Source of the DNA: a virus
Lineage: Duplodnaviria > Caudoviricetes
DNA length: 64,000 nt
IMG/VR virus record: IMGVR_UViG_3300012232_000010
Span: 1-64,000 of that record
Strand: one strand, 5' to 3'
The notes below the pieces were generated by a model that was not told the origin of the DNA, ran no database searches, and saw nothing but the letters and a program-made list of their open reading frames with translations. Numbering within the stretch: the stretch's first letter is position 1; each line of letters opens with the position of its first letter. The position numbers were made by a program, and so were the translations under genes. Positions 1-64,000 of the stretch are shown piece after piece.

Positions 1-47
1 CGACTGTCTGTTTATGCCTTGTAATATAGTGCCAAATACTGTAGCCA

Positions 48-1223
48 TTATTGCTCCAAGAAGAATTTCATATCTTCACCAATTTTATCATATGAAAAAT
101 ACTGAATCGCTTTTTTAGCTGCCGATCTTTTCCCTACAATACATTCGTCGTCACGGATATATGCTTCATAAGCTAATTGTAATTTATTCACAAAATCACA
201 CAAATTAACATCGAACCATTTTTCCGTTCCGGTATAAATATCTGTGAACGTATTTACCATACCAAAACAATACGTTAAATGTCCGTCTATTAACCATCCG
301 CAATCTATTTCGCCGGGATGTGCAAAAGTATCTTTTTCTGGTTGCCAATATTTATCTGCTTGTTGATAGCATAATTCTGGAAAGTTTCCCCAATTACTTA
401 CTATTACAGGATTACCATGAAACATAGCATCCATAGCTGGTAAACAAATTGCTTCACCATGAGAGGGGGATACGAATATGTCGCAAGACGAATGAAGTTG
501 GCTAATCTGTTCTTCTGATAGAAACTCCGTTATAACCAAAATTGGTGGATAATTTTTAAGGTCTCTATGAATATGTACGGACTTCTTAATGTCGTCCACA
601 AATTTATTCATCAAAGACATTGTTTGTTGGGGATCGTTTCCTAACACATTTGTCTTTATAACCAATGCAACATTTTCGTTCTTAGTAAACGCTGAATAGT
701 ACGATCTTATTAATGCTGCGAAATTCTTCCTTTTCGTCATCTCACCTATTGTATAGAAGACGCACTTACCTTCAAGCGATGGAATATCCAATTTTTTATC
801 GGATATTGTCTTATTCACATCGTATGGGTGTTCTAATATTTTTATGGGTTTAGTAACTCCACTATTCATACATGCTTGTTGCTGTTGTGAGTTAGTGACC
901 CATATTTCATCCATATTGTTGCATGATTCTGCCCACATGGATGATCTGAAATGATTTGTTTCCCAATAGAACATTCCTATATTTTTGACACCTTCTTTTC
1001 TCTGGAATGTGTGGGGGAGATTTATCTGTATTACTGCGTCTACATTTTTTAGGTCTTTATCTTCTAGGTTCTTAAACCTATTGTTATTACTATTTGGCCT
1101 ACTCATTCTGACTGGTCTACACACAACATCTATTCCAGCATCATTAGCACATTGTATATTGTCTATTGCTGCTTGAGAATATCCAGTCCCATCTCTATAT
1201 GGGCCTAAAAAAGCTACTTTCAT
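48..1223 (-). CDS. GT-B fold glycosyltransferase (GT4-like)
   Basis: N-terminal TGYS motif, WET motif, RKN, and D.FVSPSHGEAICLPAMDAM (E-x7-E-like donor-binding segment). Confidence 0.85.
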   Translation of the reverse strand: MKVAFLGPYRDGTGYSQAAIDNIQCANDAGIDVVCRPVRMSRPNSNNNRFKNLEDKDLKNVDAVIQINLPHTFQRKEGVKNIGMFYWETNHFRSSMWAESCNNMDEIWVTNSQQQQACMNSGVTKPIKILEHPYDVNKTISDKKLDIPSLEGKCVFYTIGEMTKRKNFAALIRSYYSAFTKNENVALVIKTNVLGNDPQQTMSLMNKFVDDIKKSVHIHRDLKNYPPILVITEFLSEEQISQLHSSCDIFVSPSHGEAICLPAMDAMFHGNPVIVSNWGNFPELCYQQADKYWQPEKDTFAHPGEIDCGWLIDGHLTYCFGMVNTFTDIYTGTEKWFDVNLCDFVNKLQLAYEAYIRDDECIVGKRSAAKKAIQYFSYDKIGEDMKFFLEQ

Positions 1224-2929
1224 TAAAAAATACCTATCTCTAAGGATTGAGGGCTGTTCTGTTTGTTTAGTATATTAACTCTTCTGTTTTGTGCTTCATT
1301 GTATTTATTAACAAGATTGACAAAATGATTCACAACATATCTTCTATCTATATTATTTCTTTGTCCACCCACTATGATGAATCCCATATTTAGCCACTTA
1401 ACCCATTCTAAAGCAAAATGACTATTTTCTAATTCTGGATGCTTATACACTTCTCTCATGACGAAGTTGATAAACTCCACATTATCTAGGTTTGGGGGAA
1501 CATTGAGACTCTTGATATCTATCTGGTCGCATACGGGATTTAGCCATGTATCGTTTTGATCATAAATTTCACACTGATTAATAACATTCTTCCATATGGC
1601 GGCGGTTCTATCCCAACTGTATCTTGGCAATTTCTCGGCTTGACCGAATACGTTAATAGGTTCCAATATGTACTGTCTAGCTTGCTCTGATAGTTTACTT
1701 CTCTGTTCTTTAGTCAGTTTTAGGAACTTGTCCATCTTATTAACGAAATCGTCATTATCTGGAAATGCCCGTTTCTGTTCTGTTTCTATAATTGCTTCAT
1801 AATGGAATCTTCCAACCTTAATTGGTGTATTAGCTGGATTCTTCATATGATCTTTTATAGCAGAATAATCTGTAGCCATTACAGGAACACCACATGCGTT
1901 TTCTTCTGTAACGGTCATACTCCATCCTTCGCAGATAGTGTACTGAACCCCAAGATCAAAACATTTCATTATATTAGCTAACACTTCTCTTGATACTGGC
2001 GTATTAGCATTTGGGGGATGCGCCGTTTTCTTTTTGCATCGTCTGCATGGTGCTTGTTCGCCAGTGAAAAATGACGGATAAACTGCACCACAATTTTGAC
2101 ACATGTATGTCAAAAGAACTTTATTGCCCACCTTAAACTCTGTTATAGCTCTACCTATATCATACCCAACATCTGGATAGCTTGTATGTAGATACAAGAA
2201 TGTTTTATTAACCAAATCCGAATGACCTTTTGACTTGGCTTTATATACCCATTGTGAAAAAGCTTCTATCAAATCATAGAATAGTTTTCTTTTTTGGTTT
2301 CTGGAAACCATACCAACTATAATACAATTTGGGTCTATACCCATCCTTGCTTTATGCTCATCTTTATTTTCTGGTGGACAGAACATATCTATATCTGCCC
2401 CCGGCGATGCAACGGTAATCATATTCGTTCCTTCTAGGGCATCCTTCTGCATTACTTCCATAGCCCATTGTGAATATGTCAAACAACCGTCGCATCTCTT
2501 GTATGAATCTAGCCAAATATTTCTTTGCGGAATTCCGTCGATTGTTAGCATCCAATACCATTTAAAGTTTTTCCGATACGGAGAAGAATGGATGAAGTTA
2601 TCCATCCACTCATCTCGTATGGTTAATACTATATCAGGTTTGAATTCCAAGCAAACGTCATCGAACACCACGGAACCAAATTGACTTATTGGCATTTCCT
2701 TTTTGTATTTTTCCATCGCAGAACCATCCCTATTAGATGGTATTACTGGATAAAATTTCCAAGGCACCATTTTACATCTTTGGTCATCCGCATGGGCGTA
2801 AGAACCAATTTCTGCTATTTCGTAAAGATTGGTTTCATGAAGTCTTTTAATAACTTCTGCCCAATAAGTGGAGAAGCCCGTTCCTAAGAACGATCCTTCA
2901 CCAACAAATAATAAACGTTTCTTTCTCAT
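1223..2929 (-). CDS. Large GT4-like glycosyltransferase with inserted Cys4 zinc ribbon
   Basis: TGFS, SRNQKRK, EGWSMTVTEENACGVPV; insert CQNC...CRRC; start moved to MRKKRLL. Confidence 0.8.
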   Translation of the reverse strand: MRKKRLLFVGEGSFLGTGFSTYWAEVIKRLHETNLYEIAEIGSYAHADDQRCKMVPWKFYPVIPSNRDGSAMEKYKKEMPISQFGSVVFDDVCLEFKPDIVLTIRDEWMDNFIHSSPYRKNFKWYWMLTIDGIPQRNIWLDSYKRCDGCLTYSQWAMEVMQKDALEGTNMITVASPGADIDMFCPPENKDEHKARMGIDPNCIIVGMVSRNQKRKLFYDLIEAFSQWVYKAKSKGHSDLVNKTFLYLHTSYPDVGYDIGRAITEFKVGNKVLLTYMCQNCGAVYPSFFTGEQAPCRRCKKKTAHPPNANTPVSREVLANIMKCFDLGVQYTICEGWSMTVTEENACGVPVMATDYSAIKDHMKNPANTPIKVGRFHYEAIIETEQKRAFPDNDDFVNKMDKFLKLTKEQRSKLSEQARQYILEPINVFGQAEKLPRYSWDRTAAIWKNVINQCEIYDQNDTWLNPVCDQIDIKSLNVPPNLDNVEFINFVMREVYKHPELENSHFALEWVKWLNMGFIIVGGQRNNIDRRYVVNHFVNLVNKYNEAQNRRVNILNKQNSPQSLEIGIF

Positions 2930-2936
2930 ATTTGTC

Positions 2937-3443
2937 CTAGAATGGAATATCTTCATCCGAACCAACTGGAACTTCTTCTTCTACTGGCTCTGGCTTACGT
3001 GCTTGTGGCTTTGCGGCTTGTGGCTTGGTTGCCGCCGATTTATTATTTTTTGGGGGTGCGGCGGAAGTCGCTTGAGTCTTACCTTCACCCTTATTAGTGT
3101 TCGCACTATTGCTTGTCGTATTTCTTTCGCAAACATTAAAGCTTGATAGTCTCATTACTAGGACATTATGCTTAACACCATCTGTTTTGCCGGTCCATGA
3201 TTCTTGAGTCATATAACCCTGAACAGACACTTGCGTTCCCTTTTTACATCTTTCTACGAATCTATCAGCTTGAGCGCCCCACAATTTAACTTGAACAAAA
3301 CAAACTTCATCTTTCCAATCTTCGCCAGACTTAACCCGTCTATTAAAAGCTAGATTTGCAGTACATACGGAAGTATTGTTATCGCCTACTTGACGAACTT
3401 CCGGGTCTGCCGTTAGTGTACCTACACCATAAACATTCAACAT
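2937..3443 (-). CDS. ssb: Single-stranded DNA-binding protein
   Basis: GTLTADPEVR, OB-fold strands, low-complexity linker, acidic C-terminal tail SDEDIPF. Confidence 0.95.
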   Translation of the reverse strand: MLNVYGVGTLTADPEVRQVGDNNTSVCTANLAFNRRVKSGEDWKDEVCFVQVKLWGAQADRFVERCKKGTQVSVQGYMTQESWTGKTDGVKHNVLVMRLSSFNVCERNTTSNSANTNKGEGKTQATSAAPPKNNKSAATKPQAAKPQARKPEPVEEEVPVGSDEDIPF

Positions 3444-3465
3444 TCTTTTTCTCCTTTAAAGTTAA

Positions 3466-3490
3466 CACACTATTATAACCGAGTATCAAA
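3466..3490 (-). promoter_or_regulatory. Putative sigma70-type -10 element upstream of ssb
   Basis: Minus-strand TATAAT in the short dnaE-ssb intergenic gap, followed by AAGGAG RBS; no clear -35. Confidence 0.4.
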
Positions 3491-5249
3491 TTAATTTTCT
3501 TATATCCTGAATAATTATTGATCCATTTTTCTTGTATCCTTGCAGGAAGCAAATCATCCCATCCTTACAGTATTTACTTAATTTTTCATAAGAATCTGGA
3601 AAGACAACCGCATGATCTATGCTGTAGGTAGAGTCTGATATTGTCAAAAAGCACATTGCCGATCCGGGAGTTTTACCCTTTTTGGTTTTAGTATTCTTGA
3701 CATTATCTATTACAGCACAAACTGAAAAATGTTCGCCATTCAGAGCCTTCATAAGATCAAGGCAAGTATGACTAGCTATTTCGTCATCATCAACATCATC
3801 AACCGGGGAGCAAGACAATGAGATGCCTAGATAGTATTTCTCTGCCGTTGCTTTACCCAAATTTGTATCTATTGATTCCTCTTCTAGTTCTTTTATCTTT
3901 TCTTCTACCACCTGTATTCTTTTGATATTAGACAGCGGCTTATTCTCTTTGTTCTCTTCGTAATTATACTTCTTCAGTATATTGATTATATCAAACTTTG
4001 TTTTGTCAACAAAGTCTTCGTCTGTCAAACCTGTAAATTCTTTTGTAAATTCTATTACTTCTCTCTTATTCATAGAACTTAGTGATCTAGTTAACATTTG
4101 ATTCTTCTTACTTATCATGTCTTCTAGAACTTGCTTGACTGTTTTTTCATCAGTCAATTTATAGAAAAACCACTTCCTTTCTCTTTCTGTTAAACCCTTT
4201 ACATCTTTGGTCTTACCATCTTTATCTCTGATTTGTGTACCAAATATACATTCTAGCTCTTTGATCATTTGAGACCGTTGTTTGCCATAACAATCGCAAG
4301 CCCCGGCCTTAATCAAGGCAACCCCTATATTCTTATGGAGCATAGGAATAGACCCAAGAAACCCTTGCCAAGTAGCAACCGATTTGGGACCATTTTCTGT
4401 TATTTTGGCAATAGCTGATTCACCAACACCCTTAATATTGGATAGACCAAATCTCATACTTTCATCAACGATCTTGAATCTAACATTACATTCTCTTATG
4501 TCTGGCTGCAAAACGTCAATACCAAACAATCTGGCATCTTGGACCAATCTATAGATTTCGTCCATAGTATCGGATTTGTAATTCGAGTATGTTAGATAGC
4601 TTGTGAAGAATTCTAGAGGAAAATGGGATTTCATCCAAGCTGTGCTATAACTTAACATAGCATAGGAAATAGCATGGGATTTATTAAATGAATATCTTTG
4701 GCTTTTCTCTATCCAATCGAATATTTGTTCAGCTACTTCTAGTTTAACATTTCTACTTGCCGCCCCATCCATAAACTTTTGCTTAAGAGAAGCCATCAAT
4801 TCCGGAATCTTTTTACCCATAGCTTTTCTTAGATTATCAGCTTCGATCATACTAAATCCGGCTATCTCTTTGGCTATAGCTAATACTTGTTCCTGATAAA
4901 TCATAGAATTATAAGTTGGGGCTAGAATATCTTTGAGCGCTGGATGGAGATACGATGGTTGCTTACGTCCAAATTTTATGTCGATGTATTCGTCGGACTG
5001 ACCAGACTCTAATGCTCCGGGCCTCACAAGTGCTGTTAATGCGGCTAGTTCTTCTATATTGACCGGCTTAACCTTCTTAGCCCAATCCATCCCCAATCGG
5101 CTTTCAAGCTGGAAAACACCAGTAGTAAAACCGGAAGATATGAGCGAAAAGGTGGCAGGACAATTTACAGGTATTTTGTTTACGTCGAAACTACCCGGTT
5201 CAACTACGCAATCACAATTAGAAAATTTGATCTTATCTTTTGATTGCAA
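3486..5249 (-). CDS. dnaE: DNA polymerase III alpha subunit, C-terminal half (fingers, HhH, OB)
   Basis: TTGVFQLES, RPG, YQEQ, ADNLRKAMGKK, YSFNKSHA, GLSNIKGVGE (HhH), C-terminal OB fold; TTG start after GGGGGA RBS. Confidence 0.93.
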   Translation of the reverse strand: MQSKDKIKFSNCDCVVEPGSFDVNKIPVNCPATFSLISSGFTTGVFQLESRLGMDWAKKVKPVNIEELAALTALVRPGALESGQSDEYIDIKFGRKQPSYLHPALKDILAPTYNSMIYQEQVLAIAKEIAGFSMIEADNLRKAMGKKIPELMASLKQKFMDGAASRNVKLEVAEQIFDWIEKSQRYSFNKSHAISYAMLSYSTAWMKSHFPLEFFTSYLTYSNYKSDTMDEIYRLVQDARLFGIDVLQPDIRECNVRFKIVDESMRFGLSNIKGVGESAIAKITENGPKSVATWQGFLGSIPMLHKNIGVALIKAGACDCYGKQRSQMIKELECIFGTQIRDKDGKTKDVKGLTERERKWFFYKLTDEKTVKQVLEDMISKKNQMLTRSLSSMNKREVIEFTKEFTGLTDEDFVDKTKFDIINILKKYNYEENKENKPLSNIKRIQVVEEKIKELEEESIDTNLGKATAEKYYLGISLSCSPVDDVDDDEIASHTCLDLMKALNGEHFSVCAVIDNVKNTKTKKGKTPGSAMCFLTISDSTYSIDHAVVFPDSYEKLSKYCKDGMICFLQGYKKNGSIIIQDIRKLI

Positions 5250-5802
5250 AACAATTTCCCCCGGTTTTTACGCCCAGATTCTTGTCTTTAATGAATTCGT
5301 CCAAAGCCCTTCTCACATCCGGATTATTGTAATCGTGACCCCCTAATATACCATTAACTTTGATTTTTTTCCACCAAGTTTCTAAATCAAGTTTCACTGA
5401 TTCGTAAGCATGGTCCGCATCTATAAAGCAAAAGTCAACAGATTCGTTTGGGAGATAAACTGAAGCTTCAACACTATTACTCTTGTATAATGCGTAATCG
5501 GAACGATGTATTCCAATATCTTTCATATTCCCCATGAATTGAGCCATAACTTTTGATCCTTCTGATCTTTGAACTTTTGATGCTGGTGTTGTTTCATCTA
5601 TTCCTCCATAAAAGTTATCAATAGCATAGTATTGATTTCCATTCTTAAGAGCAATGGGCATCATAACGGCACTACTTCTACCCTTGAAAACTCCTACTTC
5701 AACTATATTACCATTATGAATTGATCTGACTATTTCAGAAACGAATTCGGCATCAGATTCGGAGAACCAACCATCTATTTCTTTCCAGTCTAATTTACTC
5801 AT
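5233..5802 (-). CDS. Class I SAM-dependent methyltransferase (Methyltransf_24-like)
   Basis: VEVGVFKGRS, FIDADHAYESVKLD, GGHDY. Confidence 0.85.
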   Translation of the reverse strand: MSKLDWKEIDGWFSESDAEFVSEIVRSIHNGNIVEVGVFKGRSSAVMMPIALKNGNQYYAIDNFYGGIDETTPASKVQRSEGSKVMAQFMGNMKDIGIHRSDYALYKSNSVEASVYLPNESVDFCFIDADHAYESVKLDLETWWKKIKVNGILGGHDYNNPDVRRALDEFIKDKNLGVKTGGNCFAIKR

Positions 5803-6764
5803 TTTATTTCCAATACTTTCAAAAGTTTGTTTTGATCGAAAGACCCATCTGGTTTAACTTCTATTATATCTTGAATATCTTGGGGAAAATCTTTCCAATG
5901 CATATAAAATGGTGTTGTCAACTTTATACCATCCCCCAAGTAATTAGCCATTAGTGAGAAAGCACCTTGGCCAGACACAAATATGTCTGCCTTTGTGAGA
6001 TGATAGAATGTCGAAAACACATCTTCGTCTATATGAAGGATTACTTCTCTTCTACCAAAACATTCGTGAAGAAGAAGTATATCCCTTTCTTCCTTAGACA
6101 TATCCCAAGAATAGATATGGAATACTATATTCCTTACTTCTTTTATATCAGCTATGTTTTCCATTATGGCTAGATAGTATTTCAAATCTTGCCATCTTCT
6201 ATATGGAGTCTCTTTGGTTACGTCACCCCTGCGAATATGTATGGCTATGTTTAAACAATCTTCGTCGAAATAATTGTCGAAATTTTTCACCTGAATAGAT
6301 TTGTTATATTTTTCTTTTAAGTCATTCTTTCTGTAAAAATCCCAATCGACACCAATAAATTGACCATCTGAATGCTCTGAAATTTTATAAAGTGTTCTAC
6401 TCTTATCGTGTGTGCTTAAATCTGAATTAAGTAAAGTCTGAAATTGCGAGTGGTTCCAAACGGCTTCCTCTTGATTTACATACGGAACTTCTATGGTATT
6501 GAATAAACTTAAATCTAGATCACATATTCTAAATTCATCTACACCCAAATTAAGAAAGGAATTCCATTCTTTTACTGGCCGAGTAATCTGATTGGCATTA
6601 GAGCCTTTCGGAGCAAACGTTCCGTCTGTATCTCCAACAAAATCTTGATGGACAAATCTTAGATTGTATTTGTCAGCAAGCATATACGGAACAAGCCAAT
6701 TCAAAAACTGATGACCAATTCCGGCCCACCCGGAATGTGGTTTAACGGTTATATATTTATTCAT
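5799..6764 (-). CDS. GT11/NodZ-like GDP-sugar (fucosyl-type) transferase
   Basis: AGIGHQ N-terminal motif, IHIRRGD GDP-sugar-binding motif, ADIFV..GAFS. Confidence 0.7.
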   Translation of the reverse strand: MNKYITVKPHSGWAGIGHQFLNWLVPYMLADKYNLRFVHQDFVGDTDGTFAPKGSNANQITRPVKEWNSFLNLGVDEFRICDLDLSLFNTIEVPYVNQEEAVWNHSQFQTLLNSDLSTHDKSRTLYKISEHSDGQFIGVDWDFYRKNDLKEKYNKSIQVKNFDNYFDEDCLNIAIHIRRGDVTKETPYRRWQDLKYYLAIMENIADIKEVRNIVFHIYSWDMSKEERDILLLHECFGRREVILHIDEDVFSTFYHLTKADIFVSGQGAFSLMANYLGDGIKLTTPFYMHWKDFPQDIQDIIEVKPDGSFDQNKLLKVLEIK

Positions 6765-7341
6765 TCCACTGATCCGCGAAGGCTTTTGCAATCCCCTGAT
6801 ACGTTACCGATCTTTCCTTCCATCTATCTTTAGACGGACCTAATTTATTTTGTCTGGATGGCGTTTGATTGTCCCAATATCCACACTCTGGTATGCTCAA
6901 AACATTTGTTGGTTTCAATAATGGCAAATTTTTTAACCACAAACAAGTAGATTTGCTTTCTGGATGACCAAATTGGAACGGCTGTATAATCTGATCTGGT
7001 TTCCTTATTCTTGTAGAAATACAACCTATAGGATTTTCCAATGCTATCTTATCTATCGGCGCGTCTAGTAATCTACGAACGAAGTCTAGGGCTTGTTCGG
7101 TTTGCTTTTGTCTTTCTGGCTTTCTTTTATTCCAATGAAGACCGCTACTGCATAGATAAGTGCATGGTGGATGGAATATAGCTAAATCCCAACCCATTTC
7201 TAAAAAGTCTAGTACATTACCAACAAGATGATTCCCCGGTGTTTCAGTTTCCATTAAATCACAAGACCAAGCTTCATGACCTTTAGCCTTGAAACTATCC
7301 CTAACAACACCGGAAAATTCACAACCAATTAAAATTTTCAT
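6757..7341 (-). CDS. Phage-type short DNA cytosine-5 methyltransferase
   Basis: GCEFSG (motif I variant), catalytic HPPC, ENP, KSTCLW, RSVTYQGIAKAFADQW. Confidence 0.85.
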   Translation of the reverse strand: MKILIGCEFSGVVRDSFKAKGHEAWSCDLMETETPGNHLVGNVLDFLEMGWDLAIFHPPCTYLCSSGLHWNKRKPERQKQTEQALDFVRRLLDAPIDKIALENPIGCISTRIRKPDQIIQPFQFGHPESKSTCLWLKNLPLLKPTNVLSIPECGYWDNQTPSRQNKLGPSKDRWKERSVTYQGIAKAFADQWNE

Positions 7342-7342
7342 A

Positions 7343-7504
7343 CTATTTTTTTTCTGGTGGACCATCAAAGGGTCTTTCATATCCCTTAATCATTTCTAGT
7401 TCTGGATAGTCATCGTGATTCGGATGATAGTCATTTTGTATTTCTATATTTTTATTGCCACATCCACTTATAAAAACTAAGAGGATAAAACATATTTTAT
7501 CTAA
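7343..7504 (-). CDS. Small hypothetical lipoprotein-like protein
   Basis: Hydrophobic stretch ending in ISGC; start uncertain. Confidence 0.35.
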   Translation of the reverse strand, partial: LDKICFILLVFISGCGNKNIEIQNDYHPNHDDYPELEMIKGYERPFDGPPEKK

Positions 7505-8402
7505 CACCCAATCGCTCCCCCAATTTATTAATATCAAAATCCATATTCTCATTCAGCCATATCAAATCTTTGAAATTATCATTGTCTGGGTGTGTTTGTT
7601 GCCAATATATGCTGAACGGGATACATAGTTTCGGCCCCTTGTGGAAATAGGCTGCACACACAGAGAACGCAGATTTAGCATTAACCAACACATCACAAGT
7701 AACCAAATTATGAAATGCTACAATAGGATCGTCATTCAGGTGCAATATTACGGCTAGACCGAAATGATTAAGTATATCTGCGAAGCTGGATGGCATACCC
7801 TCTGAATATATATGGAATAGGCAATCGTCTTTAAATTTACTGGTTAAGGTTTCCATTAAACGGATATATTGACTATTAGTTATCCATCTCTCCGGTTGAT
7901 CCTTGGGATTTATATCTCCCCTTCTGATATGTATCCCAATATTGATAAACGTATCCCACTTGTGACACCCAACAGGATTTCCTTGTCTAGCAAAGTCATA
8001 CTTTTCTCTTAAATTATTATTCAAATAGTATTGCCAATCAATTTGAATACCACGACCGGGGGCCGTTCTTAGCAATGTATTTTCGTGTTCTGTTATAGAA
8101 GAGTGTTCATATTTTTTAACGCACTCTGCTATAACCGGATGATCCCATGAAGCATTCCATTCTACTTGCGGAATATTAACAATATTGCAATTGGATATAT
8201 TCTCAATCTTACCTAATCCCAAGAATTCATTCCATTTAGTACCCATATAATCAGGAACTATGTTATTGTATAAATATCTCAATCCGTATCTTTGTGCTAA
8301 AGTTGGTCCCTTTAACCAATTAAGGAAATGATGACCTATTGCTGCATCATCAACATGTCTATTTTTAACGCCCTGTTCGTGCTGTGTTGTTATGTAAATC
8401 AT
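7497..8402 (-). CDS. GT11/NodZ-like GDP-sugar transferase, paralog of 5799-6764
   Basis: AAIGHHFLNWL, IHIRRGD, FHIYSEG, AKSAFS. Confidence 0.7.
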   Translation of the reverse strand: MIYITTQHEQGVKNRHVDDAAIGHHFLNWLKGPTLAQRYGLRYLYNNIVPDYMGTKWNEFLGLGKIENISNCNIVNIPQVEWNASWDHPVIAECVKKYEHSSITEHENTLLRTAPGRGIQIDWQYYLNNNLREKYDFARQGNPVGCHKWDTFINIGIHIRRGDINPKDQPERWITNSQYIRLMETLTSKFKDDCLFHIYSEGMPSSFADILNHFGLAVILHLNDDPIVAFHNLVTCDVLVNAKSAFSVCAAYFHKGPKLCIPFSIYWQQTHPDNDNFKDLIWLNENMDFDINKLGERLGVR

Positions 8403-9019
8403 AGGGTATTTCCTAGTAAGATATTGTTCTTATGTACAAGTATTTCTTTGAAATTTGGCAACATATTTTTAATATGTTCTTTGGTTATACTTCCTTCGTA
8501 TATTTCTTTTTCACTGAATTCTGTATATAAAAATTTTGTGAATTTCAAAGTTTCTAAAGCACCACTAATCATTTTATATTCTGCACCATTAACATCTGCC
8601 CATATCAAATCTATATAAGATATTTGTCTTGCTTTTGTAAAGCTATCCAGCTTTCTCCCGAACACCTTTACCCCTTCTCCAAAAGTAATATCGGGATTTA
8701 CGGATAAATGTTCTTTTGGTTTATTTAGAGAACCAGAAGCGCTCCAATCTTTTTCACCATTGATAGCTCCATGACTTTCATAAAAAGTCATTTGGGCGTC
8801 CATATCAGATATAGCTTCTTCTATTAGCTCGAATCTAGGATTCTTTATTTTCGCCCTTATTCTCTCTATATTTCTTGGGTCTGGTTCAAAACCAAATATT
8901 TTACATTCCGGGAATACATTTAAAAATAATTCAGTATCATTGCCGTTCCAGCAACCTATCTCTATAATTAATGGATTTGGCTTATTTATTATATCTTTTA
9001 GTTGTTGTATTATTGTCAT
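8399..9019 (-). CDS. FkbM family methyltransferase
   Basis: IEIGCWNG, FEPDPRN, WADVNGAE, YTEF, YEG. Confidence 0.88.
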   Translation of the reverse strand: MTIIQQLKDIINKPNPLIIEIGCWNGNDTELFLNVFPECKIFGFEPDPRNIERIRAKIKNPRFELIEEAISDMDAQMTFYESHGAINGEKDWSASGSLNKPKEHLSVNPDITFGEGVKVFGRKLDSFTKARQISYIDLIWADVNGAEYKMISGALETLKFTKFLYTEFSEKEIYEGSITKEHIKNMLPNFKEILVHKNNILLGNTL

Positions 9020-9558
9020 TACTTTTCACACTCTACGTTAAGGCTTAAACAAACTCCATTAACCTTATCCATGTGTGGAAGATATGCTTGAGAATGATCG
9101 TCGAATTCAGCATGTTCAGTTTCACGCCAATCGTATCTTCTTAGCTTTTTCATACCGATACAACTTAGTAATTCCATTAGGTCGGCGCAGTCATAAACAG
9201 TTTTGTGGTAAACAAATGTTCCTCCAACATCCATCCGACCATACATAGGCCCAATGATATTTTTCAGAGGATATTTTCCGGTTATATATAATTGTGCAAG
9301 AACAAGAAAGTTTGGAACAGCCAATCTCATTATACCACCGGGTTTCAAAACCCTCTTCCATTCAATCAGTAGTGGTATAACTTCCTGTCTATCGAAATAT
9401 TCGATAGTATGAGCCGAATAGATCAAGTCTACAGAGTCGTCAGGAAATGGAAGTTTATTAATATCTTTATGATGAACGTGAGGAAAATCTGCTAAGTCCA
9501 CGTTGAACCAGCCCGCCCCAAAATCTCTTTTTCCGCATCCGGCATGTATTTTGATCAT
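9019..9558 (-). CDS. Type 11 SAM methyltransferase
   Basis: HAGCG, LPFPDDSVDLIYSAHTIEY, RVLKPGG.MRLAVP. Confidence 0.88.
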   Translation of the reverse strand: MIKIHAGCGKRDFGAGWFNVDLADFPHVHHKDINKLPFPDDSVDLIYSAHTIEYFDRQEVIPLLIEWKRVLKPGGIMRLAVPNFLVLAQLYITGKYPLKNIIGPMYGRMDVGGTFVYHKTVYDCADLMELLSCIGMKKLRRYDWRETEHAEFDDHSQAYLPHMDKVNGVCLSLNVECEK

Positions 9559-9934
9559 CTAGTATTTCCTTAATGCTTTCAATTAATTTATCTTCAGTTT
9601 CGCAAAATACAACTTCTGGATGATAATGAAAAATATTTTCTCTACGACCCAAAGCGATCACCTTCTTATCAAGGGCCAAGGCCACTCCTAGTTCTACGTG
9701 CTTGCCGCCCGGAACGTTCGCCTCATCAGCTATATTTATCAATAAATCGCATTCTCTAACTTCCTTGTCACATCTTTTAGCTATAGCTGTTTTTTGACAA
9801 ATTGGAGTATTGCCGTATGATTCTTGGTCTATCCATGAGGAAGTGAACGAAACTTTATCCTGAAACGTTTCTTTAAGCTTTCTTCTTGTAGCTACTGCTA
9901 CATCTTGCTTTTTAGTTGCTATATATATTTTCAT
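9467..9934 (-). CDS. Nucleoside 2-deoxyribosyltransferase-like / nucleotide N-glycosidase
   Basis: EVRECDLLI, GGKHVELGVALAL, RENIFHY; 3' end overlaps the next gene. Confidence 0.65.
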   Translation of the reverse strand: MKIYIATKKQDVAVATRRKLKETFQDKVSFTSSWIDQESYGNTPICQKTAIAKRCDKEVRECDLLINIADEANVPGGKHVELGVALALDKKVIALGRRENIFHYHPEVVFCETEDKLIESIKEILDDQNTCRMRKKRFWGGLVQRGLSRFSSRSS

Positions 9935-10344
9935 ATAAAAACTTTATCCAATTCTATTCCTTGATATGGTCCTGTCTTCACTTCATAAACGAAAGCACCC
10001 TCTGGTGAAGCCATATAGTTATGCCCACCCTCTAATGTAATAGACAAGTGACCTTCATGGAGGATAACTTTTTCTAATATCGTATTATCTATATCATATA
10101 ATGTAGCCTCAACTCTACCACGAATTACGATCCATGATTCTTGTGCTATTTTTGGTCCATTGAATTCATTCCAGATATGTTTGTGTGGTTTAAATGTTTG
10201 ATTCTCTTTTAACGGAATCGTAGCTATTTGAAGGAAATTATTTGGAGGAACCAAATCCTCTCTCTGTTCTTTTGAGTCGGCAATATTATGAACTATATGC
10301 AATAGTCTTTCTGGTTCTACTTTAGAATAAATGTATCTAGCCAT
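9931..10344 (-). CDS. Cupin-fold protein (WbuC-like, associated with sugar clusters)
   Basis: PHKH, QE, GGH, EVKTGPY metal-binding cupin motifs. Confidence 0.7.
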   Translation of the reverse strand: MARYIYSKVEPERLLHIVHNIADSKEQREDLVPPNNFLQIATIPLKENQTFKPHKHIWNEFNGPKIAQESWIVIRGRVEATLYDIDNTILEKVILHEGHLSITLEGGHNYMASPEGAFVYEVKTGPYQGIELDKVFI

Positions 10345-10525
10345 TATCAGTTATGACTCCTAAATGATCTTTTTCAAATTGGGCAAATTCTTCGGTTTGT
10401 TCTGCCAAATCTTGTCGATCATCATCAGACATTATATTCAACTTCTTTTGACCGAATACAGCTTCAAAGTTTTTATCATAAACTTCTTTATTGACGGGTC
10501 TAAATTTATCACCTTTGCCAGCCAT
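10337..10525 (-). CDS. Small phage hypothetical protein
   Basis: MAGKGDKFRPVNKEVYDKNF pattern; coupled to both neighbours. Confidence 0.55.
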   Translation of the reverse strand: MAGKGDKFRPVNKEVYDKNFEAVFGQKKLNIMSDDDRQDLAEQTEEFAQFEKDHLGVITDNG

Positions 10526-11505
10526 TACTTTCCTTTCAGAATCAATTGGTATGACCGAATCATATCATCCAATAAAGTTTCAAAAGTGAAATCTGGTTTC
10601 CAGCCCAACGTTGTTCTTACCTTTGTACTGTCACCCTTTAGATACTTCAATTCCTCTGGTCTAAAAAATGCTGGATCAATCTGGACATATACTTCGTAAT
10701 TTAGTCCCAACTTTTCAAATACGTATTTACACATATCTCTTACAGAATGAGTTTCGCCAGTAGAGACAACGAAATCGTCTGGAATATCATGATCCAAAAT
10801 CAATTTCATAGCCTTAACATAATCTAGAGAATGACCCCAATCTCTATAGCTATCCAAATTACCCATTACGAGTTTATCTTTCAGACCCATAGAGATTTCT
10901 ACAGCGGTCTTTACTACTTTAGAAGTTACGAAATTACTTCCTCTTCGTGGAGATTCATGATTAAACAATATTCCGTTGCAAGCGTGTAGTTTATATGCTC
11001 GACGATAATATTTTACTAGATTGAAAGCGAATAGCTTTGTACATCCGTATACCGAAACTGGCTCCATAGGTGTTGTTTCTCTTTGGAAACCATCTTCATC
11101 CACCTTAGTACCGAACATTTCAGAACTACTGGCTTGATAGAACTTTGCTTGTGGGGCAAATCTTCTATACGCTTCAAGCAAATTACCTACGCCCAATGCG
11201 TTTGTCTGTATTGTGTATAGTGGAACGTCTGCACTAATTCTTACGTGAGATTGTGCGGCCAAATTGTATATCTCATCTGGTTGGCAATCCTTTATAACTC
11301 TTTCAATAGAAGAATTATCACTAAGGTCAGCATACGATGTTGTTATTAATCCAGAAAGATGGTCGATTCTGGTTCCTTGACTTTCAGGAACAGAGTTTCT
11401 TCTTACTGTACCAAACACATCATAATTCAAATCAAGAAGATGTTCGGCAAGGTAAGAACCATCCTGTCCAGTTATTCCAAAAATTAACGCTTTTTTTCTA
11501 TCCAT
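10525..11505 (-). CDS. gmd: GDP-mannose 4,6-dehydratase
   Basis: GITGQDGSYLAE, YNLAAQSHV, QASSSEMFG, YGCTK, GILFNHESPRRG, RDWGH. Confidence 0.97.
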   Translation of the reverse strand: MDRKKALIFGITGQDGSYLAEHLLDLNYDVFGTVRRNSVPESQGTRIDHLSGLITTSYADLSDNSSIERVIKDCQPDEIYNLAAQSHVRISADVPLYTIQTNALGVGNLLEAYRRFAPQAKFYQASSSEMFGTKVDEDGFQRETTPMEPVSVYGCTKLFAFNLVKYYRRAYKLHACNGILFNHESPRRGSNFVTSKVVKTAVEISMGLKDKLVMGNLDSYRDWGHSLDYVKAMKLILDHDIPDDFVVSTGETHSVRDMCKYVFEKLGLNYEVYVQIDPAFFRPEELKYLKGDSTKVRTTLGWKPDFTFETLLDDMIRSYQLILKGK

Positions 11506-12556
11506 TATTTTCTATCCTTAAAATTATATTGCAAATCTTTCTAATCTGCCTTTTAGATAAGTTCAGGCTTGAAGGAAGATATACCAACTCGTTTGCGGTT
11601 TGTTCTGCTACCGGAAATTTAGTTTTCGTTTTGTATGGTTTATTTTGATCTATTGATTTGTAATACTTAACCGCTTGTATGTTTTTCTTAGCTAATGCCT
11701 CTATTATCTTATCTGCGTTCTTAGACCTGTACACAACCATCCAAGGCGTTGCGGTAGAGTAAGTTCCGATACCGAATCCGTTGATAAGTATATATTGACT
11801 ATACTCATTACATATCGTCCATCGTTTAGACAATAGTTCGGACACATCCATCAATTGAGATAGAACATAGCTTGCTTGAATATCGTTGTATCTAAAATTT
11901 ACACCTATAGCTTTATGGATTCTATCTGCCCGCCAATTATCACCATGATCCCTTATTTCTGCAAGTTTCTTAGCTAATTTAGGATCATCAGTAATAACAG
12001 CGCCACCTTGCCCACCAGTTATAAGTTTTGGCACACTAAATGAGAAGGTGCCTATAGTCCCTACTTTACCAGCTTCTTTTATACCAATTGATTGACAGGA
12101 ATCTTCTATCATTGGTATACCTTTCTGGTCGCACAAACGCTTTGTTGCCCATAGGTATCCGCCGCTATATCCATTATGGTTAACGAATATAACACAACTT
12201 ACATTCTTGTCCAACTTCTTTTTAAGCTCATAATAGTCCATACAAAGCGTTGATGAGTTTATATCAACAAGCTTAACCTTGTAGCCCATGAAGCGGGCTG
12301 CGTTGGCAGCGGCTAGGAAAGTATAGGCCGGAAACAGGATCGTTGAACCTTGGGGCAAATCTAGGGCTGCTATAGCCATTATAAGAGCCGTGGTCCCACT
12401 AGTTGTTGTTAAACAATGCTTAGCACCAGTTAATTTCTTTATTTCTTCTTCCAGTTGAAGACAGACCACGCCCGGACCAAGATTACCCCTTCTTATGGTT
12501 TTGTAAACCGCCTTAGCATCTTTTCTGCGTTTTAATGGTTCAAATTGACGTATCAT
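11498..12556 (-). CDS. DegT/DnrJ/EryC1/StrS aminotransferase (GDP-perosamine synthase-like)
   Basis: SGTTAL, IEDSCQ, FSFSVPKLITGGQGG (PLP lysine present), G.NFR, LPSS. Confidence 0.9.
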   Translation of the reverse strand: MIRQFEPLKRRKDAKAVYKTIRRGNLGPGVVCLQLEEEIKKLTGAKHCLTTTSGTTALIMAIAALDLPQGSTILFPAYTFLAAANAARFMGYKVKLVDINSSTLCMDYYELKKKLDKNVSCVIFVNHNGYSGGYLWATKRLCDQKGIPMIEDSCQSIGIKEAGKVGTIGTFSFSVPKLITGGQGGAVITDDPKLAKKLAEIRDHGDNWRADRIHKAIGVNFRYNDIQASYVLSQLMDVSELLSKRWTICNEYSQYILINGFGIGTYSTATPWMVVYRSKNADKIIEALAKKNIQAVKYYKSIDQNKPYKTKTKFPVAEQTANELVYLPSSLNLSKRQIRKICNIILRIENNG

Positions 12557-12564
12557 TCAGTATC

Positions 12565-13305
12565 CTATTCGTTACAATATTGATATCTAATTGAGGCTAA
12601 ACTGCAAAGCCTACTATACATTTCTGTTAGATTATACGCTACTTCTTGATTATTATTTGATCTTCGTAAGCCCTTTTCGGGGAAATTATTATCGGTTAAA
12701 TACCCGGTATAGTCCGATAACCTTTTAAGTCCATCCCCCTCAAGTATGTCTTTATAATTTATGAACATCATATTAAGATTCAAGTAATTTTTCAATATAT
12801 AGGTATACATAGAAAGCCATACTTTTTGGAAAAATTCTGAATCAACAACCATTCCTTTTAAATATTGTTGAGTTGCACAATGATGCATCATACTAGACAA
12901 AAATTCTCTAGGGTCTCTGAATACGCAAATAATCTTTGGATCATTGATATATCTTAGCCACACTGGTAGAGTATAAGAAAATCTTGGGTCTTTTAGTAAA
13001 ATAGGATTATTTGAACATACCGACTCAATTCTATCTTCTATATCTTTTGAATCACTCATTATCAAAACGTCTTTATCTAATGAAGTCAACCATCCCTGTT
13101 TCAACCCCCTAGTCGTTTCGACTTCTTTGCAAGACCATAAAAGGTCATCATTGATCCTGTTTACAAAGTTAGCCTCAAAGAAGCCTTTTGGGTTAGCATC
13201 ATTAGCAGGGTGTAGATTGCCGCCTCTATTGAAATTACCCACAAATGATCCAGCTATAGCACTAGTTCCACTTCTTCCCGCACCAAGTATAATAACATTA
13301 TTCAT
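12565..13305 (-). CDS. Sulfotransferase family protein
   Basis: PAPS-binding GAGRSGTS, NPKGFFE, KDPR, FRDP. Confidence 0.8.
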   Translation of the reverse strand: MNNVIILGAGRSGTSAIAGSFVGNFNRGGNLHPANDANPKGFFEANFVNRINDDLLWSCKEVETTRGLKQGWLTSLDKDVLIMSDSKDIEDRIESVCSNNPILLKDPRFSYTLPVWLRYINDPKIICVFRDPREFLSSMMHHCATQQYLKGMVVDSEFFQKVWLSMYTYILKNYLNLNMMFINYKDILEGDGLKRLSDYTGYLTDNNFPEKGLRRSNNNQEVAYNLTEMYSRLCSLASIRYQYCNE

Positions 13306-13552
13306 CGTCTAGCCCCGTATCGCACTCACCATCTTGACAGATGGCCTTATATTCTGTACCACATTCTTTACAAGTTACCATTTCCGGGTGTCCAATCAAC
13401 TCTACTTCTTCAAATTCCGATAGTTCTAATTCTTCTCTCACATCTATCATTTCACTTTCGGACATTTCGGCCACAAGCCCTCTTTCAAAATTATCAGAAC
13501 CGCATTCGTTACATATCCAAAAGAACGCTGGTAATAGTTCAACTTTTGCCAT
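13298..13552 (-). CDS. Acidic zinc-ribbon protein
   Basis: WICNECG ... TCKECG. Confidence 0.6.
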   Translation of the reverse strand: MAKVELLPAFFWICNECGSDNFERGLVAEMSESEMIDVREELELSEFEEVELIGHPEMVTCKECGTEYKAICQDGECDTGLDDE

Positions 13553-13778
13553 TTTTAATTTCCTCTAAAAGTTCTCTTATGATTGTTCTTCCATCTTGAA
13601 GACATAATGCTGCATATGCATCTAATACATGGTTTCTGTTAGTATTTCTTGTTTGTCCTTGATCTATGTGAACCATAATGGTAGAATCAATAAATTGATT
13701 TGATAGCATTTTATTTATTCTTACATAAGGCCAGAATTCTAAATACTTTTCTATTTCTTTTATTCTTTGTTCTGTCAT
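13539..13778 (-). CDS. Hypothetical protein
   Basis: Coupled ORF in operon. Confidence 0.5.
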   Translation of the reverse strand: MTEQRIKEIEKYLEFWPYVRINKMLSNQFIDSTIMVHIDQGQTRNTNRNHVLDAYAALCLQDGRTIIRELLEEIKNGKS

Positions 13779-14593
13779 TATATTATTTCCGGCTTATAAT
13801 CCAAATCGCCTTCGCCCCAATTAGTATTGTTATTCGCCACGATACTTCCGTTGATCTTGCTATTGTAAAGTCTACCCATCGCTTCGTATCTCTTTATATC
13901 TCTTTCATGAGTTTTAAAATGTGGTTTTGGATGCCACAAATGTACTGGACTACAGGCAGAATCAATACGTTGTTTTAATCCGGATTTCATTAATCTATCC
14001 CACATATCAGTATCAACATACCCATAGTATTTGAAATCTTCATCGTAACCATTTAGATTTCTAAAAGATTCTATGGGTGCGCAATGACCGAAGTGCCAAT
14101 AGACGAATTTTTCGGTTATAGGGTATCTATCAGCATTTTTAATTAATCTATCTTTATCTATATTACCACTAAGATACTCATTTGTGTCATGCTCTTTCGC
14201 TAGATATGATGATCCACCACACCTATAGAGTACGCCCTGATTGTCAAAACATCCATCTATGAAATCATTAGTATAGAATATTTCAGGGTCTTTTTGTGCT
14301 ATCATTTTGGATTGAGAATACTTTATGCAAATATTTCGCATAAACGCATCCCCTCTTTCATATTTGTCGATTCTATCTACGGTAAAATAGGCCACATTCT
14401 TGTCGGCAAGATCGGAGAAATCTTCGTGTATAGCATCATTGATGATCAGTATTATCCACTGACTCTTTTCAATACAAGTCGCTGTTAAAGAGTCTATAAC
14501 TTTTCTTATATATCTACCTCTGCCGAAATTAGGAACGAGCAATACCAATTCTCTGTTCGTGATAGACCAATCAAAATCTTTAAAGGTTGTCAT
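13778..14593 (-). CDS. GT2/GT7-C-like glycosyltransferase
   Basis: VPNFGR, INDA, RN..IK, KDPE, NGYDEDFKYYGYVD, HLWH. Confidence 0.8.
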   Translation of the reverse strand: MTTFKDFDWSITNRELVLLVPNFGRGRYIRKVIDSLTATCIEKSQWIILIINDAIHEDFSDLADKNVAYFTVDRIDKYERGDAFMRNICIKYSQSKMIAQKDPEIFYTNDFIDGCFDNQGVLYRCGGSSYLAKEHDTNEYLSGNIDKDRLIKNADRYPITEKFVYWHFGHCAPIESFRNLNGYDEDFKYYGYVDTDMWDRLMKSGLKQRIDSACSPVHLWHPKPHFKTHERDIKRYEAMGRLYNSKINGSIVANNNTNWGEGDLDYKPEII

Positions 14594-15302
14594 ATACAAT
14601 AACTTCCCCATTATAACCTATTATTCTTTCGAAACCATATTTCTTCATAAGAAGCTTTCTATGATCCCGGCATCTATAGTTTGAATAATTAGAATCCCTA
14701 ATTTGTTTATGCCCAACTTTTACCTTCGGACAATGAGCAATCTTGATCTTATTTAATGCCCTCAAGAAGAATGGCGTATGATCTGCTGTTAGAAATTCAT
14801 TATCCCATCCTTCAAAGTTTAGAATCTTCTGTGTTCTACCCATCCAAAACTGAAGAACTATATCGTACAGTTTACACCCGTATTCTTCCCCCTTACTTCT
14901 ATGGGAGTATTTTAACGTCTTATCTTCTATATCGAAACAAGCTTCGTATCTTGTACTCTCTACGTTACCGCCGACCAAATCTATGCTAGAGTTTTCTAAT
15001 ATATCAAACCATGTTTCAAGTCTTGTTTCGCCATTAAATACAAAGTCATCATCTAAACAAACCGTGTACGGAGTTTCAGAAAAGAATAATGCTGTATTTC
15101 TTCCTACGGACGCACCAGTATCGAAATTGTTCCTTATGTAATTTATGTTCATACCGTCATCGTATTTGGGTTTATCCATATCACCATCGTCAACCACTAT
15201 AATAGGTATTTTGGGGTAGAACGTATTTATACTATCTAGTAATGTCAATAGGCATTGTGGCCTATTGAACGTTTTTATTATTAGAGTAACTTTGTCGTTC
15301 AT
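14580..15302 (-). CDS. GT2 family glycosyltransferase
   Basis: IKTFNRP, VVDDG, GRN, LDDDF (DxD). Confidence 0.88.
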   Translation of the reverse strand: MNDKVTLIIKTFNRPQCLLTLLDSINTFYPKIPIIVVDDGDMDKPKYDDGMNINYIRNNFDTGASVGRNTALFFSETPYTVCLDDDFVFNGETRLETWFDILENSSIDLVGGNVESTRYEACFDIEDKTLKYSHRSKGEEYGCKLYDIVLQFWMGRTQKILNFEGWDNEFLTADHTPFFLRALNKIKIAHCPKVKVGHKQIRDSNYSNYRCRDHRKLLMKKYGFERIIGYNGEVIVYDNL

Positions 15303-16447
15303 TTCTTTCTCTTAAAAAGAATAGCAATTCTTTTCTCGTTGCAATAGTCGTCTTCTTCCCTCATCGTGCTAAAGCATGAGTATTGCGGGAATAGTATGTT
15401 ATTCTCAAATCCATTTTCGCCAAATACATCTATCATATGGTCTGCGTCTGGTAGCTTTAATTTATTGTGCTTATCTATATTGCCAAAGAAATCATCAGTT
15501 TTATCTTTGAACACATCTTTCCCAATTTTGGTATCTATTAGTACAGCCTCTGCACTACAATCAATAAGTTTCTGCATTAGGAAATCGTGATCTTCTATAT
15601 GATGAAAAATACCACCACAAATTACGAAATCAAACTTTTTACCAGCCATGTTATTATTCCAAAATTCTGGATCAAGAATGTCGCAATTAATGAATTGATA
15701 TTTATCTTCTGGTAGCAACCCATTAGAACCCCAATACAGTAATCCCTGAAGAACATATTTATTCCTTCCCTCTAACGCCGTTACGCTAGTAGCCCCACGC
15801 TCCACATATTTAGAACCCCAATACGATATGTTCGATCCAACGTCCAATATACTCTTACCTTTGAAATCGTACAGGTTCGCTACTTGGTCAACCAACAATC
15901 TTTCCCTATATCTATTTCTGTCTATCAATTCTTGAGGCGAACGGCTACTACCTATTCCCGGAACAACCGCTGTATCACCTATCTGTAATGGGTAATACCA
16001 AGGATTAAGCATGTCTACGATATTGTTAGTTTTCTTGATTCTCTTTTTTATATCTGTTGATGATACGCCATCGTAATATGGCAGAACAATAACTTTGATA
16101 TCTGGATGTATACCGTTTCTAACACTAGTCAGAAGTTCTTGGTCATGAGATTCGCTTTCGGCTACAATATCGGGATTGATATTGTTTATATTATTTATGG
16201 GAGAGTATGTATCTTGACAAACAACTAGATCAACGCACCCCAAAGATTCTATAACCCTAACACGTTCGTCTAGAGACATGATAGGAGGATTCTTTTTTTC
16301 CATTATAGCCTTATCAGTCAAAACGCCGACAACAAGAATATCTCCTAAAGCCTTGGCGTTCTTTAAGTGAAGCACATGCCCGTAGTGCAATATATCACCG
16401 CACATATAAGCATAAACCGTTACAGGACCGGACGATTTCTTAAACAT
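15299..16447 (-). CDS. Fusion of TagD-like cytidylyltransferase and SAM methyltransferase
   Basis: N-terminal DILHYGH (HxGH), VGVLTD, GVSSTDIK; C-terminal ILDVGSNISY, EGR, GIFHH. Confidence 0.8.
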   Translation of the reverse strand: MFKKSSGPVTVYAYMCGDILHYGHVLHLKNAKALGDILVVGVLTDKAIMEKKNPPIMSLDERVRVIESLGCVDLVVCQDTYSPINNINNINPDIVAESESHDQELLTSVRNGIHPDIKVIVLPYYDGVSSTDIKKRIKKTNNIVDMLNPWYYPLQIGDTAVVPGIGSSRSPQELIDRNRYRERLLVDQVANLYDFKGKSILDVGSNISYWGSKYVERGATSVTALEGRNKYVLQGLLYWGSNGLLPEDKYQFINCDILDPEFWNNNMAGKKFDFVICGGIFHHIEDHDFLMQKLIDCSAEAVLIDTKIGKDVFKDKTDDFFGNIDKHNKLKLPDADHMIDVFGENGFENNILFPQYSCFSTMREEDDYCNEKRIAILFKRKK

Positions 16448-16962
16448 TTTGGATGTTTCCCCCAATGCCAATTAACAACACGCGATTTCCAATCACCATA
16501 CTGTTCTTCTAGATATTTTTCCGTCTGCTCCACGACATTAACCATTATGCCTTTAAACTCAACTTCTTTGAAGCTATTAAAAATGTCTTTAGAATAACAG
16601 TAATATAAAATTCGAGAATCCCAAACTGCGTTCCACACGCAATTCTCACCCTCATAATTAAAGAACCATTCGGTCTTTATGCCGTTTCTAATAAAAGAGA
16701 TTTCCAATCCATCTTTTCTATTGCCGAATATATGAAAAATCTGAAAACATTTATTTTCCATTCCCTCTATTAATTGCTTTTGCTTTTCTTCTGTTAAATC
16801 AGTTATGTTGGCTCCAAGATCAATGTCGGAATCATGAGAGATAAAATCGTTCTCTCTATAATACCCAAGACAAGTGCCACAAGAAAGCCAAGTAAATAGA
16901 CCAATTTTGTTAGCTACTTCGTAAGCATCTTTTAAGTTTTCTGTTGCTGCGTTCTTATCCAT
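16420..16962 (-). CDS. LicD/fukutin family phosphotransferase
   Basis: GTCLGYYRENDFISHDSDIDLG, YLEEQYGDW. Confidence 0.85.
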   Translation of the reverse strand: MDKNAATENLKDAYEVANKIGLFTWLSCGTCLGYYRENDFISHDSDIDLGANITDLTEEKQKQLIEGMENKCFQIFHIFGNRKDGLEISFIRNGIKTEWFFNYEGENCVWNAVWDSRILYYCYSKDIFNSFKEVEFKGIMVNVVEQTEKYLEEQYGDWKSRVVNWHWGKHPKCLRNRPVL

Positions 16963-17725
16963 TACCCCATCCAGTATCCGAATTTGCTACAAGATTTAAA
17001 TCTTGCAAATCCTTCTTATATATACCTTCGTTGTTAATTATTGTTTTATGAAATTTTCTTATTATAGGATGAGCAATATGGTACGTTGTTATATCCTTAT
17101 CTATAACAACTTGTGTCGATTTCTTAAGTCTTTCTAGCATAGACCAATCTTCATATCCATACCCATCCTTATATCTTTCGTCATAACCATTCATATCCTT
17201 AAGTCGTTGAGTTCTTATACAACAACCAGCATGAAAAGCTTGATTCCTTTTATCACTAGCTTCCCATTGTCTCAATATCTGTAACTTGGTAAGATCAATA
17301 AACGGATTATCTATAATACTTTGTGTGTCTGGCTCTATCAACTCTATCATACCACCCGGTCTAAAAACTACATCATCAAGGGACAATACTTTAGATATAA
17401 TATCTCCCTCTATGATAATTTCGGGGTCTTTTGTACACAACCATTTTGATTGACAGTTTTTGATTATATAGTTACGAATCATACAGCCATTACGCTCATT
17501 GGATGACTCTCTCTGGAAGGTAAACCATTTTAGATTATACGATTCTAAATCAGACAAATCTTCATGAATACCATCGTTAACTATCAACCACATCCATTTA
17601 TCATTAGGTATGCTAGTCTTGAACCTTTTTAATGTCGGAATGAGCAAGTGTTTCCGGCCATAGTTCGGAACATAAATTACAAACTCTTTATTTGTGCAAG
17701 ACCAAGAAAAGTCTATATGGTTCAT
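16955..17725 (-). CDS. GT2/GT7-C-like glycosyltransferase, paralog of 13778-14593
   Basis: VPNYGR, VNDG, KDPE, NGYDERYKDGYGYED, HIAH. Confidence 0.8.
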   Translation of the reverse strand: MNHIDFSWSCTNKEFVIYVPNYGRKHLLIPTLKRFKTSIPNDKWMWLIVNDGIHEDLSDLESYNLKWFTFQRESSNERNGCMIRNYIIKNCQSKWLCTKDPEIIIEGDIISKVLSLDDVVFRPGGMIELIEPDTQSIIDNPFIDLTKLQILRQWEASDKRNQAFHAGCCIRTQRLKDMNGYDERYKDGYGYEDWSMLERLKKSTQVVIDKDITTYHIAHPIIRKFHKTIINNEGIYKKDLQDLNLVANSDTGWGNG

Positions 17726-17728
17726 GTG

Positions 17729-18121
17729 TTAATCCAATACTATTGTTCGGCGTTTGGTTTGTCTTTCTATCTCTGTCTTTATGTCTGGTTTGATGTAGCT
17801 TTCGCCCTTAATTTGTTTTCTGCAATTACTACCAGAATAATCTTTGGTCATATTAGCTCTGTGTATTTCTTCAAATACTGGTTCTATATCAATACCCATA
17901 CTACAGCACGTACCCAATATTACATAAAGCATATCGCCAAGAGCGTCAGCTACTTCTACAATATCTTTATCGGCTAGAGCGTCTTTTAACTCCTGATTTT
18001 CTTCATCTAGTAGCTTTTGTCTAAATTCATTAAGTCCATCAGAAGTCAAAGTCGGTATATCATTTATTGTATGCTTGTATTTAACTTGGAAATCATGGAC
18101 CATTTGTTGCATCTTATTCAT
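17729..18121 (-). CDS. MazG-like all-alpha NTP pyrophosphohydrolase
   Basis: EENQEL, DALGDMLYV, FEEIHRANMTK, KG..Y.KPD. Confidence 0.85.
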   Translation of the reverse strand: MNKMQQMVHDFQVKYKHTINDIPTLTSDGLNEFRQKLLDEENQELKDALADKDIVEVADALGDMLYVILGTCCSMGIDIEPVFEEIHRANMTKDYSGSNCRKQIKGESYIKPDIKTEIERQTKRRTIVLD

Positions 18122-18486
18122 ATAATAACCTTTCTAGTCAATTTTTCTTTAGGTTCTGGTTTGTGTTCTGGCTTAGAATCCTTTTTGTATTCTATATTTT
18201 GAGGATGTGGCCATATAGAACCAGAACAAGCTACTGGTGAATTGTAACCATATGTTTGTGGCATAATCTTTTCTATTTTTATTATGTATTTGGACATATC
18301 TTTATAAAAATCGGAATCTTTAGCTATGTGAAAGCTGCCACTTTCATGACATTTTTTGAATTCCATTATATCATTAATATCATAAACCTTCATAGTTATG
18401 ATTTCAGCATTATCTTCAAGTGTAACGATAAGGTCTAATGGGTCTTTAGATTGACAATAATATTGCATAGATGTTATATACATCAT
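18118..18486 (-). CDS. Hypothetical protein with C-terminal RKVII tail
   Basis: Coupled ORF. Confidence 0.5.
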   Translation of the reverse strand: MMYITSMQYYCQSKDPLDLIVTLEDNAEIITMKVYDINDIMEFKKCHESGSFHIAKDSDFYKDMSKYIIKIEKIMPQTYGYNSPVACSGSIWPHPQNIEYKKDSKPEHKPEPKEKLTRKVII

Positions 18487-20789
18487 TCACCATTAATCAA
18501 TTTTTGAGCGTAATCAATTTTGTCGAGAGCTACAACCCCCAAGAAGTCAAATTTTACACAACCAGCCGCTTCAGCACTAGACATTTCGAACCCTACTACT
18601 CTTGTCTTATTTTTGGGATCATACGTCATGGGAACTAGTTCACTAATCGGAACATTAGATATTACCAATCCAGCCGCGTGTTTCGCCTGATTCTTCTTTG
18701 TTCCTTCAAGTCTCATAGCCGTATCAAACAAGGGCTTAAACCACTGATAGTATTCCTTCATCTTATCTATATTATCAATCGCCCAATTCAATATCGTATA
18801 ATCTTCTTCTGTTTCGTCCCGCATATGTTGCAACTCGTCGATAATACTTGCTTCATCCGGTATAAGAGAAGTTATTTCATTACACAAATCGAAAGGGGTC
18901 ATGTTAATATCATTTGGGTCTTTACCTTCTTTTTCTGCCCTAACTTTCATCAAGTGCCTAACAAGATCGGGCTGCGCTCTAAATACTTCTTTAAGAGCGG
19001 CCTTGCCCATAAGTTTACCGAATGTTATCATTTGAGAAACTTTATCTTCACCCCACTTGTTGATCAAGTATTCGATAGTCTTTTCTCTGAACTCTACGCC
19101 AATATCTGTGTCAATATCTGGAAGACTAATATGCCCCTCATTAATCTTTACTGGCTTACTGAAATCTATTCCATAATCAACACTAGCCATTCCATTCTTA
19201 TCTTCTACTTTCAAACAGAATAATCCAGCAATATGTGAATTACTAGGATTGACAAAATCTTTTTGTTCACTACAATGCATTATGTATAGCCACATTTTTG
19301 GGCTATTTTTATCTATCCAATCCCTTTCTTCTGTTAGTATCTTATTATTAAGATTTTTGGGTTTATAGTTTTTGATATGGCTCCTAACAACATTTATTAT
19401 CGTAGATCGGGCATCATCTATTTTCTGTTTAGTTATGTTGTCATAATTGTCGGATAACCATTGCATGAATTTAACCGGACCAAGATCAAAGTGTGAAGGA
19501 ATAGACCGTGAAACATTATAGAATCGTTCGAAATACAGATTGTATTCTATGGGGTCTATTTGGGTTATATTGAGCAAATAATTCACAATACTACCCGCAC
19601 CAGAACCTCTACCCTTACCTCTTGGGGCTTTGTTGTCATCTATGAATTTGCAAGCGTCATACACTATCAAGAAATAATCTGCTAATTTAGCTTCTTCTAT
19701 TACAGACAATTCTCTCTTTAGTCTATCCCAATACACCTTCTTTTTATTCTCATCGAAATCTTTGAACTTTTCTTTTGCCGTTTCTATACATAATTTTTTG
19801 ATATATTCATCAGAAGATAGTTCATCCGGGACAGTATATTTTGGTAAACATGGCTGTCTTCCTATTGAAGATGTTTTTATCATATCCGAGATTATCAAAC
19901 TCTGATCTATCTCTTTATCTGTATAAAATTCCCCCATCTCATCGCGGGAAAAGATATAGAAGTTATCAAGATAGAAAAATGCCATAGAGTCTTCGCCGCT
20001 TTTTCTCAATCTATCTTGTTCTTCTTGAGTTGTTTTCATCTGCGAATAAAGTAGAATTCTATGATCGTCTGCGTCACCCTTACAGGTGTAATGGCTATCC
20101 AATGTTGCTACGGTTGGAATATCTAATGCCTTTGCTGTTTCTCTTAAACATTCAACGGCAACCATTTGGGCTACCATACCCTCTGTTTGTAATTCTATGA
20201 AATAGTTTTCTTTTCCAAAAGCCCTTTGATATTTTTCAATAATTTCTGACGATATATCTCGCCAATTTGGTTTGAGCAAATTCCGAACGTTTTGTATATA
20301 TCCAGTATCGGCCCCATAGATGCAAGCTTGCTTTGTGTCAGTGAACAAATTTTCTGACAACTCACCAGCTAAACAACCAGACAAACAGATTAAATCTCCA
20401 CCCTTTGTAAAATTAGATATGTTCTTCAAATCTAATCGTGGCTTTCTATAGAAGTAATCCGGCCTGTTGCTTTCGCTAACAAGCTTCATTAATTCTTTCA
20501 TACCTTTTTCGTTCTTAGCCAAAACTGTTAAGTGATATCTTTTATTATTTTCTGGAGTTTTAATTGATGGATCATCTTTACACATATACAATTCTATACC
20601 AAAGATAGGCTTTATACCCATCTTCTTAGAGTGTTTCTGTAGCTCGATCCATCCGGATATACTTCCGTGATCCGTTATGGCGATAGCTGGTGCGCCAATA
20701 TCCTTTGCTCGTTTAACTATTTTTTGAGGCGTAGAAAGACCGTCTAGTAGTGAAAAATGACTATGAACATGAAGTGGTACGAATGACAA
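18483..20789 (-). CDS. dnaE: DNA polymerase III alpha subunit, N-terminal half (PHP and palm)
   Basis: HVHSHFSLLDG, TDHG, DSHY (PHP); GRGSGAGS, FERF, PDIDTD, HAAG, KFDFLG (all three catalytic Asp). Confidence 0.95.
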   Translation of the reverse strand: MSFVPLHVHSHFSLLDGLSTPQKIVKRAKDIGAPAIAITDHGSISGWIELQKHSKKMGIKPIFGIELYMCKDDPSIKTPENNKRYHLTVLAKNEKGMKELMKLVSESNRPDYFYRKPRLDLKNISNFTKGGDLICLSGCLAGELSENLFTDTKQACIYGADTGYIQNVRNLLKPNWRDISSEIIEKYQRAFGKENYFIELQTEGMVAQMVAVECLRETAKALDIPTVATLDSHYTCKGDADDHRILLYSQMKTTQEEQDRLRKSGEDSMAFFYLDNFYIFSRDEMGEFYTDKEIDQSLIISDMIKTSSIGRQPCLPKYTVPDELSSDEYIKKLCIETAKEKFKDFDENKKKVYWDRLKRELSVIEEAKLADYFLIVYDACKFIDDNKAPRGKGRGSGAGSIVNYLLNITQIDPIEYNLYFERFYNVSRSIPSHFDLGPVKFMQWLSDNYDNITKQKIDDARSTIINVVRSHIKNYKPKNLNNKILTEERDWIDKNSPKMWLYIMHCSEQKDFVNPSNSHIAGLFCLKVEDKNGMASVDYGIDFSKPVKINEGHISLPDIDTDIGVEFREKTIEYLINKWGEDKVSQMITFGKLMGKAALKEVFRAQPDLVRHLMKVRAEKEGKDPNDINMTPFDLCNEITSLIPDEASIIDELQHMRDETEEDYTILNWAIDNIDKMKEYYQWFKPLFDTAMRLEGTKKNQAKHAAGLVISNVPISELVPMTYDPKNKTRVVGFEMSSAEAAGCVKFDFLGVVALDKIDYAQKLINGE

Positions 20790-20793
20790 TAGA

Positions 20794-21651
20794 TTAACCT
20801 TTCTTGTATTTATCTTCTACGAATTTCTGACCGAAAGTGTTCAGGTCTGACCAAATTTTTGTGCATAAATCTTCTTTATTAAATTGGCACATTCTGCACT
20901 TCCACGATCTATTTCTTTTTATCACATTATCTTTTTTAACTGTTGTAAAAAACGCATATAAACTAGTGAAAGTATTCACTAAATCTTCTTCGGATAGGCT
21001 TATAGTAAGTGGTCCATCTTCGTTTATATAATAGAATGTAATTACGATATTTTTATAAGATGGGTACAATATACTTGCGGCTAAATGGTATATTCTTGGT
21101 TGAATCTTTTTAGATATATTTTCGAGAGTCACTTCTTCCATAGTAGAAAGATCAATTTGTTTACCGTTCTTCCAGTCTACAATCTCTATAGTATCCTTAT
21201 CTATAATATTTACCATATCAATAAAGCCACGAACTTTAAACGGCTTATTCTCTATAGTAAACCATTCCTCACCGTCAATATCAATCTCAAACCAATGCTC
21301 TACGTCTAGCACATTATTAAGATACGGATTATAATACTTATCTCTTAAAATCTTGTTTATAGATTCTTTGCATCTAAGATAATCAGCACTTGGACCCCTA
21401 CTTGTTAATCTTCTCAAATCCTTGTGTGGATTCTCATCCCATGCTCTCTCAAATAGCCACATAGGATCAACATTAGTCTTTCCCCTTTTACTTAGCTTAG
21501 CCATCCATTCAAAAACTTGATGCACTATATTACCTAAAACAGCGGCCTTTCCGGAGGGGGTTTTCATTCCGAGTATGTAACTCAAATAGTATTTGAAAGA
21601 ACACGATCTATACGTGTTTATGGAACTTGGACTACAAGTGGTTATTTTCAT
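20794..21651 (-). CDS. PD-(D/E)XK Cas4/RecB-like exonuclease
   Basis: SPSSINTY..C, G..VH, GFIDMV, IVDWKNG, Q..IY, CRMC.....C. Confidence 0.85.
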   Translation of the reverse strand: MKITTCSPSSINTYRSCSFKYYLSYILGMKTPSGKAAVLGNIVHQVFEWMAKLSKRGKTNVDPMWLFERAWDENPHKDLRRLTSRGPSADYLRCKESINKILRDKYYNPYLNNVLDVEHWFEIDIDGEEWFTIENKPFKVRGFIDMVNIIDKDTIEIVDWKNGKQIDLSTMEEVTLENISKKIQPRIYHLAASILYPSYKNIVITFYYINEDGPLTISLSEEDLVNTFTSLYAFFTTVKKDNVIKRNRSWKCRMCQFNKEDLCTKIWSDLNTFGQKFVEDKYKKG

Positions 21652-22418
21652 TAACCACGTATTTCCTTGAACCATTCGTCAATATGAGGCTTAAGAGCGT
21701 CACATTGTTGCCCAATACTCATCTCTTGATTATCAACCAATAGCGTGTATTTAGAAGCCGGGAAATCGTCCAAGGCCGTTTCTGATTTATGTTGATCGTT
21801 GTCTTTATTGACATTCCTTGATAATCTCAATGTTTTTCCACCGGAGTTATTTACACCCATTATCTCATTAGGAAACCGACCATCAGTTATAATAGCTAGC
21901 TTTGGCTTCTCTTTATTGATCTTATTGATAGTAGCTTTAACCCAAGCATCGCTAAACATTTTTCTAACTATATCTGTTCCAAAATACTGTAATACCTGCC
22001 GGGCTGTCATGAATTCTGGTAATGGGTCCATATTCATGTATTCTCTGAACTTAGTATCTTGCTTTTCATCATATGTTGGCATATCTCGCCATTTAATAGT
22101 TGTCAGACTATTCTTTTGCTCATCAGTACCATAACACTGTTCATAGGTAAGCCCATATACGTCCATACAAAACTCTTTAAGATAATCCGCAAAACTATAC
22201 ATCTTTGCCTTTATATCCTTGAACGTTTTATTGAACTCACCCTCTTTAACAGCAAATTCATGCCCATTAGCACGACAATGTAGTACACCTTTATCGTCCA
22301 GCCTAAACTCTTTGATCTGCCTGATACTCATAAGATACGTGCCAGCTATATAATTGGCGGCTGTGTTCTTGCCGGATTGCTTTTTACCCGATAGGCAAAT
22401 TATTAACGGATTTGACAT
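21651..22418 (-). CDS. Deoxynucleoside monophosphate kinase
   Basis: SGKKQSGKNT, FADYLK, RQVLQYFGTD, TDGRFPNE, HKSE. Confidence 0.88.
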   Translation of the reverse strand: MSNPLIICLSGKKQSGKNTAANYIAGTYLMSIRQIKEFRLDDKGVLHCRANGHEFAVKEGEFNKTFKDIKAKMYSFADYLKEFCMDVYGLTYEQCYGTDEQKNSLTTIKWRDMPTYDEKQDTKFREYMNMDPLPEFMTARQVLQYFGTDIVRKMFSDAWVKATINKINKEKPKLAIITDGRFPNEIMGVNNSGGKTLRLSRNVNKDNDQHKSETALDDFPASKYTLLVDNQEMSIGQQCDALKPHIDEWFKEIRG

Positions 22419-23562
22419 ACTTTTCTCCATCGCTCAATAGAAATTCCTTGGATTCATCCTTCAGGATAGAACCTATCTTATCTACAATTTCCTTCTTTTC
22501 CATTTCTGCTACGTCATTGACCGTTTCCAAGCTAATAGGAATAACTCTGAAATAATAATTTAGTTCATCTACTATTTTATTCGTAGAGTTTTCTCCGGTC
22601 GGATCATTATCTAGTAACAATATAAGGGTCAAAGCGCCAGCCTTTTGTAATAGTTGTCTTTGTGTCTTAGACATACTGGCACCCATAATAGCAACGCCAT
22701 TGTTTATTCCAGACATTTCCAAGGCCCAAACATTACCCGGCCCCTCACAAACTATAGCGACACCCGACTTAGATATATGATACTTGGCGTACCAATAATT
22801 ATACAAGTATTTTTCGGATTTAAATCCTTTTGAGTGAATCCATTTAGCGTACAACGGTCTTATTTCTTTTGCAGGACAAGAATATTTAGGGCTATGGTGG
22901 TAGCCGCATTCTGGACACTCTTCGTTTATACTTCTTGCTGAATATCCGACGACGAACTTACCAGACTCGTCCATTATAGGAAAGAACGCCCTTTTAAAGA
23001 ATCTTCTACCTCTTGTATCACAATATGAAATGTGATATCTGTCAATCATTTCTTGCGACACTCCACGGCTCGGATAGTACACATCATCTTTTCTAAAAGA
23101 AGAAACTATATCTGACAATGGTATCATATTCGAATCTGTCTTTTTGGCTTTCTTGTGCTTATAGCTTTTTATTATTTTGTCCATCTCTATTTCTTCTTCT
23201 GTGGATTTGTCCATTTTAAGGTCGCATAGACCAAGAACTTTAGCCACAAAAAGAACGGCATGATCAAAATAAAACTTCTTTTGTGTTTTAAGAGACATAG
23301 CCCCACGGACTAAACCAAATACGCTAGTTGATGGTCCAGTTATTTTATCTTTCTCGCAATGCTTAGTATTGCACTTCCAATGATTGGTTCTGGTTGCCCA
23401 ATAAAACGATCTAGGATTATCCCCGTTATGGCATGGGCATCTGGATTGCAGATAATCACATCTTTCTGAATACTCCATCCCTAGAGCATCCAGAACTTCC
23501 GTTATCCTTTCGTTAGCTCTACTATTTATAAATTCTATTTCTTTAGTATTGAATTTACGCAT
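22384..23562 (-). CDS. dnaG: DNA primase (zinc-binding domain and TOPRIM)
   Basis: CPCH...C....C, FFPI, GYSAR, KW.HS, VCEGP, LDND. Confidence 0.88.
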   Translation of the reverse strand: MRKFNTKEIEFINSRANERITEVLDALGMEYSERCDYLQSRCPCHNGDNPRSFYWATRTNHWKCNTKHCEKDKITGPSTSVFGLVRGAMSLKTQKKFYFDHAVLFVAKVLGLCDLKMDKSTEEEIEMDKIIKSYKHKKAKKTDSNMIPLSDIVSSFRKDDVYYPSRGVSQEMIDRYHISYCDTRGRRFFKRAFFPIMDESGKFVVGYSARSINEECPECGYHHSPKYSCPAKEIRPLYAKWIHSKGFKSEKYLYNYWYAKYHISKSGVAIVCEGPGNVWALEMSGINNGVAIMGASMSKTQRQLLQKAGALTLILLLDNDPTGENSTNKIVDELNYYFRVIPISLETVNDVAEMEKKEIVDKIGSILKDESKEFLLSDGEKYVKSVNNLPIG

Positions 23563-24988
23563 TTTTCTTTTCGTTCTTAAAGGAACCAGAAACTATAGTA
23601 GAATATAGCTTCCCTTCTTTTAATTTTGCTCTAGACAAATCACTATGTATATTGATATAATCACCCTTTTCCATACCGGGACCAAATCTTGTGTCTGTTA
23701 CAACCAATTTTTTAGCCCCATTAGATGGTGGATCATCAGCTAATTCTTCTTGTAGCTTATTCTTCAATATCGTGAAACTAGAACAAAGCCACAATATTCT
23801 ATCCGATCCAGCCGCTACTTCACCGCCCTCTTTTTCGACCCCATCCCTGTTTAGTTGTGCCGTTACCAATACTGGTATATCCCATTTAAGTGCAAAGTTA
23901 TGGATAGAAGTCATCATAAAACCCAATAATTGAGTTTCCGCAACGTTCCTCTTTAATCCATCATCATCCATAAGCTTAATATAGTCATATATAAGAAGGC
24001 ATGGGTTAGCTTGCCCATTATCATTGATGCCGACATGTTTGATAATCCATCGTCTAGCATAAGACAATATTGATTCCATTGACTGACCAGCTATATTGCA
24101 ATGGGTCATCAACATATTCTTTAATTTAGGCTTACTGTTTTCTATCGCCTTAGCTTCTTCCGGCATAGTAGAGAATTTGCCAGTTTCAACACGATCTGTT
24201 TCAACACCAGATACAAGACCAGTTAATCTATTCATTTGGATAGCTCTACTCAATTCAGTATCCAAATATAAAACTGGAATACCATTATCTGCAACATTCT
24301 TTCCAATATTAAGACAAATGAATGACTTGGCACCTTTGGGCCTTGCTCCTATTACGTGAATAGTACCTCTTCTTAATCCACCACCGACACAATAATCCCA
24401 ATTTGTAAAGCCGGTTGGAAGACCGACTATATCTTTTGGAGTTTCAGATACAGCCTTAAGTGTCTCGTCAATACCTTCACATATTTGTGTCATTTCGTTA
24501 TTTGATTTTGTTAGCTTGCCAGTAAACTCCAATACTGGTTCTTCTATGCTTTTGATTATATCATCTATTTTTTCGCTACCATTTATCTTATTTATTTCTT
24601 CTGTTACGCTTTGCAAACATTTGTTCGCTTGGCGAGCCAGAGATAACTTATAAACGCAAAGTGCGATTGACTTTGTATTATCTTGAGAAGGGGATGTGTC
24701 AAACAACGCTTCCAGATAATTGTTTTCCTTTTCCCCATCTTTGAATTTGTCATAATTAATGAATGTCGCACCAGCAATTATTGTTGGGATATCAAATTTT
24801 TGAATATTTTTATCATGAACCAAATGTTTTATGATTGAAAATATCTTTTGATTTATAGAATAGTGAAAGTCTTTCGCCTCTATAATGTCTTCTATATCTA
24901 GAAACAAATTTGATCCGTGATTTAGTATGCCGGATAAAACTGATCTTTCAAAACCAGCATCATTTAATAAACTTTTATTCTCTACCAT
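23555..24988 (-). CDS. dnaB: Replicative DNA helicase
   Basis: GLPTGF, GARPKGAKS (Walker A variant), DTE, YDYIKL, QLNR, R.G. Confidence 0.9.
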   Translation of the reverse strand: MVENKSLLNDAGFERSVLSGILNHGSNLFLDIEDIIEAKDFHYSINQKIFSIIKHLVHDKNIQKFDIPTIIAGATFINYDKFKDGEKENNYLEALFDTSPSQDNTKSIALCVYKLSLARQANKCLQSVTEEINKINGSEKIDDIIKSIEEPVLEFTGKLTKSNNEMTQICEGIDETLKAVSETPKDIVGLPTGFTNWDYCVGGGLRRGTIHVIGARPKGAKSFICLNIGKNVADNGIPVLYLDTELSRAIQMNRLTGLVSGVETDRVETGKFSTMPEEAKAIENSKPKLKNMLMTHCNIAGQSMESILSYARRWIIKHVGINDNGQANPCLLIYDYIKLMDDDGLKRNVAETQLLGFMMTSIHNFALKWDIPVLVTAQLNRDGVEKEGGEVAAGSDRILWLCSSFTILKNKLQEELADDPPSNGAKKLVVTDTRFGPGMEKGDYINIHSDLSRAKLKEGKLYSTIVSGSFKNEKKNA

Positions 24989-25445
24989 TTATAGCCTTTA
25001 CTAAACAATCGTTACATCTTTTACCAAAATTATCACTTGTATCCACATCGGAGTCAAAAGGTTTTTGACATACAGAACAGTTGATCTTATACACTTGTTT
25101 TGGTTTTCTTTTCGGCTTCTCAATTACATTCTGCTTATTTTTTTCTATCTCGTCAGCCGCAGCTTTTTCTGTTATTGGCACTGATTGATTTCCGAAATAA
25201 CCCTTCTGTGCCACAGGTTCTTTAACAGGTTTCTTTTTTGATTCATTTTTAGCGACTTGAGTTGGTTTAGAATGATAATTTTCATAAGTATCAAAAAGCA
25301 TATCAATTGTCTGTTGAAGTGTATATCTACCAACAAAGCTAGATACAGATATCTCTTCGCCAGTAAGGAGACTATATCCTTCTGCTATTTCTTTTAGATC
25401 ACCATTGATTAGACCTTGCTTAATTTTCTGAATTGGACTCGCCAT
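24975..25445 (-). CDS. Hypothetical protein with C-terminal Cys4 zinc finger
   Basis: CSVC...RCNDC. Confidence 0.55.
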   Translation of the reverse strand: MASPIQKIKQGLINGDLKEIAEGYSLLTGEEISVSSFVGRYTLQQTIDMLFDTYENYHSKPTQVAKNESKKKPVKEPVAQKGYFGNQSVPITEKAAADEIEKNKQNVIEKPKRKPKQVYKINCSVCQKPFDSDVDTSDNFGKRCNDCLVKAINGRE

Positions 25446-25446
25446 A

Positions 25447-25854
25447 TTATCTCTCCACATTTCTTTGCTTAATTATACCCTGAATAGCTTGACAGTAATA
25501 TTCTACTCTTCTTGTCATGTATGCTATTTTTGATTGTCTCAACTCTGCCTTTTGACCAAGCACTATTGATCTGGACTTTTCTTCCCCGAAGAATCTTGAA
25601 CTAGAGTATCTTAGCCACTTTAGATACGAGTCGCATTCATTAGACTTCTTTTGAAGAAACATAAGATATTGAGATATAACGAACACATCTTCGTTCAACT
25701 CCATAGTTTCTTTAAGTCTTACATCTTTGATTTCTAAAGAAAGAAGTTCTTCTACCTTCTCTCTATTAACCTCTTTAAAGTTCAAGCCAATTGATTTTTC
25801 CCATTCTCCCAACTGTTCACTGTACTTTTTATATTCTGAATCAAGATTACTCAT
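25447..25854 (-). CDS. Helical hypothetical protein, possibly a recombination mediator
   Basis: All-helical appearance, near recA; function inferred from position only. Confidence 0.4.
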   Translation of the reverse strand: MSNLDSEYKKYSEQLGEWEKSIGLNFKEVNREKVEELLSLEIKDVRLKETMELNEDVFVISQYLMFLQKKSNECDSYLKWLRYSSSRFFGEEKSRSIVLGQKAELRQSKIAYMTRRVEYYCQAIQGIIKQRNVER

Positions 25855-26206
25855 AATTTATTTCTATCATCTTAAACCCGTTTATATCACACCAATTCTT
25901 CTTACGTTTGTCGGTAAGGATTTGTTTGTCAAAATCCTGTTTTGTTCTGTGAAAAAATTTAACATGCTCTTTGTGCTGCCGACCGTTAACTTCGATCACC
26001 GTTTTCAGGGTTGGCAAAAAGAAGTCTAGATAAAATTTTTCCCCCTTTATATAAACTTCTTCACAGATTATATCGTTTGGGTACTTTTCTATTAGCTCTT
26101 TTCTAACCTGTTCTTGAAATTTAGATTTACAAAAACCATTTCTTTCGAGCAAGAAATTTTTGATTATTACATCTTCTGATGATCCATTTAATAGTCTTAC
26201 TTTCAT
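25847..26206 (-). CDS. DUF559/Vsr-like endonuclease
   Basis: LDFFLP....IEVNGRQH, D..K..WC..NG. Confidence 0.75.
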   Translation of the reverse strand: MKVRLLNGSSEDVIIKNFLLERNGFCKSKFQEQVRKELIEKYPNDIICEEVYIKGEKFYLDFFLPTLKTVIEVNGRQHKEHVKFFHRTKQDFDKQILTDKRKKNWCDINGFKMIEINYE

Positions 26207-27240
26207 TATGCTTTCGGTATCAACATTTCTCTTACTGAATCATCTAAAAGACTTAGCTTGTCTTTGTTTTCGTTAAGGTACTTTGTCAAGTTATCTATGC
26301 CTTGGAACTTTACTGGTTCTTTCTTATCATCTAGTATGGATGGGATTTTATACCAAGCGCCAGATCGTTCAATCAAACCAATATTTTCGGCATTAATTAT
26401 CGTATCTCTTGCGGTATCTATTCCGCTTCCAAATCTAATCGGAACGCTACATGGTAGATGTGGTGGACCAAGTGCGGAACATTGAATAGATATCTGAATA
26501 TCATGCCCCAATGGTGCGTTTACATTAACATCTTTGTCCCACATTTTTGCCCATGTGCAATTCAGCCAGACACTAGTGGCATACTGAATACCTACACCAC
26601 CCTTTTCTATATACTTCTTACCACCGGGGTCTCTGTTTGTTATTAGTTGGGATATGAATATCAGGATAACATTGTTATTGTCTACAACTTGTTGCATTCT
26701 TCTAAAGAATGATGACAATAGTTTTGGTGGACCGCTCATATCCTTGTTACTACCAATAGCTTCTGCTTGTTCTGCCATAGTGCTTAACATAGCAAGTGAG
26801 TCAACAACTATAACCGCATCTTTATTGTCTTTTATAGTTCTTTCCAAGATGTTTAGATAATCTTCTGCGAAGAGAATTCTTTCTTCTGTAGACTTAATTA
26901 TGTTCAACTTAGATATATCCAAACCATCTATTGTTTGGAGTAAGCTTTTAGAACATCTTCTTTCTATATCAACATAAAATGCGGGCTTGCCTCTGTCGAT
27001 AGCATTTTTCAATATTTGCAAACACAAAGAAGTTTTTCCAACCTTTGGTTTGCCGGAAATAAGAACCGTAACGCCACTAGGAATTCCACCAGATAGCGCT
27101 ATATCTAATGACAATGCTGTTGGAAGAATTTCACGTTTTCTTTCTACTATATCATTTGCTGTGCTGATAATACCTTTTCCGTATTCTCTATCTAAGAACT
27201 CCGAAAAACTTTCTGATTCAGAACTTTTCTTTTTAGCCAT
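26206..27240 (-). CDS. recA: RecA/UvsX recombinase
   Basis: SLDIALSGGIP, GKPKVGKTS, DIE, VVDSLA, ISQ, GG, SGAWY. Confidence 0.92.
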   Translation of the reverse strand: MAKKKSSESESFSEFLDREYGKGIISTANDIVERKREILPTALSLDIALSGGIPSGVTVLISGKPKVGKTSLCLQILKNAIDRGKPAFYVDIERRCSKSLLQTIDGLDISKLNIIKSTEERILFAEDYLNILERTIKDNKDAVIVVDSLAMLSTMAEQAEAIGSNKDMSGPPKLLSSFFRRMQQVVDNNNVILIFISQLITNRDPGGKKYIEKGGVGIQYATSVWLNCTWAKMWDKDVNVNAPLGHDIQISIQCSALGPPHLPCSVPIRFGSGIDTARDTIINAENIGLIERSGAWYKIPSILDDKKEPVKFQGIDNLTKYLNENKDKLSLLDDSVREMLIPKA

Positions 27241-27241
27241 T

Positions 27242-27712
27242 TTAACCTTCCATATCTCTTATACGAGATAATTTGTTTTTCTTACTACCATCAACAAATA
27301 GCGCATTCTTATTAAAATCTATTTCGGGATTTTCTACCTGAACTTTATTAGACCTTTGTGATACTTCTGCTATATACGCCTTTTTTGTTGTCAACACTAT
27401 TTTATCGACTGTTTTTTTAGCAGAAAGAGATTTTATGTTTAATTTTTTGATTGTTTGTATTAATATTTTCTTAGCTAAAGGCTGGTCTAGGAGTATTATT
27501 TTAGTGTCTTTATCTATCTGTGATTCAAAAGAACTCATCAGATTGGAAACTCCCTTTATCTCTCTCTTGTATTTCCCCGTCCAATATTTATCATTACGCC
27601 AGAACTTAGGTTTAAGATTTTTGTTCATATTAAGACATACTAACTCTATAATATAATTCTTGAAATCTATATCTAATCCCGGAGTCGTTGGTGATTTGTA
27701 ATCTTTACTCAT
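27242..27712 (-). CDS. Hypothetical protein
   Basis: Coupled ORF. Confidence 0.55.
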   Translation of the reverse strand: MSKDYKSPTTPGLDIDFKNYIIELVCLNMNKNLKPKFWRNDKYWTGKYKREIKGVSNLMSSFESQIDKDTKIILLDQPLAKKILIQTIKKLNIKSLSAKKTVDKIVLTTKKAYIAEVSQRSNKVQVENPEIDFNKNALFVDGSKKNKLSRIRDMEG

Positions 27713-28137
27713 TATTCTGGATTCTCTATCAAAAAGAAACCGGCACTTTTCTTTGTTCTTTTTTCTTCACAAGCTATTTTTGCATTTTGGTTTAACCATT
27801 TCATGTAACAGGTTTCACCGTCACAGTAACCAACCATAACAAGATCAATTTCTCTGGATGGCCCCATAAATGTCTTTATTTTCTTGTATCCAAAACAATA
27901 ACCCTTCTGATCCCTTGGACACTCATGTTTTTTGCCGTTCGGCTTTATTACCGTTAAACCAACAATTTTAAGCCCACTATTGTTCTTAATAAACTTTGCC
28001 AGTCTAGCCCAAGCGTGTTCGTCATTAGGTCTTACATCTTGGAATACCGTTTGTCCATTAGACAATTCTGCACAAAAATAAATATCTGAAGTTTCTTGTT
28101 TATCGAAAGAAACCATCTCTGCACCGACTATATCCAT
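27712..28137 (-). CDS. Hypothetical protein
   Basis: Coupled ORF. Confidence 0.55.
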   Translation of the reverse strand: MDIVGAEMVSFDKQETSDIYFCAELSNGQTVFQDVRPNDEHAWARLAKFIKNNSGLKIVGLTVIKPNGKKHECPRDQKGYCFGYKKIKTFMGPSREIDLVMVGYCDGETCYMKWLNQNAKIACEEKRTKKSAGFFLIENPE

Positions 28138-28139
28138 GA

Positions 28140-28454
28140 TTAGCTCCCATTCTGAAACGCTCTTTGAGCGATTACTAAGTTCGTTCTATTCTTGCTTCTT
28201 AAGAAATGCACATAGGCATCAAAACAAACTTGCCCGCATTTCTGCATATTATAAAATGGCTTTCCTCTTTCTTTATCTATCTTAGATAGACTATCACTCA
28301 AATCTAAAGGATTATACAAAAAACCTTCCGAAGAGACAGTTACCCAAAAAGATTTACCTATTTTTTGAGCAACCCATTTTTGACCAGCGGCGGCTTTTTT
28401 ATTACCCTTGAACGGAGTACCATTCTTATCTATATTCAAATCTTTCTTATCCAT
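28140..28454 (-). CDS. Hypothetical protein
   Basis: Start moved to MDKKDL; coupled ORF. Confidence 0.5.
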   Translation of the reverse strand: MDKKDLNIDKNGTPFKGNKKAAAGQKWVAQKIGKSFWVTVSSEGFLYNPLDLSDSLSKIDKERGKPFYNMQKCGQVCFDAYVHFLRSKNRTNLVIAQRAFQNGS

Positions 28455-28737
28455 ACTTCTTGAACCTTGCTGTGATAACCATTTCACCCTTAGCTCCATC
28501 GGCAACGTCAAGAAACACATTATCTTGCCCAGCGCCAACAAAGAATTGACCCTTAACCGTAACTTCTTCTGAAGTTATATTGCATTTACCACAAATTACT
28601 TTTGCAATAGTTGTGATAGGACTTATATTCTCGTCTATCAAATCTTCATTAGACTTGGTTATTTGAAAATCCACCAAACCATTCCCGCATTGTGGACAAC
28701 TTACGTTTTTAGTTCCTCTGTTTTTAAGACCCATCAT
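28447..28737 (-). CDS. Zinc-ribbon hypothetical protein
   Basis: CPQCG ... CGKC. Confidence 0.55.
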   Translation of the reverse strand: MMGLKNRGTKNVSCPQCGNGLVDFQITKSNEDLIDENISPITTIAKVICGKCNITSEEVTVKGQFFVGAGQDNVFLDVADGAKGEMVITARFKKYG

Positions 28738-28907
28738 TAAATCTTATCTCCGAAATCTTCTTCCAAGATTATTATTTCGTTATCGCTTCTTGTTTCTGTT
28801 GTATAATTTTTTTTGCAATCTAAACAAGGTTTAGAACGAATCAACATAGGAACTTGTCCAGTCCCTTTACAATAGGGACAATTAGGATCGTAAACGAACT
28901 CTGCCAT
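28737..28907 (-). CDS. Small protein with DnaJ-like Cys motif
   Basis: CPYCKGTG...CLDC; start moved to MAEFV. Confidence 0.45.
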   Translation of the reverse strand: MAEFVYDPNCPYCKGTGQVPMLIRSKPCLDCKKNYTTETRSDNEIIILEEDFGDKI

Positions 28908-28926
28908 ATTATACCAATAAATCGTT

Positions 28927-29484
28927 TTATTTTTCGTTAGCGAATGTTCCATTTTTGGATACAAAGTCCGATAACAATTGCTTGTGCTTGACGTTAAAGG
29001 GTCCACCATTCCCGGTTTCGTATTCTATCAAGTCTTTGATTTTTCTTTGCGTATCTGGATCGGCCTTACTTACGGCTTTAGTTACTAAGCTTAAAAGATT
29101 GTTGCTACTTCTTGACTTTAGGAAATATTTTATAAGTCCAGTTATAACTATCAGGAATATGAGAGTAATAACACCCATTCCTAACACAACCCATCCAGCC
29201 CCGCCATATTTGATAACACCGGAGTTATTGACAGTATTCCTTAATTCTAGAACGCTTTGATTGATTTCTTGTTTGAAATCTTCTATAGTTTCCGCATCGA
29301 CCTTATTTTCTAAAAGCTTCTCTAAACTATTAAGATTATCTTCTACAGAAGCTATCTTAGCTTCTGCTCTAATACCATCTTTAGCTACACATCCAATTAT
29401 ACATAAAGCTTTGGGTAGAGTGACTAATACCATACATAGTGTCATAAAATTGACTAACCAAAGATTATTTTTTTCTTTTAGCAT
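28927..29484 (-). CDS. Membrane protein with coiled coil
   Basis: Two hydrophobic segments flanking a heptad-rich region. Confidence 0.55.
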   Translation of the reverse strand: MLKEKNNLWLVNFMTLCMVLVTLPKALCIIGCVAKDGIRAEAKIASVEDNLNSLEKLLENKVDAETIEDFKQEINQSVLELRNTVNNSGVIKYGGAGWVVLGMGVITLIFLIVITGLIKYFLKSRSSNNLLSLVTKAVSKADPDTQRKIKDLIEYETGNGGPFNVKHKQLLSDFVSKNGTFANEK

Positions 29485-29890
29485 TTTTTCTACCTTCGAA
29501 TATGTTGTTGACCAATCTATCAGCTAGTTTATTATGGCTTCTAGGCTCCCATTTCATACTGTGGTCTTCAAATTGTTCTAGTAACTCAAGAACTTTGTCG
29601 CAATGCGTTTTAAGCTCTGGATTAGTTACCTTAAAGTGTCCAGTTACTTGCTTAACCACTAATTGAGAATCCAGTATTACATGGACTATCTTAACACCCT
29701 CTTTTACGCATCTTGTAAGACCTTCTATAAGCGCTCTATATTCAGCGACATTAGAAGTCCCATTGGAACCACATTTTCTAGCACCTTGGAAAATAACCTC
29801 TTTTTCGTTTTGTGGATTAAAAGCAAGATACCCTAATGCCATTTTACCATTTCTTATTCCACCGTCACAACGCAACAAAACCTCATCCAT
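29465..29890 (-). CDS. rnhA: Ribonuclease HI family protein
   Basis: DGG, TSNVAEYRAL, DSQLVVKQ, PR..NKLADRL. Confidence 0.9.
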   Translation of the reverse strand: MDEVLLRCDGGIRNGKMALGYLAFNPQNEKEVIFQGARKCGSNGTSNVAEYRALIEGLTRCVKEGVKIVHVILDSQLVVKQVTGHFKVTNPELKTHCDKVLELLEQFEDHSMKWEPRSHNKLADRLVNNIFEGRKNAKRKK

Positions 29891-30816
29891 TATTTCATTC
29901 CATTCGGAAAACAAATTTCCTTAAATTGGCAATATCGGCATTTGCTTGTATTTGTTGTCTTTTCAAAATAATCTTCATCATCTTTATTCTTATGTGCTTC
30001 GACCAAAATCGGATATTCTTTCTTGATAATTGCAACTTGTCTTTCTATCTGCTTCTTAGTTATCTCTAAAATAGGTAATGATGCAGTAGGATCATCGTCA
30101 AAAGACGAGAGGAACACAGGAATTATGATTATGTCCGACACATCTTTTACCCACCCCTTTTTAATCGCGTACATACTATATGTTACTACTTGATCCACTA
30201 TGTCTTTGTTCGGTTTTCCGGTCTTCCAATCCACAATATAAACTTTACCGTCATGCCTAAAAGCACAGTCAAGTTTTACTGAAACTTCTTCCCCGCCTTT
30301 CAGGGAAAACTTTTGGAATTCTTCTGCCTCAATCCAGTCATCATCATTTAAAGATGACATAAGATCAAAGATATAACACTTGTAAAAAGCATCTATACAT
30401 CTTAAAGCCTTAAATTTGTAATCTTCAAGCTTATTTTTAGGCGGAATTTCATTATAATAATGTTCAAAGAAATTGGTTTTCTTAGCTTCTTTTTTCCATT
30501 GTTTATTAGCGGATTCTACCCATCCTTTTCTTAAAAGTTCAATAGCCTCTTTTTTTGAATCTTCTACAGTAGGCCATATACCCGATCTTCTAAAATCTTT
30601 TATTGCATCTTCTATGACATTATGAACTACCGTTCCAACGAACATAGGGAATGTGGTTAGATTCTTTAATCTATATGCTTGTTTTTGTTCATCTGATGCA
30701 TTTGGCAACCAGCCATTCCAGCTAGTATGATAATTCAAATGATATCTTTTGGCGCATTCTCTTAACGTTTTCACGCGAGATTCAGACCACGCGAATACTT
30801 GTTCTAAATTACCCAT
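29890..30816 (-). CDS. PD-(D/E)XK Cas4-like nuclease
   Basis: WSESR....EC, G..VH, KLD, IVDWKTG, Q...Y, CRYCQFKEIC. Confidence 0.85.
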   Translation of the reverse strand: MGNLEQVFAWSESRVKTLRECAKRYHLNYHTSWNGWLPNASDEQKQAYRLKNLTTFPMFVGTVVHNVIEDAIKDFRRSGIWPTVEDSKKEAIELLRKGWVESANKQWKKEAKKTNFFEHYYNEIPPKNKLEDYKFKALRCIDAFYKCYIFDLMSSLNDDDWIEAEEFQKFSLKGGEEVSVKLDCAFRHDGKVYIVDWKTGKPNKDIVDQVVTYSMYAIKKGWVKDVSDIIIIPVFLSSFDDDPTASLPILEITKKQIERQVAIIKKEYPILVEAHKNKDDEDYFEKTTNTSKCRYCQFKEICFPNGMK

Positions 30817-31030
30817 TCAATACCCCACCATATTTCTTTCTATAGGACAGGAGAGATTCTTCACACAAAGAACTTCCGGGCTGACTAGCGTATGCTCCGC
30901 ACTCTAAACACACATGATCATCATAATGCCTATGACCTTCTGGGTAATAATCTATCCACAGAAGTCTTATTGTTTTCTTGTCGCTATTGCACGGCCTGCA
31001 TGTCATCCAACTTTTATGCACTTCACTCAT
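30809..31030 (-). CDS. Small Cys-rich hypothetical protein
   Basis: CRPC...CLECG. Confidence 0.45.
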   Translation of the reverse strand: MSEVHKSWMTCRPCNSDKKTIRLLWIDYYPEGHRHYDDHVCLECGAYASQPGSSLCEESLLSYRKKYGGVLNG

Positions 31031-31384
31031 TTAACTATTCCAATATACGAAAACTTTCTTACCTTGTTCTTTTGCTATACTTATTGTGCTTTTAGTGCCT
31101 TTTGATTTTCCATCCCAAAATGCTATTATAGCATCAGAATTATCTACTATTATCTTATTTCTAATCGGGCCAGCGGCTTTACCATGTCTAGTCCAATCTG
31201 GTAAAAATTCTTTAATTGGAATACTATGATCTATAGCATATCTTTTAGCCAATTTGTCTGCCCCGATTGCGCCACCACTAATTATTGATTCTTTCACAAT
31301 AAAATTGTCTAACATCTTCTTCATGAAGTGATAATCATTAAATGATCTAGAGCCAACAACACCTATTTTATTGAATTTATGCAT
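31031..31384 (-). CDS. SLOG superfamily protein (YspA/DUF2493-like)
   Basis: VVGSRSF, SGGAIGAD, AAGPIRN, AFWDGKSKGT. Confidence 0.85.
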   Translation of the reverse strand: MHKFNKIGVVGSRSFNDYHFMKKMLDNFIVKESIISGGAIGADKLAKRYAIDHSIPIKEFLPDWTRHGKAAGPIRNKIIVDNSDAIIAFWDGKSKGTKSTISIAKEQGKKVFVYWNS

Positions 31385-32099
31385 CCAATACTCCTAAAGC
31401 TTCATCAATTATTTCTTGATGATTTATTGTGCCAGACGAGAAATGTAATACGTGTGGCTTGTTCTTTCTTATTCTCTCGTACCATTCCTTGACGTACCCT
31501 ATATTCCCCGAATAAGGATGACAGTTGTATTTGTTTGAGTCTAACAATATAATTTTATATTCTTTTTCTGTTTTGAGTTTAGTTATCGTTTCTGATAAGG
31601 ATTTTTGGTCTCGACATGGAGATTCTCGTCCATGCACTTCCTGTTGTTTTTCCCATTGCAACAAAAAGCTTAGTGATTTTACGTTGTTCTTAATTGCTAC
31701 AAAACCGGAACTAACATTATTGGTTTTGAATTTATCTTTCAATTCCCAATAAACTGTGACAGCAATATAAAAGTCTTTATTGAAGATATGAGATATATCA
31801 TCTACTATTAGGCAATCAACGTCTAGAAATATAAAATTGTCATTTTGTTTATCTTTTGTTATATAATTGGAAAAATAATCTATTAAGCACTTCACTTTTC
31901 TAGAACAGTTTTCTCCAAATTCTTCTGATTCCTTGAAAAACTTTTTGAATACCAATTTGTCGTTTTCGTTTTTAGGAGCAGGAAAATCTGTATACACATA
32001 TATCTTGTTGACGCAGGATTGATCGGACCAAGATTTTACGGTTTTCATAAACCTTGGATAATAATTTTTGCTGCAATAAGTTATGATATTGAATATCAT
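31377..32099 (-). CDS. GT-A nucleotide-diphospho-sugar transferase
   Basis: YTD, FLDVD (DxD), SSGF, DQ, YN, LHF. Confidence 0.75.
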   Translation of the reverse strand: MIFNIITYCSKNYYPRFMKTVKSWSDQSCVNKIYVYTDFPAPKNENDKLVFKKFFKESEEFGENCSRKVKCLIDYFSNYITKDKQNDNFIFLDVDCLIVDDISHIFNKDFYIAVTVYWELKDKFKTNNVSSGFVAIKNNVKSLSFLLQWEKQQEVHGRESPCRDQKSLSETITKLKTEKEYKIILLDSNKYNCHPYSGNIGYVKEWYERIRKNKPHVLHFSSGTINHQEIIDEALGVLDA

Positions 32100-32102
32100 T
32101 TA

Positions 32103-33281
32103 TTAATCAACAAAAATCGGGGCTTCTACTGTCTTTCCCCATGCTGGATGGACTAGGAAAAATGATTGTTGTGGTTTTTCGAACGCCGCCTTTATAGACA
32201 TTGCATACGGAGCATAACCAATTATTGACCCGTTGACTACGAAGTTTTTACTAGATAGTCTCTGATGCCAATGCCCGAAAACATCCAGATCGGCAAATTT
32301 CCCTTGATTCCATTGTGCTATTGCTTTATTAATTGGTACGCTAATCCCGCCCACTCCACCACCATATCTAATATAGTTGCCATGATGAAAACGAATAGAA
32401 TAACCATATATATCTAGATAGTTGAAATATCCTCTTGAAAGCTTAAACTGAACCTTCTCGGATTTCTCATAATGTGTGACTAGGAAGTTGTAGATAAGCC
32501 ACTCGAAGTTGTTTTCCACAGCGGTCGATATTCTGATCTTTTCTGTCGTGCGTGAGTGATTACCAACACTTGTGACTACTGTGATTTTCTTAAATCCACC
32601 GTGTTCTACTAGGAAGTCTATAGCCGACACGCACATCTTGTAAACGTCTATTGACGCTTCAATCGGACTCATAGCGTTATTTTCCATGAGTTCTTCGTGA
32701 ATGTATCCAGTTATTAAATCTCCACCTAGCCATAGAACTAGGTTGTCTATGGTGGATTTACTTCTAGACATTTCTATTAGCTTTAGGCCATTTTGGAATA
32801 CTTTATCGAAACGCTCTTTTGCTATTCTTATATTGTATTCATTCAGTCCGTCTACTGTCTTTGGGTCTACCGTTTCTTCGTAATGAAGGTCTGAACAGAG
32901 TATAACGGCGGTACTTTCTGAAGGTTTATTATCAGAGATAATTTTGATCTTGTCGAATTCCAAAGAGTTTGCAATAGTTGCGAATCTACTTACAGCATCT
33001 AGCTCGCCAGTTTTACTCTCAAGAACTTTCAGTAGTTCATCATATTTTTTCTGAAGGTCTCTTTTTTCTTTAGAGACAGACTTTAGCTTACTATCCAATC
33101 CAATTTCTTGATCCGGAGTAAGCATAGGTGCGCCAGACACAAATCCTTTATCCATAGCTTTGTTATATTGGGTACTTAGAGTCTTTCTTGGAATACCCAA
33201 GGCTTTTGCAGCGGCACTTATGCTGCCATGTTTAGAAACGGCATCTATAGCTTGTTGAAGTTTGTTTATTTCTTTACTCAA
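32103..33281 (-). CDS. HTH plus calcineurin-like metallophosphoesterase
   Basis: N-terminal HTH (GSISAAAKALGIPRKTL); SDLH, GGD, GNH, HHG, GHWH. Confidence 0.8.
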   Translation of the reverse strand: MSKEINKLQQAIDAVSKHGSISAAAKALGIPRKTLSTQYNKAMDKGFVSGAPMLTPDQEIGLDSKLKSVSKEKRDLQKKYDELLKVLESKTGELDAVSRFATIANSLEFDKIKIISDNKPSESTAVILCSDLHYEETVDPKTVDGLNEYNIRIAKERFDKVFQNGLKLIEMSRSKSTIDNLVLWLGGDLITGYIHEELMENNAMSPIEASIDVYKMCVSAIDFLVEHGGFKKITVVTSVGNHSRTTEKIRISTAVENNFEWLIYNFLVTHYEKSEKVQFKLSRGYFNYLDIYGYSIRFHHGNYIRYGGGVGGISVPINKAIAQWNQGKFADLDVFGHWHQRLSSKNFVVNGSIIGYAPYAMSIKAAFEKPQQSFFLVHPAWGKTVEAPIFVD

Positions 33282-35034
33282 GGTTACACTTCCCTCCGGG
33301 ACAAGAATTGTCACTATTTTCTATCTTACATTTATTGATGTGTTCTTTAGCTTCGTCTAATGATAAGGGCATAACCGGACTTTCCCCTTTTGAACCATCC
33401 CTATATATAGTCATACCCTTTAAATTTTTGATGTGCTTAGAGATTATTTCGGACAAATCTTTTTCAGTAGCGCTAGACGGTAAATTGATTGTTTTGCTAA
33501 CAGCGTTGTCTATGTGCTTCTGGCAGACTTCTTGCATTCTACAGTGTTGTTCTGGCGATATTTCGTGCGCACCCTCAAAGTGAGAGTAATCCTTATTTTG
33601 CTCTATGAATTCCTTCAAAAGAGGATGAACTACTATTTCGCTTGATTGATTAGTCATTTCGGAATGAAAATCTTTGTGTGTATTGAAATTTCTTCTGTAT
33701 ACTGGCGCAAACATAGGCTCAAGACCAGAACTACAACCAGCTACTATACTAGTTGTTCCTGTTGGTGGACAAGTTAGTATGAAACAGTTTCTTATGCCAT
33801 ACTCTAAAATCTTTTTTCTCAAACCCGGAGTTAGACACTTTTTACAAAATCCACTTTCTATAAATTTGTTTCTATCTAAAAGTGGAAACTGACCTTTTTC
33901 CACAGCAAGAAATATGCTTGCTTCGTAAGCCTTTTTCTTGATGAAACTCATTATGGAGTCTGTAACTTCCAAAGCCTTATCGGAAGAATACTTGACACCC
34001 ATCCTTAGAAGGGTATCGTGTAACCCCATAACACCGAGACCTATTCTTCTTTCCTTTTGGGAAAAATCTTTTATGATAGGCAACGGGAAATCGTTTTTAT
34101 CTAGAACATTGTCTAAAAATCTGACACCCAACCTAATCGTATCGTCCAAAGATGACCAGTCTATTTCCCCATCTTTGTCTACGTGAGAAGATAAAACTAT
34201 GTTTCCCAAGCAACAAATCGAGTATGGCGCTAAAAACTGTTCTCCGCACGGATTGGTAGAAGTGAACTGTCTGCAATAATACAGGTTATTATATTCTTCT
34301 GCATTTCCTATATTCAGGAAACCGGGATCACCAGTTATCAAAGAGTTCTCTACGGCCTTATCGTACAGCCACTTGGCTTTAATAGTCTTTACCGTCTTAC
34401 CTTGCCACTTCAACTCTATATCTTCATCTTTCTTAAGAAGATCGAAGAAAGTGTTATCAACCAATATACTTATATTCGCGTTGTTAAGTTCTTTTTTATC
34501 TAGTTTGACATGCAAAAATTCTTCTATATCAGGATGATTGTAAGATAGGCAGAACATTAAAGCTGATCGCCTACCACCACCCTCTCTTAGTTCGTTACAA
34601 ACACCATTCACTATTTTCATAAGGGACACAGCACCAGTTGCGACTCCACCAGTACCCTTTATTTCTGCCCCTCTTGGACGAATATTATCAAACGATATTC
34701 CTATTCCACCACCCAGACCACTTATGATCGTAACATCACTAAGTAGCTGACCCCAACCTTCTCTGGAATCTTCCGAAGGAATAACAAAACAATTCAACAT
34801 AGCAGACTTCTTACGTCCAGCACCACGCCAAATTCTTCCACCGGGACTAAATCTATTAGTGTTTAGAATATCGAAAAATCTATCCGCGAAATGTTTGATT
34901 TTATCACCATCTTCAGCGCTTGCTATAAAGTTAGCAACTCTTTGGCAAGCATCTTGAAATTCTTCACTTTCATGAATGGCGTATCTATCTTTAAATATTT
35001 GTAGAGAAAAACCTTCTGGACTATATGGATTCAT
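33274..35034 (-). CDS. nrdJ: Class II (adenosylcobalamin-dependent) ribonucleotide reductase
   Basis: LNCFV, GGGIG, RRSA, NIS, TNPCGEQ, C.LG, PPTGT.S, SKTINLP, YRDGSK; no beta-subunit gene nearby. Confidence 0.9.
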   Translation of the reverse strand: MNPYSPEGFSLQIFKDRYAIHESEEFQDACQRVANFIASAEDGDKIKHFADRFFDILNTNRFSPGGRIWRGAGRKKSAMLNCFVIPSEDSREGWGQLLSDVTIISGLGGGIGISFDNIRPRGAEIKGTGGVATGAVSLMKIVNGVCNELREGGGRRSALMFCLSYNHPDIEEFLHVKLDKKELNNANISILVDNTFFDLLKKDEDIELKWQGKTVKTIKAKWLYDKAVENSLITGDPGFLNIGNAEEYNNLYYCRQFTSTNPCGEQFLAPYSICCLGNIVLSSHVDKDGEIDWSSLDDTIRLGVRFLDNVLDKNDFPLPIIKDFSQKERRIGLGVMGLHDTLLRMGVKYSSDKALEVTDSIMSFIKKKAYEASIFLAVEKGQFPLLDRNKFIESGFCKKCLTPGLRKKILEYGIRNCFILTCPPTGTTSIVAGCSSGLEPMFAPVYRRNFNTHKDFHSEMTNQSSEIVVHPLLKEFIEQNKDYSHFEGAHEISPEQHCRMQEVCQKHIDNAVSKTINLPSSATEKDLSEIISKHIKNLKGMTIYRDGSKGESPVMPLSLDEAKEHINKCKIENSDNSCPGGKCNLE

Positions 35035-35546
35035 TAACTTTTTCCTATGAAATCTTGTATTGAAGCAGATTCTTGCATTAAAAGAATTTTATTTTCAGGA
35101 GACCATCTTACCACTTCTATAAAATGATTTTCTAGCATATCGCGAACAACTTGTGGTAATGAGTCTACTTTAGAATCGGCATACAAGCCGACCTTAGATG
35201 TTGTCACTGGACCATACACAACTTTAGTTATGCCTTTTTGAATAATATGCGCCCAACAATGAATACATGGTGGACCAGTTATATACGCTGTCGCACCTTC
35301 TAGGCTTGAAGAACAATTTAGAATCGCGTTTTCCTCTGAATGTAAAATGGGAGGGTATTTCTCTGGACGTTCTTTTGGCATTTTTGATTCGTCAACTTTT
35401 CTCGGATATCCGTTGTACCCTAATCCCACTATCTGATTATTTTTATTTACTAGGACACATCCGCATTTAGTGCTTTCATCAGGGCTGCGTTTTGACGCCC
35501 AAAAAGCCATGACCATAAAGTAGTCGTCCCAATTGATTCGTTCCAT
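35034..35546 (-). CDS. dCMP deaminase
   Basis: RSPD, GYNG, HSEENA, PCIHC. Confidence 0.92.
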   Translation of the reverse strand: MERINWDDYFMVMAFWASKRSPDESTKCGCVLVNKNNQIVGLGYNGYPRKVDESKMPKERPEKYPPILHSEENAILNCSSSLEGATAYITGPPCIHCWAHIIQKGITKVVYGPVTTSKVGLYADSKVDSLPQVVRDMLENHFIEVVRWSPENKILLMQESASIQDFIGKS

Positions 35547-35558
35547 ACCTATTATATC

Positions 35559-36341
35559 CTAAATTCCATTTTTTGTTAGAAAATCTCTAATGGATTTTAC
35601 CGAAGTAGAAGTTACCAAAAAACTAAATGCGTAACGATTGTCTTCGGTTTTTCCTATACCCGTCAATACACCGATCAGATAATAGTCTTCGCCAACTTTC
35701 GTATACAATCCTCCACCACTAGAACCAAATGCTGCATTTCCAGATGAAATAATTTGTCCAGTATCATCTTCAATATCAGATATATTCCCCATTGTCATTA
35801 CAGGATTTTGTCTTAACGGACAAGCAGACATGTAAACATCAACAAGATTATTCAAACTACCAAATATATTATCATCGGCTATTTTTGCTATATTGCACAA
35901 ATCTTCATCTAATTCAAAAGATATAATCCCGGCATCAATACCATCGGATTCTATCTCGTCTTCAAATTTTGCGATTACTTTTCTGTCAACTTTGCCGTTA
36001 AAAGTATATAATGTGACTTCGAACTTTCCTTCAATAACAATATCTCTATTAGCCCCTGTGATAAAATCTTTTGGGCGATATTTTTGAACAATATTTCTAT
36101 CATCAGTTATATGCTTAACAGTCAAGATATAGTATTTGCATTTACCATTATCACATTTCTTATCTATTATTGTGCCAGACCCAAACGTTGGTTCTGGTGA
36201 TTTTATCATTACTGTTGGCCATATAAGTTGCTCTCTTTTAATCTGAATTGGGTCTGCTTGCTTAGTCTCACTTTTTGTAAGATTAATCCCTATAAAAGCT
36301 GTCAATAGAGATATCAAGCAAAATAGTTTTATATTGCTCAT
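35559..36341 (-). CDS. Secreted trypsin-like serine protease
   Basis: Signal-like N-terminus; GSG, LTVKH, D, GSSGGGL catalytic triad motifs. Confidence 0.8.
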   Translation of the reverse strand: MSNIKLFCLISLLTAFIGINLTKSETKQADPIQIKREQLIWPTVMIKSPEPTFGSGTIIDKKCDNGKCKYYILTVKHITDDRNIVQKYRPKDFITGANRDIVIEGKFEVTLYTFNGKVDRKVIAKFEDEIESDGIDAGIISFELDEDLCNIAKIADDNIFGSLNNLVDVYMSACPLRQNPVMTMGNISDIEDDTGQIISSGNAAFGSSGGGLYTKVGEDYYLIGVLTGIGKTEDNRYAFSFLVTSTSVKSIRDFLTKNGI

Positions 36342-36360
36342 ACTTTACTACTTTCTAAAA

Positions 36361-36804
36361 TTACTTGTCAATCTTTTCGTTCACGGCCTCTATCGCACCG
36401 TTTAGTGCTAGTACGGCAAGCTTGTTTCCCACATTCGTAGAATCCTCTGTTTCTATATATTTATTTACAAAGTTCAGTAGAGCAACAGCAAACATCTGGA
36501 TTTGTGGATCGTTCAAATTATCAATCAATTCTTGTGCTTGTGTCAAGGTGTATTCTGCGGGATTTTGGCACAAGTCTTTACAATTACCCAAAAATACTAC
36601 TATATTCTTGTATTGATCTTGAGTGAGTTCTGAATCCTTGAGCATCATTCTTGTAACTTGCTTTACAGTTTGTTGTATTTGTTCTGGATGATGTTCTACA
36701 ATATTAGTTACTACAGCTTCTCCAATCTTTTTCTTAACCGAAGCACACCCAAAAGAAGTTAGGCAAAGTGACAGGACCATAAACATAAAAATAAAATTTT
36801 TCAT
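36361..36804 (-). CDS. Predicted lipoprotein
   Basis: Hydrophobic N-terminus with SFGC lipobox. Confidence 0.6.
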   Translation of the reverse strand: MKNFIFMFMVLSLCLTSFGCASVKKKIGEAVVTNIVEHHPEQIQQTVKQVTRMMLKDSELTQDQYKNIVVFLGNCKDLCQNPAEYTLTQAQELIDNLNDPQIQMFAVALLNFVNKYIETEDSTNVGNKLAVLALNGAIEAVNEKIDK

Positions 36805-36867
36805 ACTATTTCTCCAAAAGTTTAAGAAAATCTGTGGATTTGAGCCAATCTCTTTTCCGTTTCTTTT

Positions 36868-37356
36868 CTAAGAAGCATAAGTTTCTCTTATCTTTTTAAT
36901 TGCTTTGTTCTTACTTGTGAATACACAGTTGCTAGATATGTCTAACTTTTCAGATATTTCTCTAAGAGTATTGTTTTCTAAGTAATACATGACTAGTATA
37001 TTTCTTTCTCTATCCGTCAGTTTTTCTAGCATTTCCGCAATGAATATACTGTCGTCTTGCGAGCCATCCTTAGCGATTGAAGAAACGGTATTATCATATA
37101 TGTTTTTACACAAATTCTTCTCTCGTCTTATGTATTTCAAGATATTTCCGTGGACTGTTCTGTATAAATAATTATTGAAAGACCCCAATTGATTATTATA
37201 ATAAATCATAGCATAAAGTAGCTTAACTTTGGCTATAGCCATGAGTTCATCAGGGTTTTTATACTTGAAACCAGCCACTATCTGGAATAAAAGCTTTACT
37301 TTACTTTTATAGTAATAGTTGTAGTAAGAACTAGTTATTCTTCTTCGTAATCTCAA
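36868..37356 (-). CDS. Sigma70-family RNA polymerase sigma factor (regions 2 and 4)
   Basis: Y....GSF.NY region 2; LTDRERNIL.MYY....TLREISEKL.IS...V.....KAIKKIR region 4 HTH. Confidence 0.8.
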   Translation of the reverse strand: MRLRRRITSSYYNYYYKSKVKLLFQIVAGFKYKNPDELMAIAKVKLLYAMIYYNNQLGSFNNYLYRTVHGNILKYIRREKNLCKNIYDNTVSSIAKDGSQDDSIFIAEMLEKLTDRERNILVMYYLENNTLREISEKLDISSNCVFTSKNKAIKKIRETYAS

Positions 37357-37588
37357 TTAACATATCCCTAAATTGTGGCAAATCTGCGTCTTTAAAAGTG
37401 AAGCAGCAGAAATGACCATACTTACATTTGTAACCAAAAACGTATTTTATAGCAACCCAAGCCCGTTTAATGAAATTTCTATATTGACAAAGGAATATTT
37501 CTGTATATAATTCTTTATCAATTTCGTCATACGAGAACTTAAGAGTATGCTCTGGGCTATAACAATAACACTCAAAAAACTTAGTCAT
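37331..37588 (-). CDS. Hypothetical phage protein
   Basis: CYC...H, RAWVAIKYVFGY. Confidence 0.55.
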   Translation of the reverse strand: MTKFFECYCYSPEHTLKFSYDEIDKELYTEIFLCQYRNFIKRAWVAIKYVFGYKCKYGHFCCFTFKDADLPQFRDMLIEITKKNN

Positions 37589-38421
37589 TACACCTTCCTA
37601 AACTTCGATTCTATATATTCTATCCCGCTTGGAGATTTTTCTACGGTAATTCCATGAACCAATAGTGGAAACTCCGCATCAACAATTCTAAACAACTTTA
37701 TAGCAAGACAACGAATCTCTGCGTCTGCCGCCAGTGAACCACGCATTTCAATAAAGTGTCTGATAGCCCGGCCATTAAAAGTGGTAAAGCACTTAGTCTC
37801 TGTGGCGTTAGGCAGTACACTTCTAGCTGCTTCTCTGGCTTTCTTTCGACGCTCTGTTTTATCTTCAATGGTGGCATACATGCCGTTCAAATGATCCGTC
37901 AGAACCTTATAATATTCTACTGTCTTGCTTAGGTAAGCCCTATATTCTTCTAACACTTCTGGTTTCTGCGCACCTAATTCTTGAATAGCTGGCGGAATTA
38001 CGAAATCTGTATCACTTTCATCTACATATCTTTGGCTCAATTGACTATAAGCCATACCAGCGCGGTGTCTGACTAATTCGTGAGTCAAACTACGAGAGAC
38101 ATTCCAGATTTCAAAATTCAAATTGATATGTTCTAGTACACTACCATGTTGAACCTCTATAAGATGTTTGATATGATCATCGTGAGACCGACCCTTTTTA
38201 GCTTCTGAACCCTTTTGAGGCCAAGACATGTAACATGTTCGTCCCGCCATTTCGATTAGCCATTCGCCATCCCTGTCACCCAAATCTTGGTTCGAGTCTA
38301 GCTTATTTTGAAATTCTGGCCACTCAAGATCGTGGTCGTCCAAAAATGCTGTTAGACCATTAATATCTATCACTGGTCTACCTACTAGCTTAACTTCAGC
38401 TTCTGTAACAAATCTAGTCAT
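37588..38421 (-). CDS. thyX: FAD-dependent thymidylate synthase
   Basis: GRTCY, HGSVLEH, SRSLTHELVRHR, SQLSQRY, AR.VLP, N.R, EIR. Confidence 0.95.
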   Translation of the reverse strand: MTRFVTEAEVKLVGRPVIDINGLTAFLDDHDLEWPEFQNKLDSNQDLGDRDGEWLIEMAGRTCYMSWPQKGSEAKKGRSHDDHIKHLIEVQHGSVLEHINLNFEIWNVSRSLTHELVRHRAGMAYSQLSQRYVDESDTDFVIPPAIQELGAQKPEVLEEYRAYLSKTVEYYKVLTDHLNGMYATIEDKTERRKKAREAARSVLPNATETKCFTTFNGRAIRHFIEMRGSLAADAEIRCLAIKLFRIVDAEFPLLVHGITVEKSPSGIEYIESKFRKV

Positions 38422-39211
38422 AAGTCTCCTTAATCTCATCAATTATTAACGAGTAATTACAATCGTACCATCCCGATGTACTTAACGCATTTATTTCTAA
38501 CAAAAATGTCCCCTCTTTATTCTTTGCTATATCTACAACAAATAAATCATCAGGATACCAATAAGAACTCTTGATCATCCTTTCAGCCAAATATACTATA
38601 ACTTCTGGAACATATTTATCAGGATCAAATCCTAAGTAATTTGTTTTTTCACAAAATGTTTTATACTGACAACCAGTTATGTATTTATCCTTGTTGAATA
38701 TTAATCTATATTCGAAGTCTATATGCTTAACTGGTGCTACTACTAATTCATCATTTCTACCAAAACAAGAATTGATATAGTCTAAATCTTTAGGAGTATA
38801 CACCCCTCCACAAAATCCATTTGGCTTATAACCAACTGCTGGTCTAACAAATAGATTGTTATTCGGATGGAAGAAGCATTTATCTTCAAGGTCTCTACAT
38901 TTTATAATAGAAAAATTCCAATTGAAAAGATTATTGGGAAATCCTCTGTACTTTTGATAATAAATTCTCCAATCGTAATTTTCTATTGTGCAGGACGTAA
39001 TAAGGTTAGGATTGTTGAGTTCCTTGATTTTTCTAATAAACTCTAGAGAGCCATAACAAAACGTTTTCTCTGTACAAGTGTCTAGGTGGGCGTATGAAGA
39101 ATTTACAGCGCCTTTGTTGAAAACTTTGTAGGGAATCTTTTTATTTTTCAAAACAGATATTAGAGTTTTAATATCGTCTTCAAAAACAAGGTCTTCTACT
39201 AAAAATTGCAT
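38414..39211 (-). CDS. ATP-grasp domain protein (DUF4343/R2K-like)
   Basis: YGS, FVRP, EYR, VVDI, LEIN..STSGWY. Confidence 0.7.
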   Translation of the reverse strand: MQFLVEDLVFEDDIKTLISVLKNKKIPYKVFNKGAVNSSYAHLDTCTEKTFCYGSLEFIRKIKELNNPNLITSCTIENYDWRIYYQKYRGFPNNLFNWNFSIIKCRDLEDKCFFHPNNNLFVRPAVGYKPNGFCGGVYTPKDLDYINSCFGRNDELVVAPVKHIDFEYRLIFNKDKYITGCQYKTFCEKTNYLGFDPDKYVPEVIVYLAERMIKSSYWYPDDLFVVDIAKNKEGTFLLEINALSTSGWYDCNYSLIIDEIKETYD

Positions 39212-40201
39212 TTAATACCCATTCTTTTCAAAGTATCTTTTACTTACTAGTTTTAGCTTAACTCTGTCACCCTTTTCGGTTTCTCTATCAATAATAGGGG
39301 ATATAACACAACCTTCCATAAGATGACCACTACCGCCTACTACGCTATCTTTTTCAATAAGTTCTAGAATTTTATCTAGATCAAGCGGACCTCTATAAAT
39401 TTCTGGAACCCAAAATAGTTCTGGACCCAAATCCCTAGCCTCATCATGATTTAACCATGTACGACCAGATAGAATATCGAATACCGCAAACCTAATTTGA
39501 TTGGTTTCGCACCCGTATTTTAGATTCTGGACTTGACCAAATATTTCACCATACAAAACGAGTTCAGGATTCTCCCTACACCAAACTTCTATCCAAGGAT
39601 TTTGACTCAACGCTTTCCACCAAGGGTCTTTCTCTGACAGGGCTTTCCAATTAGTCCTACTCCCGCACCACATTCTATTGTCTTGCCAAACAAATCTAGC
39701 ATTAGCTCCGTGTATCTTTTCAGTACACACAACTATTTCATTCTGATAAATTCCTAGTTCAGTGTTATAGATATTGGTATGAAACCAATCAGCGTATTTT
39801 TTATATCCTTCTACATCATATTTGGGATAGTATCCCGGTGGGCCAGATTCATTATCTCCGTTAAAAGTTACTTCCATTTCTGGTTCATACCTTTTGATCC
39901 CAAGTTCATACATCGCATTCTGACCCACTACTGATCCGGGTGGTGCTTTGATCATAATGCCATCTGACCAAATTCCTCTAAATTTTCTTGGCTTAATTCG
40001 TTTGTTATCCCCCAAAAACTTAAACTGCTCCGTATCAGGAACGACGTAATCTTCTGGTATATGAACACCAATAGATTCGTTTTCCCAATCAGAAGTTTTT
40101 ACAACAAGAGTGAATCCATTGTATTTAATAAGACTCAACGAATCTGCATCTGGATGACGCTCTAGTTTAATTGAGATAACAGGGCATTCATGCTGACTCA
40201 T
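39212..40201 (-). CDS. RNA ligase, DRB0094-like (N-terminal OB domain)
   Basis: HPDADSL, RGIWSDG; EKIHGAN (motif I), GEIFG, FAVFDI, EG.V, KLK. Confidence 0.85.
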   Translation of the reverse strand: MSQHECPVISIKLERHPDADSLSLIKYNGFTLVVKTSDWENESIGVHIPEDYVVPDTEQFKFLGDNKRIKPRKFRGIWSDGIMIKAPPGSVVGQNAMYELGIKRYEPEMEVTFNGDNESGPPGYYPKYDVEGYKKYADWFHTNIYNTELGIYQNEIVVCTEKIHGANARFVWQDNRMWCGSRTNWKALSEKDPWWKALSQNPWIEVWCRENPELVLYGEIFGQVQNLKYGCETNQIRFAVFDILSGRTWLNHDEARDLGPELFWVPEIYRGPLDLDKILELIEKDSVVGGSGHLMEGCVISPIIDRETEKGDRVKLKLVSKRYFEKNGY

Positions 40202-40521
40202 TAATGTCTCCATTTCTCTATTAATTCGTAGTATTTTTGCTCGGTTACTCGCAAATTACATTCACATGCTTCGTCTAAACCTCTTCTCTTACCCTTTAAT
40301 GTGATAAAATATTTTGTGCTAGATGAGAAAAAATCTTTATCTTCATATATAAATCCATTAACAATTTTATATGGATAATAATATTCACACGGATGATTTG
40401 TTTCTCTATCTATTTCATTATAAATGCAGTCGCCTATAAAACCACCTATAAATATACCAATAATTATTAAATAGGTGAGAGGATTTTTAAGTATTTTCAA
40501 ACTTCTTCTTGAGACATTCAT
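40201..40521 (-). CDS. Hypothetical membrane protein
   Basis: N-terminal transmembrane segment. Confidence 0.5.
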   Translation of the reverse strand: MNVSRRSLKILKNPLTYLIIIGIFIGGFIGDCIYNEIDRETNHPCEYYYPYKIVNGFIYEDKDFFSSSTKYFITLKGKRRGLDEACECNLRVTEQKYYELIEKWRH

Positions 40522-40864
40522 ATTGTTTCCTTTGAGACTCTTCCCATTCTTGTTGTTGTTTTTCTTTTGCTAATTTTTCAGTTTCTATTTTCAAATCTCT
40601 TTGAGATATCAAATGATTTTCAAAATACTGTAAATCTTTACTAAATAATTCTGGAACAAAATATTGTCCATGACTTTCAATACCGCCGCAATAATATTCG
40701 TCGCCACCGAAATAAATAGACCCATCTTCTATCTTTATTTCTGGATAATCAACTCTTGCAAATCCATTATCATATTTTTTATATAATTCCATGAATGGTT
40801 TAAGATGTTCTAATACATCTGTATTTAGTTGTGAAAGCTGTTTAAATTTTACTAAGAATTCCAT
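40487..40864 (-). CDS. Hypothetical protein
   Basis: Coupled ORF. Confidence 0.5.
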   Translation of the reverse strand: MEFLVKFKQLSQLNTDVLEHLKPFMELYKKYDNGFARVDYPEIKIEDGSIYFGGDEYYCGGIESHGQYFVPELFSKDLQYFENHLISQRDLKIETEKLAKEKQQQEWEESQRKQYECLKKKFENT

Positions 40865-40865
40865 A

Positions 40866-41459
40866 CTATAGTTCCTTTATCATTTTGATAGCCTGTACAA
40901 CACTCTTGGGTCTTAGGATTTTTTTATCCTTCATAGTGAAGGCATCTTTGTTATAAATTTGCGGCCATAGCATAACTTCACCACCCGCTTCATGGAAGCC
41001 CCAAACTTTTTTGACCGTATCATCTATAAGGATTCTGTTTTCCCCGGCAAGCAAACTCTTATTAGTAGATATGATCAACTTCCCACTCTTTACAAAAAAT
41101 GGATAATGTTTATTTAGCCAAGCTACTTTCCCACTAGAACATGCTGGACAAATTTTGGATGGCGCTGTTAATACATAACAGTCTTCAATATTTTCATTAC
41201 TAAATAAAGCCATGATCAAATCATCAGACCAATCGTATTTAGGCAAATTTTCCCAGAATTCTATACTATTAGCTTTTGTTCCCCAAAAATCTTCTTCCGT
41301 CATTCCTAACTTATTAGCTAGGTCCATAGAATTCGGTCTGCAAAGATATGGTTTTCTAGCCAAAAATCCTTTGGTAAGCCCAAACTTCTTTTCTATACCA
41401 GTAAATAAGTCAACTAATACACCATCAAGATCGAGAAACACAGTCTTTTTATTTTTCAT
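40866..41459 (-). CDS. HAD 5'(3')-deoxyribonucleotidase (NT5C-like)
   Basis: FLDLDGVLVD, LTAP, GK..W, K, ILIDD. Confidence 0.85.
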   Translation of the reverse strand: MKNKKTVFLDLDGVLVDLFTGIEKKFGLTKGFLARKPYLCRPNSMDLANKLGMTEEDFWGTKANSIEFWENLPKYDWSDDLIMALFSNENIEDCYVLTAPSKICPACSSGKVAWLNKHYPFFVKSGKLIISTNKSLLAGENRILIDDTVKKVWGFHEAGGEVMLWPQIYNKDAFTMKDKKILRPKSVVQAIKMIKEL

Positions 41460-41467
41460 TGTAATCC

Positions 41468-41731
41468 TTAATAGTTTAATCTACTTTCGTAAAATTTCCA
41501 CGCATATTCATCAAACTTTTGGAATACATTAACAAATTCTCTTGCTTCATCTATACGATTTTCTTGTACCATTTGATTTATCATATTTAATTGATGAATC
41601 GCTTCATTAACATTTTCTGAAACCATATATTTATATAAACATTGTTTACACTTAGTTTTTTCATCCGGTCTTCTGCCGAGACATTCTACTCCCGGATTTT
41701 GATGGCATAAGTAACAGATATTATCCATTGA
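41468..41731 (-). CDS. Hypothetical Cys-rich protein
   Basis: CYLC, C, CKQC; start likely MDNIC. Confidence 0.45.
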   Translation of the reverse strand, partial: SMDNICYLCHQNPGVECLGRRPDEKTKCKQCLYKYMVSENVNEAIHQLNMINQMVQENRIDEAREFVNVFQKFDEYAWKFYESRLNY

Positions 41732-42080
41732 ATCTAATCCTATAAATTTCTTCCGCTTGGCAACAGTGACCGACTTGACCATAGATATCGGAGAAGCCAT
41801 TAAATTGTTTGATAACTTCTAATAGTTGTGGTTCTTGATGAAAATAAGAATCCCATAGATTACTATACAATTCTTTACAAGCATCTTGGTTTATTGGCTT
41901 ACGGCCCTTGGCCTGCATAATAGATAGTCCGGTAAATCCACCCTCAAATTTCTTTGCGGCTTGATATATTTCTTCTATACTCGCAAAGTTATAAGCGGAT
42001 AATCTCGCGTAGAAAGCGCTAAATCGCTTGTCTCCTTTACTACTACATTCTAGAAATGGTGCTGTTCCGAACTTTAACAT
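41721..42080 (-). CDS. Putative NADAR-like protein
   Basis: LECSSKGDKRFSAF, SIEEIYQAAK, D.YG...CQA resemble the DarT1-associated NADAR pattern. Confidence 0.5.
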   Translation of the reverse strand: MLKFGTAPFLECSSKGDKRFSAFYARLSAYNFASIEEIYQAAKKFEGGFTGLSIMQAKGRKPINQDACKELYSNLWDSYFHQEPQLLEVIKQFNGFSDIYGQVGHCCQAEEIYRIRFNG

Positions 42081-42319
42081 TATTCACCCTTTAAAATATA
42101 CTCATCGTATTCATCAACAAGTACATACAGTTTAGACGCATCCAACTCTAAAGAAATCATATCATTATATCTTCTGACCCTTTTTATCATTGCGAGTCTT
42201 TCAAGAATTTTCTTGGCTTGTTTTTTTATTCGCTCTTCTTTTCTAATGACCTTTTCCGGTTTTACTTCAGAACCCCACTTCCACATTTTATCTACGAACG
42301 CTTGCATCCCTTTGTTCAT
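42080..42319 (-). CDS. Hypothetical protein
   Basis: Coupled ORF. Confidence 0.45.
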   Translation of the reverse strand: MNKGMQAFVDKMWKWGSEVKPEKVIRKEERIKKQAKKILERLAMIKRVRRYNDMISLELDASKLYVLVDEYDEYILKGE

Positions 42320-42479
42320 TTGAAATGTCCTCATTTACAATTTCTATTTCAGCACTAATACTGCCAGCTTTATTATCATACTCCCAACAAGTTTTCCTGA
42401 TACTTTCACTTAATGTATAATTTATTTGATCCCTTAGCTTCAATAGATTGTTGGTATCCATTTTTATAGATAGTGTCAT
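42288..42479 (-). CDS. Hypothetical protein
   Basis: Coupled ORF. Confidence 0.4.
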   Translation of the reverse strand: MTLSIKMDTNNLLKLRDQINYTLSESIRKTCWEYDNKAGSISAEIEIVNEDISNEQRDASVRR

Positions 42480-42865
42480 AAAATAATCTTCCTTTTCTTT
42501 TTGACTACAGGATCATATTTCTTAATCTCTTTTGGTTTTTCAAGAATAAACTTTTTAGACTTTAACTCAGGATAATAACTTTCAGTATAAACATCATCGA
42601 ACATCCAAGCTCCAGACTTATCAAATTCTCTCATATAATCTACACCATCAAGAGATTCTGTGAATTTTACTTGCAGCCCAAATATATTTATCTCTTCAAT
42701 ATTTTGAAGTATTATAGGTTTATCATTATAGAATGGGCTATTGAATACCATCTCCAAGAAATCTAGCTTATTGTTTTTTGATACAAATATAACATTGGGA
42801 TACCTTGATCTATACGCTCTAAAATCTTGTATGGCCTTATGAACGTCTTGCATAGATTTAAACAT
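42476..42865 (-). CDS. Hypothetical protein with C-terminal RKIIL tail
   Basis: Coupled ORF. Confidence 0.5.
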   Translation of the reverse strand: MFKSMQDVHKAIQDFRAYRSRYPNVIFVSKNNKLDFLEMVFNSPFYNDKPIILQNIEEINIFGLQVKFTESLDGVDYMREFDKSGAWMFDDVYTESYYPELKSKKFILEKPKEIKKYDPVVKKKRKIIL

Positions 42866-44276
42866 CTAATACCTCATATTTGATACTTGTATTACTAAAT
42901 TCTCCCGGAGAGATTATCGCAAGCTGATCTAATACTAGCTTCCTTAAGCCTATAGCTATATTCACAACCTCTACCAATTCTTGCTTGGTCAAGACCTTAT
43001 TCGGATAAATGATTTTGATAAGAGCGCTACTTAATTTTGTTACGGCCTGTTGATTCCTGAAACCAATATCTGCAAACTTAATTCTGGACTTAACAACATC
43101 AGTATAATCTATATCTCTTAATCTATGAAATATCTCCCCAATATAGTCGGCCATAAATCCGTAATCACTAGACAGGCTAGACATGGTAATTCTTGGGAGT
43201 TTCCAGCCGGGGATGTATCCGTGGATTCTGTCTAGAAAAGCCCTATCGTTCCTTATCTTTGCTGGTAACGGGATAAACAAGTGGTGATAGTAACCCTTGA
43301 CTTCACCCTTTTCTCTATCGCTATCTATATTACCTATGAAAACCGTAGAGCAAGTAGCCGTTAGCTCCGTCTTATCTCTTGAGAACTTACCAGAGTTAAG
43401 ATAATCCTTCATCATATTGATGAGTTCTTCATTATCGAACTTAGTTCCAGATATTTCATCAAATACTATAAAATCCTTTTTACAGATTGCTCCGACACTT
43501 CTTCTTAACTTGTTGTAGAATAGACTAGCCACGCTGACGCTAGAACCAGATAAGACTAGACCATACTGACTTATATTTCTATAAAGATGCGTCTTAGCGG
43601 TTTCAGTGCCGCCCAATTCTACCATATTGACATTACATTCTACGAATGGTATAAGTCTACATATATACAACATCTTCTGTTCTTTTGAAAGATGTTCCGG
43701 ATTAAATCCTACACTATTTATGATAATATCAATCCACTCGTTGGTTGAAAACTCTCTTCTCTTCTCTATAAACGAATTATGATTTATATTTGTTACCTGA
43801 AAAGGTATAAAGTCTGTGATAATGAATGGATAATTCTTCTTTTTAATTAGAAAGTTAGGATCATAAGCAACGGACACGCTACCGAAACACCCTGTTGTCA
43901 GTAAAGTATCTCCATATTTATCCAATATTGGTTTAGCGATTCTTACATTATTGTCTTCCAATACATTGATAGATGCGAAATACTCATTCTTATTCTGGTC
44001 AAACCTGCATTGAACATTTCCTATAAATGAATATCTGCCGAGTTCTCTAATCCTACTCTTGACCAACTCTTTCTTATCAGAATCTATGAAGTTTTCTTCT
44101 ATGATCTTATTTATCTTTAAGATTCCAGAATCAATATTCGATCCATCAACTAATTGAGACACAAGATAATCACACACGAATGATGGAAGCTTCCTAAAAT
44201 TGTTAGAAGAATTAGATATAGACTTGTTTATAACCAAACCATTCTGGTTGAACACGTTTTTAAGTTTTACATTCAT
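42858..44276 (-). CDS. BrxL-like MCM-related AAA+ ATPase lacking the Lon protease domain
   Basis: LPSFVCDYL, R..FS..EWID....S.G..P, RLIPFVE.N.N.VELG....AKT, FDEI, K.Y..SGKFSR, GNI, AFLDRIHGYIPGW, YG...DY..E. Confidence 0.8.
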   Translation of the reverse strand: MNVKLKNVFNQNGLVINKSISNSSNNFRKLPSFVCDYLVSQLVDGSNIDSGILKINKIIEENFIDSDKKELVKSRIRELGRYSFIGNVQCRFDQNKNEYFASINVLEDNNVRIAKPILDKYGDTLLTTGCFGSVSVAYDPNFLIKKKNYPFIITDFIPFQVTNINHNSFIEKRREFSTNEWIDIIINSVGFNPEHLSKEQKMLYICRLIPFVECNVNMVELGGTETAKTHLYRNISQYGLVLSGSSVSVASLFYNKLRRSVGAICKKDFIVFDEISGTKFDNEELINMMKDYLNSGKFSRDKTELTATCSTVFIGNIDSDREKGEVKGYYHHLFIPLPAKIRNDRAFLDRIHGYIPGWKLPRITMSSLSSDYGFMADYIGEIFHRLRDIDYTDVVKSRIKFADIGFRNQQAVTKLSSALIKIIYPNKVLTKQELVEVVNIAIGLRKLVLDQLAIISPGEFSNTSIKYEVLDV

Positions 44277-44279
44277 TTA

Positions 44280-44483
44280 TTATATCGCCAGTAAATCGAG
44301 TATATTGTTTCTCTGTACTGTGTCGTCTTGTTGCTTATTATCAGATAGGCATTCTAAATGACAATATTGATTCTCTTTTGTAAAATTGTATTCTATCTTG
44401 AAATTGTCGAGAATCATACACGGAACTATCTTATAGATAGTCTCGTTAAATTTTATTTCTTGTTTACAAAAACAACAATTCAT
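44280..44483 (-). CDS. Small Cys/His zinc-binding hypothetical protein
   Basis: CCFC...HLEC. Confidence 0.45.
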   Translation of the reverse strand: MNCCFCKQEIKFNETIYKIVPCMILDNFKIEYNFTKENQYCHLECLSDNKQQDDTVQRNNILDLLAI

Positions 44484-44704
44484 TATAGTCTATCCAAAAG
44501 TTCTAAAACTTCATCCAAGGCAGAAACTCTACCCGATTGAAATCCAGTATCTACTGCGTGAAGTGTATCGACTTTTTTCTCTTGAGACATTAATTTATCA
44601 GCTTCCTTCAAGGCATCATCTCTTAATTTAGTAATAACTTTTTCTAAATCATTAACAGAACATCTAAGTTCACTATAATGAAAATCACCACAACAATCGC
44701 ACAT
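44483..44704 (-). CDS. Hypothetical protein
   Basis: Coupled ORF. Confidence 0.45.
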   Translation of the reverse strand: MCDCCGDFHYSELRCSVNDLEKVITKLRDDALKEADKLMSQEKKVDTLHAVDTGFQSGRVSALDEVLELLDRL

Positions 44705-44899
44705 TTAGTTCATCCTTCTAAGAATTTCTTCTTCTAGTTTCATATTGTATTCGAATATATTATACGTAGGAAACCCATCCTCTTTAAGACAGTCGTGACA
44801 TTTGACAGAAGAATTATGATATTCTTGAACAAGATTCAAGTTACCTAATTGTGGTATCATCTTTATCTTTCTTTTGTGACTAGAAGATAATTTTTTCAT
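44705..44899 (-). CDS. Hypothetical protein
   Basis: Coupled ORF. Confidence 0.4.
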   Translation of the reverse strand: MKKLSSSHKRKIKMIPQLGNLNLVQEYHNSSVKCHDCLKEDGFPTYNIFEYNMKLEEEILRRMN

Positions 44900-45117
44900 T
44901 TTGCATCCTTTACAAGATACTCAAACATTTGAATCATATGTTCTTTTGCTTCTTTCTTAGAAAAGTTATTTGGATATTCATCTCCACCAGTCAATTTCTC
45001 TAACAAGTCTTTTATATCATAATGAATAGACCAAAGTATATCTCTTTCGTAGGGGGTATTGCGTTGCTCGTCTATATCCTTTAGAAGCTTTTTAATATGA
45101 GCATTCTTTTTATTCAT
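44896..45117 (-). CDS. Hypothetical protein
   Basis: Coupled ORF. Confidence 0.45.
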   Translation of the reverse strand: MNKKNAHIKKLLKDIDEQRNTPYERDILWSIHYDIKDLLEKLTGGDEYPNNFSKKEAKEHMIQMFEYLVKDAK

Positions 45118-45209
45118 TAATCATCCCCACAAGTATCAAGTATAACCCATAGACTCACAGAAAAGACCATAACTATCCAACACCAAGTTATTAGTTCTTG
45201 ATTTATCAT
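45117..45209 (-). CDS. 30-aa single-TM peptide (not in ORF track)
   Basis: MINQELITWCWIVMVFSVSLWVILDTCGDD; GGAG RBS; TAATG overlap with the next gene. Confidence 0.55.
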   Translation of the reverse strand: MINQELITWCWIVMVFSVSLWVILDTCGDD

Positions 45210-45374
45210 TTCAATCTCCAACCAAACTTATTTTCGGTCTTGCAACGTGCATAGCACGTATTTGATTTGAATTATAAATGTCGGCGCGCAATCCGCCCAT
45301 TATACCTATCAAATCTAATATCCTATTAGATTTAGTCTTTAAATCTCTTTACTATACAGAGATAGACTATAATC

Positions 45375-45684
45375 TTGTACGGACTTGCCAGCGCTATTCC
45401 GGGTTTTCTCGGACCAGAGTATTGGTCGGTCAAATACTTCTGGATTTTTCGTCGGGGACGATTTGGCACACCCAATCCTATCACCGCCCAATGCAGCCAT
45501 CAATCCCGAAGGATATACTCCACATTGGTTTGTCAGCGGCTCAACTGGCATTGGGACCATCAGAGTTTGAATTCGGCCCTTTGCTGTTGAAAATTTATTG
45601 GGATTCGTTCGACTTGAATAGCTCAAGTGTATCCTTTCCTTGTCGTGCATTTTTGTCCTAGTAAATGCACAAACTTCCGTACAA
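45375..45684 (-). ncRNA. Candidate large structured non-coding RNA (core; may extend over 45245-45856)
   Basis: Elevated GC, 9-bp closing stem TTGTACGGA/TCCGTACAA, nested stems, cUUCGg tetraloop on the minus strand, no convincing coding frame. Confidence 0.55.
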
Positions 45685-45860
45685 TATGTATCTTATACGC
45701 CAACCCGCTTAAACGGGTTCTCAAAAATCTGTAAATTTGCGCCATTGAACGATCCGGAATTTCCGGACAGTTGGGACGTTCCTGCTCTAAAATCCAACCT
45801 GCGCAATCTAAAGCGTTTTTAACGTCTTCGTTTATATGCTTAACTTTTATAAGCATTACT

Positions 45861-46244
45861 TTAATTATCTTCTCTCCATATTCTTTCAAAATCTTCTTCG
45901 TTAATATTGAATCGAGAAGAAAATTTCTTAGCTACAGGCTTAACTCTTTGTCTTATTTGTTTATACCCGGATGGATCGTTTTTGTAATCTTCTTTCAATA
46001 TAGCCCATCCGAACCACATGTCTTTGCTGACATATTGTTCTGCTATATAGTTCAGAGTCCATTCCCACCACTTTTTACCATTTAGTAAAATCTCGTAATA
46101 TGAATCTGGATTTTCGGGAATAATGCCTTTACTCTCTTTCAAGAAAAACTGTTGCAATCCTTCTTCCGTTCTGGTGAACGGTTGGATAGTAGAGCATCTT
46201 TCGAATCTTTCTATTTCTACTTTAAATTTGCGACTTATTCTCAT
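45861..46244 (-). CDS. Hypothetical protein
   Basis: ORF directly upstream of the structured region. Confidence 0.55.
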   Translation of the reverse strand: MRISRKFKVEIERFERCSTIQPFTRTEEGLQQFFLKESKGIIPENPDSYYEILLNGKKWWEWTLNYIAEQYVSKDMWFGWAILKEDYKNDPSGYKQIRQRVKPVAKKFSSRFNINEEDFERIWREDN

Positions 46245-46245
46245 A

Positions 46246-46434
46246 TTATTTTTCTAATAGAGACAGAAGATGTTTAGCAAAAATAACTTCTCCGCATTCT
46301 ACTCCACCATGAAAGGCGTCATCCATATTCCCGCCGAATCTATCGTACACTATTTCATCTTCTTGCATTTCTCTTCCATAATTTTTTTCAATATATGTTT
46401 CTAGATATTTTACAATTTCTGTTATATCTTTCAT
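46246..46434 (-). CDS. Hypothetical protein
   Basis: GGNMDDAF.GG...GE motif; coupled ORF. Confidence 0.5.
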   Translation of the reverse strand: MKDITEIVKYLETYIEKNYGREMQEDEIVYDRFGGNMDDAFHGGVECGEVIFAKHLLSLLEK

Positions 46435-46901
46435 GATTCTACCATCCTATCTATAGCTTTGATATAATAATCAGTTAAGTCTTGAACTTCTTTATCATTT
46501 TCTTTTGTTCTATATTTTCTTCTTGTGTTTCTGATAGCGACCCTAGCTTCTTCGGCCAATCTATCTTTATGGGCTTTAATTTTCTTTAAGACTTCGCCAG
46601 ACGCAATAGGAATATTGACCATGATTGTATTTTTAGAGAATTTATAAGCTTCAAATCCGTGTTCCTTTAACACATCTTCCACCGAACCTAATATCTGCGG
46701 GTCGAATGGTGTCACTGACACTTGCCTATCTTTCTTTGCAAAAGAACACAGATGTTGCAATGGGGTTGGTTGGGCGTGATATCCTATCCTTAGATTTTGC
46801 ATAATACTATCATCTATATCTGGACCTATTCCGATTATTTGTCTTTTAAACAAATCGAAAGTTTTCAACATAGATTCATTAGCTTCTTTCATTTCATTCA
46901 T
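46431..46901 (-). CDS. frr: Ribosome recycling factor (divergent)
   Basis: Y...PTPL, V.PFDP, I.V.IP, AEEARVAIRNTRR, VQDLTDYYIKAID. Confidence 0.85.
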   Translation of the reverse strand: MNEMKEANESMLKTFDLFKRQIIGIGPDIDDSIMQNLRIGYHAQPTPLQHLCSFAKKDRQVSVTPFDPQILGSVEDVLKEHGFEAYKFSKNTIMVNIPIASGEVLKKIKAHKDRLAEEARVAIRNTRRKYRTKENDKEVQDLTDYYIKAIDRMVES

Positions 46902-47119
46902 TAGTGTAACCAACTTAAAAATAGATTAAACCATTCATTAGAAATTTTGGGTTCACGATAAAGTTCTATACCCTTCATATTCTTACAAAATGCTTTTACC
47001 ATTTCTATTGCATGTTCTTCAAATTCATCTACATCATAGATTGATGAACACACCATCGGATCATTTTCATTTATAGGTAGCCAAGGCAATTCTTTATGCT
47101 CATCTTTACGATATCTCAT
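46901..47119 (-). CDS. Hypothetical protein
   Basis: Coupled ORF. Confidence 0.45.
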   Translation of the reverse strand: MRYRKDEHKELPWLPINENDPMVCSSIYDVDEFEEHAIEMVKAFCKNMKGIELYREPKISNEWFNLFLSWLH

Positions 47120-47310
47120 TCTATTTTTCCACCATTTGGTTCACATTCCCCATGTAAATATGCTATCCACTTTTTACGATCAAATTTAGGGTTTCTAGAT
47201 TCACAAAAATCTGCTAGTTCATCAATAATAGTTGAATTGCGAAGCTGTCTAAATCCTGATCTTGGTTTGCGTATAATATCAGCTAATGCTATAAAATCTT
47301 TTTTGTTCAT
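47116..47310 (-). CDS. Hypothetical phage protein
   Basis: KKDFIALAD...LADFC...NPKFDR. Confidence 0.55.
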   Translation of the reverse strand: MNKKDFIALADIIRKPRSGFRQLRNSTIIDELADFCESRNPKFDRKKWIAYLHGECEPNGGKIE

Positions 47311-47322
47311 TTAATTTCCTTA

Positions 47323-47427
47323 TTAGATGATTATATAAATCAAAAATAATACTAAAAGAATTATTGTTAGTATAGGGAGAAGTTCTATAAATACTATTCC
47401 AAATTGTTCTAAAGAATCGTGCCACAT
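47323..47427 (-). CDS. 34-aa single-TM peptide (not in ORF track)
   Basis: MWHDSLEQFGIVFIELLPILTIILLVLFLIYIII fills the intergenic gap. Confidence 0.45.
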   Translation of the reverse strand: MWHDSLEQFGIVFIELLPILTIILLVLFLIYIII

Positions 47428-47428
47428 A

Positions 47429-49324
47429 TCAAATATTTTCATTTTTAATATCCTTTTTGAACATTGAGAACTCATAATGCTTCGAGTTTTGCAAGATTAG
47501 GCTTTTAATAAATTCATGCTTTAACGGTCTACGATCCAACATTGTGAAACACGCTGCTAACTTATCTCCCTGATATTTTTGCTTTGCCATTAGTGCAAAA
47601 TCTTTTCTAGACAAATGATGCTCATTTTCTTCTACAAAGTTTCTAATATGATCGGTTATAGAATTCGCAATTTTTATACCATCATACATAGAACAAACCG
47701 CTGGCATTATCGTCGTCCAAGTTTCGAAATCATAATTCGTTTCGAAGTTGTGTTGGAACACGCAAAAATCTGGTCTATCCCACGCAAGCCATAAATCTAT
47801 TAACGATTCTGACTTAAGATTCGATTTCAGCGCATGTAGGATAAAATAGTTATCTGACTTACACTTAACTAAGTCTTGATCGTTGTTCATCCTTATAACA
47901 TACCCTTCAATCTCTTTTTCATTCTTAAGTTTTGCTATTAAATTTATAACATCGGCTTTATTCTTTAGATTGAAGTGCTTGACCAAAGAGATAGATGTTT
48001 CTTCAGATATCTTCTTAAGACCATGAATATCTATTAGATCAAAGTCCGTATCGAACCACTTCTTGTCTTTTCCGTGAAACACAGCGCCAACTAGATATAT
48101 CTCTGGCGAATCGTATTTTATCACTATCTGATTTCTTGGAGAGACCCATTCAAATAGTAAAGACATAAATGAATAGTACGACGGGTCCGCTAGTTTAGGA
48201 TACTTTTCAAGGAATCCTTGTATTTCATCCTTATTATCCAAACCAACTTCTAAAGAACCTCTCGTTCTAAACTTAACTTCTCCATTATGGACGTACCGTA
48301 TAAGAAGCGAGCCATCTATCTTCAGAGTAGCTAGAAGCCCTTTACCCTTCTCTATCTGGTCCAGCAAATCTTGCTCTGTTATTCTAGAATGGTCACAACC
48401 CTCTCCCAAATTGAAGAACTTTTTAAAGCCACACGAAATGACTTTATCATCAGCGTCTAAATGCAGTGACCTTAGCCATAATGAATCTTCAGATTTCCAA
48501 GCGGAATTGGAAACAGCAAATCCGGGCGTTATTAATCTTTCCCCATTGTTTCCTTCAGATATTTTGAATTCTTCTGGTATCATACAATTCCTTTTGAAAC
48601 CTTCCGTTTCGACTATTTCATAGTTTCCGTTTTCGATAACCATAGCTCTTAGAACTCCACCACCCGCACAACCACCATCTAGAGCAAAGTTCCAAGGAAC
48701 GGGATTGACGTTGAATGAACCTATATGGCCAGATAGAATATAGTACCCGCCAAGTAGAGTATCATACCAAATTCCCTTAGTTTCATCGAAATAGTTCTTT
48801 GGGTCAATTCCACGAATATAGATGCATGTTTCTTTAGTTTGGGAATCTATTGGATATCTAGTATCAATTCCTGCATGAACCACGTAGCAAGGCAAACCGT
48901 TTAAATCTGGTAGACGAATAATGTGTGGTAGAGCATCAATATAAAGTGCAAACCGCCATCTATCCATCGCCAAGTTTGGCGACTTAATAGTTATCTCGTC
49001 TATAGTTTTTTGTAGCGCTTTGCCAATAGTAACTTTATTACCAGTACACCATCGTCTAAACTTGTCATCATGGTTCCCGCAAACCGTGTATATATGATGT
49101 TCTTCATGAGGATTGTCTGGTGTAAAAGTATTCAAAACTTCGTAACACTGATCGCCTCTATCGACTAAATCTCCACACCCAACTATAACATCTGTTTGCT
49201 TATTGTAATTGCATTTGATTAGTAGATTTATGAATTGATCGTAACATCCGTGAATATCCCCAATAACTATAAATCGTTTATTCTTCAAGTGTGTTAGGTC
49301 TAAGATTTTAGCGATTTTTCTCAT
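47429..49324 (-). CDS. Fusion of metallophosphoesterase and T4 Rnl1-like RNA ligase
   Basis: GDIHG, GDLVDRG, GNHD, VHAG; then KFFNLGE, KIDGSL, FEWVSPRNQIV, EGYV, KCKS. Confidence 0.85.
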   Translation of the reverse strand: MRKIAKILDLTHLKNKRFIVIGDIHGCYDQFINLLIKCNYNKQTDVIVGCGDLVDRGDQCYEVLNTFTPDNPHEEHHIYTVCGNHDDKFRRWCTGNKVTIGKALQKTIDEITIKSPNLAMDRWRFALYIDALPHIIRLPDLNGLPCYVVHAGIDTRYPIDSQTKETCIYIRGIDPKNYFDETKGIWYDTLLGGYYILSGHIGSFNVNPVPWNFALDGGCAGGGVLRAMVIENGNYEIVETEGFKRNCMIPEEFKISEGNNGERLITPGFAVSNSAWKSEDSLWLRSLHLDADDKVISCGFKKFFNLGEGCDHSRITEQDLLDQIEKGKGLLATLKIDGSLLIRYVHNGEVKFRTRGSLEVGLDNKDEIQGFLEKYPKLADPSYYSFMSLLFEWVSPRNQIVIKYDSPEIYLVGAVFHGKDKKWFDTDFDLIDIHGLKKISEETSISLVKHFNLKNKADVINLIAKLKNEKEIEGYVIRMNNDQDLVKCKSDNYFILHALKSNLKSESLIDLWLAWDRPDFCVFQHNFETNYDFETWTTIMPAVCSMYDGIKIANSITDHIRNFVEENEHHLSRKDFALMAKQKYQGDKLAACFTMLDRRPLKHEFIKSLILQNSKHYEFSMFKKDIKNENI

Positions 49325-49325
49325 T

Positions 49326-49526
49326 TTATCTCCAATTCAGAGAAGCTTTCTTATATTTTCTTAATTGCTTAGACCGCTCATTCCTTCTAATTCTTTTTTC
49401 TGTAGCTAATCTATCTTCAGCTATCCAGAATGCTATTTGTTGCTGAATATCCCCATGACACATATAAAAATCAGGGATATCTCTTTCAAGTTCTTTAAGA
49501 ATATCTAATATATTTTGATTCAACAT
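49326..49526 (-). CDS. Hypothetical protein
   Basis: Coupled ORF. Confidence 0.4.
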   Translation of the reverse strand: MLNQNILDILKELERDIPDFYMCHGDIQQQIAFWIAEDRLATEKRIRRNERSKQLRKYKKASLNWR

Positions 49527-49527
49527 T

Positions 49528-50037
49528 CTATTCTCCGGTTTTCACTTCCACATATTCATCAAACTCATAATCTTCTATGGACTCAAATTGAGTCTTGAAC
49601 TGGTTTATTATTTCCTTATGCTTTTCGGTATCTCTTGAGTTGATGGTTGGATGATTTTGTCTTGTAGCCATTCTTTTCAGACACATTACTTCTGGCGCTG
49701 TAAAGTGATAGTATGTTATCTTATACTTAAAGTATTTTGCTGGCAATGTATATCTTAACCTTTGTAATCTTTGAAAATTCACACGATCAATAACAATGCG
49801 ATTACATCCTTCTATTAGAAGTTGAAGGAACTTTTTATAATGCGGAAATCTACCGAACTCATCTTGAGAGATTCTGTAATAATTATTGAGGCAATGCTGC
49901 GCATAGTAAGACTTTCCAGAACCCGGAAATCCTATTAGGATAGCCAAGACTCTTGGCTGCGGAGCAAAGGTCTTTTCGTGCTTCTGTTCCTTCTCTTGCT
50001 TTATCTTCTGTCTTACTTTTTTATTCTTCTTTGGCAT
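49528..50037 (-). CDS. P-loop polynucleotide kinase-like protein (AAA_33)
   Basis: GFPGSGKS, ISQD, IDRVN...QR, C..R...R..HP. Confidence 0.8.
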   Translation of the reverse strand: MPKKNKKVRQKIKQEKEQKHEKTFAPQPRVLAILIGFPGSGKSYYAQHCLNNYYRISQDEFGRFPHYKKFLQLLIEGCNRIVIDRVNFQRLQRLRYTLPAKYFKYKITYYHFTAPEVMCLKRMATRQNHPTINSRDTEKHKEIINQFKTQFESIEDYEFDEYVEVKTGE

Positions 50038-50275
50038 TTTGATTTCTCAATTTTTCTAGAATTAGTTTCTTTTCTTGTTCTAATTTTACTAAATCTATTT
50101 CGAAATATTCTGCAAGAATTTCTTCTATTGTGTTATTAACTGGCCTATAGCCATCATAGGTTAAATCGAAAAAACACAATCTCCTACATTTGGTTCTTTG
50201 CCAGTCCAAAAATTCGCCTATAACTTGGGACTTATGAGTCGATATATTAAGCTTTTTATGTTCGGGATACTTCAT
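50021..50275 (-). CDS. Hypothetical phage protein
   Basis: YPEH.KL, SQ.IGEFLDW, LAEYFEID. Confidence 0.55.
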   Translation of the reverse strand: MKYPEHKKLNISTHKSQVIGEFLDWQRTKCRRLCFFDLTYDGYRPVNNTIEEILAEYFEIDLVKLEQEKKLILEKLRNQNAKEE

Positions 50276-50706
50276 CTTATTTCCTTATCTCTTATTAGGA
50301 TTCCTTTCAAGTGATCGTATTCGTGTTGAAACACTACAGCCTCTATACCTTTAAGAACTCTATCGTTGATTATATCGCCGTGTTCATTATAATAGGCAAC
50401 AGTAATCTCTTTCCATCTCCTAACTCTATACGAAGCACCGGGAATAGATAGACAAGATTCTTCTGACCAAATCTTACTTGATCCGGATATTATAATAGGA
50501 TTGATGATAATTTCTTCTGTATTAAATACAAAAAATCTCAAATCATAGCCCACTTGTGGCGCAGCCAATCCTAGACCTTTATGGAAGGCGCATGTCTCTT
50601 TAATGTCTTTTATGGCCTGTTCTACAGCTTCAGTCATTGGAAACTCTACCGAATCACAATTAGCTCTTAGGATTTCATGTGGGTACTTGACTATTTCTAA
50701 AATCAT
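50272..50706 (-). CDS. def: Peptide deformylase
   Basis: GLGLAAPQVG, ESCLS, QHEYDHLKG. Confidence 0.95.
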   Translation of the reverse strand: MILEIVKYPHEILRANCDSVEFPMTEAVEQAIKDIKETCAFHKGLGLAAPQVGYDLRFFVFNTEEIIINPIIISGSSKIWSEESCLSIPGASYRVRRWKEITVAYYNEHGDIINDRVLKGIEAVVFQHEYDHLKGILIRDKEIR

Positions 50707-50801
50707 ACAATCTCCAATTATTTAAAGTATCACTTTACTAAACATGTTTGTGTATAATATACTGTAGAAGTTTACCGTTTTCTTTTAATGGGGAATTAAA
50801 A

Positions 50802-51335
50802 ATGATTAAACCAACTTTAGCAATAGTTTCGTTTGTTTTTATAAGTCTTTTTTCTGGTTGCACAGCCTCTTTTCTATCACCGGCACAGGGTATGGGCGTA
50901 GAACAGCCCAAAATCCATTTCAAGAAAACCAGAACATCACTAGAAGCTTCTGCTAGTTCAAATTTCTCTGGTGATCTAAAATTTAACGGCGAATACGACA
51001 AAGAAGGCGGCAACTTTAAGGGTGAGCTAGAAGCCCACGTTAATTCTGACGCCTCAACTGTTACCGAAGCACAGGTCGAAAAGATCAAGGCTATGGAAAA
51101 CGCATACAACAAGTATGCCGACAATATGACAGCAATCGCTATTGCACAAGCGCAAGCTATGCAAAAGGCTGTTGAAGGCATAACCAATATGATCCCCGGT
51201 GCTATTGGCGCTCTTAATCCAGCACCACAACCAGACGGTCCCGGCCCTCTTGAAAATATTACCACTCTATGGAACTCCCTTACACCAGAACAGAAGCAAG
51301 CGTTCTTGGATAAGTTCCTTACTCATAATCCCTAA
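50802..51335 (+). CDS. Predicted lipoprotein, the only plus-strand gene
   Basis: Hydrophobic N-terminus with FSGC lipobox; GGGGA RBS; upstream TATAAT; fills the gap between def and the ligase. Confidence 0.7.
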   Translation: MIKPTLAIVSFVFISLFSGCTASFLSPAQGMGVEQPKIHFKKTRTSLEASASSNFSGDLKFNGEYDKEGGNFKGELEAHVNSDASTVTEAQVEKIKAMENAYNKYADNMTAIAIAQAQAMQKAVEGITNMIPGAIGALNPAPQPDGPGPLENITTLWNSLTPEQKQAFLDKFLTHNP

Positions 51336-52431
51336 TTGAGACTCCAACGGGAAACCGTGGTACAGAGCCATTCGTATAGCCTTGGAATCTCACAGTAAGC
51401 ATCTTTCCCAAAACTTTTTTAGGGTTGTCTAGATACTCTTTGAGTTTATCTAGCGACCCTTCTTTTTTACAATCAAACGAATTATCATCTTTAGTCACAC
51501 ATTCAAATACAGCGCATTGAGCCATCCTGCCGCGTCCGGGTTTTACCCCAACGATTCTGAACTCCGCATCATCGAATTCTTTTAGCTTTTGAAGATGATA
51601 CGATCTTTTATTTTCATAAATAGCTTGAGAATTTCTTGCTATAGACCCCTCATAACCATTAGACCTATCTTCTTCAAAGCATAGCATCAATTCTTGTGGA
51701 TCATTAACTATTCTTGTATCAACCTTAACAATTCTATCGGTTTTAAAATTTATACTATTTATAACCAATAATCTTTGTTCAAAAGGTAAATTTGTATCCA
51801 CTAGATCATATATATGATATTGTACAACTTCATGACCTTCTTTTGGACTTTCTGATCTTACGAAAGATACAATCTCTTCAAATTTATCTTTATAGTCGTG
51901 GTTATACAATTCGCCATCGAATATTATTAGATTTGGACTAGTTATACGTTTCTCTATAGCCGCAACAATATGAGGCATACTGTTTATAGGCTTTCTTGTG
52001 CGGGACCACAAAGTGCATACACCGTTATCAACCATAGCTATACACCTTATACCGTCTAGCTTGGGTTGGGAATATGCTGGATATTTAATCTTGTACCCTT
52101 GTTTACTGAAAGTTTGAGCCAACATTGGCTCAATACCGCCAGTAACAAATTTAGTATCTACTTCACTTTTTTGGGCTTTGCCCAAAGTCTTAACATAACC
52201 ACTCTTAAGTTTCTTTTCCCATTGGGCTTGGGCTTCTTTTACAGCCTGTTCTTGTGGGGTTGTAGCATTAGCCCTTCCAATATTCTTGCCTTTTTCTATA
52301 ACATCGGATGTGGTTTGAATTTTACCACCGACTTGCCCGTATTCCTTTGTTATAGTATTTCCTTTAACGGAAATTGTCCATTGTTGAACAGACCCATTAC
52401 TATTCAAAGAATATAAAGTATCGAAAGTCAT
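51319..52431 (-). CDS. ATP-dependent DNA ligase with WGR-like N-terminal domain
   Basis: PMLA, QPKLDGIRC, DGELY, YD, EG, KR...L.KLK, PRFP. Confidence 0.92.
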   Translation of the reverse strand: MTFDTLYSLNSNGSVQQWTISVKGNTITKEYGQVGGKIQTTSDVIEKGKNIGRANATTPQEQAVKEAQAQWEKKLKSGYVKTLGKAQKSEVDTKFVTGGIEPMLAQTFSKQGYKIKYPAYSQPKLDGIRCIAMVDNGVCTLWSRTRKPINSMPHIVAAIEKRITSPNLIIFDGELYNHDYKDKFEEIVSFVRSESPKEGHEVVQYHIYDLVDTNLPFEQRLLVINSINFKTDRIVKVDTRIVNDPQELMLCFEEDRSNGYEGSIARNSQAIYENKRSYHLQKLKEFDDAEFRIVGVKPGRGRMAQCAVFECVTKDDNSFDCKKEGSLDKLKEYLDNPKKVLGKMLTVRFQGYTNGSVPRFPVGVSIRDYE

Positions 52432-52625
52432 TATGGATTATACCTCTTTCCCTTGCTTGGGTGTTTCATAATATCACTTTCTATCCACACCTTGAGTCTT
52501 GCTTCTAACTTATCTAAGGCTTCTGTAGATACGCTTGTGAGTTCTTTTTCCATTCCGGGTCGCAGAGCGGCCAGCTTAGCCATGATAAATTTCTTAACAG
52601 CACTTCTATTTAGAAGACTTGACAT
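52431..52625 (-). CDS. 64-aa basic protein, possible histone fold
   Basis: MSSLLNRSAVKKFI...VSTEALDKLEARL...GK; GGAG RBS. Confidence 0.45.
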   Translation of the reverse strand: MSSLLNRSAVKKFIMAKLAALRPGMEKELTSVSTEALDKLEARLKVWIESDIMKHPSKGKRYNP

Positions 52626-52971
52626 TCTTATTCTCCAGAAATGTTTTTTTGACACATGCGGCAATTTGCTTGAAAGAAAGATTATCATTATCATTCAATA
52701 CAGATGCGTATTTCTTTTCTTCATTACTAATTAATATTGGATCAGGAGAATCGAATCCAAACCATTTTCTTACTTCATCCGGCAAATCGCATTCATCATC
52801 AATAAAACAAGACCCATCCCAATGCCCTTTTCCTGTATTTTGTTGGTAAACATCACAGGCTACACCCAAGCAGCATCTACCAGATTCGTCTTTTAGGCAA
52901 CCAGTAGTTTGCTTTTTCGCCCTCATTAAAGCGTCATACCATAATTGAATTCTAGTCTTAATAGGTTTCAT
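52606..52971 (-). CDS. Hypothetical protein (CCLGVAC family), paralog A
   Basis: W..AL, CCLGVACDVY, LP.EV..WFG, LND...SF..IA. Confidence 0.65.
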   Translation of the reverse strand: MKPIKTRIQLWYDALMRAKKQTTGCLKDESGRCCLGVACDVYQQNTGKGHWDGSCFIDDECDLPDEVRKWFGFDSPDPILISNEEKKYASVLNDNDNLSFKQIAACVKKTFLENKNVKSSK

Positions 52972-52990
52972 ACCACCCTCCTAAATTTAG

Positions 52991-53347
52991 TTATTCATTT
53001 CTTAGATAAGTATCTCTTACGCATTCTGCAATTTCTCTAAAGGATAGTTTTTCAGAATCATTCAACGAACTAGCGGTTTTATCAAGTCCGTCATGATTCA
53101 AATAAGGATCGCACGATTCTAGACCAAACCACTCTTGAACTTCAAGGGGTAGAGTATCTCCTTCTCCTTGAAATTTTAATGCTCCATCGTTGTCTTCCCA
53201 ATACCCTTTTCCAGTATTTTGTTTATAAACATCGCAAGCTACACCTAGACAGCATCTTCCATTTTCATCCTTTAGACACTCTCTTGTTTGATCAGTTGCC
53301 TTTAGGAGCGCTCTATACCACAGTCTAATTCTATTTGCATTAGCCAT
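52991..53347 (-). CDS. Hypothetical protein (CCLGVAC family), paralog B
   Basis: Same motifs as the adjacent paralog. Confidence 0.65.
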   Translation of the reverse strand: MANANRIRLWYRALLKATDQTRECLKDENGRCCLGVACDVYKQNTGKGYWEDNDGALKFQGEGDTLPLEVQEWFGLESCDPYLNHDGLDKTASSLNDSEKLSFREIAECVRDTYLRNE

Positions 53348-53350
53348 ATT

Positions 53351-53623
53351 CTATCCTTTCATTAAATCTTCAAGTTCCTTGTTAACCTTATCAATAATCA
53401 ACTGCTTAGCATCGGTAATATCCTCCCTGAAAGCGTCAATCCATAGAGATTTACCGTCTTGCCAAATCTTACAACCCCTACCTAATAGTGGACAATTCAA
53501 TCTATATGAGAATACTTTGTTGATATTTCTGGCATAGTAAAAATCCATAAAAACATCTTTACCATCCGGATGGCATAAACCATTAGACACAATTATATTC
53601 CATATACTATCTGCTGTAATCAT
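53351..53623 (-). CDS. Hypothetical protein
   Basis: Coupled ORF. Confidence 0.5.
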   Translation of the reverse strand: MITADSIWNIIVSNGLCHPDGKDVFMDFYYARNINKVFSYRLNCPLLGRGCKIWQDGKSLWIDAFREDITDAKQLIIDKVNKELEDLMKG

Positions 53624-53823
53624 GGATCAAATCTTCCTGTATCATTTTGGAAATACGCCCAATCACTAAGATCGGTATCTCCATCATTTTCATAATCGGT
53701 ATAGAACCAACAATCCCATTCTGGGTCTTCCGGAGTTTCCGGCCTTTCCCAACCGGGTCTGACTAATGGACCAGTCCAACATTGAAACATCATAGCTGCT
53801 GCTACCAATAATGATCCGCCCAT
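53620..53823 (-). CDS. Small protein with planctomycete-type dockerin/EF-hand-like motif
   Basis: FQCWTGP ... C...DYENDGDTDLSDWAYFQN. Confidence 0.55.
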   Translation of the reverse strand: MGGSLLVAAAMMFQCWTGPLVRPGWERPETPEDPEWDCWFYTDYENDGDTDLSDWAYFQNDTGRFDP

Positions 53824-53824
53824 A

Positions 53825-54019
53825 TTACGCCCTTTCTCGTAACTTGGTTTTATTTCTAACTACTACAGAATGTTCTGGTTTTAAAACTTTTGAAGTTGTT
53901 GTCCCTAGAGCGGATTCTATTTCTGACATTGCTTTTTCACACTCTGGACCCATAAAACCCATTCCTTCGAGTTTGCAATTTCCATTTTCATCTATGTCTA
54001 TAACTATTTCTTTTGCCAT
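53825..54019 (-). CDS. DUF2997-like protein
   Basis: I.I.IDENG.....G.GF.G.EC......IE.ALG......KPE. Confidence 0.75.
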   Translation of the reverse strand: MAKEIVIDIDENGNCKLEGMGFMGPECEKAMSEIESALGTTTSKVLKPEHSVVVRNKTKLRERA

Positions 54020-54022
54020 ATA

Positions 54023-54538
54023 TTAACTCCTACTTTTAATGATTCCTGTTGGAGAGTTACCCTTTTTTATATCTAAGATTTCTTTTGTTCCGTTCTTGAA
54101 ATAAATTATGCATTTCGCGCTGCTCCAACCCATATATTCTTTTGCGGGGCAACCATAGATGCAAGGTTCTGGATAAGCATCCCATTGTGATGCTCCGTAC
54201 CATCTATCTCCACAACAACTGCAATCTAGACCTTCGGACACACCATCAAAATATATACCGGCTTTTCGCTTTGCTATAAAATTAGCTTCTTCAGAATCTT
54301 CTGCTTCTACTATAACATATTCAGCAACATCATCGCTTACATCAAAAGTGCCGCCAGAATTATTCTGTCTAAAGGTGTAAAACGAATTTTCAACCTTTGA
54401 ATTGTTTTCTGTAAGCTTCCCAGATTTCTTTTCTCTCATCCTTATTCTCCAAAACAGAAAGTACGCCACACAAAGAATTCTTTCTACCAACCGACCTGTT
54501 GAAATTATCTGTAGGATTACAGATCGCAATATATTCAC
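54023..54538 (-). CDS. Hypothetical phage protein (true start probably near 54400)
   Basis: FRQNNSGG.F, GIYFDG, DCSCCGDRW. Confidence 0.6.
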   Translation of the reverse strand: MNILRSVILQIISTGRLVERILCVAYFLFWRIRMREKKSGKLTENNSKVENSFYTFRQNNSGGTFDVSDDVAEYVIVEAEDSEEANFIAKRKAGIYFDGVSEGLDCSCCGDRWYGASQWDAYPEPCIYGCPAKEYMGWSSAKCIIYFKNGTKEILDIKKGNSPTGIIKSRS

Positions 54539-54695
54539 CAGCTATTAAATCTGGATTATCCTGACTATATATTCTAGCTATTGTACATCTTCGTTGCTCA
54601 CCGAAAGGTAAAGATATACCCCATTCTGTTAATTGTTCGCAAGATAGTGTTTTGTGATAGAACTTAATTTTGTATTTTTCTGTCGTTAGGGCCAC
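54390..54695 (-). CDS. Hypothetical phage protein
   Basis: A.CNP.DNF.RS.GRK. Confidence 0.55.
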   Translation of the reverse strand: MALTTEKYKIKFYHKTLSCEQLTEWGISLPFGEQRRCTIARIYSQDNPDLIAGEYIAICNPTDNFNRSVGRKNSLCGVLSVLENKDERKEIWEAYRKQFKG

Positions 54696-54696
54696 A

Positions 54697-54888
54697 TTAA
54701 TCTCCTATTTCTGTACACTCATCTATTTCTATATCGTCAAGTCCGAAGTATTCGATTTCAGGATCACCGGCTTCCGGATCATCTTGAACCATTTCCGTAG
54801 CATGTTCTTCATCTTTTGCCTGAATAATAATTTCGCCATTAACGTTTTGTACACCATGCCACTTGATTTTAAATGTCGGCATCATCAT
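54697..54888 (-). CDS. Acidic hypothetical protein
   Basis: I.A.DEE.A.E motif. Confidence 0.45.
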   Translation of the reverse strand: MMMPTFKIKWHGVQNVNGEIIIQAKDEEHATEMVQDDPEAGDPEIEYFGLDDIEIDECTEIGD

Positions 54889-55126
54889 CTCCTAATTCGT
54901 TACCATTCTCATCTATTTGAAAAAACTCTGGATCAGACCCTTGATTCATTAATTCTTCAGCGCATTCTTTTCCTGTTAACTCTTGTGTTTTAATATGATT
55001 GAAAACAGCGCTGCATCCACCACTAGTAATTTCATAAGCTATTTCCTCTACGCTCATCCATTCTGGAATTTTTTCTTCTGACAAAACTTCTATTTCGTAG
55101 ACTGTCTTATAGAATTTTCTAGGCAT
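54869..55126 (-). CDS. Hypothetical protein
   Basis: EVLSE, QGSDPEFFQIDENGN. Confidence 0.55.
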   Translation of the reverse strand: MPRKFYKTVYEIEVLSEEKIPEWMSVEEIAYEITSGGCSAVFNHIKTQELTGKECAEELMNQGSDPEFFQIDENGNELGDDDADI

Positions 55127-55418
55127 TTAGAGTCTCCAAAGTTTTTTGTAATTCTCTGATGTTTTTCTTATTCCATGCAACCTCAGCCTTTAAATTCTTC
55201 TGAAGTTTTTCCTTTGCATTTTTTAATTCTTTGTACCAAATATATCTTATATCTCGTCTAAATAATGGCCAATATTGATCGTTGAAATGGATTCTATCAT
55301 TTTGCGGATATCGCTTATTAATATAGATTTCTTCACACACAAAGGATTTAATTTCATTGCGTTCTATCTTATAGTAAGTTTGTCCTCTTTTAAATCTAAA
55401 TCCATCAGTTGTTTTCAT
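55119..55418 (-). CDS. Hypothetical protein
   Basis: Coupled ORF. Confidence 0.5.
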   Translation of the reverse strand: MKTTDGFRFKRGQTYYKIERNEIKSFVCEEIYINKRYPQNDRIHFNDQYWPLFRRDIRYIWYKELKNAKEKLQKNLKAEVAWNKKNIRELQKTLETLNA

Positions 55419-55662
55419 AATATTCTCCCCCCGGTTGGAACATTCCGATTTCTTTCTCTATTGCATTTTCTCGATTTTTGTCCGATCCAACTACTTCGCC
55501 AGTCTTGGCGTGAATTATTTCCCATAATTGTTCTTGTTCATTGAACTCTACATTACTGGCTTTTTTAACGTTGGTGATTTTTCCGATTTCGTAAAGATTT
55601 ACGAAATCATTATATAGAGTTGACACATTTCCTTCTTCATCAATTTCGATAGTTGGAATCAT
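55405..55662 (-). CDS. Small protein of the type I recall beside Ycf46/DUF1257/DUF2997 genes
   Basis: IDEEGNV..LY....L..IG.....KASNVEF.....W, R..A...E. Confidence 0.55.
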   Translation of the reverse strand: MIPTIEIDEEGNVSTLYNDFVNLYEIGKITNVKKASNVEFNEQEQLWEIIHAKTGEVVGSDKNRENAIEKEIGMFQPGGEYYENN

Positions 55663-55672
55663 TTCATCATCC

Positions 55673-55900
55673 TTAAACAGGAAATAGTTCTACAAGTGAT
55701 TCTGGAATCATGCAAGGCCCAGAAACAACATCGGTTTTACCCGATCCGCACTTCTTGCAAAGAACACTAGTTGTATAAGTCTTAACTTCTTCCTTTTTGA
55801 TCATGGTACTTTTGACAAACGCGGGTGCCTTTCCGCATGTTTGACATTCTGATAGTGTCCACTTACCATTAATTGTTTTTCCAGCGATTCTTTTTCTCAT
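55673..55900 (-). CDS. Zinc-ribbon hypothetical protein
   Basis: CQTCG...CKKCG. Confidence 0.5.
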   Translation of the reverse strand: MRKRIAGKTINGKWTLSECQTCGKAPAFVKSTMIKKEEVKTYTTSVLCKKCGSGKTDVVSGPCMIPESLVELFPV

Positions 55901-55907
55901 AGTCTAT

Positions 55908-56432
55908 TCACCTTTCTATATGGGTCCATGTTTTATTTTGTTTTATATAATAAATGCTTCTGATTGAGATATTGAATTTTTTTGCTATATTAGAACAACT
56001 TTCATGAAGTTCTAATAATTTTAGAATCTTTTTTACTTTATTGTCATTTAATATTGCTTTCCACTGGTTTGACCCCCTATTATCTACTCTTGTGCCATGC
56101 TTTTTTGAATCTTCTTGATTTTCTTTTTTAGTACCCCAACACAAATTTGTTAATTCATTATTCCAAGGTTTTCCATCTAAATGTCTGCACTCCATTCCCG
56201 GAGGACATTGACTAATAAAAGTTTCTAAAACTAACCTGTGAATAAAATATTGTTTTTGATTTGTATTTTTGGAAAGATACACGCATTCATGCCCATACTT
56301 ACTCCGTTTGACTGGTTTTAATATTCTGTCATTTTTTCGTTTAAATCCTTTTAATCTTTTGATTCTACCAAGATTAGAAACGGAATATAATCCTTCATAA
56401 TTACGGATATTTTTCCATCGTTCTATTATCAT
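55908..56432 (-). CDS. NUMOD4-HNH homing endonuclease
   Basis: WKNIRNYEGLYSVSNLGRIK (NUMOD4); HRLV...F, HLDG...NN...NL.W (HNH); C-terminal HTH. Confidence 0.9.
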   Translation of the reverse strand: MIIERWKNIRNYEGLYSVSNLGRIKRLKGFKRKNDRILKPVKRSKYGHECVYLSKNTNQKQYFIHRLVLETFISQCPPGMECRHLDGKPWNNELTNLCWGTKKENQEDSKKHGTRVDNRGSNQWKAILNDNKVKKILKLLELHESCSNIAKKFNISIRSIYYIKQNKTWTHIER

Positions 56433-56761
56433 AGGACTATTCTTCTAGTTAGTGGTTTCTTAACTTGTTCTGCAATAATCTTTTTCTCAATATTAATCTT
56501 ATGTTCAACGGCTGCATTATTTTTTATGTGACCATTGCACATTGCAAAGAATGTTTCGGGACCAATTAATTCTATACCATATGCACGGGCCTTTTTCGCC
56601 TTGGTCGAAGTGCTATTCATATCCATTATGACCAGTATAGTTGTTGTGTTAGTTATAGATTTCGAGACAGACGCTCCAGCCTTAATAGCCATAGCTTCCA
56701 TTTCGTTTCGGGTGATTGGACCCTTTCCAGTAAAACAAAATGTCATATTCTTGTTTAGCAT
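56429..56761 (-). CDS. Stand-alone BRCT domain protein
   Basis: FCFTG....R.EME......GA.V.KSI...T..LV.....S.K.KKA...GI.LI. Confidence 0.85.
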   Translation of the reverse strand: MLNKNMTFCFTGKGPITRNEMEAMAIKAGASVSKSITNTTTILVIMDMNSTSTKAKKARAYGIELIGPETFFAMCNGHIKNNAAVEHKINIEKKIIAEQVKKPLTRRIVL

Positions 56762-56770
56762 CGTTTAATC

Positions 56771-56983
56771 CTAATTAACCACTTTAGCATTTTTTATTAC
56801 TTTTACCTTTGTATCTAATGATACCTTGGACGGTCTTCCTTTTTCCAAATCAACAAGAATCACTTTATTATTCTCATCTAAGTCACTAAGGATATAGTAT
56901 CTATCTTCATAGAGAACACAAGTGCCGAGTGTTATGCTACCAATACGTGTCAATTCATTAATATTATCAATTTCAATTTTCAT
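56771..56983 (-). CDS. Hypothetical small beta protein
   Basis: Resembles 58870-59130. Confidence 0.5.
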   Translation of the reverse strand: MKIEIDNINELTRIGSITLGTCVLYEDRYYILSDLDENNKVILVDLEKGRPSKVSLDTKVKVIKNAKVVN

Positions 56984-56993
56984 TTTGGAATCC

Positions 56994-57974
56994 TTATATC
57001 AAGAGAAACTCACAATGTTTCCTAAAATCGTCTATATTTTTGAAGCCCGCATACGATATGCCAGACCGCAAAGCACCATTGTATCTAGCTAATAGATTTT
57101 CTACCGACTCACCCAAATCCAATAGGTTAGTCTTTCCTTCTGGGCAATCATTATTTACTTTGCCCAACCATTGTTCTTGGACGGAACGACTAGCCATCCC
57201 CTTGTATACCTTTTTCTTAATGCCGCCAACGTCAATTACTTCAGCGGCGCTTTCTGGGCATCTTGCAAAGATAGAACCGGCCATGACAGATGAAGCGCCA
57301 GCCCCGATAGCCTTAGTGAAATCCGCTGGCTCTCTTATTGATCCGTCACTTATTATTGGAATATTGTATTCCCTAGAATTAAGTTTACAATCGTACACGG
57401 CACTAAATTGATTCTTCGTACAACCCGCCGTATTCGCCGTTATACAGGCACTACCACCACCTATACCAACCTTAATAGCATCAACCCATCCCCTGAACAT
57501 TGGGAACATTTCTGGATTAATCGTGTTACCAGCAACAACCCGAACGGTAGGATACATATCCTTTATCGTCCTGCACATCTTTAAAACTTGCTTACTAAAT
57601 CCATGAGCAACATCGACAAATATACAATTAGCCCCACCTTTATTTATCAGGCTTTCTACTAGAAGATAGTCATTAGTTTTTATACCTATAGACACTGCTG
57701 TTACTGGACACCTATCTGATATTTTCTTTGTTTCTTTAATATAATCGAAATCATACCGAAACGCTCTATGTAAAACCCCAAGCGCTCCTAGCTCATAAAG
57801 CTTAACACAGAAATCCGCATTGACTACGCTGGACATATTTGCGGCTATAAGAGGGATTGGTCTAAATATTCCCTTTATAATTTCGCTTTCTGTAACAACG
57901 TCAGACCTACTTATGCAGACATTTTCCTTCTGCTTTATTGCAACTTGATTGAATCTATATGACTGTTCAAACAT
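56994..57974 (-). CDS. IMP dehydrogenase / GMP reductase family protein (no CBS domains)
   Basis: P.IAANM, DVAHG, AGN, KVGIGGGSACIT (catalytic Cys), DGSI, MAGS, YKGMAS, PEG. Confidence 0.9.
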   Translation of the reverse strand: MFEQSYRFNQVAIKQKENVCISRSDVVTESEIIKGIFRPIPLIAANMSSVVNADFCVKLYELGALGVLHRAFRYDFDYIKETKKISDRCPVTAVSIGIKTNDYLLVESLINKGGANCIFVDVAHGFSKQVLKMCRTIKDMYPTVRVVAGNTINPEMFPMFRGWVDAIKVGIGGGSACITANTAGCTKNQFSAVYDCKLNSREYNIPIISDGSIREPADFTKAIGAGASSVMAGSIFARCPESAAEVIDVGGIKKKVYKGMASRSVQEQWLGKVNNDCPEGKTNLLDLGESVENLLARYNGALRSGISYAGFKNIDDFRKHCEFLLI

Positions 57975-58248
57975 TTTTAGTATCTCTCAAAACGTGGAAC
58001 ATGAATGGAATTCCGTATTTATTTACATCTATCATTATGAAGTTTATATTTAGGAATTCGGGAAAAGACAAGTATCTGATACTCTTGTATTTTTTCCAGT
58101 CGCTACCCATATATTTTTTACGATTATAGAATACAAAAGTTTTTTTGATTAGCCAGTCATTATTCCCCCATATAAGTAAAGAACTTTTATGAGACCCTAT
58201 TCGGTCTCTTATAAATTCTATTGACCAATTTCTAATTTCCAGAATCAT
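57967..58248 (-). CDS. Hypothetical protein
   Basis: Coupled ORF. Confidence 0.4.
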   Translation of the reverse strand: MILEIRNWSIEFIRDRIGSHKSSLLIWGNNDWLIKKTFVFYNRKKYMGSDWKKYKSIRYLSFPEFLNINFIMIDVNKYGIPFMFHVLRDTKNV

Positions 58249-58658
58249 CTGTATCCCTTAATGTGGAGTCTTTGCTTATTTCCGGCCAGTTTTTCCCTAC
58301 TAACTATACGCCCCCTAGCCTCTTGTTGTTCTTTTATTGTGTGATATGCATAATTTCCTTTAAGGTTATTCAACCACGCTTTATTATATCTGCTGCTATC
58401 GTAACTAGAAATTATAGCTGTATAGTTTCCATTTTCTGTTTTAACAAATCCTAAATCGTTACTGGCGCTCCCAACAAATTCTCTTCTTATAATGATATGT
58501 GCTTTGTCGGCTCTAACATCTCCCTGATACCCTATTAGGTTTTTTGGGTCGGTATGGACTTCTATTTGATTCTTAGTCCAATTTCCAGTTTCCATCAAGG
58601 CCGCTATTAACGCACTTTGATTTTTGAACTCTGTTTGAACATTACAATAACTAGACAT
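58245..58658 (-). CDS. DUF1257 (Ycf35-like) protein
   Basis: MS....V.TE.K....L..AL, L.GYQGD.R...A.IIIRR..VG.ASND.GF....G.Y..IIS.YD, YA. Confidence 0.75.
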   Translation of the reverse strand: MSSYCNVQTEFKNQSALIAALMETGNWTKNQIEVHTDPKNLIGYQGDVRADKAHIIIRREFVGSASNDLGFVKTENGNYTAIISSYDSSRYNKAWLNNLKGNYAYHTIKEQQEARGRIVSREKLAGNKQRLHIKGYR

Positions 58659-58852
58659 TAAAGTTTTCTCCAATCGCATTCCTTAGCAAAGAATCCATCT
58701 TCTATCAAGACCACTTGATTTTCTGGGAAAAGTCTATTGTATTCTTTCACAAACTCATAGATATTCATACCATCAAAATAAAGTCTTATATTTTTCAACA
58801 AAATATCCTTTGGTATATCTTGAGTTTTTGGTAATTTGTAATCGTTAAACAT
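58658..58852 (-). CDS. Hypothetical protein
   Basis: EFVKEYNRLF...DGFF; similar to 60332-60484. Confidence 0.5.
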   Translation of the reverse strand: MFNDYKLPKTQDIPKDILLKNIRLYFDGMNIYEFVKEYNRLFPENQVVLIEDGFFAKECDWRKL

Positions 58853-58869
58853 TAATTACTAATTCTCCA

Positions 58870-59130
58870 TTACATATCTGTTGCTGTTAAATCAAGCGGC
58901 TCGACCATAGATTCATTATCTGTTCCGCACTCTTCACCAGAATTTAATCTGACAAATCTTACGGGCCATGCATCTTTACAATCTGTTAGACAAAATCTTC
59001 CATCAGTCCTCATGCAAATCCAAGAAGTTTCCGGGCTAGAATCTTTACATGGCCAATATTTAAAACAATCTCCCGGCCTAGTTGATCCTGCCGCTATAAG
59101 TCTTGGTTTATTCCTTAAATTTGTTTTCAT
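58870..59130 (-). CDS. Hypothetical small beta protein
   Basis: GGAG RBS; resembles 56771-56983. Confidence 0.5.
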   Translation of the reverse strand: MKTNLRNKPRLIAAGSTRPGDCFKYWPCKDSSPETSWICMRTDGRFCLTDCKDAWPVRFVRLNSGEECGTDNESMVEPLDLTATDM

Positions 59131-59138
59131 TTATTCTC

Positions 59139-59339
59139 CTACCAAGAAATTGAAACTAAGACTCTTTCATCCTTTTTTTCTGCCCCATTAGCCAATAACC
59201 ACTCTACTGTTTTGGGAAGATATTCTCCATCTAGCCACACACATCTATAAGAATCGTTTGGCTGTTCATCGCACACTTCATCATGAACTTCTCTAGGCAT
59301 ATCCAACCAATTAAAGACCTTCATAGTCTTGTATTTCAT
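59139..59339 (-). CDS. Hypothetical protein
   Basis: NDSY, WL..NGA, V...SW. Confidence 0.5.
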   Translation of the reverse strand: MKYKTMKVFNWLDMPREVHDEVCDEQPNDSYRCVWLDGEYLPKTVEWLLANGAEKKDERVLVSISW

Positions 59340-60322
59340 ATAACTACCTTCCTCTTCAAACCCTTAATGAATTGACTAGTCTGTTCATTTTCCATAGATG
59401 CTGCTTTTCTAATACCGTTAGTTGCGCTTAGGATGGCGCTTTGCAATGCTGGACTTTCAAGTGTTTTCCCATTGAATTCTGCATCCAAGAATTGCTCCCT
59501 AAATTCATTCAACATCTTTTCTAGATCGGAATCTCCGAATACATTAAGCATCTTGAACTTATCTATGTACTTACGGAATGACGTTAAGGTTTTCGGTGAA
59601 AGCTTCTTACCCTCTTCCTCATCAGCAAATGGCGTACCATTGATTCGACACTTTACCAAGTCGCAGAATTTGATAACTTCTTCACGCATAGAACCCACGT
59701 ATTGTTCTACGAATGATCCGACTTCCTTTTGCATCTTTTCCTTCATCTGTCTAGATTTCTCTAGCTTAGCTTCATTTTCTTCAATAATATGTGACACAGA
59801 CACCCCCTGAAGACTATTCAATCCAGCGATTCTGAACAAATGCCAATCGAAGTAGAAGCGGGACCGCAAAGATTCTGCTGTGGGAGGGTAGAATCGTTTT
59901 AGACACTTTTCAAAGAATTCTGGATGACGCTGCTTAACCTCATCCTTAAGATCATTAAATCTAACAATGAACGAGTCAACAACATCAAAGAACTCTTTTC
60001 TGAATTGCTTCAAATTATGTTCTAGGTCTGGCACTATTTTAAGTGGCACAAAGAATGAATTGGCTATCCCGAATGGGACCGAAAATTGCGAAAGATAATA
60101 TCTTGCTCTTTGCTCTATTTTGGAGATAGCTTGAATTTCACTTTTTGATACCAAAAGCTTCCTGCCAAGATTTACTAGTTCATCAGGAAGTGCTTTTGTA
60201 TCAATTCCTAGACTTTCACAATCTTCCCGCGAAACCATGCGCCTACCAGACCATGAGCCGATTGATAGGGACACTAGACAACCAACATCAAAAAGGTTTA
60301 ATGTTTCATTTGTTTGAGTCAT
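59336..60322 (-). CDS. DUF3150-like protein
   Basis: L.I..WSGRR.....D, LP.ELV.LG.K.L, R....L...S.PF, YP....LR.RF.F.W. Confidence 0.65.
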   Translation of the reverse strand: MTQTNETLNLFDVGCLVSLSIGSWSGRRMVSREDCESLGIDTKALPDELVNLGRKLLVSKSEIQAISKIEQRARYYLSQFSVPFGIANSFFVPLKIVPDLEHNLKQFRKEFFDVVDSFIVRFNDLKDEVKQRHPEFFEKCLKRFYPPTAESLRSRFYFDWHLFRIAGLNSLQGVSVSHIIEENEAKLEKSRQMKEKMQKEVGSFVEQYVGSMREEVIKFCDLVKCRINGTPFADEEEGKKLSPKTLTSFRKYIDKFKMLNVFGDSDLEKMLNEFREQFLDAEFNGKTLESPALQSAILSATNGIRKAASMENEQTSQFIKGLKRKVVI

Positions 60323-60331
60323 ATTTGATTC

Positions 60332-60484
60332 CTAATCTAAGAAAGAAAAATAACCATCACCTATATATTGGATTTCTCTATCACCATCATAAATTCTATT
60401 ATACTCTTCTACTAATTCTTCTGGCTCTAAGTGCATATAAGCTTGCGCTATCATTTCAACAACATCACTATAATCTAGGCTCAT
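60332..60484 (-). CDS. 50-aa hypothetical protein (not in ORF track)
   Basis: MSLDYSDVVEMIAQAYMHLEPEELVEEYNRIYDGDREIQYIGDGYFSFLD; ATGA overlap with the AAA stop. Confidence 0.55.
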   Translation of the reverse strand: MSLDYSDVVEMIAQAYMHLEPEELVEEYNRIYDGDREIQYIGDGYFSFLD

Positions 60485-62025
60485 ACAGAAACCTTTCTAC
60501 CCTTCTTTTCTACGACTTCTTCTGGCTTGCTGTTCGCCAATTTTGCATGAGATGCACCCCATTCCCTCATAGCCTTAATCTTTTCAGGCTCTACTTTAGA
60601 TATAGGTACTACTGACGGCGCAGCCATTTCCAAGTGGCTCTGATCCAATTCTTCATTCATACAGAAAGCGATTTTAAGTCCAGTCTTAACAATTTGTTCT
60701 ATCTCTGATCCGGAATAATCCTTAGTCATCTCAACCATCTTATTCAGATCGAATTTATTCGGGTTTCTTCCTCTTTGAGCCAAATGAATATTTACTATAG
60801 CCTTTCTTTCTGAATCATTAGGAAGGTCTAGAAAGAATATAGAATCAAATCTTCCCGGTCTCAAAAACTCTGGCGGCAACCGATGAATGGTATTGGCAGT
60901 GGCTATGACATAGACTACGCTAGTTCTATCGCTAAGCCATTTAAGCACAGTTCCAAGAACTCTCAATGAAGCCCCACCATCCAATGAATCCCCAAACCCC
61001 TTCTCTATTTCATCCAATTGAAGTACACACGGAGACACACTCTCAATAATCTTGAAAGCTTGTCTTGTATTTTGTTCCGAAGAACCAACCAAAGACCCCA
61101 TAAGAGACCCAATATCCATAGATATTAGGGGAAGATTAAGCTCGGACGCAACACACAGACTTATTCTGGTCTTGCCACAACCCGGAATTCCAACCTGCAA
61201 GATACCTTTGGGACTTTCTATGCCGAAATCTCTTGCTTTATCCGAAAAGCATGGTTTGTCTAATAGGATAGTTCTTTTAAGAACTTCATAACCACCAATA
61301 TTATTCAACCCACCGGCTGGTGGTTCTATATAGGTGAGAAGACCAGACGCTCTAATAACTGCTGCTTTTTCTCTTAGAATAGTCTTAATAGCTTCGTGAT
61401 CTATAGTTTTGTGCTTTCTTACGGCCAAAGAAACTCTATCTACGATTTCGCATGAAGTCATACCTTGACAGGCGCGAATAGTATCATCCATGATTTCTGG
61501 ATTTATTTCGAATGGTTTACCGTCTTTGGTCTCGACACTTTCTCCCACAAATAAGATATTGTTTTTGATTTGTTCTTTGCTTGGAAGAGAAAAGTCTAGC
61601 GTTGTTATATCGTGTCTTAACGACGTTGGGATTTCAAACTCTGCCCCCAAAAAGATAATGGTTTTCCCTTTGTGACTCAAGTGATTTTTAGACTCACTTA
61701 TTTGAGAGATAACCGTATCGAATTGATTATAACAATCTTTATTAACATAAGGCCAGAATTCTTTTACTACACAAACAATATTTTCTGGCATATTAAGAAT
61801 TGTACCAATAACCATCTCTGGTAGACATGGGCCAATACCCTCTATTTTTGATCCGTCTACAGTAGACCATCCTGACGATACGGACCAAACTAGGGTTTGT
61901 TTGTTTATTTCTTTGCAGTGCTTCTCTATCTCTTCTGCCGCTCTTTCTTTCTCGAAAGTTGAGACATAGAGAAGTGCGTGACCGCTAAGGATATAGTCTT
62001 GTAGATCAGTTTTAAAGTTGCTCAT
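60481..62025 (-). CDS. Ycf46-like AAA+ ATPase (degenerate N-terminal module plus active AAA)
   Basis: EK...I..SGLL, IGG...LK, PKGIL.VGIPGCGKT, G.SE, LDEIEKG, ATAN....LPPEFLRPGRFD.IFFLDLP. Confidence 0.9.
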   Translation of the reverse strand: MSNFKTDLQDYILSGHALLYVSTFEKERAAEEIEKHCKEINKQTLVWSVSSGWSTVDGSKIEGIGPCLPEMVIGTILNMPENIVCVVKEFWPYVNKDCYNQFDTVISQISESKNHLSHKGKTIIFLGAEFEIPTSLRHDITTLDFSLPSKEQIKNNILFVGESVETKDGKPFEINPEIMDDTIRACQGMTSCEIVDRVSLAVRKHKTIDHEAIKTILREKAAVIRASGLLTYIEPPAGGLNNIGGYEVLKRTILLDKPCFSDKARDFGIESPKGILQVGIPGCGKTRISLCVASELNLPLISMDIGSLMGSLVGSSEQNTRQAFKIIESVSPCVLQLDEIEKGFGDSLDGGASLRVLGTVLKWLSDRTSVVYVIATANTIHRLPPEFLRPGRFDSIFFLDLPNDSERKAIVNIHLAQRGRNPNKFDLNKMVEMTKDYSGSEIEQIVKTGLKIAFCMNEELDQSHLEMAAPSVVPISKVEPEKIKAMREWGASHAKLANSKPEEVVEKKGRKVSV

Positions 62026-62034
62026 AATAATCCT

Positions 62035-62301
62035 TTATAACATATCTGTTGGAGGATAATTGTCGTCTTCACCACCCTCTAGAAGTTTTCTCATTTGGAA
62101 GTTTTCATTTATTAATGAAGTAATATCATGTTTATAATTTTCTATGAGAATTCTTATATGTTGAAGCAAAACTTCTTCTTCACTTTCATGCTTTGCAGAT
62201 TTCGCCCTAGTTATTGGCGAGTCTGGTTCGCAATCAAGTTTATCAAGAATTTCTCTTAGTTCACGAAGCAACTGTTCCCTCTGCATAGTTTTCGTTCCCA
62301 T
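62035..62301 (-). CDS. Hypothetical coiled-coil protein
   Basis: Coupled ORF. Confidence 0.5.
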   Translation of the reverse strand: MGTKTMQREQLLRELREILDKLDCEPDSPITRAKSAKHESEEEVLLQHIRILIENYKHDITSLINENFQMRKLLEGGEDDNYPPTDML

Positions 62302-62494
62302 ATAGTATATTCCCTGCCTCTGAAATATCTCGTCCCATTCTTCTTAGAATCGAAGCGGCCTTTCTTTGGTTTCCAGTATGCTTCAATTGGTTAGCCATCG
62401 GGCCAGCCAGACCCTTGTTGCAAGTTAGAATAAACTTACCATTAACCTCATCTATTTCGATTGAAAATGCCGGTTCGCGTTCTTGTGCTTCCAT
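62261..62494 (-). CDS. Hypothetical protein
   Basis: Coupled ORF. Confidence 0.45.
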   Translation of the reverse strand: MEAQEREPAFSIEIDEVNGKFILTCNKGLAGPMANQLKHTGNQRKAASILRRMGRDISEAGNILYGNENYAEGTVAS

Positions 62495-62505
62495 AAGATT
62501 TCCTT

Positions 62506-62661
62506 TCATTTAACCCATTCCATATCTCTACCACACTCTGGACAGATTGGATATCCAGAATCTAACAAAAATATTATATCTTGTTTAGACCTTAATTCTA
62601 TTACTGTGTTTCCACAACCACAGTCGCACGTATTTTTGAACTCTAAAGTTATTCTAGTCAT
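62506..62661 (-). CDS. 51-aa zinc-ribbon protein (not in ORF track)
   Basis: MTRITLEFKNTCDCGCGN...GYPICPECGRDMEWVK. Confidence 0.55.
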   Translation of the reverse strand: MTRITLEFKNTCDCGCGNTVIELRSKQDIIFLLDSGYPICPECGRDMEWVK

Positions 62662-63049
62662 GATCATAACTATCCGAACTTATTTTCCCATCTCTAGTAA
62701 CAGTTATTCTAGAGTGATCGCCGAACATTTCCTTGAAATCTTCACTGTCAAATTTTTGAAGAACAGCACAAACTTTCTTCTTTAGATTATTCAATGGATT
62801 TTCACCATAAATTTCGTACCCATCCTCTTCATTAATATCTGGATCATAAATATGGGCGCTGAAAGTGCATTCATCCCCATCATTGAAATAAGGAGTGTAC
62901 TGACGCCATCCGAAACTATTAAGTGTTGGGTTTTCTTCGAAAAGTGCTTTTGTGCATTCGGAAAAAGCATCCTTCATAACCGCTCTTGCTTCATTCTTGA
63001 TTACCTCTGCCTTAGACTTTGCTGCTTCAAACTTTTCCATTGCGTTCAT
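62654..63049 (-). CDS. Hypothetical phage protein
   Basis: WRQYTPYFNDGDECTF, FGDH.....RDG.....YDHD. Confidence 0.65.
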   Translation of the reverse strand: MNAMEKFEAAKSKAEVIKNEARAVMKDAFSECTKALFEENPTLNSFGWRQYTPYFNDGDECTFSAHIYDPDINEEDGYEIYGENPLNNLKKKVCAVLQKFDSEDFKEMFGDHSRITVTRDGKISSDSYDHD

Positions 63050-63062
63050 ACAATTTCCTTTC

Positions 63063-63542
63063 TTAATCAATTATTCTTGGTCTATTATCATCAAACGGTT
63101 TGTCAAACGGATATGGATTTGGTAGCACAGTTGGGGGATTGGGTACTGGTGCCGGAAATTCAAATTTTTGAACTTCTTTTTCATATAATTTCTTTGACGA
63201 ATTGGGTAATTCACCCTTCCCATTATCCATCCATTCCTCAAAAGGAATTCCCTGAAGAAAGTCCTGCGCTGTTGGAATAAATTTCCCCCTATAGTCTTCT
63301 AAAACATGTTGTTCGCCAATATCTCTTACAGAAATCTTTTTACCATTAGAGTTTGTGATTGTGACTCCAAAGATTCTTTCTAGAATCGTGGATAGGAACC
63401 AACAGTTATGCGTCAATGCTCTATGGCGATTATCTGCAATCGCTGACTTACTGGAATCCATTAAGTTATGGATATCTATGTAATCTTCTGGTTTACCACC
63501 AAATTTCCTAGCTGACGATTCAGCATGAATCCACGGTTTCAT
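63063..63542 (-). CDS. DUF6915-like His-rich protein
   Basis: HAESSARKFGGKPEDY..IH...DSSK....DNRHRALTH, GEQHVLED. Confidence 0.7.
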   Translation of the reverse strand: MKPWIHAESSARKFGGKPEDYIDIHNLMDSSKSAIADNRHRALTHNCWFLSTILERIFGVTITNSNGKKISVRDIGEQHVLEDYRGKFIPTAQDFLQGIPFEEWMDNGKGELPNSSKKLYEKEVQKFEFPAPVPNPPTVLPNPYPFDKPFDDNRPRIID

Positions 63543-63767
63543 TTAATATCCTCCCAATTTTCTTGATCTTGCAAATCCTTTGCATTGGTCTAATTCACGA
63601 ACTAGTTTTTCAGTAACTAAGTCGAAACTTGAACCTCTTTCTTCAAAATATGTTATGAGACAATTAAGAACCTCTATACAGTTTAGAAGTTCCTCATCTG
63701 ACATACCAATTAATTGATAATACTTAGCTGCTCTGTAAAAGTTTCCCTGTTCCATAATCGACTCCAA
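63543..63767 (-). CDS. Hypothetical protein
   Basis: Coupled ORF. Confidence 0.45.
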   Translation of the reverse strand: MESIMEQGNFYRAAKYYQLIGMSDEELLNCIEVLNCLITYFEERGSSFDLVTEKLVRELDQCKGFARSRKLGGY

Positions 63768-64000
63768 ATTTCTTTAGATCGCCATAATAAATTTCAAGAC
63801 ACTTTATCAAGAGACCTTTTATTAATGGTTCGTTCGGACTATGAGGGACTACTTCAGTTGTATCGTAGAGTTCTTTTAGTTCTACTTCTTTTTCTGCGAA
63901 CCAAGTTTCCAATTCAGAAAGAGAAACATCACCCTTTCTAATAGCCCTCATTTGTCCAGATGACTGTCTCAAATCTATATCGCCAGTTGTCAATATTTGC
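63724..64000 (-). CDS. C-terminal part of a predicted nucleotidyltransferase (truncated by window edge)
   Basis: IL.TG..DL, AIRKG, E..L..LY....VP..P....I..LL helical C-terminal domain. Confidence 0.55.
   Translation of the reverse strand, partial: QILTTGDIDLRQSSGQMRAIRKGDVSLSELETWFAEKEVELKELYDTTEVVPHSPNEPLIKGLLIKCLEIYYGDLKKFGVDYGTGKLLQSS

Follow-up and report, generated by a model that had tools for sequence, protein, structure and literature searches.

Comparison of the phage DNA described here with its relatives indicates that positions 45268–45722, read on the minus strand, are probably the gene of a new family of stand-alone accessory phage RNA that is about 455 nt long and compactly folded. 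Three sequence variants of the element were found, and all three keep the same multi-helix architecture: a core closed by helix H1, which holds three hairpins, a two-arm sub-domain and three more hairpins, followed by a domain of two hairpins at the 3' side. The family is new in fold and in sequence and is rare; large structured phage RNAs as a kind have precedents.

Genomic context of the element

The stretch that was analysed, referred to below as the window, comprises the first 64,000 nt of a 97.7-kb IMG/VR virus record that is estimated to be 58% complete and has a GC content of 37%. The long gene-like ORFs around the element are all on the minus strand (Table 1), several small ORFs are also found in this minus-strand neighbourhood, and ORFs between 45860 and 45215 gave no matches to either Pfam or PHROGs. 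A preliminary description of this DNA, made from the sequence of the window, had drawn attention to a GC-rich gap without a convincing gene. The sequence and coordinates given there proved correct, with a GC content of 0.42–0.48 over 45300–45800 versus 0.28–0.36 in the flanks. The element is single-copy in the record. A GC-rich spot at 70.3–70.6 kb of the record was rejected as a lead; it is located inside a 479-codon ORF.

Table 1. Features of the RNA locus in window coordinates, ordered in the direction of the minus strand.
Feature	Position	Strand	Remarks
RNA-ligase/phosphoesterase fusion (Rnl)	47429-49324	minus	Pfam/PHROG annotation
Divergent ribosome recycling factor (RRF)	46431-46913	minus	Pfam/PHROG annotation
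o127, 127-residue ORF	45861-46244	minus	
RNA cassette, ~455 nt	45268-45722	minus	Breakpoints from L002 versus L075 and from flank alignments; holds all helices except flank hairpin Hk
5' hairpin	45702-45719	minus	Missing in L002
Core domain, ~310 nt	45375-45684	minus	Closed by 9-bp helix H1
H1, UUGUACGGA with UCCGUACAA	45684-45676 with 45383-45375	minus	Independently predicted in window and L002
Ha, UUGUGCAUUU/AAAUGCACGA	45643-45672	minus	One G-C to A-U double change
Phantom ORF, start MHDKE, 103 codons (88-99 in homologs)	45650 to 45339	minus	Open, without protein-level selection
Hb, invariant loop GCUAU	45612-45628	minus	
Sub-domain closed by He (CCCAAU/AUUGGG)	45471-45602	minus	Encloses Hc and Hd
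Inserted hairpin, cUUCGg cap (45503-45514)	45489-45527	minus	In two variants; 39 nt cleanly deleted in L002
Hf	45449-45461	minus	
Hg	45414-45443	minus	U-A to C-G double change
Hh	45398-45413	minus	
3' domain, Hi and Hj	45312-45369	minus	Outside H1
Hi, variable hairpin	45333-45369	minus	Outer stem C-G to A-U; inner stem rebuilt per variant
Hj, 9-11 bp, GGA loop	45312-45332	minus	Two adjacent double changes
Conserved 3' tail, GAUAGGUAUAAUGGGCGGAUUGCGCGCC	45268-45311	minus	From alignments; repeats core motifs GAUAGG and UGGGCGG
Flank hairpin Hk, ACGUGC-N3/4-GCACGU	45245-45259	minus	Kept in all four relatives
BrxL-like ATPase	42858-44276	minus	Pfam/PHROG annotation

Variants and their distribution

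Homologs were sought using the neighbouring proteins, exact DNA blocks and the overlapping ORFs termed phantom ORFs here. Across all the collections searched, only three distinct sequence variants turned up. The window type is represented by four further, identical copies (L058, L059, L060 and L063). Over the core, the L057 type, which also occurs in L062 and L064, is 90.5% identical to the window, and the L002 type, found in a 129-kb IMG/VR contig and a 172.5-kb JGI contig, is roughly 78% identical and carries several indels. Scans of IMG/VR produced L002 as the sole carrier contig, the remaining matches being at chance level, and the scans with neighbouring proteins also gave L003 and L075, two relatives that both lack the RNA. 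A scan of JGI metagenomes brought up nothing but copies of the window type and of the L057 type. No match to the element was obtained in GenBank phages by blastn, bacterial and archaeal genome representatives gave chance matches and no carrier, and searches of protein space with the phantom ORFs of both strands revealed no further variants.

The runs bearing this DNA were from freshwater sediment, sediment and soil, while short contigs of the L057 type came from two wastewater runs. None of the runs listed with the element was of RNA; two labelled RNA-Seq, which are probably DNA, contained only short L057-type contigs. The phages that carry the cassette form a small clade of uncultivated and probably large phages from freshwater sediment, soil and wastewater.

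Limits of the cassette and alternative alleles

The limits of the element were set by comparing the window with the related phage sequences L002, L003, L057 and L075. The preliminary description had placed the element at 45245–45856; its existence was borne out, and the comparison with relatives narrowed it to about 45268–45722. These limits follow from L075, which shares both flanks of L002 (5' TTGCGCAGGTTGAAC...AATGGCGCAAATTTA and 3' TTCAAATACGTGCTGATGCACGTTAGCATGAC) around other cargo. Between these same flanks the L002 cassette measures 422 nt and the stretch in its place in L075 941 nt. The replacement in L075 (L075:4029-4989) includes a 5' hairpin resembling that of the cassette itself, a G-rich repeat tract at approximately 4100–4215 with repeated TTAAGGAA and runs of GGGGGG, and a short remnant, TATGCATGACAGAGAAT. 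It also contains an ORF of 242 residues whose C-terminal part matches the DUF559 PD-(D/E)xK endonuclease domain (Pfam E = 5e-10). Apparently a free-standing endonuclease gene of the homing type has overwritten most of the RNA gene here and left this remnant.

L003 has the genes in the same order, Rnl-o127-o64-o67-BrxL, with amino-acid identities to the window of 61% for the RNA ligase and 76% for o127. Only 25 nt separate o127 from o64 in this relative and the element is therefore absent there. Judged from these alleles, the locus behaves as a cassette, that is, a swappable site holding the RNA, an endonuclease gene or nothing.

The hairpin at 45245–45259, counted as part of the element in the preliminary description, is real and conserved but belongs to the flank. 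It lies outside the cassette since it is also conserved in a relative without the RNA. This hairpin, Hk, is terminator-like in the plus-strand reading only, and its motif has one occurrence in the 97.7 kb. On the other side, the region 5' of 45722 is likewise shared flank and is retained where the cassette is replaced; the hairpin at 45753–45767 that had been listed as a further part of the element is found in the window only. A scan recognised neither a promoter nor an intrinsic terminator for the cassette on the minus strand, and the 5' flank motif TTGCGCAGG showed no promoter-like recurrence across the genome.

The preliminary description had also pointed to the proximity of the RRF and RNA-repair genes. 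A link with these is not supported, as L002 carries the RNA but no RRF and L003 retains the RNA ligase although the RNA is missing. Only the window type and the L057 type have RRF, and the RNA is thus not coupled to this gene.

Helix map of the proposed RNA

When each segment of the alignment was folded separately in the three variants, the same hairpin was obtained per segment. Approximately 14 helices are rebuilt in all three variants, and folds of the whole cassette recover most of the segment-wise hairpins. The majority of the pairings named in the preliminary description are present and conserved in the homologs, namely the 9-bp stem 45375–83/45676–84, the CCCAAT/ATTGGG helix (45471–76/45597–602), the CCAGA/TCTGG (45414–43) and ACTTGA/TCAAGT (45612–28) hairpins, the GTGCATTT/AAATGCAC hairpin at 45645–70, TCGTC/GACGA at 45449–61 and the hairpins at 45311–33 and 45333–69. 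The proposed pairing of CCCAATGC (45487–94) with GCATTGGG (45548–55) had to be abandoned, as it is lost in the divergent homolog and clashes with two helices that are kept. Two others stand in part: the cUUCGg hairpin is present on the minus strand as proposed but absent from the most divergent variant, and the hairpin at 45702–19 is present but missing in one variant.

In helix H1, one G-C pair is replaced on both sides by A-U in L002. H1 competes with an invariant local hairpin, CGUAUAA/UUGUACG, which could represent an intermediate of folding or act as a switch. In Ha, the loop contains a conserved AGGA and the 3' strand contains the AUG of the phantom ORF. The sub-domain helix He, formed by 45597–602 with 45471–76, is remade as UCCUG/CAGGA in L002. 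It encloses Hc (UCAAC-A-GCA/UGC-CA-GUUGA), which bears a variable distal hairpin of unrelated sequence in each variant, and Hd (GCCGCU/GGCGGU), which shows a G·U to G-C change and bears the optional inserted hairpin. One A-U to U-A double change was observed in the inserted hairpin between the window and L057.

Two pairings between loops and distant strands were noted. In the first, PK1, the GCUAU loop of Hb may form a pseudoknot with AUAGC at 45393–45397, a candidate in which all positions are invariant and covariation is therefore lacking. The second, PK2, is a weakly supported candidate pseudoknot between the Hg loop CCGAC (45425–29) and GUUGG (45700–04). In L002 it reads AGUGG/CCGCU, amounting to two double changes, and a null obtained by shuffling columns contains 0.095 such helices per alignment.

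Variation between the variants is limited to distal stems and loops, and the junction strands are near-invariant. A variable periphery combined with near-invariant junction strands is typical of RNAs with a tertiary fold. The distal parts of Hc and Hi cannot be aligned, since their sequence changes from one variant to the next.

Covariation, folding energy and strand

Covariation was evaluated on a MAFFT alignment of the three variants (A4) using 97 curated pairs. Three variants amount to two independent contrasts, and it is from only these two sequence contrasts that support for the RNA comes. Of the curated pairs on A4, 96.8% are paired. Compensatory, double-sided changes were anticipated for a structured RNA and were observed at 8 pairs, located in H1, Ha, He, the inserted hairpin, Hg, Hi and Hj (two). 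Shuffles gave 3.1±1.3 such pairs and none of 500 reached 8; sliding the partners by 1–3 columns gave 0–1. In addition, two distal hairpins (Hc and Hi) have been rebuilt from unrelated sequence and one hairpin is cleanly deleted in L002.

The minus strand of the element folded more stably than dinucleotide shuffles, again as anticipated. In the window the 455-nt cassette reached z = -3.8 and a 501-nt stretch z = -4.5; L057 gave z = -4.5. The L002 cassette folds weakly better than shuffles, with z = -1.9 to -2.3 in the sense direction and -3.0 in antisense, and z-scores by themselves do not settle the strand. The strand was assigned from the curated helices. With 14 G·U or U·G cells versus 2 A·C cells, these show the RNA to be on the strand of the genes, in agreement with the preliminary description. 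The minimum free energy is 9–11 kcal/mol lower on the minus strand, and the UUCG loop reads correctly on that strand only.

Comparison with known RNA families and systems

As had been expected from the sequence of the window, the element was not assigned to any Rfam family. At gathering score no match to Rfam 15 was obtained in the window, L002, L057 or L075, and over 45000–46100 at E ≤ 10 there were only four matches of chance level (12–16 bits). The families covered include GOLLD, ROOL, OLE, HEARO, RNase P, tmRNA, 6S, T-box, group I and II introns and small ribozymes. ARAGORN detected no tRNA or tmRNA in the window. Short resemblances to CR-I/CR-V of RNase P, the T-box sequence, the R/S elements of group I introns, domain V of group II introns and box C were all dropped because cmscan gave them no support and the partner pairings they require are absent.

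GOLLD and ROOL, for which cryo-EM structures have been described (PMC12286853), are likewise phage or prophage RNAs of several hundred nucleotides with multiple domains. They share with the present candidate highly conserved unpaired nucleotides, pseudoknots (candidate ones here) and a role that is not cis-regulatory. In contrast to them, the present RNA is shorter, has three variants only and matches neither in sequence or structure by cmscan; its nearest tRNA gene is approximately 31 kb away, whereas GOLLD and ROOL have a tRNA neighbourhood.

The group I introns of phages resemble the element in their similar size, in forming a GC-richer structured island with a long-range closing helix and in the homing-type endonuclease gene found at the same site in L075. 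Unlike them the element is intergenic, the 25 nt of L003 contain no exon remnants and the flanks in L075 surround unrelated cargo. RF00028 gave no match, and equivalents of P3-P8, P4-P6 and P7 with its G-binding site are not obvious in the helix map. The mRNAs of hok-type type I toxins also combine long-range pairing between 5' and 3' ends with a start codon within a stem and a hydrophobic ORF nearby, but here the hydrophobic ORF is outside the structure and absent in L057, the structured part is much larger and no antisense RNA is evident. The cassettes with PeSL motifs in T4-type hyperplastic regions (PMC2839356, PMC4122927) have in common with this locus alternative cargos between conserved flanks and a stem-loop on one flank; the difference is that the flank hairpin is not repeated in this genome and the cargo is an RNA gene.

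Alternative explanations

Four other explanations of the element were weighed. It is unlikely that it encodes a small protein or serves as a structured mRNA with a dual function; the MHDKE frame would then be translated from AGGA-N5/6-AUG partly hidden in Ha. The main argument for a protein is that this frame is the sole one open in all three variants (103, 99 and 88 codons). Furthermore, the AUG and an AGGA 5–6 nt upstream of it are conserved, the indels of L002 sum to multiples of three and leave the N- and C-terminal parts in frame, and gene callers called the frame as a gene. Substitutions, however, are distributed over its three codon positions as 23/16/25 versus L002 and 9/7/12 versus L057, and the overlapping ORFs are without the codon-level conservation that the preliminary description had named as a ground for refutation. 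They are flat over the whole element (29/34/28), whereas the neighbouring genes show an excess at third positions (Rnl 152/92/320, o127 12/11/41 and BrxL 111/66/242). At 90% nucleotide identity, the window and L057 differ by 5 synonymous and 14 non-synonymous codon changes in this frame. Indels at ORF positions 51, 98, 173 and 220 shift approximately 94 nt of conserved sequence out of frame in L002, and because of these the reading frame across the invariant blocks UUUCAACAGCA and CGACGAAAAAUCCA is not the same in L002 as in the window. Nucleotide identity of the element surpasses that of the genuine neighbouring genes (90.5% vs 67–76%; 78% vs 70–83%) and conservation runs far beyond both ends of the frame. 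No Pfam or PHROG family was matched, and no related proteins beyond the ORFs of the three variants themselves emerged from an hmmsearch of 1.84 billion protein representatives, with two weak non-specific matches discounted. An antisense frame of 127 codons is also open in the window, which is ascribed to chance. Taken together, the flat codon positions, the synonymous and non-synonymous changes, the frame shifts, the extent of conservation and the lack of relatives lead to the conclusion that the phantom ORF is not under selection at the protein level.

It was judged improbable that the element works in cis as part of the polycistronic mRNA, for instance as a long leader, as an element for processing or stability or as a riboswitch-like regulator of a neighbouring gene. 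Such a role would fit an element that is on the same strand as all its neighbours, has no recognised promoter or terminator of its own and contains a strand, UUGUACG, with two mutually exclusive conserved partners that could constitute a switch. Against it, relatives keep the upstream o127 and the downstream o64, o67 and BrxL-like genes without the element, the cassette therefore being dispensable and not needed in cis by these neighbours. The small membrane-peptide ORF downstream is absent in L057, and the known leaders of this kind are far smaller than an element of 455 nt with near-invariant junctions. The chances of a DNA-level or single-stranded DNA element, be it an origin of replication, a signal for priming or packaging or a site of recombination, are very slight. 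The element is GC-richer than its surroundings, rich in hairpins and non-coding, it sits at a site of cassette exchange, and strand asymmetry alone is no proof of RNA because single-stranded DNA tolerates G·T wobbles. An origin had indeed been put forward in the preliminary description as the alternative, but along all 97.7 kb of the contig the cumulative GC skew stays monotonic, without a turn at 45 kb, the genes on both sides are co-oriented, a motif search showed no iterons or repeats, and the element is single-copy. An essential origin or packaging site is made unlikely by the one relative that is altogether without the element, and nested long-range pairing together with a cUUCGg loop is characteristic of RNA. 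Equally slight are the chances that a mobile RNA element, for example a self-splicing intron or an element with a ribozyme, is decaying here and has lost its function. Patchy distribution and the endonuclease gene in L075 would agree with this origin, and group I introns do form GC-richer structured islands in AT-rich phage genomes. The element is nevertheless more conserved than the neighbouring genes, which is the opposite of decay, and neither Rfam intron family matches even at E ≤ 10. No gene is interrupted, given that a spacer of 25 nt is all that lies between the flanking genes in L003 and that the flanks in L075 are intergenic; nor does the single-copy element have terminal repeats on the boundaries as read here.

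Proposed role of the RNA and its relevance

For the stand-alone RNA favoured here, we infer that it would arise as transcription reads through the block of co-oriented genes and would fold into a globular structure through H1 and up to two loop-strand pseudoknots, PK1 and PK2. It would then act in trans during infection by means of its invariant junction nucleotides, conceivably through binding of a protein or RNA partner, through self-assembly or possibly through catalysis. Self-assembly would parallel the GOLLD and ROOL RNAs (PMC12286853).

A more specific reading is put forward tentatively and is less secure than the existence of the RNA itself. It may be that the RNA represents a previously undescribed class of phage RNA that is large and globular, acts in trans and is unrelated to GOLLD, ROOL or any Rfam family, working as a ribozyme, as the core of an RNP or by self-assembly, and carried as a swappable cassette at a site that is also open to a homing-type endonuclease gene, by which it has been partly overwritten in one lineage.

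To our knowledge, large bacterial and phage RNAs with complex folds are rare and almost every class that has been studied in depth showed unexpected biochemistry, as seen in ribozymes, nanocages and guide RNAs. The candidate shares their hallmarks in having an invariant core, a variable periphery, likely pseudoknots and conservation above that of the surrounding genes. The lineage of uncultivated phages that hosts it also carries translation and RNA-repair genes. The narrow distribution limits general impact until further members or a function are found. At ~455 nt, with a core of ~310 nt, the RNA is small enough for direct transcription and probing, and the natural RNA, endonuclease and empty alleles offer a ready comparison.

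Other observations at the locus

The sequences flanking Hk (TTCAAATACGTGCT.ATGCACGTTAGCA.GAC; window 45230–45275, minus strand) are near-invariant in all four relatives whatever the cargo upstream. In three of the four they can be read as TTCAAA-N17-TAGCAT, which is promoter-like with a palindromic spacer.

A short ORF with the pattern M.QKA...QNR.NK.MAQ.Y.F... is shared upstream of the cassette (window 45700–45800 on the minus strand, L002:7031-7132 and L075:3962-4072). Its C-terminus varies with the cargo because the ORF runs into the cassette. It may encode a small basic protein, act as a leader or simply be conserved flank. A 77-codon ORF called at 45623–45856 of the window overlaps it. 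Small basic ORFs with a zinc-ribbon-like C.KH...C.TC motif were also observed upstream of the cassette in L002 (6347-6565), L075 (3235-3576) and L057 (1836-2111); a counterpart was not found in the window.

Directly downstream of the cassette, a small hydrophobic ORF of the membrane-peptide kind, MINQELITWCWIVMVFSVSLWVILDTCGDD, occupies 45117–45209 on the minus strand and is preceded by a GGAG ribosome-binding site. Other hydrophobic peptides are encoded in the same place in L002 and L075, and none in L057.

RRF is both accessory and fast-evolving, with 56% identity between the window and L057 (L057:1268-1732) and absence from the locus in L002, L003 and L075. The RNA ligase adjoining it is 61–80% identical across all these relatives. 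The rest of the record contains three tRNA genes, all on the minus strand: Arg-TCT at 76839–76910, Ile-TAT at 87969–88043 and Glu-TTC at 93885–93960.
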